Below, in pieces: positions 1 through 64,000 of a stretch of DNA of 64,000 nt. The DNA comes from Cetorhinus maximus (Eukaryota). The notes under the pieces were generated by a model. It did no database searches. It had not been told where the DNA came from and saw only the letters and a program-made list of their open reading frames with translations. Location of the stretch: the NCBI RefSeq assembly GCF_964194155.1, contig NC_135887.1, positions 20,150,001 to 20,214,000 on the forward strand. The letters are read 5' to 3'. The position numbers were made by a program, and so were the translations under genes. The first letter of the stretch is position 1; every line of letters starts with the position of its first letter.

Positions 1-800
1 TGATTGCACAATATTCAGCACCATCCACAACTCCTCAGATACTAAAACAGTTCATGTCCAAATGCAGCAAGACCTGGATAATATCTAGGCTTGGACTGAT
101 AAGTGGCAAGTAACATTTGTGCCATAAGTGCCTGGCAATGACCATCTCATAGAATCTAACCACTGCCCCTTGACAAGTAATGGCATTACCATTGCTGAAT
201 CCCCTATCATCCTGGGTATTACCATTGACCAGAAATTGGACTAGCCATAAATACTGTGGCTACAAGAGCAGGTCAGAAACTAAGAATCCTGTGACAAGCA
301 ACTTGTCACCTGACTCTTCCAAGCCTGTCCATCTACAAGTCAGGAGTGTGAAGGAATACTCTCCTCTTGCCTGGATGAGTGCACCTCCAACAATGCTGAA
401 GTGTGATACTGTCCAGGACACAGCCCACTCGATTGGCACACCATAAACATTCACTTTCTCCACTGCAGTGGCAGCAGTGTGCAAGATGCACTGCAAAGCT
501 CACCAAGGCCCCTTTAGACAGCACTTCCCAACCAGTGATTGCTATCATCTAAAAGGACAAGGGTAGTCGGCAGATGGGAACACCACCTGGAAATTCCCCT
601 CTGAGCCACTTGCCATCCTGACTTAGAAATATATCACTTTCACTGTCAAAATCCTAGAACTCCCTCCCTATCAGCACTGGAGTGTGCCTACACCACATGG
701 ACTGCAGCAGTTAAGGCAGCCCACTACCACCTCATGGGCAATGAGGGATGGGCAATAAAAGTTGGCCCAGCTGGTGATGTTTACATCCCAATAACTAAAA
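1..800 (+). mobile_element. 3' part of a degenerate CR1-superclade LINE (family B, GGGCAATAAA..GGCC tail)
   Basis: Broken RT C-terminus (QQDLDNI..W.DKWQVTF; QVRSVKEYSPLAWM); collinear with the copies at 25.3-26.9 kb and 60.2-61.1 kb. Confidence 0.85.
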
Positions 801-1883
801 TATTGTCAAATTGTGCCCTTTTTAGGGAGGGTACCTGACTTAGGTGATGGTCCCATGACAGCACAGTTGACTCAGCTCTGCAAACTATTCTATTAAACAA
901 CTACAGTTTGAAGCCTATTACCACCTTGCTGGCCAATTCATAATTGCCCAATACCCATGAATAAGAGAGTTGAGTACATTTAATATTGGTGAGGCTTTTA
1001 CTAATTAATAACTAATTTACTAATTCAACCTTGTCTGCATGCTACTTGAGCGGTCCTGTGAAGTGTTAAAACCTTCATTGATCACTTGCGTTGCCTTTGA
1101 GAACTGATGCTGTCGCTAAAATACAGTACTTCCCAAAATTGTATAGCAAATTAAAGTACTGATGTATTGGAAAGTTACTGCTTAATTGTACAGATTTCCT
1201 TCTGAGCAAATATAAAAGTAGGAGTTGAGCAATGCCCAGGGTGATTTTAAGAGTAGGATCAGCCTTTTCAGATCCTAGTGTATGAATTGAAAAGTTTGTT
1301 TTCTTCCCCTCTTACATGTTTCTTTTGAGGGGAGGTGATTACATAGGATTACTGGCTCTGAAGTTTGGCTTCTACAATTTGTGGTTGCACATGTGCATTT
1401 ACAGATTTCTGAAAGTGTTGAGCTGAAGCTGTTTTCCCCCATTTCCCTGCTCATCAGCATGTCATTGTGCTACCTTTGGCCTCTGGTATCAGTGAAATGG
1501 TTGTGATTGGAACTTGTTCGTAAGTATTGGGATACTTGCCACCTTGCTACTTGATTTTTTTTTCCATTTCATTCCCATTTTCATTCCCATTTTCTGTAAA
1601 GTCAAATTTGGTGTTTGAATGCACCCTTTTTAAGGGCCCCAACTTGTAATGCCAGTAAGTGAAATGCAGATTCAGTAGCTTTTTTGCCTGTATGCAAAGT
1701 TGCTAATTTTTCCTCCGGCCTAAGGGTATGAATTTGGACCATCCAATATTGATACTGCATCAATATGTAACCCTGAGATCAGAATGGGGAATTCATGTAA
1801 CTTCCTCTTTTGGGTAATCCACCCCACATTATATCCATTGACCTAGCTAAGTCCAGGACTAAGTCCAGGAATCGTGGTATTTA

Positions 1884-2070
1884 NNNNNNNNNNNNNNNNN
1901 NNNNNNNNNNNNNNNNNNNNNNNNNNNNNNNNNNNNNNNNNNNNNNNNNNNNNNNNNNNNNNNNNNNNNNNNNNNNNNNNNNNNNNNNNNNNNNNNNNNN
2001 NNNNNNNNNNNNNNNNNNNNNNNNNNNNNNNNNNNNNNNNNNNNNNNNNNNNNNNNNNNNNNNNNNNNNN
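1884..2070. other. Assembly gap (187 N)
   Basis: Run of n. Confidence 1.
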
Positions 2071-3954
2071 AACATGCACCCTTTGACAGGGTTTTGAGTG
2101 TCATCCAAAAGGTATCTTTTGTTCACTAATTAAATGACTTGCCTAAGTATGTAGCCATTAATTTTGCATGCTAGGGTTCTTAAAACAAACGACCAAGAAG
2201 ATTAATTTATAAGACCATTCATTTATTTTTACGTCAAAACAATCTTAAGTTGTTTCAACAGTTTAAATGTTTTCCAATTTTTTTCCATCCTGAAGGTTAC
2301 TCATGCTGAGCTATAGCTCTGAGCATTGGCAAGCTGCCCACTCCTTGCACATCTCTTGCTTGCCCCACTAAGCCTATGTTAGGTATCTGATATTTGTCTG
2401 ACAGCAGCACAGCTGGACTTGGATAATGCGGTGGAAATTGTGGGTTAGGACCCTTTTTCCCCCAGGCCAGAAGGCAGCTGTAGAATTTTGTCCCTCTGCA
2501 GCTGAAACCTGTAAACTTCTCAAATTGGGAATCCAAATATGGGAGCTACTGGACCTGTACGAAGCACTAGTTTTATCTAGTACCTGTTCTACATTGGTAT
2601 TTCCCACTAGCACAAATGTTTTGTGAAAAAATGAACTAACTGCCACACCCAACTTTTGTTCAATGTTTAGTTTCTTGTAACTAGGCACAGAAAAGGTGTG
2701 GCTAATGTTGCTTTTAAAGGTCGTTCAAAACAAAGTTATTTGGTCAGATCACTGATTATCAAAATGCCAACTTTCCTATAGAAATTTTATTTGTTATTAA
2801 CGATGCTGTTTTTTCTCTGAAAAGTGGAAATGCATTTTCTGGTTGGGGAGTGAAAAGGCTGTTTGTTTGGAATTTCCTCAGCTGTTAGTGAGCTCTGCAG
2901 GAATGATTAGTGTTTTTAGCTCTGCCCTGAAAATCAAGGGTGAACTTGCTGAATATCTCTTCACTTAAACCAGGCCATTAATTATTTACCTAAGGAGCTC
3001 TCCTGATTGCTTTTTTTTCTCCAAAGGAGCTTGGTTTAGCTGACGTAAACCATTAACCATAACATTATTTGGACACCCTGCAATCTTGAGGCCTCTAACT
3101 TCTAAATATCTGAATTAATTGCTCTAATGGATGTATAACAGCCCATTGTTGGAGTATGTGGATAGGCCTGGTTCCTCCATACCTAGATGCTCAACTGTTA
3201 ATTCCAGTGGTCAGTGTCCTGCTAAAAGGTGAAGACCTGGCTGTGCAAGAATACAAAAGCACCTTGGCTAGAGCATCTCTTTCAATCAATGGTATTACAG
3301 TAGCAGCTGAGTAAAAGGGAGTGTAATTGCACAGTATCTTCAGGATCAAAATCTGGGCCACAGCTGTAAAATGAACAAGTGTCCCCTGTGCTGGATTCTA
3401 CCCCCCTGCAATGATTTATTTAAGCCAAAAGCTTTCCCTAACTGGACTAGGGATACCAGTTTCGTGGCTGAGTTCAATTTTTTAAAACCAACATCTTCAA
3501 TTATACACTTATTGTGAAAATGAAGTAACAAATACAAACTTTAAGTTTGGCCCTTTCACTTGGTTTGCAAGAAACGTTTACAAAATAAAGTACCTGTCCC
3601 AACTTCAACTCTGACCCTACCAAAATGGTGTTTTCAGGTAGAAATTTGACAGCTGTTTGGAACTTGAATAGACCAGTGCCTTAAAGCCTTGTTCAGCAAC
3701 TGCTTAAGTTACCATGTGGAAACAACGAAGTACATCCATTTTGGTTTTCTTATGTCACTTGATCCCTCTATACAGTGCTGTAAAACACCAAGATATCCCA
3801 GCAGGGTTCTTATGTACACATGCTATTCTTGTACTATGATCCTGGATTAATCATCCTGATTGGCATGGCAAACCTTCACTGAGAATGGTAATGATCTCCA
3901 GTGCAGAATACTAGCCATGTTGGATGTAGGTTCTAATTCTCTCCAGGTTTCTGC

Positions 3955-4310
3955 CTTGGCTCAGTGTTAGTATTCTCAAAGCCAAGTTTATGGATCCAGG
4001 GCTCACTTGTGACTTATGATTGAGGAAATGCAGGGTTATCAGGATATGCTGTTTTTGCATGAGGCATTAAACATGACCTCAAGTGAACACAAGATACCAC
4101 AGCACTATTCAAAAATAGATTTACTAGTGTCCTGGCCAACATTATCCCTCAACCTGAAACAGATGCTCTGGTCACTTGTTTCATTACTGTTTGTAGGATC
4201 CTGCTGAGTGCAAATTAACTTCTTGCTACATTACAACAATGACTAGTTTTGCTGCAAAGTAATTTTGGGATGCCCAGAGGTTGTAAAGTGCTATACAAAT
4301 GAAAGCTCTT
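3955..4310 (+). mobile_element. Deu-domain SINE, diverged
   Basis: ttggctcagtg head; gtgtcctggccaacattatccctcaacc core; aagtgctatacaaatgaaag tail. Confidence 0.7.
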
Positions 4311-6547
4311 TGCCTCTGAACAAGTAGTCGAGAATGCTTGCACCTAGTTCCTTTATCTTATCTAAGCATCTTCATACATGATTCAAGTGATTTGAGCAGA
4401 TGATGTTAGATGCTAGGAGCAGGAAATGCAAAAGATGGCTGCTGTAAGACTTGTGTAGCTGCACAACTTAATACTGTTGCTTCATCAATGCCAATGTTCC
4501 CTCCTTTCCATACAGTTAAATTGTCTGGTGCTGTATTTGGGCTTCTGATCTCCTATAACATAGTTTGTGCTGAAACACTGCAGGGCATGGGCACAGTCAA
4601 AGGTCATTGCATTAAGTGCATAAATATTTGAAGCAAGTGGGGCAGCAGCACTGCAGGCAGAGGACAAGACAATGGGGTTACCTTGTCAAAAATGGTCTTG
4701 TGCTGTAAAATTTCTATCCTTTTCAAAGGACCACTTCTGCCACCACTGCAGCTGGCCAACAACAATGCTCTAGGCATGAGCAGCTTGCCTACCCTCAGCT
4801 GTGGTTGGTTCTTTGAAAAACAGGTCTAATACTTGTTAGATAATCTCCAACACCTATAGTCTGCTACTTTTTGCAAGTGTTCAACAGTGTTCTTCTGTTA
4901 CCTGAGAATCCTTTCAGGAATTGTCAAGTTCATGTATTGCTGTAACAGCACAATAAGCCATAAAACAAAACAATTCAAAACCAGTCTGAACAAGCTCCTA
5001 AGGAAAGCTTGATCTTGACATCTGAAATCTAATTTTGGGTGGCGGGGGGGGGGGGGGGAGACATGTACAATGCATCAAAGGAGCCTGATTCTTGAATAAT
5101 GTAGACAGATGGCAAAAACAGCATGCTGTCTGTCTTAAGATACAGGATGTCTTTGCAGGAGGAATGTGACTTAGCAATTTTGATGCGATTTGAATTTGCA
5201 CAGCAATCACTCAAGGGATGTTTTTCTACCAGCTGATTAGAGCTATGACTCGAGTGTCCACCAGGATAACTTTTCAGTATCATTAACAATGAATAATGTA
5301 GTACTCCAAATTACTATCTCTACAAAGTGACCAAGAACAGCTTTCTAAATCCATTTTAAACTTACAGAATTGCTTGCCTTGTCTAAATCCAGCTTTCCTT
5401 TTCATGTTGAATGAAACAGCCATGTTATACCAAAATGACACATATCTGAAGTGTGAATACATAGACTACATTGTGACACTGACTTGTACAGAAAAGCATG
5501 GTCAAAATGTTTCTAATCAATTGAAATTACATGCCCTGTAGTATGCCATGGTGTCTCAATTTTTTAAATAGTTTGAACTTGTGATCTGGAAGAATGCTAT
5601 ATTAATTCTCCTGAATTCATAATGTTCAGATTTAGTTGTTTTGTATTTGAACTTGTGCCATGAATATATTCTTTCCAGAAGTAGCAACTTGGAACCTCAG
5701 CATCTTAATGCCTTGTCCAGCTTATGTTCCAGCCCTTTAGACCCTTGCATAAAGTGTAGGTTGATTTAATGCCCTAAATCAAAATGGCCAGCTCTTGTAG
5801 TGAAATAGAATTGTAGCATTTGGCTCAGTGTTCTGGAATGGAGTATTGATAAAGCCAGTTGCTCAAGACTATAAGGGCATTTCAGTTACAGAATTGACTA
5901 AGCATCTGTTACTCCCAACTCCTAATCCGTTCCTACAGCTTCCCATTGCAGTTTGGAGCTCCTGCTGCACAGGTTCAGATTATGAACACTGTACATCACA
6001 CCCACTTTATCAGTCATGTCAGCAGGGTGAGTGGTCTTGTCAGTTTAAAGATTGGTAACTTTTTGAGGTATCAATTATTTTAAACCTTGGAATGTTGGAT
6101 GTTCACATCTACTCTGTAGAAGTCAACATAAATTTGATTAGATTTTTGAATTATCCCTGGTTTCCCTTAATTCATAGCCTGAGTTCTGATCACAATTGCA
6201 TAATTTATACCTGGAATTAATTCTTCAAATGTTAGTCTTGCTGGTTAGCTAACTAAAATGTTTGCAGTTTTTCATGCAGGCTTCATGCCTGATCTATATT
6301 GTAGTCTTGAGGTAATTTTTTTTCTTAAATATTGCAGTGTTCTGGTGCTTTCATTGATTCTTAATTTGAAAATCATGTCTTGAGTTTGAGGCAGCCCCTG
6401 CTCTGGCAGGCAATCAATAGTACTAAAAGGCACAACCAATTCCTGCCCATTGCATTTCACTTAAGAGCAGCAGAAGGTTGAAACTCTTTCGAGTTATCAA
6501 CAGTCACAGATTGCAACTCTTTCGAGTACAATCACAGTTCTTGGTTT

Positions 6548-6615
6548 CCGGGAGTGGGACATGAACCCACAACCTTCTGAGTCAAAGGCGAGGGTGCTAT
6601 GGACTGAGCCACAGT
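6548..6615 (-). mobile_element. Isolated tRNA-like SINE head
   Basis: Reverse strand reads tgtggctcagtcc...gaaggttgtgggttcatgtcccactcc (A and B boxes). Confidence 0.6.
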
Positions 6616-6927
6616 TGAAGTGGAACTAATTGGCAGCATACAATTAATTGGTGTACAAACATGATGCTTCTCAAAATAGAGAACCAACCAAACACTTCAA
6701 CCTTCCTTCCCTTCAACTCTTGCACACCTACATGTCCCCTTATGTACTAGTTTAGGGCAATTAGAATGAGGAAAACTCTGAAACGTGAAGTTTAGTTGGA
6801 ACCATTGAGTCCCTACTAGAACAATGGTCCTTGTTTTTGAGCGCTCAATGTTGTAGGACTTGTAATGATGAATCTTTTTTAGGGATTTGTTTTGACATCT
6901 GTCTTTGCACAGGATCCACTAGCCTAG

Positions 6928-7209
<282 letters not shown>

Positions 7210-7949
7210 TAACAATTGACTAAATTGATTAAAAGATATTGGGTGTTGGTCAGTGGGTGGCTTTTTGTCTGCTTTAGTACTGATTTGCTAGGGCAGGTAT
7301 TTGGTTCAGATGGTTTTCATTGGCTTTCAAGATTGCTAAAGATCAATGCAAATTTGTGCAGACCTGGACCATCACTCCTTGTCACTGCATTGGAATTCAA
7401 CTGGAAACGGTTTTCTTCAGCTACCTTCAATGGTGTACTATTTCACAATGCTATCTATCAATGAGTTGTTTGTACTAGGGTGGGTTTGACTTCAGCAGCG
7501 GATGGGGAAAAACCAAGTTTTTTTTGGCTATCAGGCTGACTTTTGGATTGACCATTTTTTGTGTATAGATGGTATCTTGTTAAATGGTATGTCTTATTAG
7601 CCCAATTTTGGATGAGCTATGATTGTTTCCTCTTTAAGCCAGCAGATTGGAATTCTGCAGTGATCCAAATAGGAAAATTCTGGTGTCTACCATTCTGGCC
7701 ATTGCAGTGTTCCAGCTGAGAATGTATTTGTTCAACTTCCAGTTGATAATTTTGCTGTAAAATAACTTTAATGTTGGTTTGATACCTCTGCAGCAGGCTT
7801 TAATTGAATCGATTGTTAGTGTGGGTTTTAACTTTAGATTTGGATAATTTCAATTAACTTCCAAAGACAGTTTCTTTAAATTACTAAAGTCACATTAGAA
7901 TAGACTTCTTCCCAGTGCGTGCACTTGGGTCATTAATTGTAATCTTAGG

Positions 7950-8288
7950 GAACATAACATACAAATGAGGAGCAGGGCATACAGCCCCTTGAGCTTGCTC
8001 TGCAATTGAAGGTCATGGCTGATTGTGGCCTGAACTTCTCATTCTACCTACCAGCCCCATACCTCTGATAACCTTTGATTCCCTTGTTAGTCAAGAATCT
8101 TGCTACCTCCACCTTAAAAGCTTTCATCGACCCTGCCTCTGCTGCTCTCCAGGGGCGCGCAACCCTCAATTTCTCATCACCTCCATCTTAAATAAGAGGC
8201 CTGTTACTTTTAAACTGGTGTCCTGTAGTTCCAGTCTCTTTAGAGGAAGCACCCTTTCTGTATCAACTCAGACCCTTTAAGATCTTGG
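7950..8288 (-). mobile_element. CR1 3'-end fragment
   Basis: Resembles 62820-63170 (ggagcagg...cagccccttgagcttgctctgc...tttctcatcacctcc). Confidence 0.7.
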
Positions 8289-8445
8289 GAAACATTGCTG
8301 TCCTTACCTGGTCTGGCTTATGCATGACTCCAGCTCCACACCAGTGTGATTGACACTTAAACTGCTGTTGGTTGTACCTATACCTTGAAGAGTGGGTACT
8401 AAATGCCAGCCTTGCCAGTAACACTGATGTCCTGAGAATGGAAAA
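8289..8445 (+). mobile_element. Second copy of the same SINE-like 3' part
   Basis: gtccttacctggtctggcttatgcatgactccag...aaatgccagccttgccagtaacactgatgtcc. Confidence 0.6.
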
Positions 8446-9142
8446 GCTAATTCCAGGCAAGCCTGTGCTCCCTAAAGAAGGAAAACTTGTAGATGGTGTC
8501 ATGGGGCAAACCTTGTTTGAGGCACAGCCTGTCCCACCACCTCCAGTGCCAACTTAAAACTTCTTTGTGGGGCAAAAGAGAAAATGTCATTGTTCTTTTA
8601 TCAGATTGCTCAGAGGTCTAAATGTCAGACTTTGAACCTAGCTCCCTGTTCTTCAGGTTCTTTTTTACACACTTGTGGTTAGCTCTAAAACTAGCTTTCT
8701 TACATCAGCAGTGGTGAACTTTGTACTATCACTGGATTCATTAATTCTACTTTTGTCTAGCTAAGTGTGGGGAACCAATTATATTGTGAATGCAGTGATA
8801 TGTGCAAAACCATTCCTGGTTGTAATTGTCTTGCAAAATAAACTGGGCGATAGAGGCACTTCCACACTACAGAAATTATAAGCATCGTATTAGTTTTGTA
8901 GCCTATAATAGTGCTTGTGTAACCTGGAAGCCTAAGAAATCTAAGTGTGGTCATTAAAATAAATAAAAATAAAAGCTGCATTGTGTTCAGTTGATCTTGA
9001 GCAGGTATTTTAATTTTGGACTATCACTTAATAGACTTGATAGTCCTTAACCTCCTAAATTTTCCAACCTGAATGCAAAGACTGATGGGTAAAGTCAGTT
9101 TGTGCTCACATTATCTTGGAGTTTTGACACTAAGTTTCTAAC

Positions 9143-9176
9143 AGCTGAATTATCTTAAAAGCTGAATTATCTTAAA
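9143..9176. repeat. Perfect 17-bp tandem duplication
   Basis: agctgaattatcttaaa x2. Confidence 0.9.
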
Positions 9177-9641
9177 TACACCCTTAAGAGCTGCAAAACC
9201 CATAAATACTCCTTTGAAAAGAATTAACTATTTTCTTGAATTTCTTTATGCAGGGAGTGCTGACAACATCAGGAGCTGATTTTGGAGTTACTGTTAAACT
9301 TAGATGCTTTAGCTAATTTGAGATTTCAGTAGTTCCCCTGGCTATTATCCCTGATGTCCTCTGCTTTGTCTAAATGCACAATTGTTCTAAATTTAAGTGC
9401 AAATTTAGAAGCTGAAAGATTCTTGAATACATATAGCACTTGCTAGGTACTAGTAAAATGCAGTGACTGCTTTATATTGCTTTTGTTTATATAAAGCAGT
9501 TGGAGATTTAAATCTCCAGACATTAGGCTTCAAAAGATAAACTTTTTTATATATAGCTTTTTTGGTGACACTTAATACCTGGAGTTTGTTTTACTGATTC
9601 AATTACTTTGCATTTCTTTACTGCTTTCTTTGTATAAGCAG

Positions 9642-9644
9642 ATG
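9642..9644 (+). CDS. CLTC: Predicted alternative 3-nt microexon (ATG) adding Asp: IALK-D-AGKTL
   Basis: Pyrimidine tract with TGC motifs, then aagcag|ATG|gtgagt (consensus donor). Frame-preserving phase 1/1; TGCATG sites downstream. Confidence 0.7.
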
Positions 9645-11224
9645 GTGAGTTACTTTAAATCTAGACGTTTGATTCTGGTCCAGTTTATAAAACTTTTTGG
9701 GTTTTAAGACCATCTTGCATGATATTTCAGAACTGATTCTGAAATGTTAGCTGTTGTACTGAAAGATTAAACTGTTCCTAAAGTTGCAGGACCATCTGTA
9801 TTGAATTTTAAAACCGACAAGCCTGAACATTTTTCTTTGTAAATGCCTTTATCAATATTGATTTGACAAGATGTTAAAAGCACTCTAAGCCTGAGCCAGT
9901 TGTGGTTCATTTTTCTGCCTACATGAAGGGGCAAAATCCTAAATTGATAAGACTCTAGGCCTTTTTTAATGCATGGCTGAGTTTGAAGAATTAACTGACT
10001 AAATTTGTAAACCTTTCTGGCTCCTAGCAGCTTGGGGTATAGGAAATGAATTTGGAGTCCTGGTCATGTTGGGCATCTTAAGTCTGAAATTTATCTTGTG
10101 CTGACATTTAACTAGCTACATCCCACAGCTCGACTCTTGGGCATTTTGTTTCCATAGGTCTGAATTCTGAAACTTCAGGTGGGTGAGGGAACACAAGTTG
10201 CACTTTATGAACTGGGCCAGAACAGCCATGAGCCTGAATTTTGCATTTTGAATTCTATGTAGTTTTGTGTGCAACTGGATATTTGGGATGGGAACAAGCA
10301 CTGAGCAGTTGGGTTTTTCCCCTGTACTTTCTTGTACTTTTAAATGTGTTTTATAGATCAAGGAGTTTTACAACTTCTGTCCCAACACAATTTAATGGGT
10401 TTTTCTCTTGTATTCCATTAATCAATTGTCAGGCTCAATAGGAAAAGGTTGTTGAGTCCACTAGTGTGTCCCTGTTCTGGTCCTGTTAAGTCTTGGAATG
10501 TCTATTGATAAGGCTCTGGAAATTTAGCAATTTAACACTGCAATGATCCAACCTTGTAGTGAATTGTGGATGAGCTTTAGCACAAAGAATAAAACTTCAA
10601 AATGCTGTAGAGCAAGATACTTGTATAGGGATTGTACTGTTTCCAAAAATTCTCTTGGCTATGGTCTCTCTCAATTTTTGTTACATGTGGGAAAACTTTA
10701 ATCTCATTTGAGTGCTAGTTGTAGATGTTCCCATCCTTTTGAGTGCTGTGTTGTGCTCCAGAAACGCATACAGATGAATGCTGTTTGGTCTAGACCTGCT
10801 ACCATTCACATGTAATGCAATTTTGTAAAAGGTTATCTTTTTACAAAGCATCAACAATTATAGACAGATACTGCATTGCTCTGGATGGCTTTATTATATA
10901 CCTAGTATCAAATGGACAACTAGTTAGCCCTGTGATTCTCCAGTTTCTTGACGCCAACCAATTTAACTTAATTTCTAACATTAACTTTTGCCAGTTCAGT
11001 AAGAAATGACAGATGTTTGTTTGAGGTATATAATTATCCTGGTTAAATTGTGGGACTTCAGATTCTCTACTTCTATTAATTCTCACCTTTTTGAAGGGAA
11101 ACATGCAAGTGACTTTATTGTGGCATTTGACCTTTACAGGCCTGCCAACAAAATCTGAGGGGAGGGGTATAGAGAGCTGAATAAAGATTTATGGAGCATT
11201 TTGGCAGTATCTGTTTAGTCTTAG

Positions 11225-11578
<354 letters not shown>

Positions 11579-12063
11579 TAAAGGTTTTTGCTGTATTGCT
11601 TTCTATGTGCATGTTGGCTGAAGATGCCAACTAAGTTTGTCCTGTTGCCTGTTTTGGGGTATGTGGTGGCTTGGTGTCCCCCAGTATTAAATCTCTGTCA
11701 TTTATACACATGTGCTATTAAACAATTGGTTTATTTTTATTCAATGCCTTTGCTGCACAAAGAATTCTAAGTGGCGGGGGTGAGGATGAGCAGGGAGCAC
11801 ACGGGTGACTAGCCCCAACCAGAGGGCAAATGTATAATTGGGACATTGGAAGCTGGCCTTGTGCATGCTGTTCACTGCAGAGGTAGCAAAAATACCCACC
11901 TTATTTTAGGGACTATGATTTTCTTGAGTAAATTTGCCATTAAAAGCACTTTCAGTAGCTGAGGTATTGACTTTAGGCATCCTTTTTCCAAACATATTGG
12001 AGAGGAAAGCACATGTAGGCGCTTTGAGTTCCTCTAACTTTGTAAATTTGAATCTTTGAACAG

Positions 12064-12225
12064 CAAAACCGTGTGGTGGGTGCAATGCAGCTATACTCTC
12101 TGGACAGGAAGGTATCTCAGCCAATTGAAGGGCATGCAGCAGCCTTTGCACAATTCAAGATGGAGGGCAATGCAGAGGAGTCGACTTTATTCTGCTTTGC
12201 TGTCAGGGGACAAGCTGGAGGGAAG
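12064..12225 (+). CDS. CLTC: exon 4 (162 nt)
   Basis: aacag|CAAAAC...GGAAG|gtgagc; [12 protein letters not shown]...VRGQAGGK. Confidence 0.97.
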
Positions 12226-12291
12226 GTGAGCCTGCCTTGGTATCATGTGTTCATAAGATAATACAGTTTTAACCAGTACTGGATAATTGCT

Positions 12292-12412
12292 ACAAAAACA
12301 AAAATAGTTGGAAAGACTCAACAGGTCTGGCAGCATCCGCGAAGAAGAATACAGTTAATGTTTCGAGTCCATCTTCATCAGAACTAAGGAAATATAGAAA
12401 TAAGGTGAAATA
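12292..12412 (-). mobile_element. Second copy of the Penelope-like terminal fragment
   Basis: Reverse complement matches 40380-40500, including agttCTGATGA...gactcGAAAcattaact. Confidence 0.7.
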
Positions 12413-13220
12413 ATAATTTCCCTTTTGAATTGTTTCTATTCCCCTTTTAACATGCTGGGCCTTATTGCAGGAGGGCTCCAAATCCATTAACAGCTAAGGC
12501 CACCTTGGCTTTTAGGTTTGTGTAGTTGGCAAACACCACTAGCAGAGTTTGGGGACAATACTGATAGCTAAACACTTTCTTGTCCATGCAATTCATTTTT
12601 TTGCCTTTCTCGCTGTTCCTAGTGAAGGTGCCAGTTTGATCAGTTCAGTGGTGGCCTATAACTAAGATGGAGGCCCATTATTGGTGACTTATCCCTCCCT
12701 TGCCAGTTCCAGTAACAAATTGGAGGGATCTTGAGTGGCAACATGGGCAGTTTTTCTATTCCTAGCCTAATAGTGCATTACAGCCTTCTGTGCAGATTGA
12801 ATGCATAGAACGTTTCTAGTCTGTATTTTACCCACTGAACAACTGTTTGGCCAAAGTTCATTCAAAAGTTTTGTACCAAATGGGTTTTGAGACCTAACAT
12901 TAAGACACATTAGGAAGAAAGTTGGACAGGCTTAAGTCTAAAGTAACTTGCACTGTGGCTCCACTTTGTACTTGTGTAATTATATGGCTTTGTGGTTTAG
13001 ACAGTTTTATGCAGTTTTATTCCCAACTGAACATAATGTGGAAAACTTAAACCAATTTCTTCTGAGTTAGCACTTGCCTCTGCAGCATCTAATGAATTCT
13101 AGAGAAATTAATCCAAAAATATTCTTTTATAATGCTGAGTCCAGTATTTAATGTATTATTGCTGCTTGATTCCACTACCTCTGTACACTGATTATTAAAA
13201 TATACCTTGTTTCCTTGTAG

Positions 13221-13379
<159 letters not shown>

Positions 13380-13834
13380 TAGTTTCCTCAAAACTCTGTG
13401 GGGTTATATCTAAGCCGTTATGCTGGTTTATCAAACTGATTAATCTGGTACTGATGCAGGTTGGGTTGACATTTAAGTTTTTCTAAACAAAACAGATCAT
13501 TAATATTTAAAATGGCTGAACCTAATCTGTTCCTTTACTAAGCAAGTGCTACATGTCTGTATATTGGCTGCTCATGTACCAACAACAGTATTTGTCAGGT
13601 GGTTGACCCAGTTAGTTTTCCTGGTGCTAATAGATGTCTATTACCATGTTTGGGTGTTGAATTTACATACTGATGTAAGTATCTGTTCATGATCAAATAG
13701 ACAATTCAAGAAAACACTTCAAACTGAGCCAAGAGCCTTCAGTACACTAAGCCCACTTGAAAGGTCAGGGCGCAGCAGTGGATTTTTAGAAAAATAGCTT
13801 TGAGGAATGGAGAGCTCTTTTACCCACATGAGCA

Positions 13835-14200
13835 TCAACCATGGTTCAGTTGGCAGCACCCTTGCCTTAGCCACAAGGTTTTGGGTTCAATTCCCACTTC
13901 AGGGCATGAGTATAAAATCAATGCACTAGCAGTGTCGGCAATGTTGGAGCACTGACTGTTTGAGGTGCTGTACTTTGGATGAGACATTAAGCCAAGGCCC
14001 CGTCTGCCTACTTAAGTGGATGTAAAAAATCCCTTGGCTCTTGTGAAGAGCTGGGGAGTTGTCTTCAGTGTCCTGGCCAATATTTATCCCTCATCAACAT
14101 AATTGGAACAGATTATCTGGTCATAATCACATTTTGTGGGATCATGTGCATAAATTGGCTGAACTTTGAGACATCTGGTGGTCATGAAGAATGCAAGTTT
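13835..14200 (+). mobile_element. tRNA-derived Deu-domain SINE (SacSINE1/AmnSINE1-like)
   Basis: A box TGGTTCAGTTGG 13842-13853, B box GGTTCAATTCC 13884-13894; core ggatgagacattaagccaaggccccgtctg...gtgtcctggccaatatttatccctca...cagattatctggtcat. Confidence 0.8.
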
Positions 14201-15411
14201 TTAGCATCCATAGCAACAGAGAAACGGCTTTACTTATGTGATTGGGTGCTTGTGCATCCTCCAGAATGGTTTATCTGAGGGAAAGAGCTTTCCACGTTCT
14301 AGAGTTTGTTTACCTTGCCACAGGAAAGTGCATGTGAATTTGAGTGGGGGGAGGGGGTGGTGGTAGCAGTACAAGTTTCCTGCTCCAATTTTGCATTCAC
14401 AAGCCAGGAAGAAACAGCCATTGTCTTCACCTGATGGACCTGCTTTTTCTTGAGCTTTGAGCAAAGGTGGATGGCAGCCCCATGTCTGTCTCTGCTTTAT
14501 AAAGTGAATAAGTCAGCTACAGGGTCAGTCTACCTACAGATTTGTGCTCAACCAGAGAAACTGCAGCTTTGCCCTGACAGAGACCTGTTGTGATTTCCTT
14601 CCCAGATGTTCTTGATCTGTCCTAACACTTTTTATGTAAGCTCAAGGTGCTGGTGTAACCATTTGTCGTTTGATTTTTTTCCCCTAATGCTGAAAATGCA
14701 GTTAATAATTGAAGTTACATGGCTCCAGGTGCCATTTGAAATGGGAAATATAGAAACAGAGCTGAATTGTGTGGGAAGGGGATTCTTGACATTGTTGCAG
14801 CTAATTGTGCTGATCAAAATCTGTTGGCTCAAGATTGAGAATTTTTCAGTCCATAAATTTTAGACAGCTGATAACTGTCTCAAAGGTATCATACTTGCAG
14901 GTTTCTCAGGCCATGCAGAAAAGTACAGAAAAGACCTTGCAATGCTCCATGCTTGGAGACTAACAGCCATCATCTAGTGATCATAACATACACTAGCCTC
15001 AAAATACCTCAGTGGACTTGAATTCCAAACTAATGCCACTGAAAAAACACAATTCTTCTTGTCAAATGTTACAAGTCTACCAACCTTTTTCTTTGGACAG
15101 AAATCTCCTTTCCTTCATTAACACTAAAGATTGAATTTATTGTTTTGTACCTTGATGCCTGCATTCTTTCCCTGCCTTGTACAAAGGCACTAGTCTTTTC
15201 CATCAATGCATTTGCAACAGTTCAAAAATCAGATGTAATTGGTTCTGTTGTAATGGGACAGTTTCTGCAGAGATGCTGTAGCCATTGGACTATTCGATTT
15301 TTGTAGGCAGTAGTTGCAATTTTATGTAAAAACTACAATAGTAAGTTTTCATGATTCTATGGCCTTGAGTGGGTATGCAATAATTAATGGCTGTCTTTCT
15401 TTCCTGAAAAG

Positions 15412-15585
15412 ATAAGTGCAAAGCATGATGTTGTTTTCCTAATCACTAAATATGGATACATCCATCTATATGATTTGGAGACTGGGACCTGTATCTACAT
15501 GAACAGAATCAGTGGAGAGACCATCTTTGTTACAGCAGGACATGATGCCACATCTGGAATAATTGGAGTGAATAGAAAGGGTCAG
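15412..15585 (+). CDS. CLTC: exon 6 (174 nt)
   Basis: gaaaag|ATAAGT...TCAG|gtaggc; [25 protein letters not shown]...GVNRKGQ. Confidence 0.97.
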
Positions 15586-15899
15586 GTAGGCAAACAATGT
15601 ATTTGAGCTGGAATTACTTCATTGTAAGGTTCTGATTTTACACTTGAACTGCATGTATGAGAAGTTTATGAACCAATTCAAGAAGATACTTGTAATTCAA
15701 AAACAACATCACAGCACTTTTCTTAGCTCGCCCAAGAAACCTGTTTTACTAATACTTGAGGTGTTGATTCTCATGGCTTTGCAAAATTTAGGAGTAAATA
15801 GCAGTCCACTTCAATCTTCCTGTCGGTATTCTTGGTTTTCAATGATAGATTCCATTTCTGCCCCCACAAGTTGCCTCCAATCTGCTGTGGATTTGTACT

Positions 15900-16570
15900 A
15901 CTTCACCTTGACCCCATCTGTATGCTGCCCCTTGGCAGAACATCCATGGACATGAGCTCAGCCCCCATGAGTATACTGACTCTTCTCAACCTCTTAGTTC
16001 ATACAAGACAAGCTTGTTTCTTCCAACTAGACATTGGTAGCAACCCATGGTCATCAACCACCACCATATGTGGATCCCAGTCTCTTCCTGGTCCACTAAG
16101 CTGAACCAGACTATTTGCAACTTTGTCCTATTCAACATAATTCCAGCTCTTTAATATTGCTTATTACGACCTTTGTCTTGGACTGTCTGCTCCAATTCCA
16201 AAACTTTTCTGGTCAGCCTCTTGTTCTCTACCCTCCTTTCAGCTCCTCCCAAACTCCGACTGTCTTAACTTCTGCATTTGCTGACATATTGGCTACAAAT
16301 TCCAATCAATTCCATGTTAAAATCCCTCTGATCTTTCTGTTCCTGATCTAATGTCATTTGCATCTCTTGCTGCATGAATCCCACTTTCGGCGCACTAACT
16401 TCCTTGGACCCCCACGCTTGGAGGGATTTGAAACTTCATACCACAGACCCTCTAAAACAACCTTTTTAACCAAGCATTAATTTCTCCTCATCTTATTTGG
16501 TACAGTATCCTGTGCACCACTCGAGTCCCTTGATGCCTTTTCTGTTAAAGGTGCTATACTGAATAAATCA
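15900..16570 (+). mobile_element. Degenerate L2-like LINE fragment
   Basis: C/T-rich tract ending gttaaaggtgctatactgaataaa. Confidence 0.4.
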
Positions 16571-17339
16571 TCTGGCCAATAAAACTACATATCAATTTGC
16601 ATGGTGGCTTTAGTTTGTTTTAACTAAAGCAAGCTCCTGCTCAGTTCAGAAACTAGCTTATTGCTTCATAAATTATAAAACATGCTTCTTGATTTCACTT
16701 TAAATTCTGAAGTTTTTGGTGAGCAGGTAGTGGATTGAATCTTTGGCTGATTTACACTATTTTCTAGAATGCTAATTCAGATTAGGGGAACTGTTAGTGA
16801 CCTTTTATTGCTTTGCAATACACAGAAAATAGTCTTGTGACCATTTGTAATTAAGTACAAGGTGTTCAGGTGGCAACAGCAGCATGCTTGTGAAGAGGAA
16901 GTGTTGTTCCAAAAGTCAGTCAATTGATCCATCACTTGCCAGTTATAGCAGCATAAATTTTTAATGTTGAAATGTGATTGGTAGTGGCAGTCATTGTACT
17001 TAACCAAAGGTTATTGTTCAGTTTTCCTTTTGGCAGACGGTGGGGAAGATGGTTGCTGCTTGAATTAGTTCTATAAATTTGTACCCTTTGTGTAGAATAT
17101 CAGCATATTATTTGGTATCTGAAATAAGTTTTCAACTTGGCACCATTTGTTTTGTTTGTAGGCGCAGGGACCGCACCTTTGTTTAAACTGGCTTCCATTA
17201 ACTTTGGAGGCACAATTTTAAAGAGCTTGTACAGAGTGGAGGTAGTTTGTTTTGGAAATAGCTGCAGTAATTTGGTAGTCATGACTTGCGGCTGGGGGGT
17301 GGTGGGGAGGAGAGGGGCTAAGAAATTGAGATGAAAGAT

Positions 17340-17630
17340 GTCGCAAAGTACAGCCAATGAAGTACTTTTTGAAGTGTAGTCATTAATGCAAGAAATCTGG
17401 GAGCCAATTTGCACACAGCAAGCTCCCTCAAACAGCAGTGCAATAATGAGCAGGATTTTTTTTGAAAAGAGTGCCATAGGATCTCTTACACTAACCTGAG
17501 AAGGTAGATAGACTACAAGTCTCATCTGAGACTGCATTTCCAACCATGTAGTTACTGTTGGGACTGCACTAGACTGTCAGCCCAGATTTTTGCACTCTAG
17601 TCTCGAGTGAAACTTGGAACCCACAACATG
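17340..17630 (-). mobile_element. Deu-domain SINE
   Basis: Reverse complement of the same core (acagccaatgaagtactttttgaagtgtagtca...gcacacagcaagctccc...gtgccataggatct...gaacccacaac). Confidence 0.72.
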
Positions 17631-17649
17631 CTTTAATATCTAGTTGAAG

Positions 17650-18262
17650 TGGGAGACTGATTGCAGACTCTGCAGTACAGAGGGACCTGGATGACCTGAT
17701 ACATGAATCATGAATTTAGTATGCAGGTACAGCAAGTGATTAGGAAGTGGAATGCTTATTGCAAGGGGAATAGAGTATAAAAGAAGGGAATTTGAGTTGT
17801 GCAGTTGGTGAGACTGCATTTGGAGCAATGTACAGTTTTGGTCTCCTTGGGATTTAATTGCATTAGAAGCAATTCAGAAGGTTCACTTTTTCATTCCCTG
17901 GGATGAGGGACAGGTTGGCCCTCTGTCCATTTAGTTTAGAATGAGGTGAGGGGGCTTGACAGGGTAGATGCTGAGGGTGTACTCCCCCTTGTGGGGAAAA
18001 CTAGAACTAGGGGGTGCAGTTTCAAAATAAGGCCTCTTATTTAAGACTGAGGAATTTCTTCTCCCAAGAGGTCTTTCCCCAGAGCAGTGGAGGCAACGTC
18101 ATTGAATATTTTTAAGGCTGAGTAAGATTCACTCCCTTGCCAGTCAAGAACCTGCCGGTCAAAAACGTACGGTTCTAGGGGAGACCAGAAAGTAGAGGCC
18201 ATAACTGCATCAGTCATGATCTTATCAAATGGCAGATTAGACTCGAGGGACCAAATGGTCTC
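17650..18262 (+). mobile_element. CR1 LINE 3' fragment
   Basis: gtacagagggacctgg...tacagttttggtctcctt...ctagaactagggg...gagggaccaaatggtc; collinear with the CR1 at 62.8-64 kb in the opposite orientation. Confidence 0.8.
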
Positions 18263-19459
18263 TTAACAAACAAATTAGGAGCAAATAACTTCCCCTACCT
18301 CACCATCCTCCAGTGGATGTCTGCCTCCTCTTGTATACAAAACTGAATAACTGAAATACCATTTGCTGTTTTCAATTGTTTGACTGTAATCCTGACCCTA
18401 CACTTCCTAGAACGGTTTGGCTCCATCAAATGTGAATAGATAAATATTTCCTCATTTACTCCATGCTTCCATGTTGAGTTCTTATCTTGCATTAATCTGA
18501 ATGCAGAAGCAGCCTGGAATTTCTTCCCATACAAGCAAATGGCTGTCCATAACCATAGTGCCAATGCACTGCCATGGTGCATATAACATTTTGTCCTCAC
18601 TTAGTATACAATTTCATCTTTGCATGTGGGTTGGTAATGCAACTCCTTGCCTTTAATGTCTAACTAAAATGTTACTGTTTGTGGATTGAGCATATTTACA
18701 CTTAAATTAACGTTTTGTCATGCAGCTAAGTATCTAATTTTTGTGGAATGGGGCAATTACAAATCTGACATACAGCTATTGCCATTAGTTGCATACAAAC
18801 CATTTTGGGCTTTTCAGAAATAACCATCCTCTGTTGCTCTAAAATTAGACTTACCAGTGTAAACCTGCCGTGTATGCTAATACTGCAAATTTGCAGTGTC
18901 TGAACTAATTGCCACACTTATCTCCTGTGTAGGGGCACCAGAAATGGGCTAGGATCAAGGCTGGAGTTTGTCTATGTTGATAGATTAGATTAGTACTTGC
19001 TTTGGTGCTGTGACCTTGAACTCCATAATTGCATTTCATATCCTGTTCTTGTTCTCATCTAAAAAATGCAATGATATCCTGTTAACTATAGTTTTAAATA
19101 GTCTGAACAAGCACTGGCCTGATCCTGAATTCCAAAATCCATTTTAAGTAAAATTCCTTTTGGAGCTATGCATGACCCTATATCGGCTGTCATCTTCAGG
19201 ATCCTTGTCCCAAAAATCTGACCTGATCCCCAAGCTTCAGTCAGCACAAGCTTGGCAGACTCTATCTGGGCCCATTTCAGCAAAAATTAACCTGTCAGTG
19301 TAGTGGATTAGAATTCTTCCCATTCAACACTTGACAGCTGCTAGGTTGGTGTCCTAATGAATACGCTTCTCCCAGATGTGGCAGGTTTCAGGGTTTTAGT
19401 TGGCTTACACCAGTAACTTCCCAATGTAGTGTGGTTATTGGTCTCCTGTGCTGTAAATG

Positions 19460-19880
19460 ACCTTAAGCCCATCAAGTCAATGCTGGCTCTCCCAGGGAGC
19501 AATCCAATCAATCCCATCCCCATAGCCCTGCAAGCTTTTCTTAGTGCCCATCCAATTTCCTTCTGAAGTCGGAGGGTGGTGGAAGCAGGGGCAGAGACAG
19601 AGTCCCAGGCAATTACCAATTGAATTTACAAAAATCTTCTCCTCATTCTTCTGCATCTCATACCAAAACCCTTCAGTTGATTCGTTTATTCATGTTACCT
19701 TTTTTTATTCAAACCTGTCTCTTGTATCAAATCTCCTTTGCTCAGAGGAGGACCACCTCAGCTTTTCTGACCTAAGCTCGTTAAAATCCCTGATCCCGAA
19801 ATCATTCTGGTAAATCATCTCTGCACCCTTTCAAGGGCCCTTATCCTTACTAAAAGTGACCTGAACTGATACTAAAGTTT
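19460..19880 (-). mobile_element. Degenerate CR1 fragment
   Basis: ccttaagcccatcaagtc...cattctggtaaatcatctctgcaccctttcaaggg. Confidence 0.55.
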
Positions 19881-20666
19881 AAGAATAACTAACTAACCAC
19901 TTCATCCCTGTGTTACATAGTTTTGGAACTGGGTTTCACTTCTCGAATAGAGCACAGATGCAGGCAACCTGATTACTGCCAACCATTTTCTGGTATTTGA
20001 TTACTTCCATATACACCTTGTGATGGATTAATCAGGTCAATATTTATCATCCAGTTTGCCTTTGTTTTTAAAATCAGCATTCAGGAGTCACTTATTCAAA
20101 TTTAATGAATATTGAATACTTAGTTTTGGAGGGTAATATTTGAACAGTGAAATTGGATGGAATAGTAAGTGAAGTGCTAAGCAAGTGAGCTAGCAGTTCT
20201 CCAAACATGAATTTTTTTAGCTTAATCCCAAGGGCACATCCTCCTCCCAGGGACATAAAAACAAGTAGAACATCTAACCTCCTCTGCAAAATGTTAACCT
20301 TGTTTATACCAATACCATGTTGCTGTGTTGTGAAAAGGCACTGGGGCCTAAGCTCTCCAGAAAGAAATTTGGCATCTTGCCATTGAAGATGGTATTTGTC
20401 GAACTTTGCATTTGAATAAATTGCTTTCCTTTGAGATCTTAAAATATATAGCATTGGACTGACTAGAATTTTTCTTAGTGAAACCAAGCAATTTAGTTTT
20501 CACGCTGTGGTGGTATTTTCCCCATAAAGGTCAACCAAAATGATCAGTCTGCATAATGTGAAAATACTGGTATCATACCAGTTTTCAACATTAAATAAAA
20601 TTTGAGTTGGTTCATGTTTTAACTACACTGAATGCTATCCCCTCTGCAGCCAGCTACATTAAATAA

Positions 20667-20957
<291 letters not shown>

Positions 20958-21376
20958 TGACTGCACAAATCTTTTACTTGCCAAGAAGTGGACCAAAGGT
21001 TCATTGGATACAACAGGTGTATTTACAAATGTGGGATGATGTGCAAGAAATTGAAGCATTTAAATTGTGCTACTAGTTGCTTTCTGCACTTAATGACTAG
21101 GTTTGTACTCAGGATATTTCGCAAGTTTAATTTTAATGCACAAGTGGTGTTTGGAGCCACTTTGTAGTAGTCATTGCAGCATTTAGTGCCTTAATTTACC
21201 ATTATGATACTGATGTTGAACCTCTAGCTTGAGTCCTGCTTACCATCCAAATCTGCTTAAATCATGCTTACATAATGTATTAAATCTATTTAGTGGCAGA
21301 TATGAATTTTGAATAAGGGGACATTTTGCTGACCATTTTGGCCATTGTCTCCAGTAGTATTTCATAATTTGAGTAG

Positions 21377-21649
<273 letters not shown>

Positions 21650-23525
21650 TGACAAATGGAATTCCCACTTGGGTTCATCCCCAGGCTAGTCTTAGCACAT
21701 TCTTGTCCATAGTAGTGCAGACTTAATGCAATTGTGTTAGTATTAACATACTTGCTGCATGTTCTTGATAGTGATTCTGGCAAATAAGTGAAACTTGAAT
21801 TGTCCCCCACACTTTTGCTGTTAAACTGCAGTCTAAGTGTTTTCATGATACTAAGAAAACATGAATCTCAAGTGTGTTCTACTTTCCCAGGTGTCTAACT
21901 CTTTCTTTCAAGTTACATTTCTGGTCCTAATGCATTAGAGTTGAGGTTGATAGCCAACCAGAGAATCTTTAAGATAGGCTTTGCAATTTGTTGATTAGTG
22001 GCACAGTTGAATGTTGATGCTTTTTTGAGTTATGTTGGAAGGACTGCATGTATTTTCTTATCTAATTGCCTTGAAGGCTACTACCTTGAAACATGCAGTC
22101 CCAGTAAAGGGTTCACTGGCATACTTGGCCTCTCTGGTCTTGGTTCTAAAGTTGCTCACTTAGCCTTTCTGGGGCCTATCTACAAGGCTGAATGCTGAAC
22201 ATTGTAGCTGCTCCATTCAGGAGCACAAATCCTACATAACCCAGGACCAAAAGGCTTACTTGATTAACTGAACTTGCCAGCCATGCTCTCCAGCACCAAC
22301 AGACTGCAGTATGCACAATCGTGATGCATAGCAGTACCTTGCCAAACTCACTTTCATCTACCTTATCTGCCTTATAACCTTTACACAGAAATAGAAATGA
22401 ACAGTGTTATAGGACCACCTTCATTTCCTCTTCCCAAGTCACATGATCCTGATTTGGACATGTCACTAATGCCAGGGTTTTGACCCAGTTGTCCAAAGGT
22501 GCTAATGGTTCATGGTCCATTACCTTGGCAACAAGGGATGGGTAATTGTGCCCTTTCCAATATGTCCCTTGAAAGCTGAATCCTTGGAGAGACTAATTGG
22601 ATAGTTTTGGGCAGGACAAGGTATTGACTTTAATTTGCCGAAACTAGGTTGAAGCAACTCCAGACAATGGGTGCCAATAATTGTTTTGTGTATTTAAGAG
22701 CAAATTAAACCAAGTAAGGAGAAAATCTGAAGGTGAATGAGATGAGATGACTTGGTTTTTATCCTTTTGAGTCCAAGCTTAAATAGTGACCTGGAAAGCC
22801 ATTTTTGACAGCAGCTTCTTGTAACCTGGTTTCTTCTATGAAAATTTGCTTTCTATCAATAGCCCAATTTGAATCACCTGCTTAATGTCTTCCACTGGTT
22901 AAGATGCCATTATTATAGCATTAGTGTTATATAAAAGGTCTGAAATTAGCTGCTGCCCATCAAATTTGAGGCATTCCAGGTGGTTGAGTTGATTTTTCCA
23001 AATATGGAAGGAAATATTAATCTATTGCACCTGTCTCCAACAATTGCAATAACTTGGACGTGTTGGCTCAAACAATGTAGACTAATGCAAATTTATCTCA
23101 CTTAGTGTTAGCAAATATACTTGCTATCTTAATCCACCTGTCAAGTCTACAGTTGAATGTAGGCAACACTAATTTTTGTGGCTAGCAAATTGCATTGGGC
23201 CTAATAGTATCTCCAACTTTCTTTGCCTACAATGATGCAAAAGCTTTATGATTTTGCACAGGCTTTAGACACTGGAGAAAATAATTTAAATAAACTTGCC
23301 AAGAATTGCTATCTGCTTCTTTGTGCTGAATTCTATTTAAAGTTTGCCTTGTAAACCCAAATGTTAGTCTAAATCTATGGCACCTTTTCTAACCCTTCCT
23401 CTAGTTCCCACATGCATGTACCACAACTGGTTGAGAATGTTTGACTGATTTAGAAAAATGACCTCTAAGCAGTATACTGAACTTTGGTAACTTGTGATTT
23501 TAATGGATCTGTTTTGTTCCTGTAG

Positions 23526-23738
<213 letters not shown>

Positions 23739-23962
23739 TGAAACAATTTACAACTGGTTAAATCTGCTTTCGAGTTTTCCTTTTGAGAATTTTTGTTTGA
23801 ACAAACTTTTGTTGAGTTCCATTCTTTTGTGGCCCATTTGGGGCTATTGCAGATCTGGTCAGTTGTAAGACTCCATTCAAGTCCAAGCCCTATCTGGTTT
23901 TTTTGACCTAAACATGACAATTTTTAATCGTCATGGAGCTGTGTAAAATCCCTCTGTCTTGC

Positions 23963-25105
23963 TCTTATGATCCCAGCTGATACTAACAGACACACCACAT
24001 CCCAGGATGGAACCTGGCTTGATAGATCCTAACTTTTTTTATTTGGAAATGTGGAGGGTGGCTACTGAACAGTCACAGGAGTCAGCTGATGAACCTTACA
24101 AAAAACATTTAAACAAGAAAAGATAAACTATATTACAATACTCCTCCACCCACAACTAAGCCTTTACAGTTATATACAGATTTGTAAGGAGAACACAAGT
24201 GCACTGTAATGTGCACAGTCAATGTAAACCAATAGGTGACCTGTGGTCAGACAAGCCACGCTCTTGAAACCAAGTGACAGATGCCACCCCAAACAGATCC
24301 CATTGATCTCCCATCAACCATCCCAGACACTTGTCACACTGAGCCAACCAACCAGTGAACTGTCTTTTACACGAGGGTTTGCTATCTCAATTTTCTAAGA
24401 ACCTGCTTTGGAATCTTTGCCCAAACGACGTTTCTCTCGCATGTCTTCCACAAGGGTCCACCTCCAGAATTTTGAACTACCCTTCTGATGTTCTATCCTG
24501 CCCCACTTTCCCCTGGATCGCCACATGCACTCATAAATGCACAGTCATGCTAACAGAGCACCACTGCTTCACATGCCCATAGCTGAAGGTCTGTAACTCT
24601 TTACTATCTCCTTGGATGGTTTCTCACAAGTCATTTGTGGTTTAAGTCTGCGTCCTGCAGCTTTCTCCCTTAAGCTTGGAGCCACCTTCTCTGCTCACTT
24701 AACTTAACAGGATCTTTTCCAGATTCCTGTTCTTCCTTTGACTAAGTGGTCTTGAGGCCTTTCTCATTTGTACTCCCTCCTTGGCTTTAGGACCTTCAGA
24801 TTATTTTGAGAAATCTGCAGTTCCCTCTGTGTGTCTAGCCCCTCATGGCACCTGCTTCCAACTGAACTGAAATTTCTTTTTCTCCCTGTCTCTGGGCCTC
24901 CTATTGCTAGGCAACAGCCCAGTATTTTCTACCTTTTTGTTTTAACTCCCCTGCAAGAGTCATAAAACCTCATTAGAATGCAGGCATCTTTTTAAAAGTA
25001 AAACAGAACTCAAGTCTCCCCACTTTCTTCACGGTTTTAATTTGTATGTCTAAAACATCCTAACACCCACAAATACAGAACTTAAACTATCTCTAGTTCC
25101 TAACA
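23963..25105 (-). mobile_element. Probable solo LTR (about 1.14 kb)
   Basis: Minus strand begins TGTTAGG and ends CATAAGA (one change from CATAACA); flanks ttgc/ttcc resemble a 4-bp TSD; no coding capacity. Confidence 0.5.
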
Positions 25106-25109
25106 TTCC

Positions 25110-27570
25110 TTAGGAACACAAGACTAGGAATGGGCCATATGGCCCTACCAGTCAGCTTCACAAGATCGTGGCTCATCTACCTCAAGTTCTACTTTCCCAT
25201 CCTATTCCAAAGCCCTTGATTTCCTTAGTCAAATCTATCTTGATCTTGAATATACTTAGTGACAGAGTATCAAAAACAATCAAAATATCCCCATTCTCAA
25301 TGATGGGGGAGCCTGGCACATCAGTGCAGTGCAAAAGATAAGGCTGAAGCAATTTCAAGAATAATCAGCCATAAGTGACAAGTGGATGATCCATCTTGGC
25401 CTCATCGGGAGGTCCTCCACATCAGATGCCAGTCTTCAGCCAATTTGATTCACTGGGATATCAAGAAATGGCTGAAGGCACTAGACACTGCAAAGGCTAC
25501 GGACCCACAGTATTCTGGCAATAGTACTGTGCTCCAGAACTTTCACTGCAACAATTTGGCTAGGAGCACTATAGCTGCAACACTGGCACAATCCTGGCAA
25601 TGTGGAGAATTGCCCAGGTATGACCCATTCACAAAGTACATTCCAACCTGGCCAATTAGTGCCCCATCAGTCTACTCATCAGTAGTGAAGTGATGAAAGG
25701 GGTCATCAACAGTGCAATTAAACAGCACTTAGCATCAGTGAACAGGTTACTTCTCAGTTTGGGTTCTGTCAGGGTCACCCTGCTCCAACCTTATTACAGC
25801 CTTTGTTAAAACATGGGCAAAGAGCAGAATTCCAGATGTGAGGTGGGTGAGTGACTGTCCTTGACATCAAGGCAGCATTTGAGAGTATGGCATCAAGGAG
25901 CCCTAGCAAAACTGGGGTCAATGGGAATGGGGTGGTGGAAGAGGAACTCTCCACTGGTTGGAGTCATACAAAGCACAAAGGAAAGTGGTTGAAGGTCAAT
26001 CATCTGTTCCAGGGCATCATTGCAGGGGTTACTAAGGGTAGTGTCCTTGGCCCAACCATCTTCAGCTGTTTCATCAATGATCTTAAGGTCAGAAGTGGGG
26101 ATGTTTGCTGATTGCACCATTTGTGACTCCTCATACTGAGGTAGTCCATGTCCAAATGCTGCAAGACCTGGACAATATCCAGGCTTGGGCTGATGACAAA
26201 TGGCAAATAATATTTGCACCACAAGTGTCAGGCAATGACGATCTCCAAGAGAATCTAACCATTGCCCCTTTAACATTCAATTGAATTACCATTGCTGAAT
26301 CCTCTATCAACGTCCTAGGGGTTACCATTGACCAGAAACTGAACTGAATAGCCATATGACTATAACTACGAGCAGGTCAGAGGCTGGGAATTCTGTGGAG
26401 ACTAACTTGCCACCTGACTCCCCAAAGCCTGTCCGCCATCTACAAGGCACAAGTCAGGAGTGATGGAATGCTCCCCACTTGCCTGGATGAGTGCAGCTCC
26501 AGCAACACAAGAGGTTTAGCACCATCCAGGACAAAGCAGCTTGCTTGATTGGCACCCCATCCACAAACATTCACACCCTCCTCCACTGACGGTGGCTGCA
26601 GTGTGTACCATTAAAGATGCGCTCCAGGAACTCAACAAGGCTCCTTAGACACACCTTCCAAGCCCACTAACATCTAGAAGGACAAGGGTAGCAGATACAT
26701 GGCAACACCACCTGGAAGTTCCCCTCCAAGCCACACACCATCCTGACTTGGAAATGTATTGCCATCCCTTCACTGTAACTGGGTCAAAATCCTGGAACTC
26801 CCTAACAGCACTAGGTGTGTCTACACCACATGGACTGCAGCAGTTCACCACCACTTGAGGGCAGTTGGAGATGGGCCTAGCCAGTGATGCCCACATGAAT
26901 TAAAAAATCCCTCTGGTAGGAAATTTCTCAACCCTTGGCAGGGGGGTGGGGGTGGTGAACTGAGCTGAAATTTCTTCAATGATCAAGTCCCCATCCTAAG
27001 ACTAAACTGTTAGTTCTAGACTTTACAGAAAGGGGAAACAGCCTCAGGTAAACTCTACAAATTTGTTTCAAACAGGACCCTCAACTTTTACTGTAAGACT
27101 GATTCCTGAGATGAGAAGACTATCTAGTGAATGCTTGCTTATCCATAATTGTTTAGAGATTTTGTGCATAGTACTCCAGGTGTAGTGTCTCTGTATAACT
27201 GCAGCAAAACTTCCTCACACTTGTACTCTTGACCCCCTTACAATAAAAGGCTGAAATGCCATTAGCCTTCCATTGCTGTGCCTACATGTAAATTTTTCTC
27301 ATGTACAAGGACCCTCCAATCCTCTGCATATCAGCATTTACTGGTGTCACCTTTAAAATATTCTTCTTTATCAGTGGATAATTTCAATTTCTCATTCTAT
27401 TCCATCTACCATGTTCTCACCCAAATCGTGTAACCTATAGGACTCCATGTGTCCTACATGCCACTTTCCCACTCAACATGTATTGTCAGAAAACTTGGAC
27501 ACATCACTGCCCCCTCATCCAAGTCATTGATTATAGATTGTTGTAATTAGCTGATGCATAAGCACTGATC
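25110..27570 (-). mobile_element. Old CR1 fragment split by the family-B LINE (parts at about 25110-25278 and 26908-27570)
   Basis: CR1 3' sequence stops at about 25278 and resumes at ccctctggtaggaaatttctc (about 26909). Confidence 0.65.
25280..26907 (+). mobile_element. 5'-truncated CR1-superclade LINE (family B) with a degenerate reverse transcriptase
   Basis: Motifs DIKKWLKALDTAKA, VLDIKAAF, GVTKGSVLGPTIFSCFINDL and (M)FADCT, with frameshifts; A-rich 3' end. Confidence 0.9.
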
Positions 27571-28062
27571 CTTGCAAAGTCATTGTGACCTAAAAATGGC
27601 ACAACTTCTACATTGTTTCCTATCTCTCTGCCTGCCTTCAATCTAAGCTTTAATTGCCCCCTACTAGTGAGTTCTAATCCCAGAAACCTTATCAAAATGC
27701 CCTTTGAAATCACATGGCAGTGCCTGACAGAATTCAATATCTGGGATTGTATTGGGACCAGCTGCATGATATCCACATACAGCAGGCATGAATCTTAGTT
27801 AAAACTTTCCCATTTTAAATGGGAACATTTAAATGTGGTTTTAGGTTGTGATTCTGAAATTCAAAACCTTGCAAATCATTGAACTTTGCAGTAATCTGCA
27901 TTCTCAAAATTGAGAAATTCATTGCAAACCATGCATATCTATGTAGCTATTGAGAAGTTAAAGGAAACTTGGTCTGATGCAGCTAGATGGTTGCTTGGTG
28001 TAGGAGTGATTTGTATCCACAATACTAGATTTATTGCTCAACTGTGGTCTGTCCTTGTTCAG

Positions 28063-28185
28063 GTTGGTTACTCGCCAGATTGGATCTTTCTGCTGAGGAA
28101 TGTAATGAGGGTTGGTCCTGATCAAGGACTTCAGTTTGCTCAGATGTTGGTTCAGGATGAAGAACCTCTTGCAGATATCACCCAG
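28063..28185 (+). CDS. CLTC: exon 10 (123 nt)
   Basis: gttcag|GTTGGT...CCAG|gtaaaa; [16 protein letters not shown]...LADITQ. Confidence 0.97.
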
Positions 28186-28871
28186 GTAAAATAAATTTCT
28201 CCTTTTGAAAGTGAGCACACTTAGTGCAAGATGGCAGAAATTAATCTTTAATTGCAACTTTCCTTCAGTTGCCCTCACTATTATATTACAAGGAAAGCCA
28301 TTCATTCTTGTAATGCTGAAACATTTTTTTGAAAACCAGCTTAACATTTGAAATTATTAACTTTGCTTTAAAGTCCCATTTTTTAATCTGTACATGTTGA
28401 TTTTCCTATATATCCACCAGGAAATTTCAGTGTATTTGGTGCTCTCCTCCACAATTAGTGGATGATGGAGAACCCTTCAGTAGCCAGTGAACGCTGCAGG
28501 ATGGTCATTGTAATAATTGATTAAGAATGGAATGCTGATCTAGTTCGCATTGAGGGGATCTTGGATCATTTTTGGTGACTCAAAGTGGAGAACTTGCAGT
28601 GCTGAACTTAAATGTTCCCCCAACGTCACCAGGTTTATTAAGCACATCACTGAGCCCCTAACCTTGAAGTAAATTTTGTATCTGGCTCTAAGATATGGTT
28701 TGTGTTGGGTTGACCAAACAGATAAAAGCACATTGGCCCACAAAATACATTCCTTTTTCTGATAAGTTTGGTTGGTTGCACTGCACAAATGATGTAAAGA
28801 GATGTAAATCATTTTGCATCCACTGTGAAAATTCTCCATTAGTATGGCAAATGTTGGGTTTTTTTGAGTAG

Positions 28872-29096
<225 letters not shown>

Positions 29097-29284
29097 TGAC
29101 TTTGTAGGTTGTAGAGAACAGTTTTAACCTCTGGGTGGGAATGGGATAATTGAATGTTGCATTCCATGTGGATATTGCCAATGTCCATCTAGTGATCAAG
29201 CTGAGTGGATTTAATTGTTTCCATGGTATCTGACCCACTTGTAACAAAGGGCTAAAGCTAATTCTCAAATGAGCCAGCCAAATC

Positions 29285-29482
29285 TGAGAAATCCTTTTAC
29301 CCAGAATGTGGAACTTGTAACCACAAGGAGTAGCTGATGTGATTAGCATGGTGGCGTTTTAATGGAAATTTATGTAAAACATGAGGAAACATGATATACT
29401 ATTGGGATTAAATGGGCAAGCTCATGAGCTAAACCCCAACATAGACCATTAAGGTTGAATGGCCTGTGCTGTATGTTCTGCG
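29285..29482 (+). mobile_element. CR1 3' tail fragment
   Basis: agaatgtggaacttgtaaccacaaggagtagctga...gttgaatggcctgt. Confidence 0.55.
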
Positions 29483-30084
29483 GTACAAATCTACCTCTCT
29501 TGCTATTGGATCTCCCTTCAATTGATCTTATTGCTTAGCTTCACCCTTACTTTAATTCATCCTCAAATTCTACCCAAATTCATTCTTAAATTGTTTAATT
29601 CTACCACCAGCTGGTGTACTCGTGCTTCACCCCTGTTTCTGCAGCTGATACCACTACAATGCAACTTCTGGTTGACATTTCAGCCCCCTCTAGTGGCTGT
29701 ATGGCTGGTGTGCATTTCGGTCATTTTTGTCCAGTTGTATTGCATTTCCAACATCAGTTTTAATGTCAGACACCTGGTTCTTGGCTAGTTGGCTGACCAT
29801 CATTGCTGTGTTCAGCATGCTCTTTGAACTTTCCCCTTCTGTTCCAAGACTCTTGTGCATGTATCCTATGACTTGATCACGGGTTTCCTGCCATTTCTCA
29901 TCAGTGCTGATTTGCCACCTAGGAGTTTTTAGCTGCCCAGTTAATTGCATCTTCAGACTCTATACTGTAAAAATTGCTTGTTTTAGCATGAAGCAAGAAA
30001 TTATTTATGCTGATGCAGTACTTTTGTGTTGTAGTTTTCTGCCAATATTGCTTGCTTTTCTCTTCAGAGCCCCAAATACCTTGA

Positions 30085-30294
<210 letters not shown>

Positions 30295-30467
30295 TAGATT
30301 TTATTCCATGACTGAATTTGGAATTAGTAATTTAATGTAACTTGGATTTGGAGGTTGCTTTAAACATTTAACATGTTACTTGACTCAGAATATTTGGCAT
30401 TGGAAATGTAAAGCTAAGATTTACATTTTAAATTCATCTACAATTTTGACATTACAATAAATCTTAA

Positions 30468-30764
<297 letters not shown>

Positions 30765-31124
30765 TGATTGCACATGCTGCTTATCACCCAAATATCCCCT
30801 GCAGGAAATCACTGTACAGTTTTCAGTAGTGAATAGTTTGCCTGTGTAAGCTTTCTTGTATACCAAGGTAAGTGAAGCAGCATAACAGTGTAGCCTGTGC
30901 AGTCACTATCTGAAATTGATTTGTTTTTATTAATCCCTGAGTAATTGTGCAAAAGCCCCTACAAGTTTTCACTTATGCCCATCTACAAACTGTTAACCTG
31001 GCCCACAGCCCCTATCTGCAAGTGATACATAAAGCACTGTTCCAGCATTTTCTACCTAAAAGTACATAATGATGTAGTGCAGAGTATTCAGAAGTTCTTT
31101 TGTTCTACGTTCTAATATTGTCCA

Positions 31125-31460
31125 AAACACTTCCACAAACCCTTGTCTCACCCATCATTCTTTTGTCCTTGCTGACCTACATTGACTGAATTCTAAACCC
31201 TTGCCCTTTATGAACTGCATGCTGGTTGCCTGCCTTTTTTAATTTGAAGTCTCCAAGCTTTAGTACTCTTGCTAAGTGCTCCCTTCCTAATCTGCCCCTC
31301 AATCCTTCCCTGCCTCACATCACCAATGGCTATAAGTTCAGCTATCTCCAATTTTAAGCTTTAAACTTCTCCGTCCTTTTGAAAGCTTTCAAATTTGTCT
31401 ATTTTCCTCACCCTTTGTGAATTGCCCTTTGGGCATTCCTTCATATAAAGTGCAAGTTTA
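31125..31460 (+). mobile_element. Degenerate L2-like LINE 3' end
   Basis: ctcacccatca...cttgctgacctacattg...ctttggg...tataaagtgcaagtt tail. Confidence 0.45.
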
Positions 31461-31993
31461 AGATGGTGGTTGGCTGGATTGAATTGCTGTCATGCTATGA
31501 AATTAAATCCCTAGTTATCTAGCCTATAACAGTTAAGTCATGCAAGATTCAGTATATAGATGCATATGGCATTCTTGAGAAACTGTCCATAGCAATTTTT
31601 CAAGAGCTGGAGTTGTATAGACTGCATTAAATGGTGGAGCAGGTGCGCAGGGCCAAATGGCCCACTCTTAATCCTTGTGCTAGTCCACCTGCAATGATTT
31701 ATTTTTTTGAATTGGAAGTCTCAGGCTAAATGTATGGGGATTGGCATGATTATTTGAAAATTAGAATTATAACTAATAGTCTGACATCTGTTAGCAAGTT
31801 TTCATAGCATATTATCTCTTAGTCTCAAGTCATGGGCTACTAGGTAATTGGAATGAATCCTGGAACAGAATTGGGGAATTTCTGTGTTCTTGGGTCAAAT
31901 CATGACAAACTTGAGTGTTGATGGCTACCTTGACCTCCAAACAGGATTCCCTGTTTATCTCCATGTAACAAATTTGCTTTGCTTGATTTGTAA

Positions 31994-32182
<189 letters not shown>

Positions 32183-35100
32183 TAGTTCTCTTGCATATAC
32201 TGTATACACATCAAAGCAAGTAAATGGCTTAATTTATAAAATGTTTAAATGATGCAGTGTGAAAACTGGCTATTTTGGCAGAATTGCCAAATCTAAACAA
32301 AAGTAGCCTAAGCAATCACTCCGATTGTCCTGTAACCTTTAAGGAAGCTACTGTCATGTTTTGATCATGCTGTGGAAACAGATGCATTTCTGCTATCCTT
32401 TGGTATTTGCATAAGCATATGTGTAATTGCTTATTTTTGATCACCACCTATTTCTGATAGTTGTGTGGGCAGTATGGGGTACAAAGAGAATAGTGTTCAA
32501 TACTGTAATTGAACATGACAATTGTCCTAATTCCATCAGATATTCCCTGCCCAAGTTAGCACTCAGCGCTACACTGTCCCAAGTTTTGAACATTTCTTTG
32601 GAATATTTGAATCCAGTTTGGTTACAGGCTATCGGTTTTGGAATCCATTTAATCAGCTCTCAATTCGCTGTCCTGTTGTAATTGCAAACTGTAATTCTCG
32701 TCATGTGAAAAAATAAAAATCATGACTTACAAGCAGCTCATATAAACTGGGGGTCTGATAATTTAATTGCCAGTACCTCAAATTGAAGCTAGTCTCAATT
32801 ATCTACACTAAACAAACTAATGTTAGCAATGTAACTGGGTTTAATGTGTATTTGTATGTCTAAGCTATTAGACTAATGCTTCAGATAACTGCAAATGTGA
32901 CCAAATGTAGTTTTGTTTTTTGAACAATATACTCAAGTTTAAATCCACAAAGGTAAATGAAATTACAGGATGAGTAACTACAAGTAAATAGGTTTTAAAG
33001 AAACATAACCTATTCTACCTGCTTTCTCAATTAAAGAGTTGTAAAGCTCATGCAGAAATATAGAACAGATTAAACTGAGTTTGCAGAATTGATCCTCAGC
33101 TATAATGCTAAATTTGAGGTGTGGGTTGAAGACCATGTTAAACTTAACTGCTTATCAGTTTGTATAATGTTGAATTGAGTGACCAGCTCCTGATGGAAGC
33201 TATTATTTTTTGTGCTGTTCCTCCTTGTCTGGAATGGGCAGGACATGTACCAGGTAAATTTTGCAGCGCAGGCCGCCTCCTTTCCTTTCCTCCCCTTATT
33301 TCCAGCATATTGTGCCCTCTCCAGTTTTTGTGCAGGACAGTGCTCTTGGATGTGGCAAGACATTGGCAGAATATCATTGTAAAGCTGGCTGAAATATATC
33401 TTGCTGTTTAGAATAGAATTAATTTTTCAGTATATCTAAAATTGATGTAGGCAGTATTTCCAAAGCTTAACCCAGCTCAAACTTCAAGAAGATGGCCATA
33501 TTTATTACCAGTTACTGTTATGTCAAAATGCACTTTGAAATCTGCCTTTGGTCTGTACTTTAAGTGAAAGCTAACATGTGCAACTGTTTGCTGAGGCCAG
33601 TTGAACATTGTCACCCTGTTTTTAGGCTTCCTGTGAACCTCCTTACTAGTGAATGGATGGTCTCTTGGTTTATATTTGAAAGTTCTCCATTTTGGGCTGT
33701 ATTGGATGCAAATTATCATTGCATATAAAGATGGAGGAAAGTGGATTAATTACTTAAAATCCTATTACCATAAGTTGAGTTACATTTAGCAAATTAGTTT
33801 TAGGAACTGATCTGGCTTGCTGCAAAGTCATGTACCAGACTTGGTGATGGCATTTTCCTTGAGCAAAGCAGTGGTTGGGTACCTGTTGCCAGAAGACGAG
33901 GATAAGACTAGACTGGCAGTTGTAGCTGTATGATTGCGCAGTTGTCAAAAATGATCTGTATGTGGAAGCAGGTTAAGACTTGGCCACTTAATTGGCTCAA
34001 GTCTTGAATTGGCATGAATGCCTCATGATGTCAAGTCAGCAAAAACTGCCCCATGAAGTTGGAAGATACAGGCTGCAGCTTGAGTCATTGGCAATGCTAA
34101 CAATGTATTTTATCCATCGGTCATTCCCCATGGGTCTCCTTGAACCACTGCAGGTTTGTGCAGCTCATGTTGGGTACAGATTTTCAGTATAATGACCCAG
34201 CAGGGCCATATGCTCAAGTTGGGATATTGTTACTTTGGTACTTGGTCACAGGAGGAAGGTGCTTTAAGTGCAAGTTATCTGTTCAACATCTTTGCCTAAA
34301 GCAGCATTTGGTGCAGTGGAATTTAAACAGTTGCTTTCACTATGGGGAAGAATGCTACTGAAATTGTGAAGTTGAACTGCAGACTTTAGTCTACTCTGAC
34401 CCTGGTGCTATTCCGCTGTTGCAGTTATCTGAAATAACAGACCACTAGGTTTTAAAGGAAGAAATTCCATGGGAGTTTAGTTGAGTTAAACGTTCAGACT
34501 CTAAAGTGCATAGTGAATTTGCTTAATCTGAAATTGTGTAGATTAAAACTGATGTAAATCCATATAGCAATGCCTGCTTCCCAATCCCAGACTGCTATTC
34601 CTGCATTCTCTGCTAGCTTCAATACCATTACTACTGTAGATGTAGGATAGGGTTTTTGATCTTAATACTGTTATGTTGTACCAGTAATTTGGGGATGAGG
34701 TTTTCACTAAATCATCAATATTGGTGAGAATTTTTGTAACCTGAAACACTAATCTTAACTCCCAATGTGTCATGTCCTATCTCGGTGTAAGATTAAGCAT
34801 TTGGTTTGATATTCAACCTAAAAGTTAATTTCTAGGCTGAGTAGACTAGAAATGTTTGTAGTTCTTGCTCCCAAGTGTCTAGCCTGTTTTCCCAGCTATG
34901 TTTGCTCAAACTGTGTGCTCATGCTTAAAAGGAATGTAAATTAAAATTCAACCCAGTTTGATGTATAAGCTAAAGCTCAATTTAGACTGTAAAAGCTTAT
35001 TTTATCTAGCTTGGTGCATCCCAAAGTATTTGCACTCAGCAATTTGAGCCATTTTCTGTACGTGCACACAGCAAGAGATTAGTGATTAGTTGTTTTGGGA

Positions 35101-35553
35101 TCTTTCAACATATGAACTAACAGCACAGGCATAAAATGTAGATTTTAAGTGATGATTAAAAATGACCAATAGTTAGGTTGTGTGAAAGATCAAATACTGA
35201 TCTACAGTATAAATCAGTACCTCTAGTTCCCATATACATCTTTTAATAGAACTGAAATGAACCATCTGTAGATGCACCTAAAGACATGGTCACTTTTGCT
35301 ATAGTTTTAACTTGATTGTGATCTAATTTACTGACCATTAATCATTTCAAGTATATACATTTGACCAAATACTCATGAGAGTGGTGCCATTTCTACACCA
35401 TGTGGTGAAAATATAGATTTAAAATATTGTGCTTTAGTTCTGTCCAAAGGAGGTTCAGAGCAGTTGAAGGAAGTGGGTTTATGGATGTGTTCAATACATT
35501 CATGGTGCATAAAGACTGAAGCTACCAGATTTTAAACTGTTCTGTTTTCATAG

Positions 35554-35730
<177 letters not shown>

Positions 35731-35817
35731 TAGTAACTTGGGCTGATGCTTGTGTTGACTTTCCAGAAGGGGGTGGCAGTACAGCCAAATTTTTCCTGTC
35801 CATAAGCTGGGTTTATT

Positions 35818-35985
35818 CTTTTTGTGGGATGTGGGCATCACTGAGGCCAGCATTTAATGCCGTCCCTAGTTGCCCTTGAGCTGAGTGGCTTGCTAGGCCA
35901 TTTCAGAGGGCAGCTTGTCAACACATTGCTGTGGGCCTGGAGTCATGTAGGCCAGACCAGGTAAGCACAACAGATTCCTTCCCTT
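35818..35985 (-). mobile_element. 3' part of a SINE-like element sharing the LINE family B tail
   Basis: tgggatgtgggcatcactgaggccagcatttaatgcc...ggagtcatgtaggccagaccaggtaag. Confidence 0.65.
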
Positions 35986-36096
35986 AATTTTGCATTAATG
36001 TTGTGTAACAGGCTTTGAGCAGTTTCTGTATTATCATTTTCAAATTATCCACTTGTGTTTATTGGGACAAGAATATGATCTATTGTGCTTTGTTAG

Positions 36097-36267
<171 letters not shown>

Positions 36268-36684
36268 TAACTTGTTTGTGAGAGACATCTTATCCACTTG
36301 GGCCTGATTGGTTTGGTAACTTGAGTATTGCAGATTCCAATTCATAATTTTGTGGTAGTTGCATTTTTAAAAAGTACTATAACTGACAAATGGTGCTCAA
36401 AATTTCAACTGGGCCACTAAAGGACTTGTTCAGCAGATTGGAACTGACACTGGTGCACAGGTTTGATTCTGACGATATAACTTGTGTATATAAGTGTACC
36501 ACCACTCTGCCCATCAGTCCCTGGGTGAGCAAGTAAGCCATTGCTTTGTGAAATTACCAAATGTGCCAGAATGGTGGTTTTGCCAGTCAGCCTTGGTCAA
36601 ACCATCCCTGACAGTCCATTTGCTCTCACCTTTGGTTATATTCTAAATCTCTGGTTGCTTGGAGACATCTGAGGATTGAACCTC

Positions 36685-36875
36685 TGAGCAGGAGACCATT
36701 TGCCCCATCAAGCCTACTATACCATTCAATATGGCTGATCCGATCATGGCTTTAACTCAGTTTTCCTGTCTTCCCTATACCCCTTGACTTGCGCATCAAA
36801 AATTTGCTCAACTCAAGCTTGAAATATATTCAGTGACCCAGCCTTCACTGCTGTCTTGGGTAGAGAATTCAAATG
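36685..36875 (-). mobile_element. CR1 3'-end fragment
   Basis: gagcaggagaccatttgccccatcaagcct...ccattcaatatggctgatc...gggtagagaattc. Confidence 0.7.
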
Positions 36876-36906
36876 GCTTTTCCTGCCTTTTCTTCCCACC
36901 ACTGCC

Positions 36907-36954
36907 CTTTTGAGGACTTGTCCTAAGCTTCTTTTGAGAAGTTGTCCTAAGCTT
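36907..36954. repeat. 24-bp tandem duplication (2 mismatches)
   Basis: cttttgaggacttgtcctaagctt / cttttgagaagttgtcctaagctt. Confidence 0.85.
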
Positions 36955-37042
36955 CAATTAGTTTCTGGGGGCCAATCCTGCCTTTGTATGATGCTGCATG
37001 TTGGTACCTGAGTGCACTGGCTACTAGCATTTAAACTTGTAA

Positions 37043-37378
<336 letters not shown>

Positions 37379-37895
37379 TAGCTTTTGTCCTTTCCCAATA
37401 TATCAGTTCTTCACAAATTTCCAGCACTCAAATGTAATATCTAGCTAGGATAAACACTTGTGAAGTACAGTATAAGCAAATGTTGCAGCCATTTTGAGCA
37501 TAGCAAGAATTCACTGAAAAATGATGTTTAAAAATAAAACCTAGGGCTTCAGTGCTTATAGAGTCATGGGATTGTTAAATAGCCCCCTGAAAGAGGAAAG
37601 AGTAATTAGTAATATAGCCATAGCTCAGTCCTCTACAAGAATGTCTATCTAAATTTGTACTCCAGCCTTGACTGCAACCATTTGAGCCAAGTTTATTCAA
37701 TAGGAACATTTCCATACTCTAAATTATTACCTAGAAAGTTGCATTGTAGCTTTTTCAATATATTTGAAACTGCATATTTTGCTTTTGATCACTTAAATTT
37801 AGATTGACTTGACTTTCACGGGTCTGGGGTTTTAAAGAAAAAAATGCTTGCTCTGAAACTGAACTTGAGGTACTTTTTTTTACCTTTTAACACAG

Positions 37896-38018
37896 GTGTG
37901 CAATGAAAACTCATTGTTCAAGAGCCTGTCTCGTTACTTAGTTCGCCGGAAAGATCCTGAGCTCTGGGCAAATGTTCTGCAAGAGACTAACCCTTACAGG
38001 AGACCTCTTATTGACCAG
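37896..38018 (+). CDS. CLTC: exon 18 (123 nt)
   Basis: acacag|GTGTGC...CCAG|gtaagg; [15 protein letters not shown]...RPLIDQ. Confidence 0.97.
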
Positions 38019-39090
38019 GTAAGGACCATTTGATTGTGAGACATTATAGAATTGAAGTATTTGCAGAGTAGCTTTTATACATTTAGCTACAATGCAGAAG
38101 TTTCATTGTGGACTTCTGTTGAAATTAAATTGTCCTGAGTGACAAACAACTGTAACCTGGAATTGCATCATCCACAAATGGAAGGTTAATGCTATTTTGA
38201 AATACACCAACCTCGAAACTAAGTTGAATTGTTCTACCATTTAAAAGCTTGTGAAAACCTGCAGTTTTTAACACTAACTCTCTGACCTAGCCATTTAGTT
38301 CATTGTCCATCACAATCCCAATTTTTCCACTCCCAAAATGATCACCCTCAATTTAGATCCACTCTGGAAATGATGGTTCCAAGATTTATACTAATGCATT
38401 TTCTAGAGTCTTGAGGGTAGAGCACATAACTGAATAATAAATTACCTAGATTAAAATTCCATATATTGAATAATGTGCTATGCTGTTTTAAGGAGCCTTA
38501 AATGAAAAGGACCATGGTACAGGACATAGAGCTGGATAGTGAACAAGGAAAATCCAAAGCAATAGTTGGACAAAGCCAAGAATGTGACCAAAAAGATTTT
38601 TTTCTACTGTTTTTTAAGGGTTCTGTAATACGCATATGCAGAAGGGTAGTATGCAATCCTTGATACTTAATTCAACTGCCATAGCAAACTAGAGATTTTT
38701 GGGTGTTGAATATTGACTGGCTTCCTTGTGCCCAAAATACCAATTGCTTTTGAGTGCAGGAGGAAGAATTTTTAAACTCAGCCACACTATTAGCAAACCA
38801 TCCAACATTATCCTTTTTCCTGAATCCAGCTGTTGCTTTACTTTTTAAGACTTGGTCTACCCTCGGGTTCTGTAGGGAAGGTTAGTTGGAGTAGCAGCAC
38901 AAGGTGTCAAATTTGTGATCCCTCATTATAGGAGCACCTGATATTAACGTGCCTAGTTACCTTCCATTTTTGCCCCTAATCAGAATTGATCATTGAGCTG
39001 TCTGACCCACATAAAATAGCCATGTTTTTAAGAATAGACTTTGGAAATCTAACTTTATTTAAAAATCTAATATGGTGTTGAAGTTCATAA

Positions 39091-39255
<165 letters not shown>

Positions 39256-39829
39256 TAAAACAAATCAGTCAAGTTAATTTTAGTTTACAGTTGGACATGT
39301 TAATGACTGCTTTATAAACTGGATGCAGCCTGTAATCCAGTGGCTGATGTTTGGAGTTGTTTCTTGGTCTGCTGAAGTTGTTTTTCCACTAGGATCTCTG
39401 ATCCATGACCTAAAACAGTGCCACTAAATCCAGTTTTGCAACAATGGCCCCCTTTGGCTATATTTAAATACTTAACCGGTGCTTTTTCTGTCCAGCCTCA
39501 GCCTGGGTCCTATTTCTCTTTGGCCTAGTATGCCTAGTGTCAACAGGTGTACTGGTTGTTGGATCATGGAGGTTGGATTTAGAACTTCTGGTATTGGCCT
39601 GCCACTTCTTTGTCACTGCAATTGCCCAGGATGGGTAGAAGCTGCATCAAGCCTGTTGAAACAGATATATGCAAATCTGAAGGATACAGGGTCTTTGGTT
39701 GTCCTAAACTCAGGATATGCACAGTGGTGGATTTGGCAGAAGGAAAACTTTTTTCTTTGAATTTTATTACCCTGTCAGTTAATTTTGCACTAGCAGAAAA
39801 TTATAAACCTAATTATAAAGTACATAGAA

Positions 39830-40250
39830 TTAGGCACAGAAGGATACCATTTAAGTCCACATCTGTGCTTGCTCTCCTTCAGGAGCAATTCACCTGGTGC
39901 CACTCCTCCACATCTGGGAAGTGCATTCCAGAACTTAACTTGTTTTTTAAGTTTTTTTTTTCTTATCACTATTGTTGCTTTTGCCATTACCTTTTAAATC
40001 TGGCTTTCAATCCTTCCAATGGAATAGTTTCTTCCTATCTAGTCTGTGTAGACACCTCCAAATCTCCTCAGCCATCTCTTCAAGGATAATAGTCCCAACT
40101 TCTCCAATCTAGTAACTGTGGTTCTCATTCTTGTGAAATGTTCCTGCACCCTCTAATGCCTTCATGTCCTTCCTGAGTGTGGTGCCTGAAACAGAACACT
40201 ACACTCATTGAGGCTGAACCAGATTTTATACAGGTTTAAATAACTTGTAT
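39830..40250 (-). mobile_element. Degenerate CR1 fragment
   Basis: ggcacagaaggataccatttaagtcc...cccaacttctccaatct...cctgcaccctctaatgccttcatgtccttcc. Confidence 0.55.
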
Positions 40251-40319
40251 AATTCTATATCGGTAATGCAAGTCCTAGAATGTATCTAGTTTATTGGTTA
40301 GTAGATGACCACTAGTACA

Positions 40320-40537
40320 AACTCTACCTATCACTGGCCCCCTATCGAGCTCACCTGTCCCACCCCCTTCTACTAGCTTATATTTCATCTCATTTCTATG
40401 TCTTAGTTCTGATGAAGGGTCATACGGACTCAAAACATCAACTGTATCCTGCTCAGCAGATGCTGTCAAACCTGAGTTTTTCCAGGTATTTTTGTTTTTG
40501 TTCTAGATTTCCAGCATCCGCAGTATTTTGCTTTTAT
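40320..40537 (+). mobile_element. Penelope-like element terminal fragment containing a decayed minimal hammerhead ribozyme
   Basis: agttCTGATGAagggtcatacggactcAAAAcatcaact...gatgctgtcaaacctgagtttttccag...gatttccagcatccgcagtattttgcttt. Confidence 0.7.
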
Positions 40538-40766
40538 CTACATAGTGGCTGACTTTCCTCATCATTAAGCCAGTGGCACTCAGATTATCCTGTAATCATT
40601 GTTTAAATCTTCGAATAAAGACACAGGTGGGCTTCTGATTTCCTAATTCACCTCTCTTCAAATTGAGAAAACAGCCCACTATCCTGCACTAGGTGAGGTG
40701 CAGAAGAACAACTGTCTATAAAGCCATATGTAGGCAATCTGTTTTGGTGTCCATTTGTGCAATTAA

Positions 40767-41009
<243 letters not shown>

Positions 41010-41094
41010 TGAAATGTGCCAACATGTTGGAGATTTGCTATAGCACCTTGTTTAGTAGTTCAATTACATTGTTTAACGCTGGACTGTACTCTAG

Positions 41095-41313
<219 letters not shown>

Positions 41314-41414
41314 TGAGTTCTTGTGTACCTTTTCTGATTTCAAATTCTGACTTGGCTTTAAGACCTTAACAGTGAGCTTGTTTACTGTCTACACAATTCT
41401 GCATTAATGACTAA

Positions 41415-41636
<222 letters not shown>

Positions 41637-42142
41637 TAAATCGCATTCTGTTTTGCTGCTGATCTGCAGTACAGTCAAAATACATGTGAATCCAAGTTTG
41701 AAATTGAAGCAAAAACCATCTTGTTGCTAGAGAGGGTTTGGGAGTAGAAAATGAAAGTGATCAAATCCCTTGACTCAATGGCTGCAGCTAGTGGTAGTGC
41801 TATTGGGCTTGGTAGGGATTGAACAACTTATGTGGGTCACTACTTTTTGCCTTGACAACCTCTGCCATTGACGCATCTTGATGGCCTCTTATTTCTCCAA
41901 TTTAACTTCAGTGACAGGATGCAAGTCTCCTTTTTTCAGTTTGAATTTTCAGAACCAGATAAAAGGGATAGGGATTCTAAGTTAAGCCAAAGGGAAAATT
42001 TACTAGTTGGATATTTTCACAACACATCTTGTTAATGTGAAGCCGTTTATTGAATTAGAGCTTGTATGTTGGTGGCACTGGTATTCAGGTTTCTATATTG
42101 GTGCTGTTGGAACTGTTCAGTAATGCAAACCTTTGTTCACAG

Positions 42143-42307
42143 GTTGGTGATCGCTGCTATGATGACCACATGTATGAAGCTGCTAAGCTGCTGTACAACA
42201 ATGTTTCTAACTTTGGCCGTTTGGCATCAACCCTGGTTCATCTGGGTGAATATCAGGCTGCAGTGGATGGTGCACGCAAAGCAAACAGCACTCGTACTTG
42301 GAAAGAG
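42143..42307 (+). CDS. CLTC: exon 23 (165 nt)
   Basis: tcacag|GTTGGT...AGAG|gtacac; [15 protein letters not shown]...TRTWKE. Confidence 0.97.
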
Positions 42308-42800
42308 GTACACTTTTTTTTTCCCCCTATGCCTTTCCGGCTTGTACTTGATCACTTAAGATTAAAATCAGGACATCGTGACCCCCCCCCCCCTCTTCCA
42401 GTTATATTGCGCAATTGAAAAGTTAAGCTGGCCTCCATGATTGTTGTCTAAAGGCAATAGAGCACTGAGCAGAAGTTAGTTCCCCATGGTGATAGAAGTG
42501 AACTGAGCTGGTTACTGTTCTGCTGGGAGAATTGCTTAGATATGCTTTGGGTGAAGTGGTGAATTTTTCTCTCTGAACAGGAATAGAAGCAGAATCGTTA
42601 AAATAGCTCCCTGTTTGGATTAGTAACAGTACAAAAATTTAATTTGCCTTTTGGATACAATGTCCAATTTTAAAAAGTGAAGTTGGAAAAGGCTTCCAAG
42701 TAACACCCAAGTATTGCTCAAACAAGTTTGCATTTTCCATATCCAGTATCTAGTGAAGTGATTTGTTGAAGTTTGATGTTTGGCTTAAATCTGTTCATGA

Positions 42801-43085
<285 letters not shown>

Positions 43086-43247
43086 TGACCTTGTAAAACC
43101 GTTCAAAATAGCAGTATGTAAGAATGAACGTTTATTGGATATATTTAAAAATACAGCTAATCAAACTAGTCTGCATAAAACCCATTATGTGCTCATCTTT
43201 TGGTGTGTGGATTAAACCTAGAGTAACTTGTTCTGTGCTTGCACTGA

Positions 43248-43445
<198 letters not shown>

Positions 43446-43519
43446 TAAATGTGCTCCCATACTTGATCTGGTGGAGCCATGTACTTTCAATTAGTTACTA
43501 ACTGGCTGTAATTGCACAG

Positions 43520-43669
43520 GTGTTGAGAGCTGCTGAACAGGCTCACTTGTGGGCAGAGCTAGTCTTCCTGTATGACAAGTATGAAGAGTATGACAATGCC
43601 ATCATTACCATGATGAACCACCCAACAGATGCATGGAAGGAGGGTCAGTTCAAGGACATCATCACCAAG
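43520..43669 (+). CDS. CLTC: exon 26 (150 nt)
   Basis: gcacag|GTGTTG...CAAG|gtaagc; [14 protein letters not shown]...KDIITK; preceded by an 80-nt intron. Confidence 0.97.
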
Positions 43670-44282
43670 GTAAGCTTTACTCATCAGGTAGACAGAATTC
43701 TTCTGAATGATCCACTCTTAAGTCAGGGGCAAGTCTGTTGTGTGCTATTTACTTTAAATTTATCTTGTGGCTTGAATAAGCTTCTGTGGTACAAGGGACA
43801 TGTTTTCTTTCCATCTATACCCTGAGTTAAACACACCAATTGTCAGACTAGAATGTACTCCAAAGAAGTGACTTTCAAACTAGCAAAAATAAGGTATTAG
43901 TCTTATTATTGATAAAATGCCTTGCATTTCTTGCTCTTGAAGGTAAGTCAACAGATGCACAAAAAGGGATAGAATCAGGCTATGTTTTAAAGACTGGCTG
44001 AATCTGGCCAGGTTCCGAAAGCTAATGGTGTGGATTGTTTTTAATACCAGCTCTAACCACTAGGTGACACTAAAGCCACATCTCTTGCACCTTCCTCCAG
44101 CCACGAGGTGGCACTTTGTATATGTCCAAGGTGGAAACTGAAAGTTGCACTACATTGAGAGTTTGTGTATATACCATTAGAATTTATTCTAATCCTCCTG
44201 TAGATATAGTTGCATAAACACTTGTGAAGTAAATATGCTGAAGCCAAGTTTTGGCTTTTGTCAAGTAAACTTGCTTTCATAA

Positions 44283-44450
<168 letters not shown>

Positions 44451-45079
44451 TAGTTTATGCCAATACAAATAAACAAAACTTCATAAACACATCTGCTAGA
44501 GAAGTGACTGCTTTGCCTATACTAATCAAATCATTTGTATAACATTTTTTTTCTAAGCCCGTAGTTGAGAATGCTTCTCACAGCCAAGATTGCAAAAGCA
44601 AAATTCTGTCATGCTGGAAACCTGAAACAAAGTGTGGAGGAAAAAGCTTGTTTCCAGCATTTCCTATTAGGGTCTTTTCCTTTCACAACTCCTGTTTCAA
44701 AATGGCACTGGTAGCTTTACTAGATTCCAGGGTAAAACATTGTGTACCCTGATTTTTCCCCTGTACCCCTTTGTTAACTGTATCGGATTTGGGTATAGTT
44801 CTGCAGCTGTTAGACATTCACTTCAGAGCTGTGGCAAGTACCAGCAGACTGTTTGACCTTTTATGGGGTGTTATGCCTCAGTCCGGTCCTGTTTACTCCA
44901 TTGCCAATTCCTCCTTGCCCATCTCCCATAAGGAGCAAGAATTCTTGTTTATCCTTACTGATCAAAGAATGGTTGGGTTTTAGTACCCCAATTACCCATC
45001 CAGCTGACATCAGCTATTCTGGAACCATAGAAAAGTTATGGTCCAGAAAGAAGCCACTCAGCCCATGTCTGTGCGTGCC

Positions 45080-45965
45080 AAAGAGAACCTAGCTGCTCAA
45101 TTTAATCCCACTTTCCAGCGCTTGGTCTATAACCTTACAGGTTACAGCACTTCAGATGCAGATCCAGGTACTTTTTTTTTGTTTCAGCCTCAACCACCAA
45201 CATGGGCAGTGAATTCTAGACACCCACCTTCAGTGAAGTTTTTCCTCATGTCCTCTCTAATCCTTCTACAAGTCACTTTAAATCTCTGGTAATTGACCCC
45301 CTCAGCTAGGGGAAACAAGTCTTTCCTGTCTACCCTTTCTAGGCACCTTATTTTGTACACTTCAATTAAGTCACCCTTTAGCTGCCTGCTTTCTAAGGAA
45401 AACGACCCTAGCCTATCCAATCACCTCATTGTTTCCAGGGCTTGAAAATTGCAGCTTTCTTGTAAATCCCCTCTGTATTCTCTGGAGAACAATTGTCCTT
45501 CCTGTGATGTGATGACCAGAACTGTGCACAATTCCAGGTGTGGCCTAACCGTTTTATACAGCTGTCATTACATCCTCCTTTTTGTATTCGGTACCTTGCC
45601 CAATAAAGGAAAGCATTCCACATGCTTGTCCACCTGTCCTAAAACCTTCAAGGACTTGTGGACGTGCACTCCAAGGTCTGTCACCCCCTCAACTCCTCCT
45701 CTCAAACCTCCTGTTTGAGTATTTCCTTGCTTTGTTTTTCCTCCCCAAATGCATTGCCCCTCACTTTTCCAGATTGAATTCTGTTTGCCACTTCTCCACA
45801 CTCCGCCAAACCATTGATATCATTCTGGAGTCAACAGCTATCCTCTTCACTATCAACTGCATGGCCAATTTTTGTCATCTGCAAAATTCCCAATCATGCC
45901 TCCCACATTTAAGTCTAAATCATTATATACAACAAACAGCAAGGGCCCCAACATTAAGCTCTGAG
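45080..45965 (-). mobile_element. CR1 LINE 3' fragment
   Basis: DRLGSFSLESRQLKGDLIEVYKI; DLGVHVHKSLK; CAQFWS. Confidence 0.88.
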
Positions 45966-46551
45966 AAACAGATTAACAATTGAATGTGGGACTTTCTGGT
46001 CTTAAATGGCTTGGCATGTTATGTAAACTCACATAAGCCAGTAGGGGAGTATGGGTTGAATTGCTAATATCAGATCTTCTGTTTGGCCTGCCCTATAGTG
46101 GATGCAATGTGATATAGGTAATGGAAATGTGGGTAAAATTAGGAGCAGCAATAATGACATCTAGGACACTGGGAGACTGTTAATGTGCTTAAGTTAGTTT
46201 ACAAGAAGGTGGTTAACATTTTGAGGACCAATCCTTCAGAATGTAGTACCTTGAACTGGCTTTGACCAAAAGAACATAGTCACACCTTTACATAGCCCTC
46301 TATGTAGCATTGCCATAGAAGTCAACAGGCTCCTGGATACTGGTAGCCCCTAGAGTTCACCTAATAAGCTGGTGATCCTGAATCTCTGTTCCACTGAAAT
46401 CCTACTTAGCATTGCATGGTGCTATGATTTTTTTCATGAGCAGCTTTAGTGTGGTGTTGATTTGTTTACTTGGAGCATCTGTCCTGTGGGTGGTAAAATT
46501 GAGCCTAAATAGGATAGTTGCAAACAAATGAAACTTGTCTTGATTTTTCAG

Positions 46552-46662
46552 GTGAAGCAGCTGAATTTGGTTAAACCCTACCTACGTTCTGTACAAAGCA
46601 ACAACAACAAGTCTGTGAATGAATCACTGAATAATCTGTTCATCCAGGAGGAGGACTATCAG
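46552..46662 (+). CDS. CLTC: exon 28 (111 nt)
   Basis: tttcag|GTGAAG...TCAG|gtaggt; [15 protein letters not shown]...EEDYQ. Confidence 0.97.
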
Positions 46663-46965
46663 GTAGGTGAAACAATCAGTTGTGCTCAGTGAGCAGCATT
46701 TTTAGCACCCCTGTTTTGAGCGCTTATGACAAAGTTGCAGTGTAAAAATTAATTTTAATTAAGGTGTGGAACAATTTTTAATGAACCTGTAGATATAGGA
46801 ATTCCTAAAGTGTCCGCTTTACCCTATGCTAAGTTAATGGAGTTGATCCTGGTCAATTCAATTCCTGCAGCTTCTATGCAGGTAGATGTGAACAGCCTTT
46901 TGTTTAGGAGTGAGATGCATTTATCTGTCTGCTTATACTGAAAGGTAAATGTTCTTTTTACATAG

Positions 46966-47142
<177 letters not shown>

Positions 47143-48003
47143 TAATCTTCACTGCTTTAGTGTTAATTATGATCACCACCTGTTGCTTGTATCTTCCTGG
47201 GGTTGAGCTCAAAACAATCCTAGATGGACTGGAGTGCCAGTATGCACTACACTCATTAGAAGCATCAGACTACTCGAGCAGTCTGGCAAGCTCCTAGTCA
47301 CTGCCCCACATGACTGGAGGATTAAATAGTTTCTACTTTTCAGTCACCTTGGTGCTATTAAACTTCAAAATTTATTAACTTTTGCTATTTCATTTGTATC
47401 AAACTGAAAGCTGATATTTTGGAATCTGCCTCATGAAAGAACATGATGCATAGCATGCATCACTATTTGAAGCACACTTCCGTAGTTTAGATATCAATCA
47501 AACTAGGCAATTGTAGCTGCATTTTATATTTAAAGGTATAAAAGTATTTTCACATTTTGAATCAGGGGTGCAATGAATGGAATGGCAGAGGGTGACCTGA
47601 GGGACCTAGATGTCTGGACATATACCAAAGTACTTAATGTATGTACTTTGCCAGACCTCACTTAGTTCTGGTCACATGCCATGAGCTGGTGTGCCAATAA
47701 ATGGAGGATATAAGGATTACAACAAATGCTAGTGCTGTTCCTCCCATATGGAAGATGCACATCAATTGGGCTGCATAATTCAATGCTGGCTTTTCTATTG
47801 TAAGAGTGAGCTATGCATGTAGAATAACTATATGCATGCAATTGGTGCACATCCTTGCAATATAGAATAAACAAGCATACATCTGCCACTGAACTTGTTT
47901 GGGTGGGGGGATTTGGTGATGAGTCACTATGTAAATTTTAAAGTCAGTCAGCTCTTGAGTGCAGTGTAAGGTATTACCCTTTTTCTTATCTTGTGTTTTT
48001 TAG

Positions 48004-48225
48004 GATGCTATGCAATATGCGTCCGAGTCCAAGGATACTGAGCTAGCAGAGGAATTGCTGCAGTGGTTCCTTGAGGATGGGAAGAATGAGTGCTTTGCTT
48101 CCTGTCTATTTACATGTTATGACCTGCTGAGGCCAGATGTTGTGCTTGAGCTCTCTTGGAGGCACAACATTATGGATTTCTCCATGCCATACTTCATCCA
48201 GGTGATGAGGGAGTATCTCTCAAAG
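48004..48225 (+). CDS. CLTC: exon 30 (222 nt), trimerisation domain
   Basis: ttttag|GATGCT...AAAG|gtatgt; [14 protein letters not shown]...[11 protein letters not shown]...MREYLSK. Confidence 0.97.
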
Positions 48226-50599
48226 GTATGTGACCAGCATGCTGAAGTAAGCTTGAAGGAGGTTGATGTAGCTTCAAGGAGCATACCTTCTTGTGTTAGA
48301 GGCTCTACTGTCTGCAGTAACCACTATAGCTCAAACATCAGACAGTAGTCAAATGGTTTATAGTGAGGTTTTGCTATGGAGATTAGAACTTTGAAGTCTA
48401 CAGTACACTAGTACAGTTTAACTGGCAACTCAAGAAAGAAGTTGCTGTTTTGTTGCTCATGTCAACCCAATGGTTGGAAAAGTATGGTTAATCCTAGACT
48501 AGTAGGTCTAGTAAAATTCCTGCTGAAGATTACTGGATTATTGCCAGTAGCTCATCTACTGGTTATCCAGAATAAGTTACTATGGTTAACTCAGATTAAA
48601 ATTGAGCACTAACTCTGGTCCTCATGTTCCCTATTCTCCCATTCTTGTTAAATTTTAATTTTTTTCCCTAACTAATCCCTTCTTCCACCCCACCACTTAG
48701 CATTCTAAATCTTGTCCGTTTCCTCTGACCATCCACTCTAGGACAAGTTTAGGAAAGTTCTTAACTCGAACCATTTGACAGTCCAAATTTTGGCCTTGCT
48801 GCATCGCAAATGTGGCCAGGCCAATCTGCCAAGTGCTGGGCTGCTGAGTTTGCTCAACCACCTCATGCTTAATGGCTAACACACAAGAACTTTGATGCTA
48901 AAGTCCCTGCATTTCAGTTAAATATTTAAACTCCTAAATTATATTTAAACTTAAATTTTACTAATTGAAAGTAATCTGGCTAGCACTATAGGCTCTTTGC
49001 TTTGAAAAATTCCATTTGTGACTTTATTTGTCTCCAGTTAAACCCCCTTTGAATGCATTACTGTGCACACTCCCTTTTTTTGTATATATTAAAATTGGTT
49101 CTAGACTATAGCAGTTACTACAAGATTGCAGATGAACAGTCCTGATTTTTAGAAACTTTGTGCTGGCTGTTAGCCAGGAGACCTGTCTGAATATTCTGCA
49201 GCACCATAAAACTGTTCATTTACAATGTGATACTGTTTTGGCCATGTCTCCAGTGACAAATAAGTGGATGCCAGATATTACATTAAATTGCTGACCAATA
49301 ACTGGAGACTAAGCAGGTTTTGTACTTGCAGAACTAAACCAAACAACTTGTTCAAGGACTTGTGCTTCTAGGACCCTTGTTGGAGAGTTGTTATCCTTTT
49401 ATATTTTTCCTGTCCTACTTTGAACAGTGCGCTGATGTTACACTCACTGCTCTTGAGGGACGATCATTTTCCTTGGTAATGTTAAACAAAGTTTGATTAG
49501 CTTAACTAATGACTTGGCTCTCAGCCTTGTATTGAGTGTCTTGCCATAATTGTGCTTTTTTTGGGGTGTGACAAGAATTATGCTATAGTTGAGGATTCTG
49601 GTAGTGACAACTAAGTGAATTTGTATGGAATGGGATTCCATAAGTGAGTGTTCTCAAACTTTGGTTTGGGTATTTGGAATTGTCAACTGCTGTTTAGACA
49701 GCACCAAAAAGTTAATAAAATGTCCCCAAACATGGGCGTGTGATTTGAGGGCATTCTCTGTATAGTTCGTGCTGTACTTTAATGAAACTTGGTCTGAATA
49801 GCAGTTCTCGAATTGAATCACATCAGATGCTGAAGCTGCTAAAATTGTGACAGCAAGAAACTGAGTTGGCAACAGACTTTTTATCAGGTTCCTCTACTTG
49901 CACCTGCAGCACTTTGTTTACACTAATGCCTTATCTAATGACCTTGCATTCCTGGCCAACTTTTCTGTGCAGAGTTATGATCTTTTAATATGCTTGCAGT
50001 GTCTTATTTTGATATTTAATTGTTTTTCTGTACCTGTTGCAAGCTACCTTTTTTGCTTGCAGATGAATGGCATAATAAAATTTAGGTTTGGAATCTAATT
50101 CAATTTGCAGCCAGTATAAATTTAAGTTCCATGTAGAAGGGTTGGCCACATTTTTTAAGCTATTCTAGTTAGTAATGGCTATAATTGGGGCAACACTTCA
50201 TTTCTGCATCTTAGTATGCTGGACTTTGGGATGAGCAGTACTTTCTGCTGTACATTGAAGCAAAGATTTGCTAATTGTCCCTTTTTTACCTTGGTAATGG
50301 TCAATTTTAGTCAATTCATGCAACTTAACATCTATCTAGAGAAGTTGGTTAGTTTGGGAAATGGTAACTTCTAAATATGTAGGTTTCAGTGTAGTCATAC
50401 AATCCCAAAATTAGGTATGGGATACTGAAGCCTTAGAAGCTGCACAGTTTAATTAGTGGAGTATGATGTTTGGATTAGGTTTTTACTTCAGTAAAACAAT
50501 TGTAAAAGATGGAAGCTTGGTATTGAATTACTTTTTTACAAATTTTATTCTGCCATCATTCATCTGTATGTTTGTCCTTCCTGATGTTTTGTAGTACAC

Positions 50600-50840
50600 A
50601 ATGCTGCTATTTACTGTTCCCTCCCCCTTTTCCATCTCCCCTTCCTGTTCTGGGTTTTCCTTCCTTGACTTTTGCTCCTTTTGCTGTTTTCTACCTGCTT
50701 TATTGTGCTGGATGAGTTTGGATTCTAAGCTGCTACCCTCTGAATTCCCTTGCAGGTTGATGAAATAAAGAAAAAGGTGAAAGTTGACTCAATTTCCATC
50801 TTAATTCTGGAGACTGAAACTCAGGATATCTGCATGAATT
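50600..50840 (+). promoter_or_regulatory. Splicing-regulatory region of the 21-nt microexon
   Basis: About 100-nt C/T tract with repeated YGCY upstream; TGCATG (RBFOX motif) at 50831-50836 downstream. Confidence 0.55.
50756..50776 (+). CDS. CLTC: Alternative 21-nt microexon (VDEIKKK), counterpart of the mammalian muscle-regulated CLTC 'exon 31'
   Basis: cttgcag|GTTGATGAAATAAAGAAAAAG|gtgaaa; phase 0/0; same position and length as the mammalian 7-aa insert (recalled as VDAIKEK). Confidence 0.88.
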
Positions 50841-52970
50841 GTTTCCTTCCCATCTTACACTGCTGCTTTTTAATTCCACTAGATCCACTGCAAATCCTTT
50901 CGAGCAGAGTTAGAGCAGTTGAAGTGTTTAGTGAGGACTTTCATAGTGACCCTTTAAGTCACTGGCAGGAATTGGCAGGTGGCCATATGGTGACTGGTTC
51001 ACAATCTCTGCCATTCAGAATTTAAAACTGAACTTGTTTTTGCTGCTCTTTTAACTTTTATAGTATAATACAACAGTGGAAAGTTTTCAATGTGAGTAAG
51101 ATGCAAACTGCCTTGCCTCCTCCAGAGGATTGTGAACCAGCTTATGATCTAGTTCTGTTACTTTCTGACAGACATGAGGCAGTTTGAGGGGTTTCATGAT
51201 GGGACCTGTTCCCCCACACTGTTTCTCATTAAGTTAGTCCCTGTGGTGCCTCTGCTCCAATACTGGCTTCTGCCAAGTGTTTTCAGGGTAAAGAAAGAGC
51301 TCTTCATCTCAGGTGCTCTTCATGTTCAGTCTAATGTCCCAAGTTTAAGAGGTGACGACTGATCAGCTAGAGTTATAACGCAACATCAAGGGGTTTAACT
51401 TGTGCCACAGCCAAGTGGCTCAACAGGGTGAAAATAATTTCCACAGGGACTTTTGGGGCAAGTGGGCAGCAGTGTTGTGGGTACAGCCATTCAGTAGCCC
51501 CCTCCCAGCCACTGTGTGTGTGAAAAACGGGTAACTGAACTGCGGTGTGTTTGTTTAACACTTGAGCATGTGCAACTCCATTTGCAAAGGGAATCACGTT
51601 TGAGGCCATGAAGCATTTCTGCTTGGCTGCGTGTATGCTTTTGAAGAGCCTGTTTGGCAGAACCATCTCGGGGGCCATTTTTTTTGCTTCAGTACTTTTG
51701 CCTCTTTTTCATGCACACAAATGCTAAAAATGAGACATCAGCATGTTTTTCTCTATCAAAACTGCAGTTTGCTGGCTGTAGTTTATGGAAAAGCCTTTGT
51801 GCTGCAGTTCCTGTTCTGCATTTTCTTACTAACTGCTTTCAACAAGGGGGTATGTAAAGAATTTTAAGCTGTTTCATGCAGATCAGTTTAAAACACTAAT
51901 TTTATGCAACACATTCTAGCCCCACAGTGAGTTGATGCTTGCAATTATGCTTTATGCTTCCTCTAGTCTTGTTGTGGCTGTTGGACATGTACAAAATATT
52001 CTCTTGGGCAAAGCATTGTCCATAAAAAGTTTAATTTTTAGGGTGGATTTTGAGGTTTGTTCACTCTTGCAGCTTAGGTATGGTGTACAATTAAGTATTG
52101 ATTCCTTTGAATTCAATGAGGAAGAATAATCTAGAAATGTCTCCTAAATGGCTAGGCATATTGAGGATAGGTGAAGTCATGTTTTGGTATAATAGCTGAA
52201 ATTAGCAGTTCATTTCCCCCCTCCCATGTGTTCATGGTAATATTGGCCCACTGGGGAGTTCTCAAGTACTGAGACCTCTCTTTCACCCCCTCCCCCTCAC
52301 TAAGAAGGGAAATTGCCATGAATTTAGTGGCTAACTGTAGCATTAGTTTTGGGTTGTCTGTAGAAGGCACTTTGTGCACTGAATGAAGGTGGGAGTAGAA
52401 TATGGAGGTACACTTAATGTTCACTGATGCAGTATGTGCACTTAATGCCCCATTTTAATTAAGTTTAACTTTAAACATTAAACCTTTAACTACATCATTT
52501 CAACTAAACTAATACAGCTAACCAAAATAGGTGTGCAGGAAGGAGCACAGACTGCATAATGTCATGATTCCTGAATAGAATTTTTCCATATCCTGTGATG
52601 CAGGTTGAAGGTTTCCTTTTAACTGACTCAGTTGTGAATTTTAAACCAGAATTTATCCTATAGTTTTTAAATACAAGTCTTAAAAACAGGTTGCCATGAA
52701 ATACACTCATGTTAAAACTGTAATCCAGGCCATGTTCAGACTAAACTGCCTTATGCTGAACAAATATTCCGCCTCCTGTGTGTTGGAATGAGCTTCTCTG
52801 AGCTTCTCCCATTGAAATCACTTGATTTTGGCAATCTGAGTTACACTTTGGGTTTGGATTATTTCATCCTCAAAGACTGTCCCAATAGAAACATTGTCTG
52901 ACCCTCAAGTTCATTGGCATAGATTGCATAGATTCTTGGATTTTTTTGATTAAATTTGGTCATAATGTTG

Positions 52971-53019
52971 CTTTTAATGAGTTACAAGGTTGTCTTGTTA
53001 CTTTTAATGAGTTACAAGG
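52971..53019. repeat. 19-bp direct repeat, period 30
   Basis: cttttaatgagttacaagg at 52971 and 53001. Confidence 0.85.
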
Positions 53020-56000
53020 CGATTTAATGGTGTGAAGTGATAACTTTAACAAGAATACACTTATGCTGGTTAGTCCCAAGTGTCAATGCAACTTTAACAT
53101 GGTATTTACAATCCCTCAAGATTTGAGGAGAATGTCAGCTTTTAAAACTGCTGTAAGAGCTGTGTTGAGGGTTTGCAAGGTTTTGAGTTCATAGTTTATT
53201 TTCACTGGTTGACAAGGGGGCAGAATTTTGTGCTTTTCACAAGAGGATTGTGTAGTAGAGACATTTTCAGAAAGGAATAGGATAAGTTTGGAAAGGGAAG
53301 AATACAAAGCTGCAGGGAAAAGAGATTAAATTGTTCCCGTTTGGCCACTCAATAGGCAAAGATGTGAATTTTTATAACAAGTCACCATTAGCTTGCTCAG
53401 AAGTTGGTTCATGCTATAATACCACAATTTTGCCCCATGCTACTAGCTTCATTTGATAGCTTGTTCTGGATCTGCCTTTCAGCTAATTTCTCTGCATACC
53501 TCTGACTAATGCAGTAATATGTTAATATTAACAAGCATGAGGGCAGGAGACCATTCAATGGATGAAGTCCAGGTGCAAATATTGCATGCAACAGTTAATA
53601 AGCATTTCTATATCCTGTGATCTAGCTCTTACTAACAGCTTGAGTCTTTGCATAGGTACGTTTGAAATCTTTGTTATTTTAACACTACTTGAACCTTAAA
53701 GGATTAAGCAGTTTTATGGTTTGGGTTATGAAGGCAGATTTGCCGAGTGGCAAGGTCCTTCTTGAGTTAGCTGCTGTCCTGAGGAGCGGGAATGCTACAA
53801 TTGTTCATTGCCCTTTGCCACACAAGGGAGGCTGCCATTAACCAGGGCACTTGCTCCTGATGACTGTCCATTTGAGCTCTGTTGAAAATGTGTAGGCCTC
53901 AATAGTGCTTTGCTGTATTGACCACACTTCCTGTTGTTAAGCTTATATGTGAATGGTCACTTGAATGACCAACAGTAGTAAGAATTGGGGCAATGAGCAT
54001 GAACCTTCCGTGATCTCTGTAGCCACTAACCTTTAAAGAAATTTGAATTTCTAGTTGAATGACCTGACGAGATTTCATGTTTTTAAGAACTTTCAAACTT
54101 TATAACAAATGACTTGAATACTATTGACTAAACACTTACTTTTGGTAGACAACTTAAACTACAGAGATTCCCCATTTAACTTTTAGCCTGACTGGAAATC
54201 TCCTACATGTTGCACTGCCCATTAAGTGTAGACTTTATTCTTGGCTCCTGATGGCTGGTTTCTGTTCTACTTTCCCAGTGTGTACTGATTCCAGAACTGA
54301 CCTTGACTGAGGGTTACGCTGGATTCTTTCCCTCTAGCCCAAGCTAGGTGAATCTTCCAGCCTCCTTTTGAAAGTCCTGTCAAACTTGGTTTCTTCAGTC
54401 TGAGCGCAAGTTCCACCTGTATTTTGTGGTGAGCAACTTGTCAGCATTTTGCTGCTTCAAGTACAAGACAGAGCAAGATAGAGACAGCCAGTCTCTCAGA
54501 TGAACATTGACCACCTACAAACAGACTGCCAGCTCTGATATTCATGGATTTGGAGGGAAACCTGAAATCTGATCTCAAATGGCTTTCTGCCCCTCCCCTG
54601 CTGTTTTGAAGCATATCCATGTATCTATGTAGAAATGCTAAAAGGATCTTCGATTCCAACTCCTTGCACCTCAGAAGTAGATGGATAGTTTACAACATAA
54701 CTATTTTTACAGCCCAATATCTCTAACATCTGAGACTTTGGGAGACTCTGAGTCTAATTGTGATATACTGACCTACTTCCTTTGTCTCCAAGTATAAATG
54801 TCTTGTACCTCAGTAAGTTAGAGAGCCCTCTAACCCTTAGGCAAACTTCAGAACACATCATATGATCCTCTTTTACCAAATTTAAAGCTAAAGTCCTAAA
54901 ATATACCTTACTCTAACATTTAACATAGCACTAGAGGACATTGGCTACTACATTTGGAAGGGAAATTGATTCTGGATTTTCTTTAAGAAGGAAAATTAGA
55001 GCTGTGTAGTTCTAAATTTAAAGTTAAAGATCTTAAGTTCATGTACTCTACCAAAAAGGACTATTCACAGAGGATATTCTTGCTTCATGCAGTTCAACCT
55101 GGATTGCACAATGATGGCTTGTATTCATGCCCCAAGAGATTGGGGATATAGGATGTGGTCAAATGGATTCTGTTACTGCCTTACTAGGTGTGCTCTTGAA
55201 CTATTATTGAATAACTCAGCATAGGTGCAAAGCTCTGACTCGAGTTTTGTCTCCCTTGCATTGGAAGGAATAATCAATGCTGCTATATGCACAGGTTTGA
55301 GGCCTTGTGGATACATTGTACAATTGCTTTCACAGGAACATCTGCTTTAAGAAAAAGCTGGTTCTCTTCCCTAGTCCCCTCAGGTTATCTGCAACTTTAA
55401 AAAAAAAATCTAACTTGGTGGCTGGCCCTTTTATGGAACTGGGTATAAATGAGGTGAGAATATCCTGGCACATCCCTTGATAGCAATAGGTGCTTGGTGT
55501 ATGAAAGTCATTGATTTTTGTAGCTTTTTGGCATGTGGCTTAGATGTTCCCAATCCAAAAGCCATTGCTGCTACTTGGTTAATTGGAAACATCAAAGTAA
55601 TTACGTTGAATTAACATGTCTTGTTTCCCTTTTCTCTACTGCACACCTCCCTCATCTTCACCCATCCCACCCAAATCTTGCCTACTGAAAGTGAAAACAA
55701 GCGACCTGCTCCAAATGTTCCTCAAATGACTTTTTCTTGATACCACAGGTGGAGGCTTCAATATAGTTCCAAAAGCCCTGCATGTTGGTGTTGCAATTTA
55801 CTATTAATGAAGTGTATGAATTACCCTTCTGATAATTAAAACGCTTGCCCAGTAGTTGTAGAGAATGCAACATTCTGGCCTTCACTCTTGGTGTCTTAAA
55901 AATCAGCTGACTCCAGAAATTGAGCAGTAAACTGAACTAATCAGCTTTACCATACTTTAGACATTTAAAACTTGAGTTGTTGTTTGTATTGCAATCCATT

Positions 56001-56126
56001 GAATGGTCACTTGTTCCCTGATTTGGAAATTTCTAACAATTTTAAGCATTTGTAAGGCTTTTCCTTCTGATCAGCAGTATCTCATCAGTGTGAGACAAGT
56101 GACTGGTAATTGTTTTGGTTTTGCAG

Positions 56127-56202
56127 GTGGATAAATTGGACATATCTGAATCGCTGAGGAAAGAGGAGGAACAGGCTACTGAGACGACACCCATTGTTTA
56201 TG
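56127..56202 (+). CDS. CLTC: penultimate exon (76 nt)
   Basis: ttgcag|GTGGAT...TATG|gtctgt; [25 protein letters not shown]. Confidence 0.95.
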
Positions 56203-57176
56203 GTCTGTATTGTTTGACAGCATTCACATTTTGGTGCACTCTTAATGGCCATTGGTTAAAAATTGAAATTCCATATTTCTGGATTTCAATAAATTGAGCA
56301 CAAGTGCTGCAACTTACAAATTTGATAAAGCAGGAAGCTTTGTTCCTTAGGAACAAAGGTACTGGATCAAAGTGGTGCAGGAAGACACCAGTCCTTGTCT
56401 TAAATGCTAACGTGTAGGTATAAGTGGCACTTGGACTGTGAGCACAGGTTAAAAGTCTGATTAGAGGTCATAAACTTCCCTTCCCCCACAGCTGATTATT
56501 TTTAGACCAATTAACATTGAACTTCAAATTAAGTGAAATCATGGGTTTAATAGCAATGACCTCTGGACCAAGTTGTAACTACTGGGTTTCAGTTCATTGC
56601 ATAAGCTTAAATGTTGCCCCACAACTTTAAACTCCAATCCTAATGACATGTCAGATGGCACCACCTTGCACATCAGTGAAAGATCACCCATGTTGAAGCA
56701 CTTTAGTGTCAGCAGCACTAACCTGTTGCTCAGTCTTAATTCATTAGCTAGCTTCCAGCACCCATGACATTCGTCATCTACACTGAACCTAAGAATACAA
56801 GGCAAGTCCGAAAGGTTGGTCTAGTGAACTGTTGGATGCTTTTGACAGTACAAATGGGCATAATATAAACATTTGTCTCAACTATGCACTGCCATTCACT
56901 GTTTAATCCAACATTTTGAAGGGGCCTAAATATTTGTAATTGTTTTCTGGCTGAGGTAATATCATTTTGCAGTGGAGACGTGGCTTGCTACAGTAGATAT
57001 GATAGTAAAAAGCTGGAATTTTGTTACCTCTTATTCAACTCTGTACAACGCTTTCCTGCAATTAAGAGCATGTAGATCTCTATAATCTGCAGAAAGTGGA
57101 TGCTTTGAAGTTCTTCTTAGGGCACTTGTAGTCCCCTCAACCTGGAAATGCACTAACTTTTTTTTCTCCTCTGCAG

Positions 57177-57298
57177 GTCAGTCACAACTCATGTTGACAG
57201 CAGGACCCAGTGTAAACGTCCCTCCACAGGCAGCCTATGGCTACAGTTACGGTGCCCAACCATATGCTCAACCTGGCACATATGGGTATAGTATGTAA
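57177..57298 (+). CDS. CLTC: last coding exon with the QLMLT Hsc70-binding motif and the stop codon
   Basis: cactaac branch point, ctgcag|GTCAGT; [40 protein letters not shown]; TAA at 57296-57298. Confidence 0.96.
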
Positions 57299-57652
57299 GG
57301 CAAAAGTTCCCAAGTTACCCACCTGCTCAGCATCTGCCAGTTTCCCTCCATCTCGCAACAGGGAAGAGAAAGCAAAGCTCTTTATTGTATGTCATGAAGG
57401 ACTTCAGTCTTTTTTGTTTTTCTAGTTCTGAATGTTTGGATCACAGCTGTCTAACTCATCCCTCACATTCCATGTTAATTAGATTGTGATTTTTCTTTTT
57501 TTTTGAAGGGGAATGGTTGTCGCATTTAAAGCTCTTGGTGCGAGCTCATGTCCTGCAATACAGTCTGTTTGTAAAGATTTGCACTCTAGTGAGACAATAC
57601 TTTGATGTAGTATCTCCCAACTGTGTGAGCAGCTTGTGGGCTGTATAAAAAA

Positions 57653-57658
57653 AATAAA
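57653..57658 (+). terminator. Candidate proximal poly(A) signal
   Basis: AATAAA within an A-rich run, 355 nt after the stop codon. Confidence 0.35.
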
Positions 57659-58092
57659 GCAGTAAATCTCATTGTATTCATAAAAGTTATGATAGAAGTT
57701 GAGTACAGGACTTGGCTGCTTATCTGATATGTTAAGCAACAAAAACACTAATCACAGTGCACCCAACACCATGATCTGAAAGTTGGAAATTTAGTTCTGT
57801 ATAAAAAAAATTGTTTGAAGGCATAAAAGTTCATCTGACTTATTGATTTAAAACTTGGACTCTTCCCAATCTATGCAGGCTCTTTAAAACCATGTAGAGG
57901 TTTTTAAAGTTTCTACTACAACTGTTCACTCCCTCGTGGTTAAGGATGGCCTCTTGTGCTAATATACAGTGCTGATGTGGGACCATTGTTTTGACAAACT
58001 CCCTGAACCCAGTCTGTGTTTCCAACCCTGTGCTAAGGTCTTGCATTTACTGGATATTGTGGTGTGTTAGGTCACTGTTTTTGAGTGTACAG

Positions 58093-58200
58093 AATAAAGA
58101 ATTAAACTGTCCTGTCAGTTTTGTGCAATTTGAAAGCAGATTGGAAATAAAAATAACAGGACTATGGATTTCTGCTGATTGTGTCCTTTTGTTTCGTTTT
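58093..58200 (+). terminator. Probable main polyadenylation region
   Basis: AATAAA 58093-58098, ATTAAA 58101-58106 and AATAAA 58146-58151, with TGTA upstream and a GT/T-rich tract at about 58178-58200. Confidence 0.6.
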
Positions 58201-58833
58201 ATCACTAGAATCATGACCCTTATTTGATAATGGAACAGGAAGAAAATGGAACTCCAGCTTAAAGTCCTAGTAAACAATTAAGATGTTCACATGGGACACT
58301 GGTGTCAGTTAAAGCTCTATTGAATTCAGTAACTTATGTGCCTGTATCTCAGTTAAATTATTTCTCAAGCAGTCTATAGGATAAGGAGGCTTGTACCTTG
58401 TATATGCTGTCTCCTAACTAAAACTTGGAAAAGTGTTGAGTTTAAACCTGCATCTGAGAAAATGCCCTCATGTAGATAGACATTCTGAACCAAATTTATG
58501 TTGCCACTAGTGCCATGTAGTTGCCCTAACTTTCCAGTTTATCTCAGCCAGCGTAGCTGCCTTCAAAAGATGCAGTTCCATGGCCAGTGGGTGCCTACCA
58601 TCCTTGAGCCCATTTCTTGTCCAGCAGAATTCAATTTGCATATAATCCTGTTCATGTGCACATTTGATGTGAAGAGTGGCAGGCCCGTCTTCCTTATCCC
58701 AGCCAGCTGAAGCTTGGGCATGACATTCCTGACACTGCACCTTTAGCCTTGTATCTTGGGTGGGACCATTCTTGTGCATGCATTAAATCTCAATTTTTCA
58801 TAGTCATTTTATAAGCAATATGAAATCTTGACT

Positions 58834-58900
58834 CAAAAAAACAAATGCTGGAAAAACTCAACAGGTCTAACAATTTGTGGAGAAAGAAGCAGTTAATGTT
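58834..58900 (-). mobile_element. Third, shorter copy of the Penelope-like fragment
   Basis: aaatgctggaaaaactcaacaggtct...agcagttaatgtt, matching 12300-12362. Confidence 0.6.
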
Positions 58901-59824
58901 CTATTGCTGCTTTTTGTCAATTGATATTAAAATCTGTAGTTGTGCCATAACACTGACTTAAGTATGCCAAACAAAACACTATCCTTTTCTGAGAACTTGA
59001 TAGACACCTGCCCTCAAGCTCCCATCCTGCTTGTGCTGGTTTGCTTCCCTTATTCTGCTCTGAATACTCTCCGCTCCTAACCTTGCCTGAATATTGTACC
59101 AAACTTGAGCTAAAATCTCCCCACTTCCTCTCCTATAACACTTCATCCAACTGGTAGCCTTCTCCTTTCATGCAGATAGCTCCCTATCCTCCTTCGCCCC
59201 AAGCTCTTGTTCGTAGGAAAATAATTTTGGGAAGCTAGTAAGTTGATTTTAAAAATTGAAAAGTGGTTGTTACACCTTTTCACAGTTAGTGGCTAGGGTA
59301 GATGACAGGCGGTGCATGTTTGTTTAGGAGTGATACTTGAAACTCAAAATATTTTGATTAGTCGGTGCTCCCTGATGGGGACTTGGCCCTGATCTGTTTT
59401 CACTTGTATCGTTATCTCAGTCAGTCTCATTATTAAACATTAATCTGATCAAGGAAAGAAACACCCTGTTTAATATTTCAGTGGCAAATGATTAATAATC
59501 TATCAAAAAACCACTGCAATGTGAACACAGCTGCTGAGCTCTTCCATGTGAAATGTGGGGGCTTGGGAACACTTGGTTGATTATATGAAGAGGAGCAAAA
59601 GCTGCTTTGCTTACTTTATTAAAATGCATTTGATAAACTCTAAAACTGATTACATAGTGGACATAAAATTTGATTTTTACTGGATTTCCACTACACACCT
59701 TTGTGCATCCTATGCCCAGCAATTAAACTCATGATTTGATAAAGTTGGGAGGAGGCTCAAGCGGAGTTATAAACTCTGACACGGATTGGTTGGGCTGAAA
59801 GGTGCAAAGAGTTTGTAATAAAAA

Positions 59825-60105
59825 ATAGAAACAGAAAATAGGAGCAGGGTAGGCCATGCAGCCCTTCGAGTCTGCTCCGCCATTCATTATGATCATAGCT
59901 GATCATCAAACTCAATAGCCTGCTCCTGCTTTCTCCCCATACCCTTTGATCCCAAGAGCTATATCTAACTCCTCCTTGAAAGCATACAATGTTTTGGCCT
60001 CAACTACTTGCTGTGGTAGTGAATTCCACAGACTCTCCACTCTCTGGGTGAAGAAATTTCTCATCTCAGTCCTAAATGGTCTGCCCTGTATCCTCAGATT
60101 GTGAC
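59825..60105 (-). mobile_element. CR1 3'-end fragment
   Basis: Close match to 62820-63085. Confidence 0.8.
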
Positions 60106-60214
60106 TTCGAAGTAGTTAGTGAGCATTCAGTGTATAATCATTGTCAGGCTTGCAGAAAATCCATTTCAATATTGTTTCCAATGGCTGAAGGGTTAATAAC
60201 TAGAGGGCACAAGG

Positions 60215-61070
60215 TGACAATGTTCATCATTCGTGACTCCTCAGATACTGAATATGTCTGTGCCCTTTTACAGCAAGACTTGGACAATAGACATGTTTGT
60301 GCTGATAAGTGACAAGGAACATTCATGCCACACAAGTGCCAGGCAATGACATTCTCCAACAAGAGAGAATCCAACCATCTCCTCATGACATTCAATGGCA
60401 TTACCATTTCTGATTTCTCCCATTATCAACATCCTGGGGATTACCATTGACCAGAAACTGAACTAGATCAGCCATATAAATACTGTGGTTACAAGAGCAT
60501 GTCAGAGGCTAGGAATTCTGTGGAGAAGAACTCACCTCCTGATTCCCCAAAGCCTGTTCACCATCCACAGGGCACAAGTCAGGGGTGTGTTGGAATACTC
60601 TCCACTTGCCTGGATGAGTGCAGCTCCAACAACACAAGAAGATCCACATCATTCACGACATAGCAGCCTGCTTGATTGGTATTCCATCCACCACCTTCCA
60701 ACATTCACTCCACCACTGATGCCCAGTGGCAGTAGCATGTACCATCTACAAGATGCTCTGTAGCAACCCACCAAGGCTCCTTTGACAGCACCTTTTCAAA
60801 CCTGTGATCTCTACCACCTAGAAAGACCAGGGCAGAACCACCTGCAAGTTCCCCTCTGAGCCACACATCATCCTGACTTGGAGCTATATCGCCATTCTTT
60901 CATTGTTGCCGGGTCAAAATCCTGGAACTCCCTACCTGCACTGAGTGTACCTATATCACCAGAGGTTCAAGAAGGCGGTTCACCACCACCTGCTCAATGG
61001 TAATTAGGGATGGGCAATAAATCCTGACCTAGCCAGTGACTCGCACACCCTGTGAAAAAACCAAGAAAAA
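60215..61070 (+). mobile_element. 3' part of LINE family B
   Basis: AQVRGVLEYSPLAWMSAAPT; tail gggatgggcaataaatcctgacctagccagtgac...aaaaa. Confidence 0.85.
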
Positions 61071-61354
61071 GTTGGGTTTGACATTCCCAGATAAAGTGGG
61101 GAGGAAACTTTGGCTCCAAATTCCTAAATCAAAATCCTAAATTCACGGCAGGTGAAATTAATGGGATTCCTGTGCCTTATATACAGTGCAGAAACAGGCC
61201 ATTCAGCCCAATTGGTCCATGCTTGTACTCCACAAAAACTACCTACCACCCCACATTCTAATCTCTCTCTAGGTAGGAAAGTTTCTCCTGAATTCGCTTT
61301 GGATTTATTAATAGCTATCTTTACATTTATGGCCCTTAGTTCTGGTTTTACCTG

Positions 61355-62228
61355 TGTTATGACACAGCAGTTGGTAAAGGCTGAGTTGTTTAAATCCCAG
61401 AGGGAAACTTGAGCAACTGTCAGCCTATATTTTCATTTGGTATGTTTGAGATGCAGCTCTGAATTCAGGAATAAAACCACCAAGCCTCAATAATCTTTTT
61501 ATATAAAACTAAATTAAACATTTATTAATTTAACAACAAATTAAACAAATACATGTTTACAAATTACAACCATAACTTTTAAACAGATCCCCAAATTAAT
61601 CACTCCCAGATAAAAATTCAGCAAGGCAACAATAACCCATAGACTTTAAACAGACAGCAGGCAAAGCACATTTGACCGTATGAATTCAAAATTAGGTCCC
61701 TTGCAATTTGTTTCCTTTGCTTACAGGCTGGTTAGATCTTACATGCCTCTGACTCACACACACAAACTCCTCTTGGTTTATACCTAGCTTCCCCTTTGAA
61801 TGTAAATTTTCCATTGTATTACTAGGTTTCCTAACAATCTTTTCATTCCACCAATTTTAGTAGTAATATAAACACATTTATATGGTTGATAGGTACTTGT
61901 TTGACCGGCGCAGACTCAATGGGTCAAAGGGCCTTTTTCTGTGCTGTAGACCTTTATGACTCTATTGCTTGGTGTCTCCCAGCTAGGTGCAAGATTTTAC
62001 CCATTCTTTTGAATGGTTTATTCAACAAATGCAAATTGCACTTTACCTTTTACTTCTTACGTTTATCTAATTAATATCTCAAACTACTATACATCAAAGC
62101 ACCCAGACGAGCTGGCTTTAATCCAATTACAACACACACACACACACACGCACATTGACACAGACCCTACTACAATTCCAATTTTAAAATAATTTCCAAT
62201 AACATTATAGACATTAATCTCCATGACA
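61355..62228 (-). mobile_element. Probable solo LTR (about 0.87 kb) inserted in a CR1 fragment
   Basis: Termini TGTTATG...CATGACA (6/7 inverted match, TG..CA); CR1-like sequence on both sides; no clear TSD. Confidence 0.55.
62132..62154. repeat. (CA)n microsatellite
   Basis: acacacacacacacacacgcaca. Confidence 0.85.
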
Positions 62229-62819
62229 CTCACAAATAGAAACAAGAACTTGTGGTAAAGAAACTATACAAGTACAATGTCCAAAGGTGCTTGACAGGAG
62301 CATCAGAAAGGCTAATTTGACAGTGAGCTACATAGGTAGATGTAAAAATGTCATCTTTTCAAACCCTTTCATATCTTGAAGATCTCTATCAGGTCACCTC
62401 ACAGTCTCTTTTTGTAGAGAATTCAATTGAAAAATGTTGGTTGAGGGTAGGACCGGGTTCTGTAGTAGTTCACTGATGCCTATCCACACTCATAGAATGA
62501 TCTCTTGGATATCAGGGGGTATTGGCACCTCCAGCAGATGAGCAAAGGGAGGCTTATTTGTCCTGGCTTTGGTAATTTTAATAGGCATAACCAATTATTA
62601 TTCTGTGAATTCACTAAGATCTGTAAAGGCTACTGAGGATGTATCCTTTTCCTTTACTGTGATGTGATGATGTGACTCTTGCAACTATTGTGACACCCAA
62701 CTCACTTTTCCCTCGGTTGCAAATGCTGAGTCATAAATTGGGATTACTTATGCAGCTAGTAAGCATAGGCTTTCAAACACAGAAATTATTCTTAAGGGCT
62801 GGGTGCTGCAGTGCTTTAA

Positions 62820-64000
62820 CATAGAAAATAGGAGCAGGATAGGTCATTTGGCCCTTCAAGCCTGCTCCGCCATTCAATATCCTGATCCTCTATCTCAACG
62901 CCGTACTCCTGCTCTCTCCCTTTGATGCCTTTAAAGCCTGGAAATCTATTTCCTTCTTAAATATATTCAGTGACTTGGCCTCCACAGTCTTCTGTGGCAG
63001 AGAATTCCACAGTTCACTACCCTTTGAAGAAGTTTCTCCTCATCTCAGTCCTAAATGATCTACCCCATATCCTGAGACTGTGACCCCTTGTCCTAGACTC
63101 TGCAGCCAGAGGAAACATCATCCCTGTATACAGTCTGTCCTGCCCTGTTAGAATTTTGTATGTTTCAATGAGATCCCTCTTCATTCTTCTAAACTCTAGT
63201 GAATACAGGCCTAGTCGACCCAATCTCTCCTCATATGACAATCCTGCAATCCCAGGAATCAGCCTGTTGAACCTTTGCTACACTCCCTCTATGGCAAGTA
63301 TATCCTTTCTTAGGTAAGGAGACCAAAACTGCACACAATACTCCAGGTGTGGTCTCACCAACGCCCTGTACAGCTTCAGTAAGACATCCTTGCTCCTGTT
63401 CTCAAGTCCTCTCTCAATGAAGGCCAACATACTATTTGGCGCCTTAACTGCACCTGCATGCTTGCTTTCAGTAATTGGTGTACAAAGACTCCCAGGTCCC
63501 TTTGTACGTCAACATTTCCAAACCTATCGCCATTTAAATAATGCTCTGCCATTGTGTTTTTCCTATCGAAGTGGACAACTTCACACTTATTCACTTTATA
63601 CTGCATCTGCCATGTATTTGCCCACTCACTACTTGTCTAAATCTATTTGAAGCCTCTTAACATCATCCTCACCACTCTCATTCCCACCAAGTTTCATGTT
63701 GTCAGCAAACTTGGAAATATTACATTTGGTTCCGTCATCCAAATCATTGATATATATTGTGAATAGCTGGGGCCCAAGAACTAATCCCTGCAGTACCCTA
63801 CTAGTCACTGCCTGCCACTCTGAAAATAACCCATTTATTCCTACTATTTGTTTCCTGTCTGCTAACCAGTTCTCAATCCATGCCAATATATTACCCCCAA
63901 TCCCATGTGCTTTAATTTTACTCACTAACCTCTTATGCGAGACTTTATCAAAAGCTTTCTGAAACTCCAAATACATCACATCCACTGGTTCCCCCTTATC
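62820..64000 (-). mobile_element. CR1 LINE, RT and 3' end (runs off the window)
   Basis: YLEFQKAFDKVSH...VLQGLVLGPQLFTIYINDLD...KFADNMK; SYEERLGRLGLYSLEFRRMKRDLIETYKIL. Confidence 0.93.

What the first reader, a model, noticed from the sequence alone, without database searches (positions are those of the whole stretch)
9590..9725. Hidden 3-nt microexon that would insert one Asp beside the clathrin-box binding groove
Seen: in the middle of intron 2 the sequence reads tactgat (branch-like, A9597), a pyrimidine tract with TGC at 9609 and 9622, then aagcag|ATG|gtgagt, a full-consensus donor 3 nt after an acceptor. Exon 2 ends AAA G and exon 3 starts CT GGA, so inclusion gives AAA GAT GCT GGA (K-D-A-G) with no frameshift. 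TGCATG lies downstream at 9716 and 9970. Established: UGC just upstream of the acceptor is the SRRM3/SRRM4 microexon signature, and downstream UGCAUG is an RBFOX enhancer. K83/A84 (human numbering) lies next to the blade 1/2 groove residues (I80, T87, Q89, F91, K96, K98) that bind clathrin-box motifs. Inference: a tissue-specific, probably neural, one-residue switch that adds a negative charge at the adaptor site and is invisible to ORF tools and most annotation. I recall teleost isoforms reading IALKDA and a mammalian isoform with a 4-residue insert at this junction; both need checking.
Basis: partly seen in the sequence, partly recalled or inferred. Interest (0 to 1): 0.85.

Follow-up and report, generated by a model that had tools for sequence, protein, structure and literature searches.

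The report
Known 3-base clathrin microexon, shark copy
This is the shark copy of an already published three-base exon of the clathrin heavy chain gene that likely adds one aspartate beside the adaptor-binding groove in nerve or retinal cells; the one addition here is that the second clathrin gene carries the same exon, so it likely predates their ancient duplication.

Summary
In detail: ag|ATG|gtgagt lies at 9642-9644 in CLTC intron 2, and inclusion reads K-D-A-G in frame. It is not new. Ciampi et al. 2022 (PMC9303857) describe the human 3-nt CLTC microexon HsaEX0015816 between K83 and A84, with the same Asp-in-the-groove hypothesis. It is retina-specific in human, responds to SRRM3/4, and has srrm3-dependent zebrafish counterparts.

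Splice-site score alone is modest (229 of 3000 simulations match it). Orthology decides: the island is the best-aligned intron stretch against an amniote CLTC locus, and 41 of 313 database proteins spanning the junction carry the Asp.

Added here: this genome's CLTCL1 paralogue and a teleost cltcl1 locus have the same island, and +Asp proteins fall in both clades. The exon therefore likely predates the 494-451 Mya duplication; my searches did not find that in print.

Not shown: inclusion in shark CLTC. The RNA laying was uninformative and 4 of 4 shark or ray CLTC records skip it. The RBFOX site is absent from the three other islands. Already known; low interest.

The parts
6982..7189 (+). CLTC exon 2 (residues 15-83 plus the first base of codon 84); ends AAA G
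   Evidence: 69 of 69 residues identical to four shark or ray CLTC records
7190..9641 (+). upstream intron, 2452 nt, gtaaga...aagcag
9592..9598 (+). branch-point-like tactgat, A at 9597, 45 nt before the exon; ctgat is also present at -42 to -47 in the paralogue and L029 (function inferred)
9609..9611 (+). distal TGC (-33); shared only with L029
9622..9624 (+). proximal TGC (-20), the likely SRRM3/4 enhancer; at -19 to -21 in all four islands
   Evidence: role of UGC from bioRxiv 2024.09.17.613571 passages
9640..9641 (+). acceptor AG (a second AG lies 3 nt upstream at 9637-9638, not shared by the other three islands)
9642..9644 (+). 3-nt microexon ATG; G+AT = Asp, G+CT = Ala; orthologue of human HsaEX0015816 and zebrafish DreEX0022266
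9645..9650 (+). donor GTGAGT, identical in all four islands (GTGAGTT)
9716..9721 (+). TGCATG, RBFOX-type motif; not conserved, role unsupported
9970..9975 (+). second TGCATG; not conserved, role unsupported
11259..11527 (+). CLTC exon 3; starts CT GGA, holds T87, Q89, F91, K96, K98 of the groove
   Evidence: 89 of 89 residues identical to four shark or ray CLTC records

Best explanation
The window holds a shark clathrin heavy chain gene (CLTC) with a conserved ag|ATG|gtgagt island in intron 2 that is likely spliced in as a 3-nt microexon, as its published human and zebrafish orthologues are, and would add one aspartate at residue 84 beside the clathrin-box groove. Shown here: the island, the reading frame, the gene's identity, conservation of branch-like ctgat, TGC at -20 and donor in two CLTC and two CLTCL1 loci, and +Asp protein records in both paralogue clades. 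Taken from papers: SRRM3/4 drive inclusion in human cells and zebrafish eye; the insertion sits between K83 and A84 at site 1. Inferred for the shark: SRRM3/4 act through the UGC at -20 in retina and probably other neurons, and Asp84 retunes which clathrin-box adaptors bind site 1 rather than switching endocytosis off. The direction of the binding change was not measured here nor in the passages I read. The same island in the CLTCL1 paralogue means the exon likely arose before the CLTC/CLTCL1 duplication.
For: Human event at the identical junction: 3 nt, K83/A84, Asp84. Human PSI retina 57.8, neural 1.1, others 0.05; SRRM4 overexpression raises it by 2.9-34.7 points in 7 cell sets, SRRM3 by 2.5, MSI1 by 0. 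Zebrafish cltca and cltcb 3-nt exons fall from 72.5 to 34.7 and 86.7 to 48.3 in srrm3 mutant eyes; cltcb DreEX0022266 is listed as orthologue of HsaEX0015816. Gene identity: CLTC clade support 99 in a 34-row tree and a PTH2-family gene about 28 kb past the gene's end on the opposite strand (human CLTC-PTRH2 adjacency is recalled). DNA conservation; L029 has ACG, which still gives Asp (GAC). Proteins: 41 of 313 records spanning the junction carry D; ATG or ACG cannot come from a shifted donor (would start GT) or a tandem acceptor (would end AG), so D needs a separate exon (sequence logic). Logan protein P0083, sister to this genome's CLTCL1 (support 99), reads IALKDAGKT across the junction.
Against: No direct evidence of inclusion in shark CLTC. 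All 4 of 4 shark or ray CLTC records retrieved skip it, two of them labelled isoform X1; these are a few isoforms from a 40-member sample of a 1123-member cluster, and annotation often misses 3-nt exons (general knowledge). The splice-site score alone is reached in 229 of 3000 simulations. One of six intron pairs (L007 with L029) aligned best elsewhere, and window with L029 was matched by 3 of 40 controls. The RBFOX motif is not conserved. UGC is present in only about three quarters of SRRM3/4 microexons and is not strictly required, so it is a weak signature. No binding measurement for the +Asp domain appeared in the passages I read.
Confidence: 0.9

Rival explanations
1. The island is the true orthologue but is silent or nearly so in sharks: a conserved relic, or included only in a rare cell type at low level.
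For: 4 of 4 shark or ray CLTC records skip it. Human inclusion outside retina is near zero, so lineages differ.
Against: Branch-like motif, TGC spacing and donor are all intact and conserved; the chondrichthyan-type CLTCL1 record P0083 includes the Asp.
Confidence: 0.07
2. The site is a chance AG-NNN-GT in a 4-kb intron.
For: 229 of 3000 simulated introns reach its score; one antisense control site scores higher.
Against: Same 13-mer in the paralogue's intron 2 (expected 7e-5), same island in amniote CLTC and teleost cltcl1, and a published exon at the same junction with the same residue.
Confidence: 0.01
3. The exon is real but arose separately in CLTC and CLTCL1 (or was copied between them later), so it does not date to before the duplication.
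For: A 3-nt exon needs few bases; the loop tolerates other inserts in frogs, amphioxus, insects and bivalves. The island lies 2452 nt into the intron in CLTC and 160 nt in the paralogue. The lamprey residue is Glu, not Asp, and its DNA was not seen.
Against: The paralogues share ttactgatt, TGC at -20/-21 and CAGATGGTGAGTT in order; +Asp records occur in CLTCL1 of teleosts, frogs, turtles, a bird and a chondrichthyan-type record, 8 rows in the CLTCL1 clade and 7 in the CLTC clade; the two genes lie on different chromosome-scale contigs.
Confidence: 0.1
4. Inclusion is driven substantially by RBFOX through the downstream UGCAUG sites, giving muscle as well as neural inclusion.
For: TGCATG at 9716 and 9970; zebrafish cltcb inclusion in muscle is 58.9, above most non-neural tissues.
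Against: TGCATG within 350 nt downstream in 1 of 4 islands; a hit within 350 nt has a 16.5% chance at this window's rate.
Confidence: 0.15

Closest known systems
Human CLTC 3-nt retina microexon HsaEX0015816 (Ciampi et al. 2022, PMC9303857; passages, Fig. S3 legend and supplement rows read)
   Same: Same gene, same junction (K83/A84), same length, same Asp, same proposed effect on the clathrin-box groove.
   Different: Human inclusion is retina-specific; the shark tissue pattern is untested. The CLTCL1 copy was not found in that paper's 18 supplementary files.
Zebrafish cltca DreEX0022256 and cltcb DreEX0022266 (supplements of PMC9303857 and PMC12626424)
   Same: 3-nt exons in both teleost CLTC copies; srrm3-dependent; cltcb listed as orthologue of the human event.
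   Different: Pan-neural (95.9) with 22-73% inclusion elsewhere for cltcb; exon 3 starts Ala-Ala rather than Ala-Gly.
SRRM3/4 (eMIC)-dependent neural microexons, 3-27 nt (bioRxiv 2024.09.17.613571, passages read)
   Same: Strong donor, branch point and pyrimidine tract set back from the AG, UGC between them, frame-preserving.
   Different: Dependence on SRRM3/4 is shown for the orthologues, not for the shark site.
CLTC exon 31 microexon, VDAIKEK (PMC13676984 abstract; bioRxiv 2026.08.20.745084 passages)
   Same: Another tissue-regulated microexon of the same gene; present in this window at 50756-50776 (VDEIKKK).
   Different: 21 nt, in the trimerisation domain, regulated in striated muscle; unrelated to the groove.

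Membership tests
Orthologue of CLTC microexon HsaEX0015816 | Host gene is CLTC, not CLTCL1 | tested here: met
   tree support 99; 91% to mammal CLTC versus 85% to bird CLTCL1; PTH2-family neighbour
Orthologue of CLTC microexon HsaEX0015816 | 3-nt exon in the intron between K83 and A84, giving Asp84 in frame | tested here: met
   against the Fig. S3 legend
Orthologue of CLTC microexon HsaEX0015816 | Flanking intron sequence conserved with other vertebrates | tested here: met
   amniote CLTC locus L007: best intron alignment on the island, above 40 of 40 controls; human DNA itself was not aligned
Orthologue of CLTC microexon HsaEX0015816 | Included in shark mRNA | tested here: inconclusive
   contigs of 4 runs gave no cover of exon 2 or the site; 4 of 4 shark or ray CLTC records skip it
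SRRM3/4-dependent microexon | Length 3-27 nt, frame-preserving | tested here: met
SRRM3/4-dependent microexon | UGC between branch point and AG, strong donor | tested here: met
   TGC at -19 to -21 and GTGAGTT in 4 of 4 islands; branch point predicted only
SRRM3/4-dependent microexon | Inclusion depends on SRRM3/4 | not testable with these tools
   shown for human and zebrafish orthologues in supplement rows, not for the shark
Retina-specific microexon (RetMIC) | Inclusion far higher in retina than in other neural tissue | not testable with these tools
   true in human, not for zebrafish cltcb; no tissue-labelled shark RNA was available
RBFOX-enhanced exon | Conserved downstream UGCAUG | tested here: not met
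   1 of 4 islands within 350 nt

The most novel reading that the evidence does not exclude
The Asp84 microexon is older than the split of the two vertebrate clathrin heavy chains (494-451 Mya) and is kept in both CHC17 and CHC22 of sharks, teleosts, frogs, turtles and birds; lamprey's optional Glu at the same place may be the same exon. Both clathrins would then share one SRRM3/4-driven acidic tuning of adaptor site 1 dating from the first vertebrate retina and brain, and mammals may have lost it from CHC22 (0 of 15 named mammal CLTCL1 records carry it).
Probability: 0.8. Interest if true: 0.4.

Novelty: already known. Interest (0 to 1): 0.22.

Why it matters
The small gain is evolutionary: one residue, one microexon, kept for about 450 million years in two paralogues with different jobs argues that the Asp does something, and the binding effect has, as far as the passages I read show, only been proposed from structure. 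The shark pair gives two natural minigenes with very different upstream intron lengths (2452 and 160 nt) around the same island.

Tried and rejected
RNA evidence: the run search listed no holder on record as RNA. Contigs of 4 of the 23 listed runs (guessed RNA, related species, tissue unknown) were laid on exon 2 through the start of exon 3; they gave no depth on exon 2 or on the microexon and mostly covered a repeat near 7950-8450. The tool drops contigs that resemble human DNA, so this is no evidence either way; inclusion in shark CLTC stays open. Protein searches returned no shark CLTC representative; cluster look-ups list only 15 of 40 members read per cluster. Metagenome loci: of 80, 20 are spliced or intronless, 60 keep an intron at the same position (35 whole, 25 partial), and only 2 (L007, L029; both vertebrate by exon 2) fit the island pattern; the invertebrate loci look redundant, so absence there is weak. 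Papers not held: PMC4390143 (id recalled for Irimia 2014, which may list the event in elephant shark) and PMC15533. Print searches for the CLTCL1 copy: 'CLTCL1 + microexon', 'clathrin heavy chain + 3-nt microexon' (36), 'microexon, amphioxus, lamprey, clathrin' (37), 'CHC22, duplication, splicing' (54), 'HsaEX0015816' (70), 18 supplements of PMC9303857 and 12 of PMC12626424: none names it; VastDB itself and bioRxiv supplements could not be read and may list it. HIRA lies on the paralogue's contig but 42 Mb away, too far to count as synteny. Earlier findings search returned nothing. Exon 1 was not found in the window or 20 kb upstream.

Full report
Observation. Exon 2 spans 6982-7189 and exon 3 11259-11527. 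Skipping reads ALKAGKTL, inclusion ALKDAGKTL. With splice-site matrices from 27 of 28 mapped junctions of this gene (one doubtful junction dropped), the site ranks first of 203 non-exonic sense AG-NNN-GT sites, but one of 252 antisense sites scores higher and 229 of 3000 simulated introns reach its score. The motif alone is therefore suggestive, not decisive.

The gene. The window holds residues 15 to the end of a clathrin heavy chain. The 4.0-Gb genome has two such genes. In a quick maximum-likelihood tree of 34 rows that I chose from the 256 proteins then held, the window gene falls in the CLTC clade (support 99) and the second gene in the CLTCL1 clade (100); lamprey sits beside CLTCL1 at 94, unstarred, and the root is a midpoint. 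A PTH2-family gene lies about 28 kb beyond the window gene on the opposite strand, as I recall PTRH2 does for human CLTC. Exons 2 and 3 are identical in protein to four shark and ray CLTC records, so the source is a cartilaginous fish.

It is published. Ciampi et al. 2022 (PMC9303857; I read the matching passages, the Fig. [quoted passage not shown] Their tables give PSI 57.8 in human retina, 1.1 in other neural samples and 0.05 elsewhere; gains of 2.9 to 34.7 points on SRRM4 overexpression in seven cell sets, 2.5 with SRRM3 and 0 with MSI1; and 3-nt exons in zebrafish cltca and cltcb that fall by about 38 points in srrm3 mutant eyes. Supplement rows of PMC12626424 pair cltcb DreEX0022266 with the human event and give PSI 95.9 neural, 72.7 endocrine pancreas, 58.9 muscle and 22-54 elsewhere. 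The groove residues I80, T87, Q89, F91, K96, K98 are confirmed in review passages, which also note that endocytosis survives mutation of sites 1-3 (PMC8805674).

Conservation tested here. A metagenome scan gave 80 loci with exon 2. One amniote CLTC locus (L007) and one teleost cltcl1-type locus (L029, 68 of 69 residues to percomorph CLTCL1 records) carry the island; L029 has ACG, which still gives Asp. This genome's CLTCL1 paralogue has it too, 160 nt after exon 2, ranking first of 72 candidates in its region. Across the four introns the best local alignment falls on the island in 5 of 6 pairs, four of them above all 40 shuffled controls, one matched by 3 of 40; the sixth pair aligned best elsewhere. 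TGC sits at -19 to -21 and the donor reads GTGAGTT in all four; TGCATG within 350 nt downstream is found only in the window. None of 58 other intron-bearing loci, which look invertebrate and redundant, fits the island pattern.

Proteins. Of 471 proteins held, 313 match the junction pattern; 41 carry D and 2 (lamprey) carry E. These records are redundant by species and are mostly predicted models, so the count shows spread, not frequency. D occurs in CLTC of teleosts, lungfish, a bird and two mammals, and in CLTCL1 of teleosts, two frogs, two turtles, a bird and the unnamed Logan protein P0083, which is sister to this genome's CLTCL1. An Asp here needs a separate exon, because a shifted donor would begin GT and a tandem acceptor would end AG. 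The lamprey Glu is ambiguous for the same reason: G+AAG could be a microexon or a tandem acceptor. Against the reading, 4 of 4 shark or ray CLTC records skip the exon, and 0 of 15 named mammal CLTCL1 records carry it.

What could not be shown. No run was on record as RNA, and contigs of four runs gave no cover of exon 2 or the site; the tool leaves out human-like contigs, so this says nothing. Inclusion, tissue and regulator in the shark are inferred from orthologues.

Mechanism. Most likely SRRM3/4, acting through the conserved UGC at -20 with a distant branch point and a strong donor (architecture described in bioRxiv 2024.09.17.613571 passages, which also show UGC is neither universal nor strictly required), includes the exon in retina and probably other neurons. 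Asp84 then sits at the rim of site 1 and likely shifts preference among clathrin-box ligands. Because the domain has other sites, tuning is more likely than an on-off switch. RBFOX involvement is unsupported.

Novelty. The event and the hypothesis are already known. What my searches did not find in print (VastDB and bioRxiv supplements not readable) is the CLTCL1 copy. With the duplication dated to 494-451 Mya (PMC6548504 passages), the exon likely predates it. That is a modest evolutionary addition. Interest 0.22; the pre-duplication reading has probability about 0.8 and would merit about 0.4.

Noticed in passing
G000:C12:116403305-116403307 (minus strand; in L003): The CLTCL1 paralogue has the same ag|ATG|gtgagtt island 160 nt after exon 2, with ttactgatt and TGC at -21.
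   Followed up: yes
window 50756-50776: 21-nt exon VDEIKKK, the known exon 31 type; matches Heptranchias and Mustelus records. Optional 7-residue inserts at the same place also occur in CLTCL1 (VDGLFYK, VDEFAAK) and lamprey (VDEMKAK) records, so this exon too likely predates the duplication.
   Followed up: partly
window 49428-49475: Candidate 48-nt cassette (ag...gtaatg) reading CADVTLTALEGRSFSL just before the exon 31 type; a Mustelus asterias model (P0269) has a similar 16-residue insert CADVTLPAVEGQSFYL. Possibly a shark-specific exon in the trimerisation region.
   Followed up: partly
window 10158-10178: A second high-scoring candidate in intron 2, 21 nt, frame-preserving, 2nd of 5059 candidates of 3-27 nt. 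No matching insert in any protein held; may be chance.
   Followed up: partly
window 9637-9641: Tandem AG (aag cag) before the microexon; the upstream AG would give a 6-nt exon reading K-A-D-A. Not shared by the other three islands.
   Followed up: no
proteins P0265, P0267, P0155, P0162, P0173, P0178, P0179, P0181, P0199: Other inserts at the same junction: 10 residues in CLTC of two frogs (AGSVENAPAQAG), GSGS in both amphioxus records, and longer Gly-starting inserts in true bugs and bivalves. The loop looks like a repeated target of splicing variation.
   Followed up: no
proteins P0117, P0118, P0119: Lamprey records differ by an optional Glu at the same place; microexon or tandem acceptor is unresolved without DNA.
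   Followed up: partly
protein P0144: A record named Lampetra planeri falls inside the teleost CLTC clade (support 98 with a killifish), so its label is probably wrong.
   Followed up: no
window 7950-8450: A repeat within intron 2 that many contigs of related species match in part.
   Followed up: no
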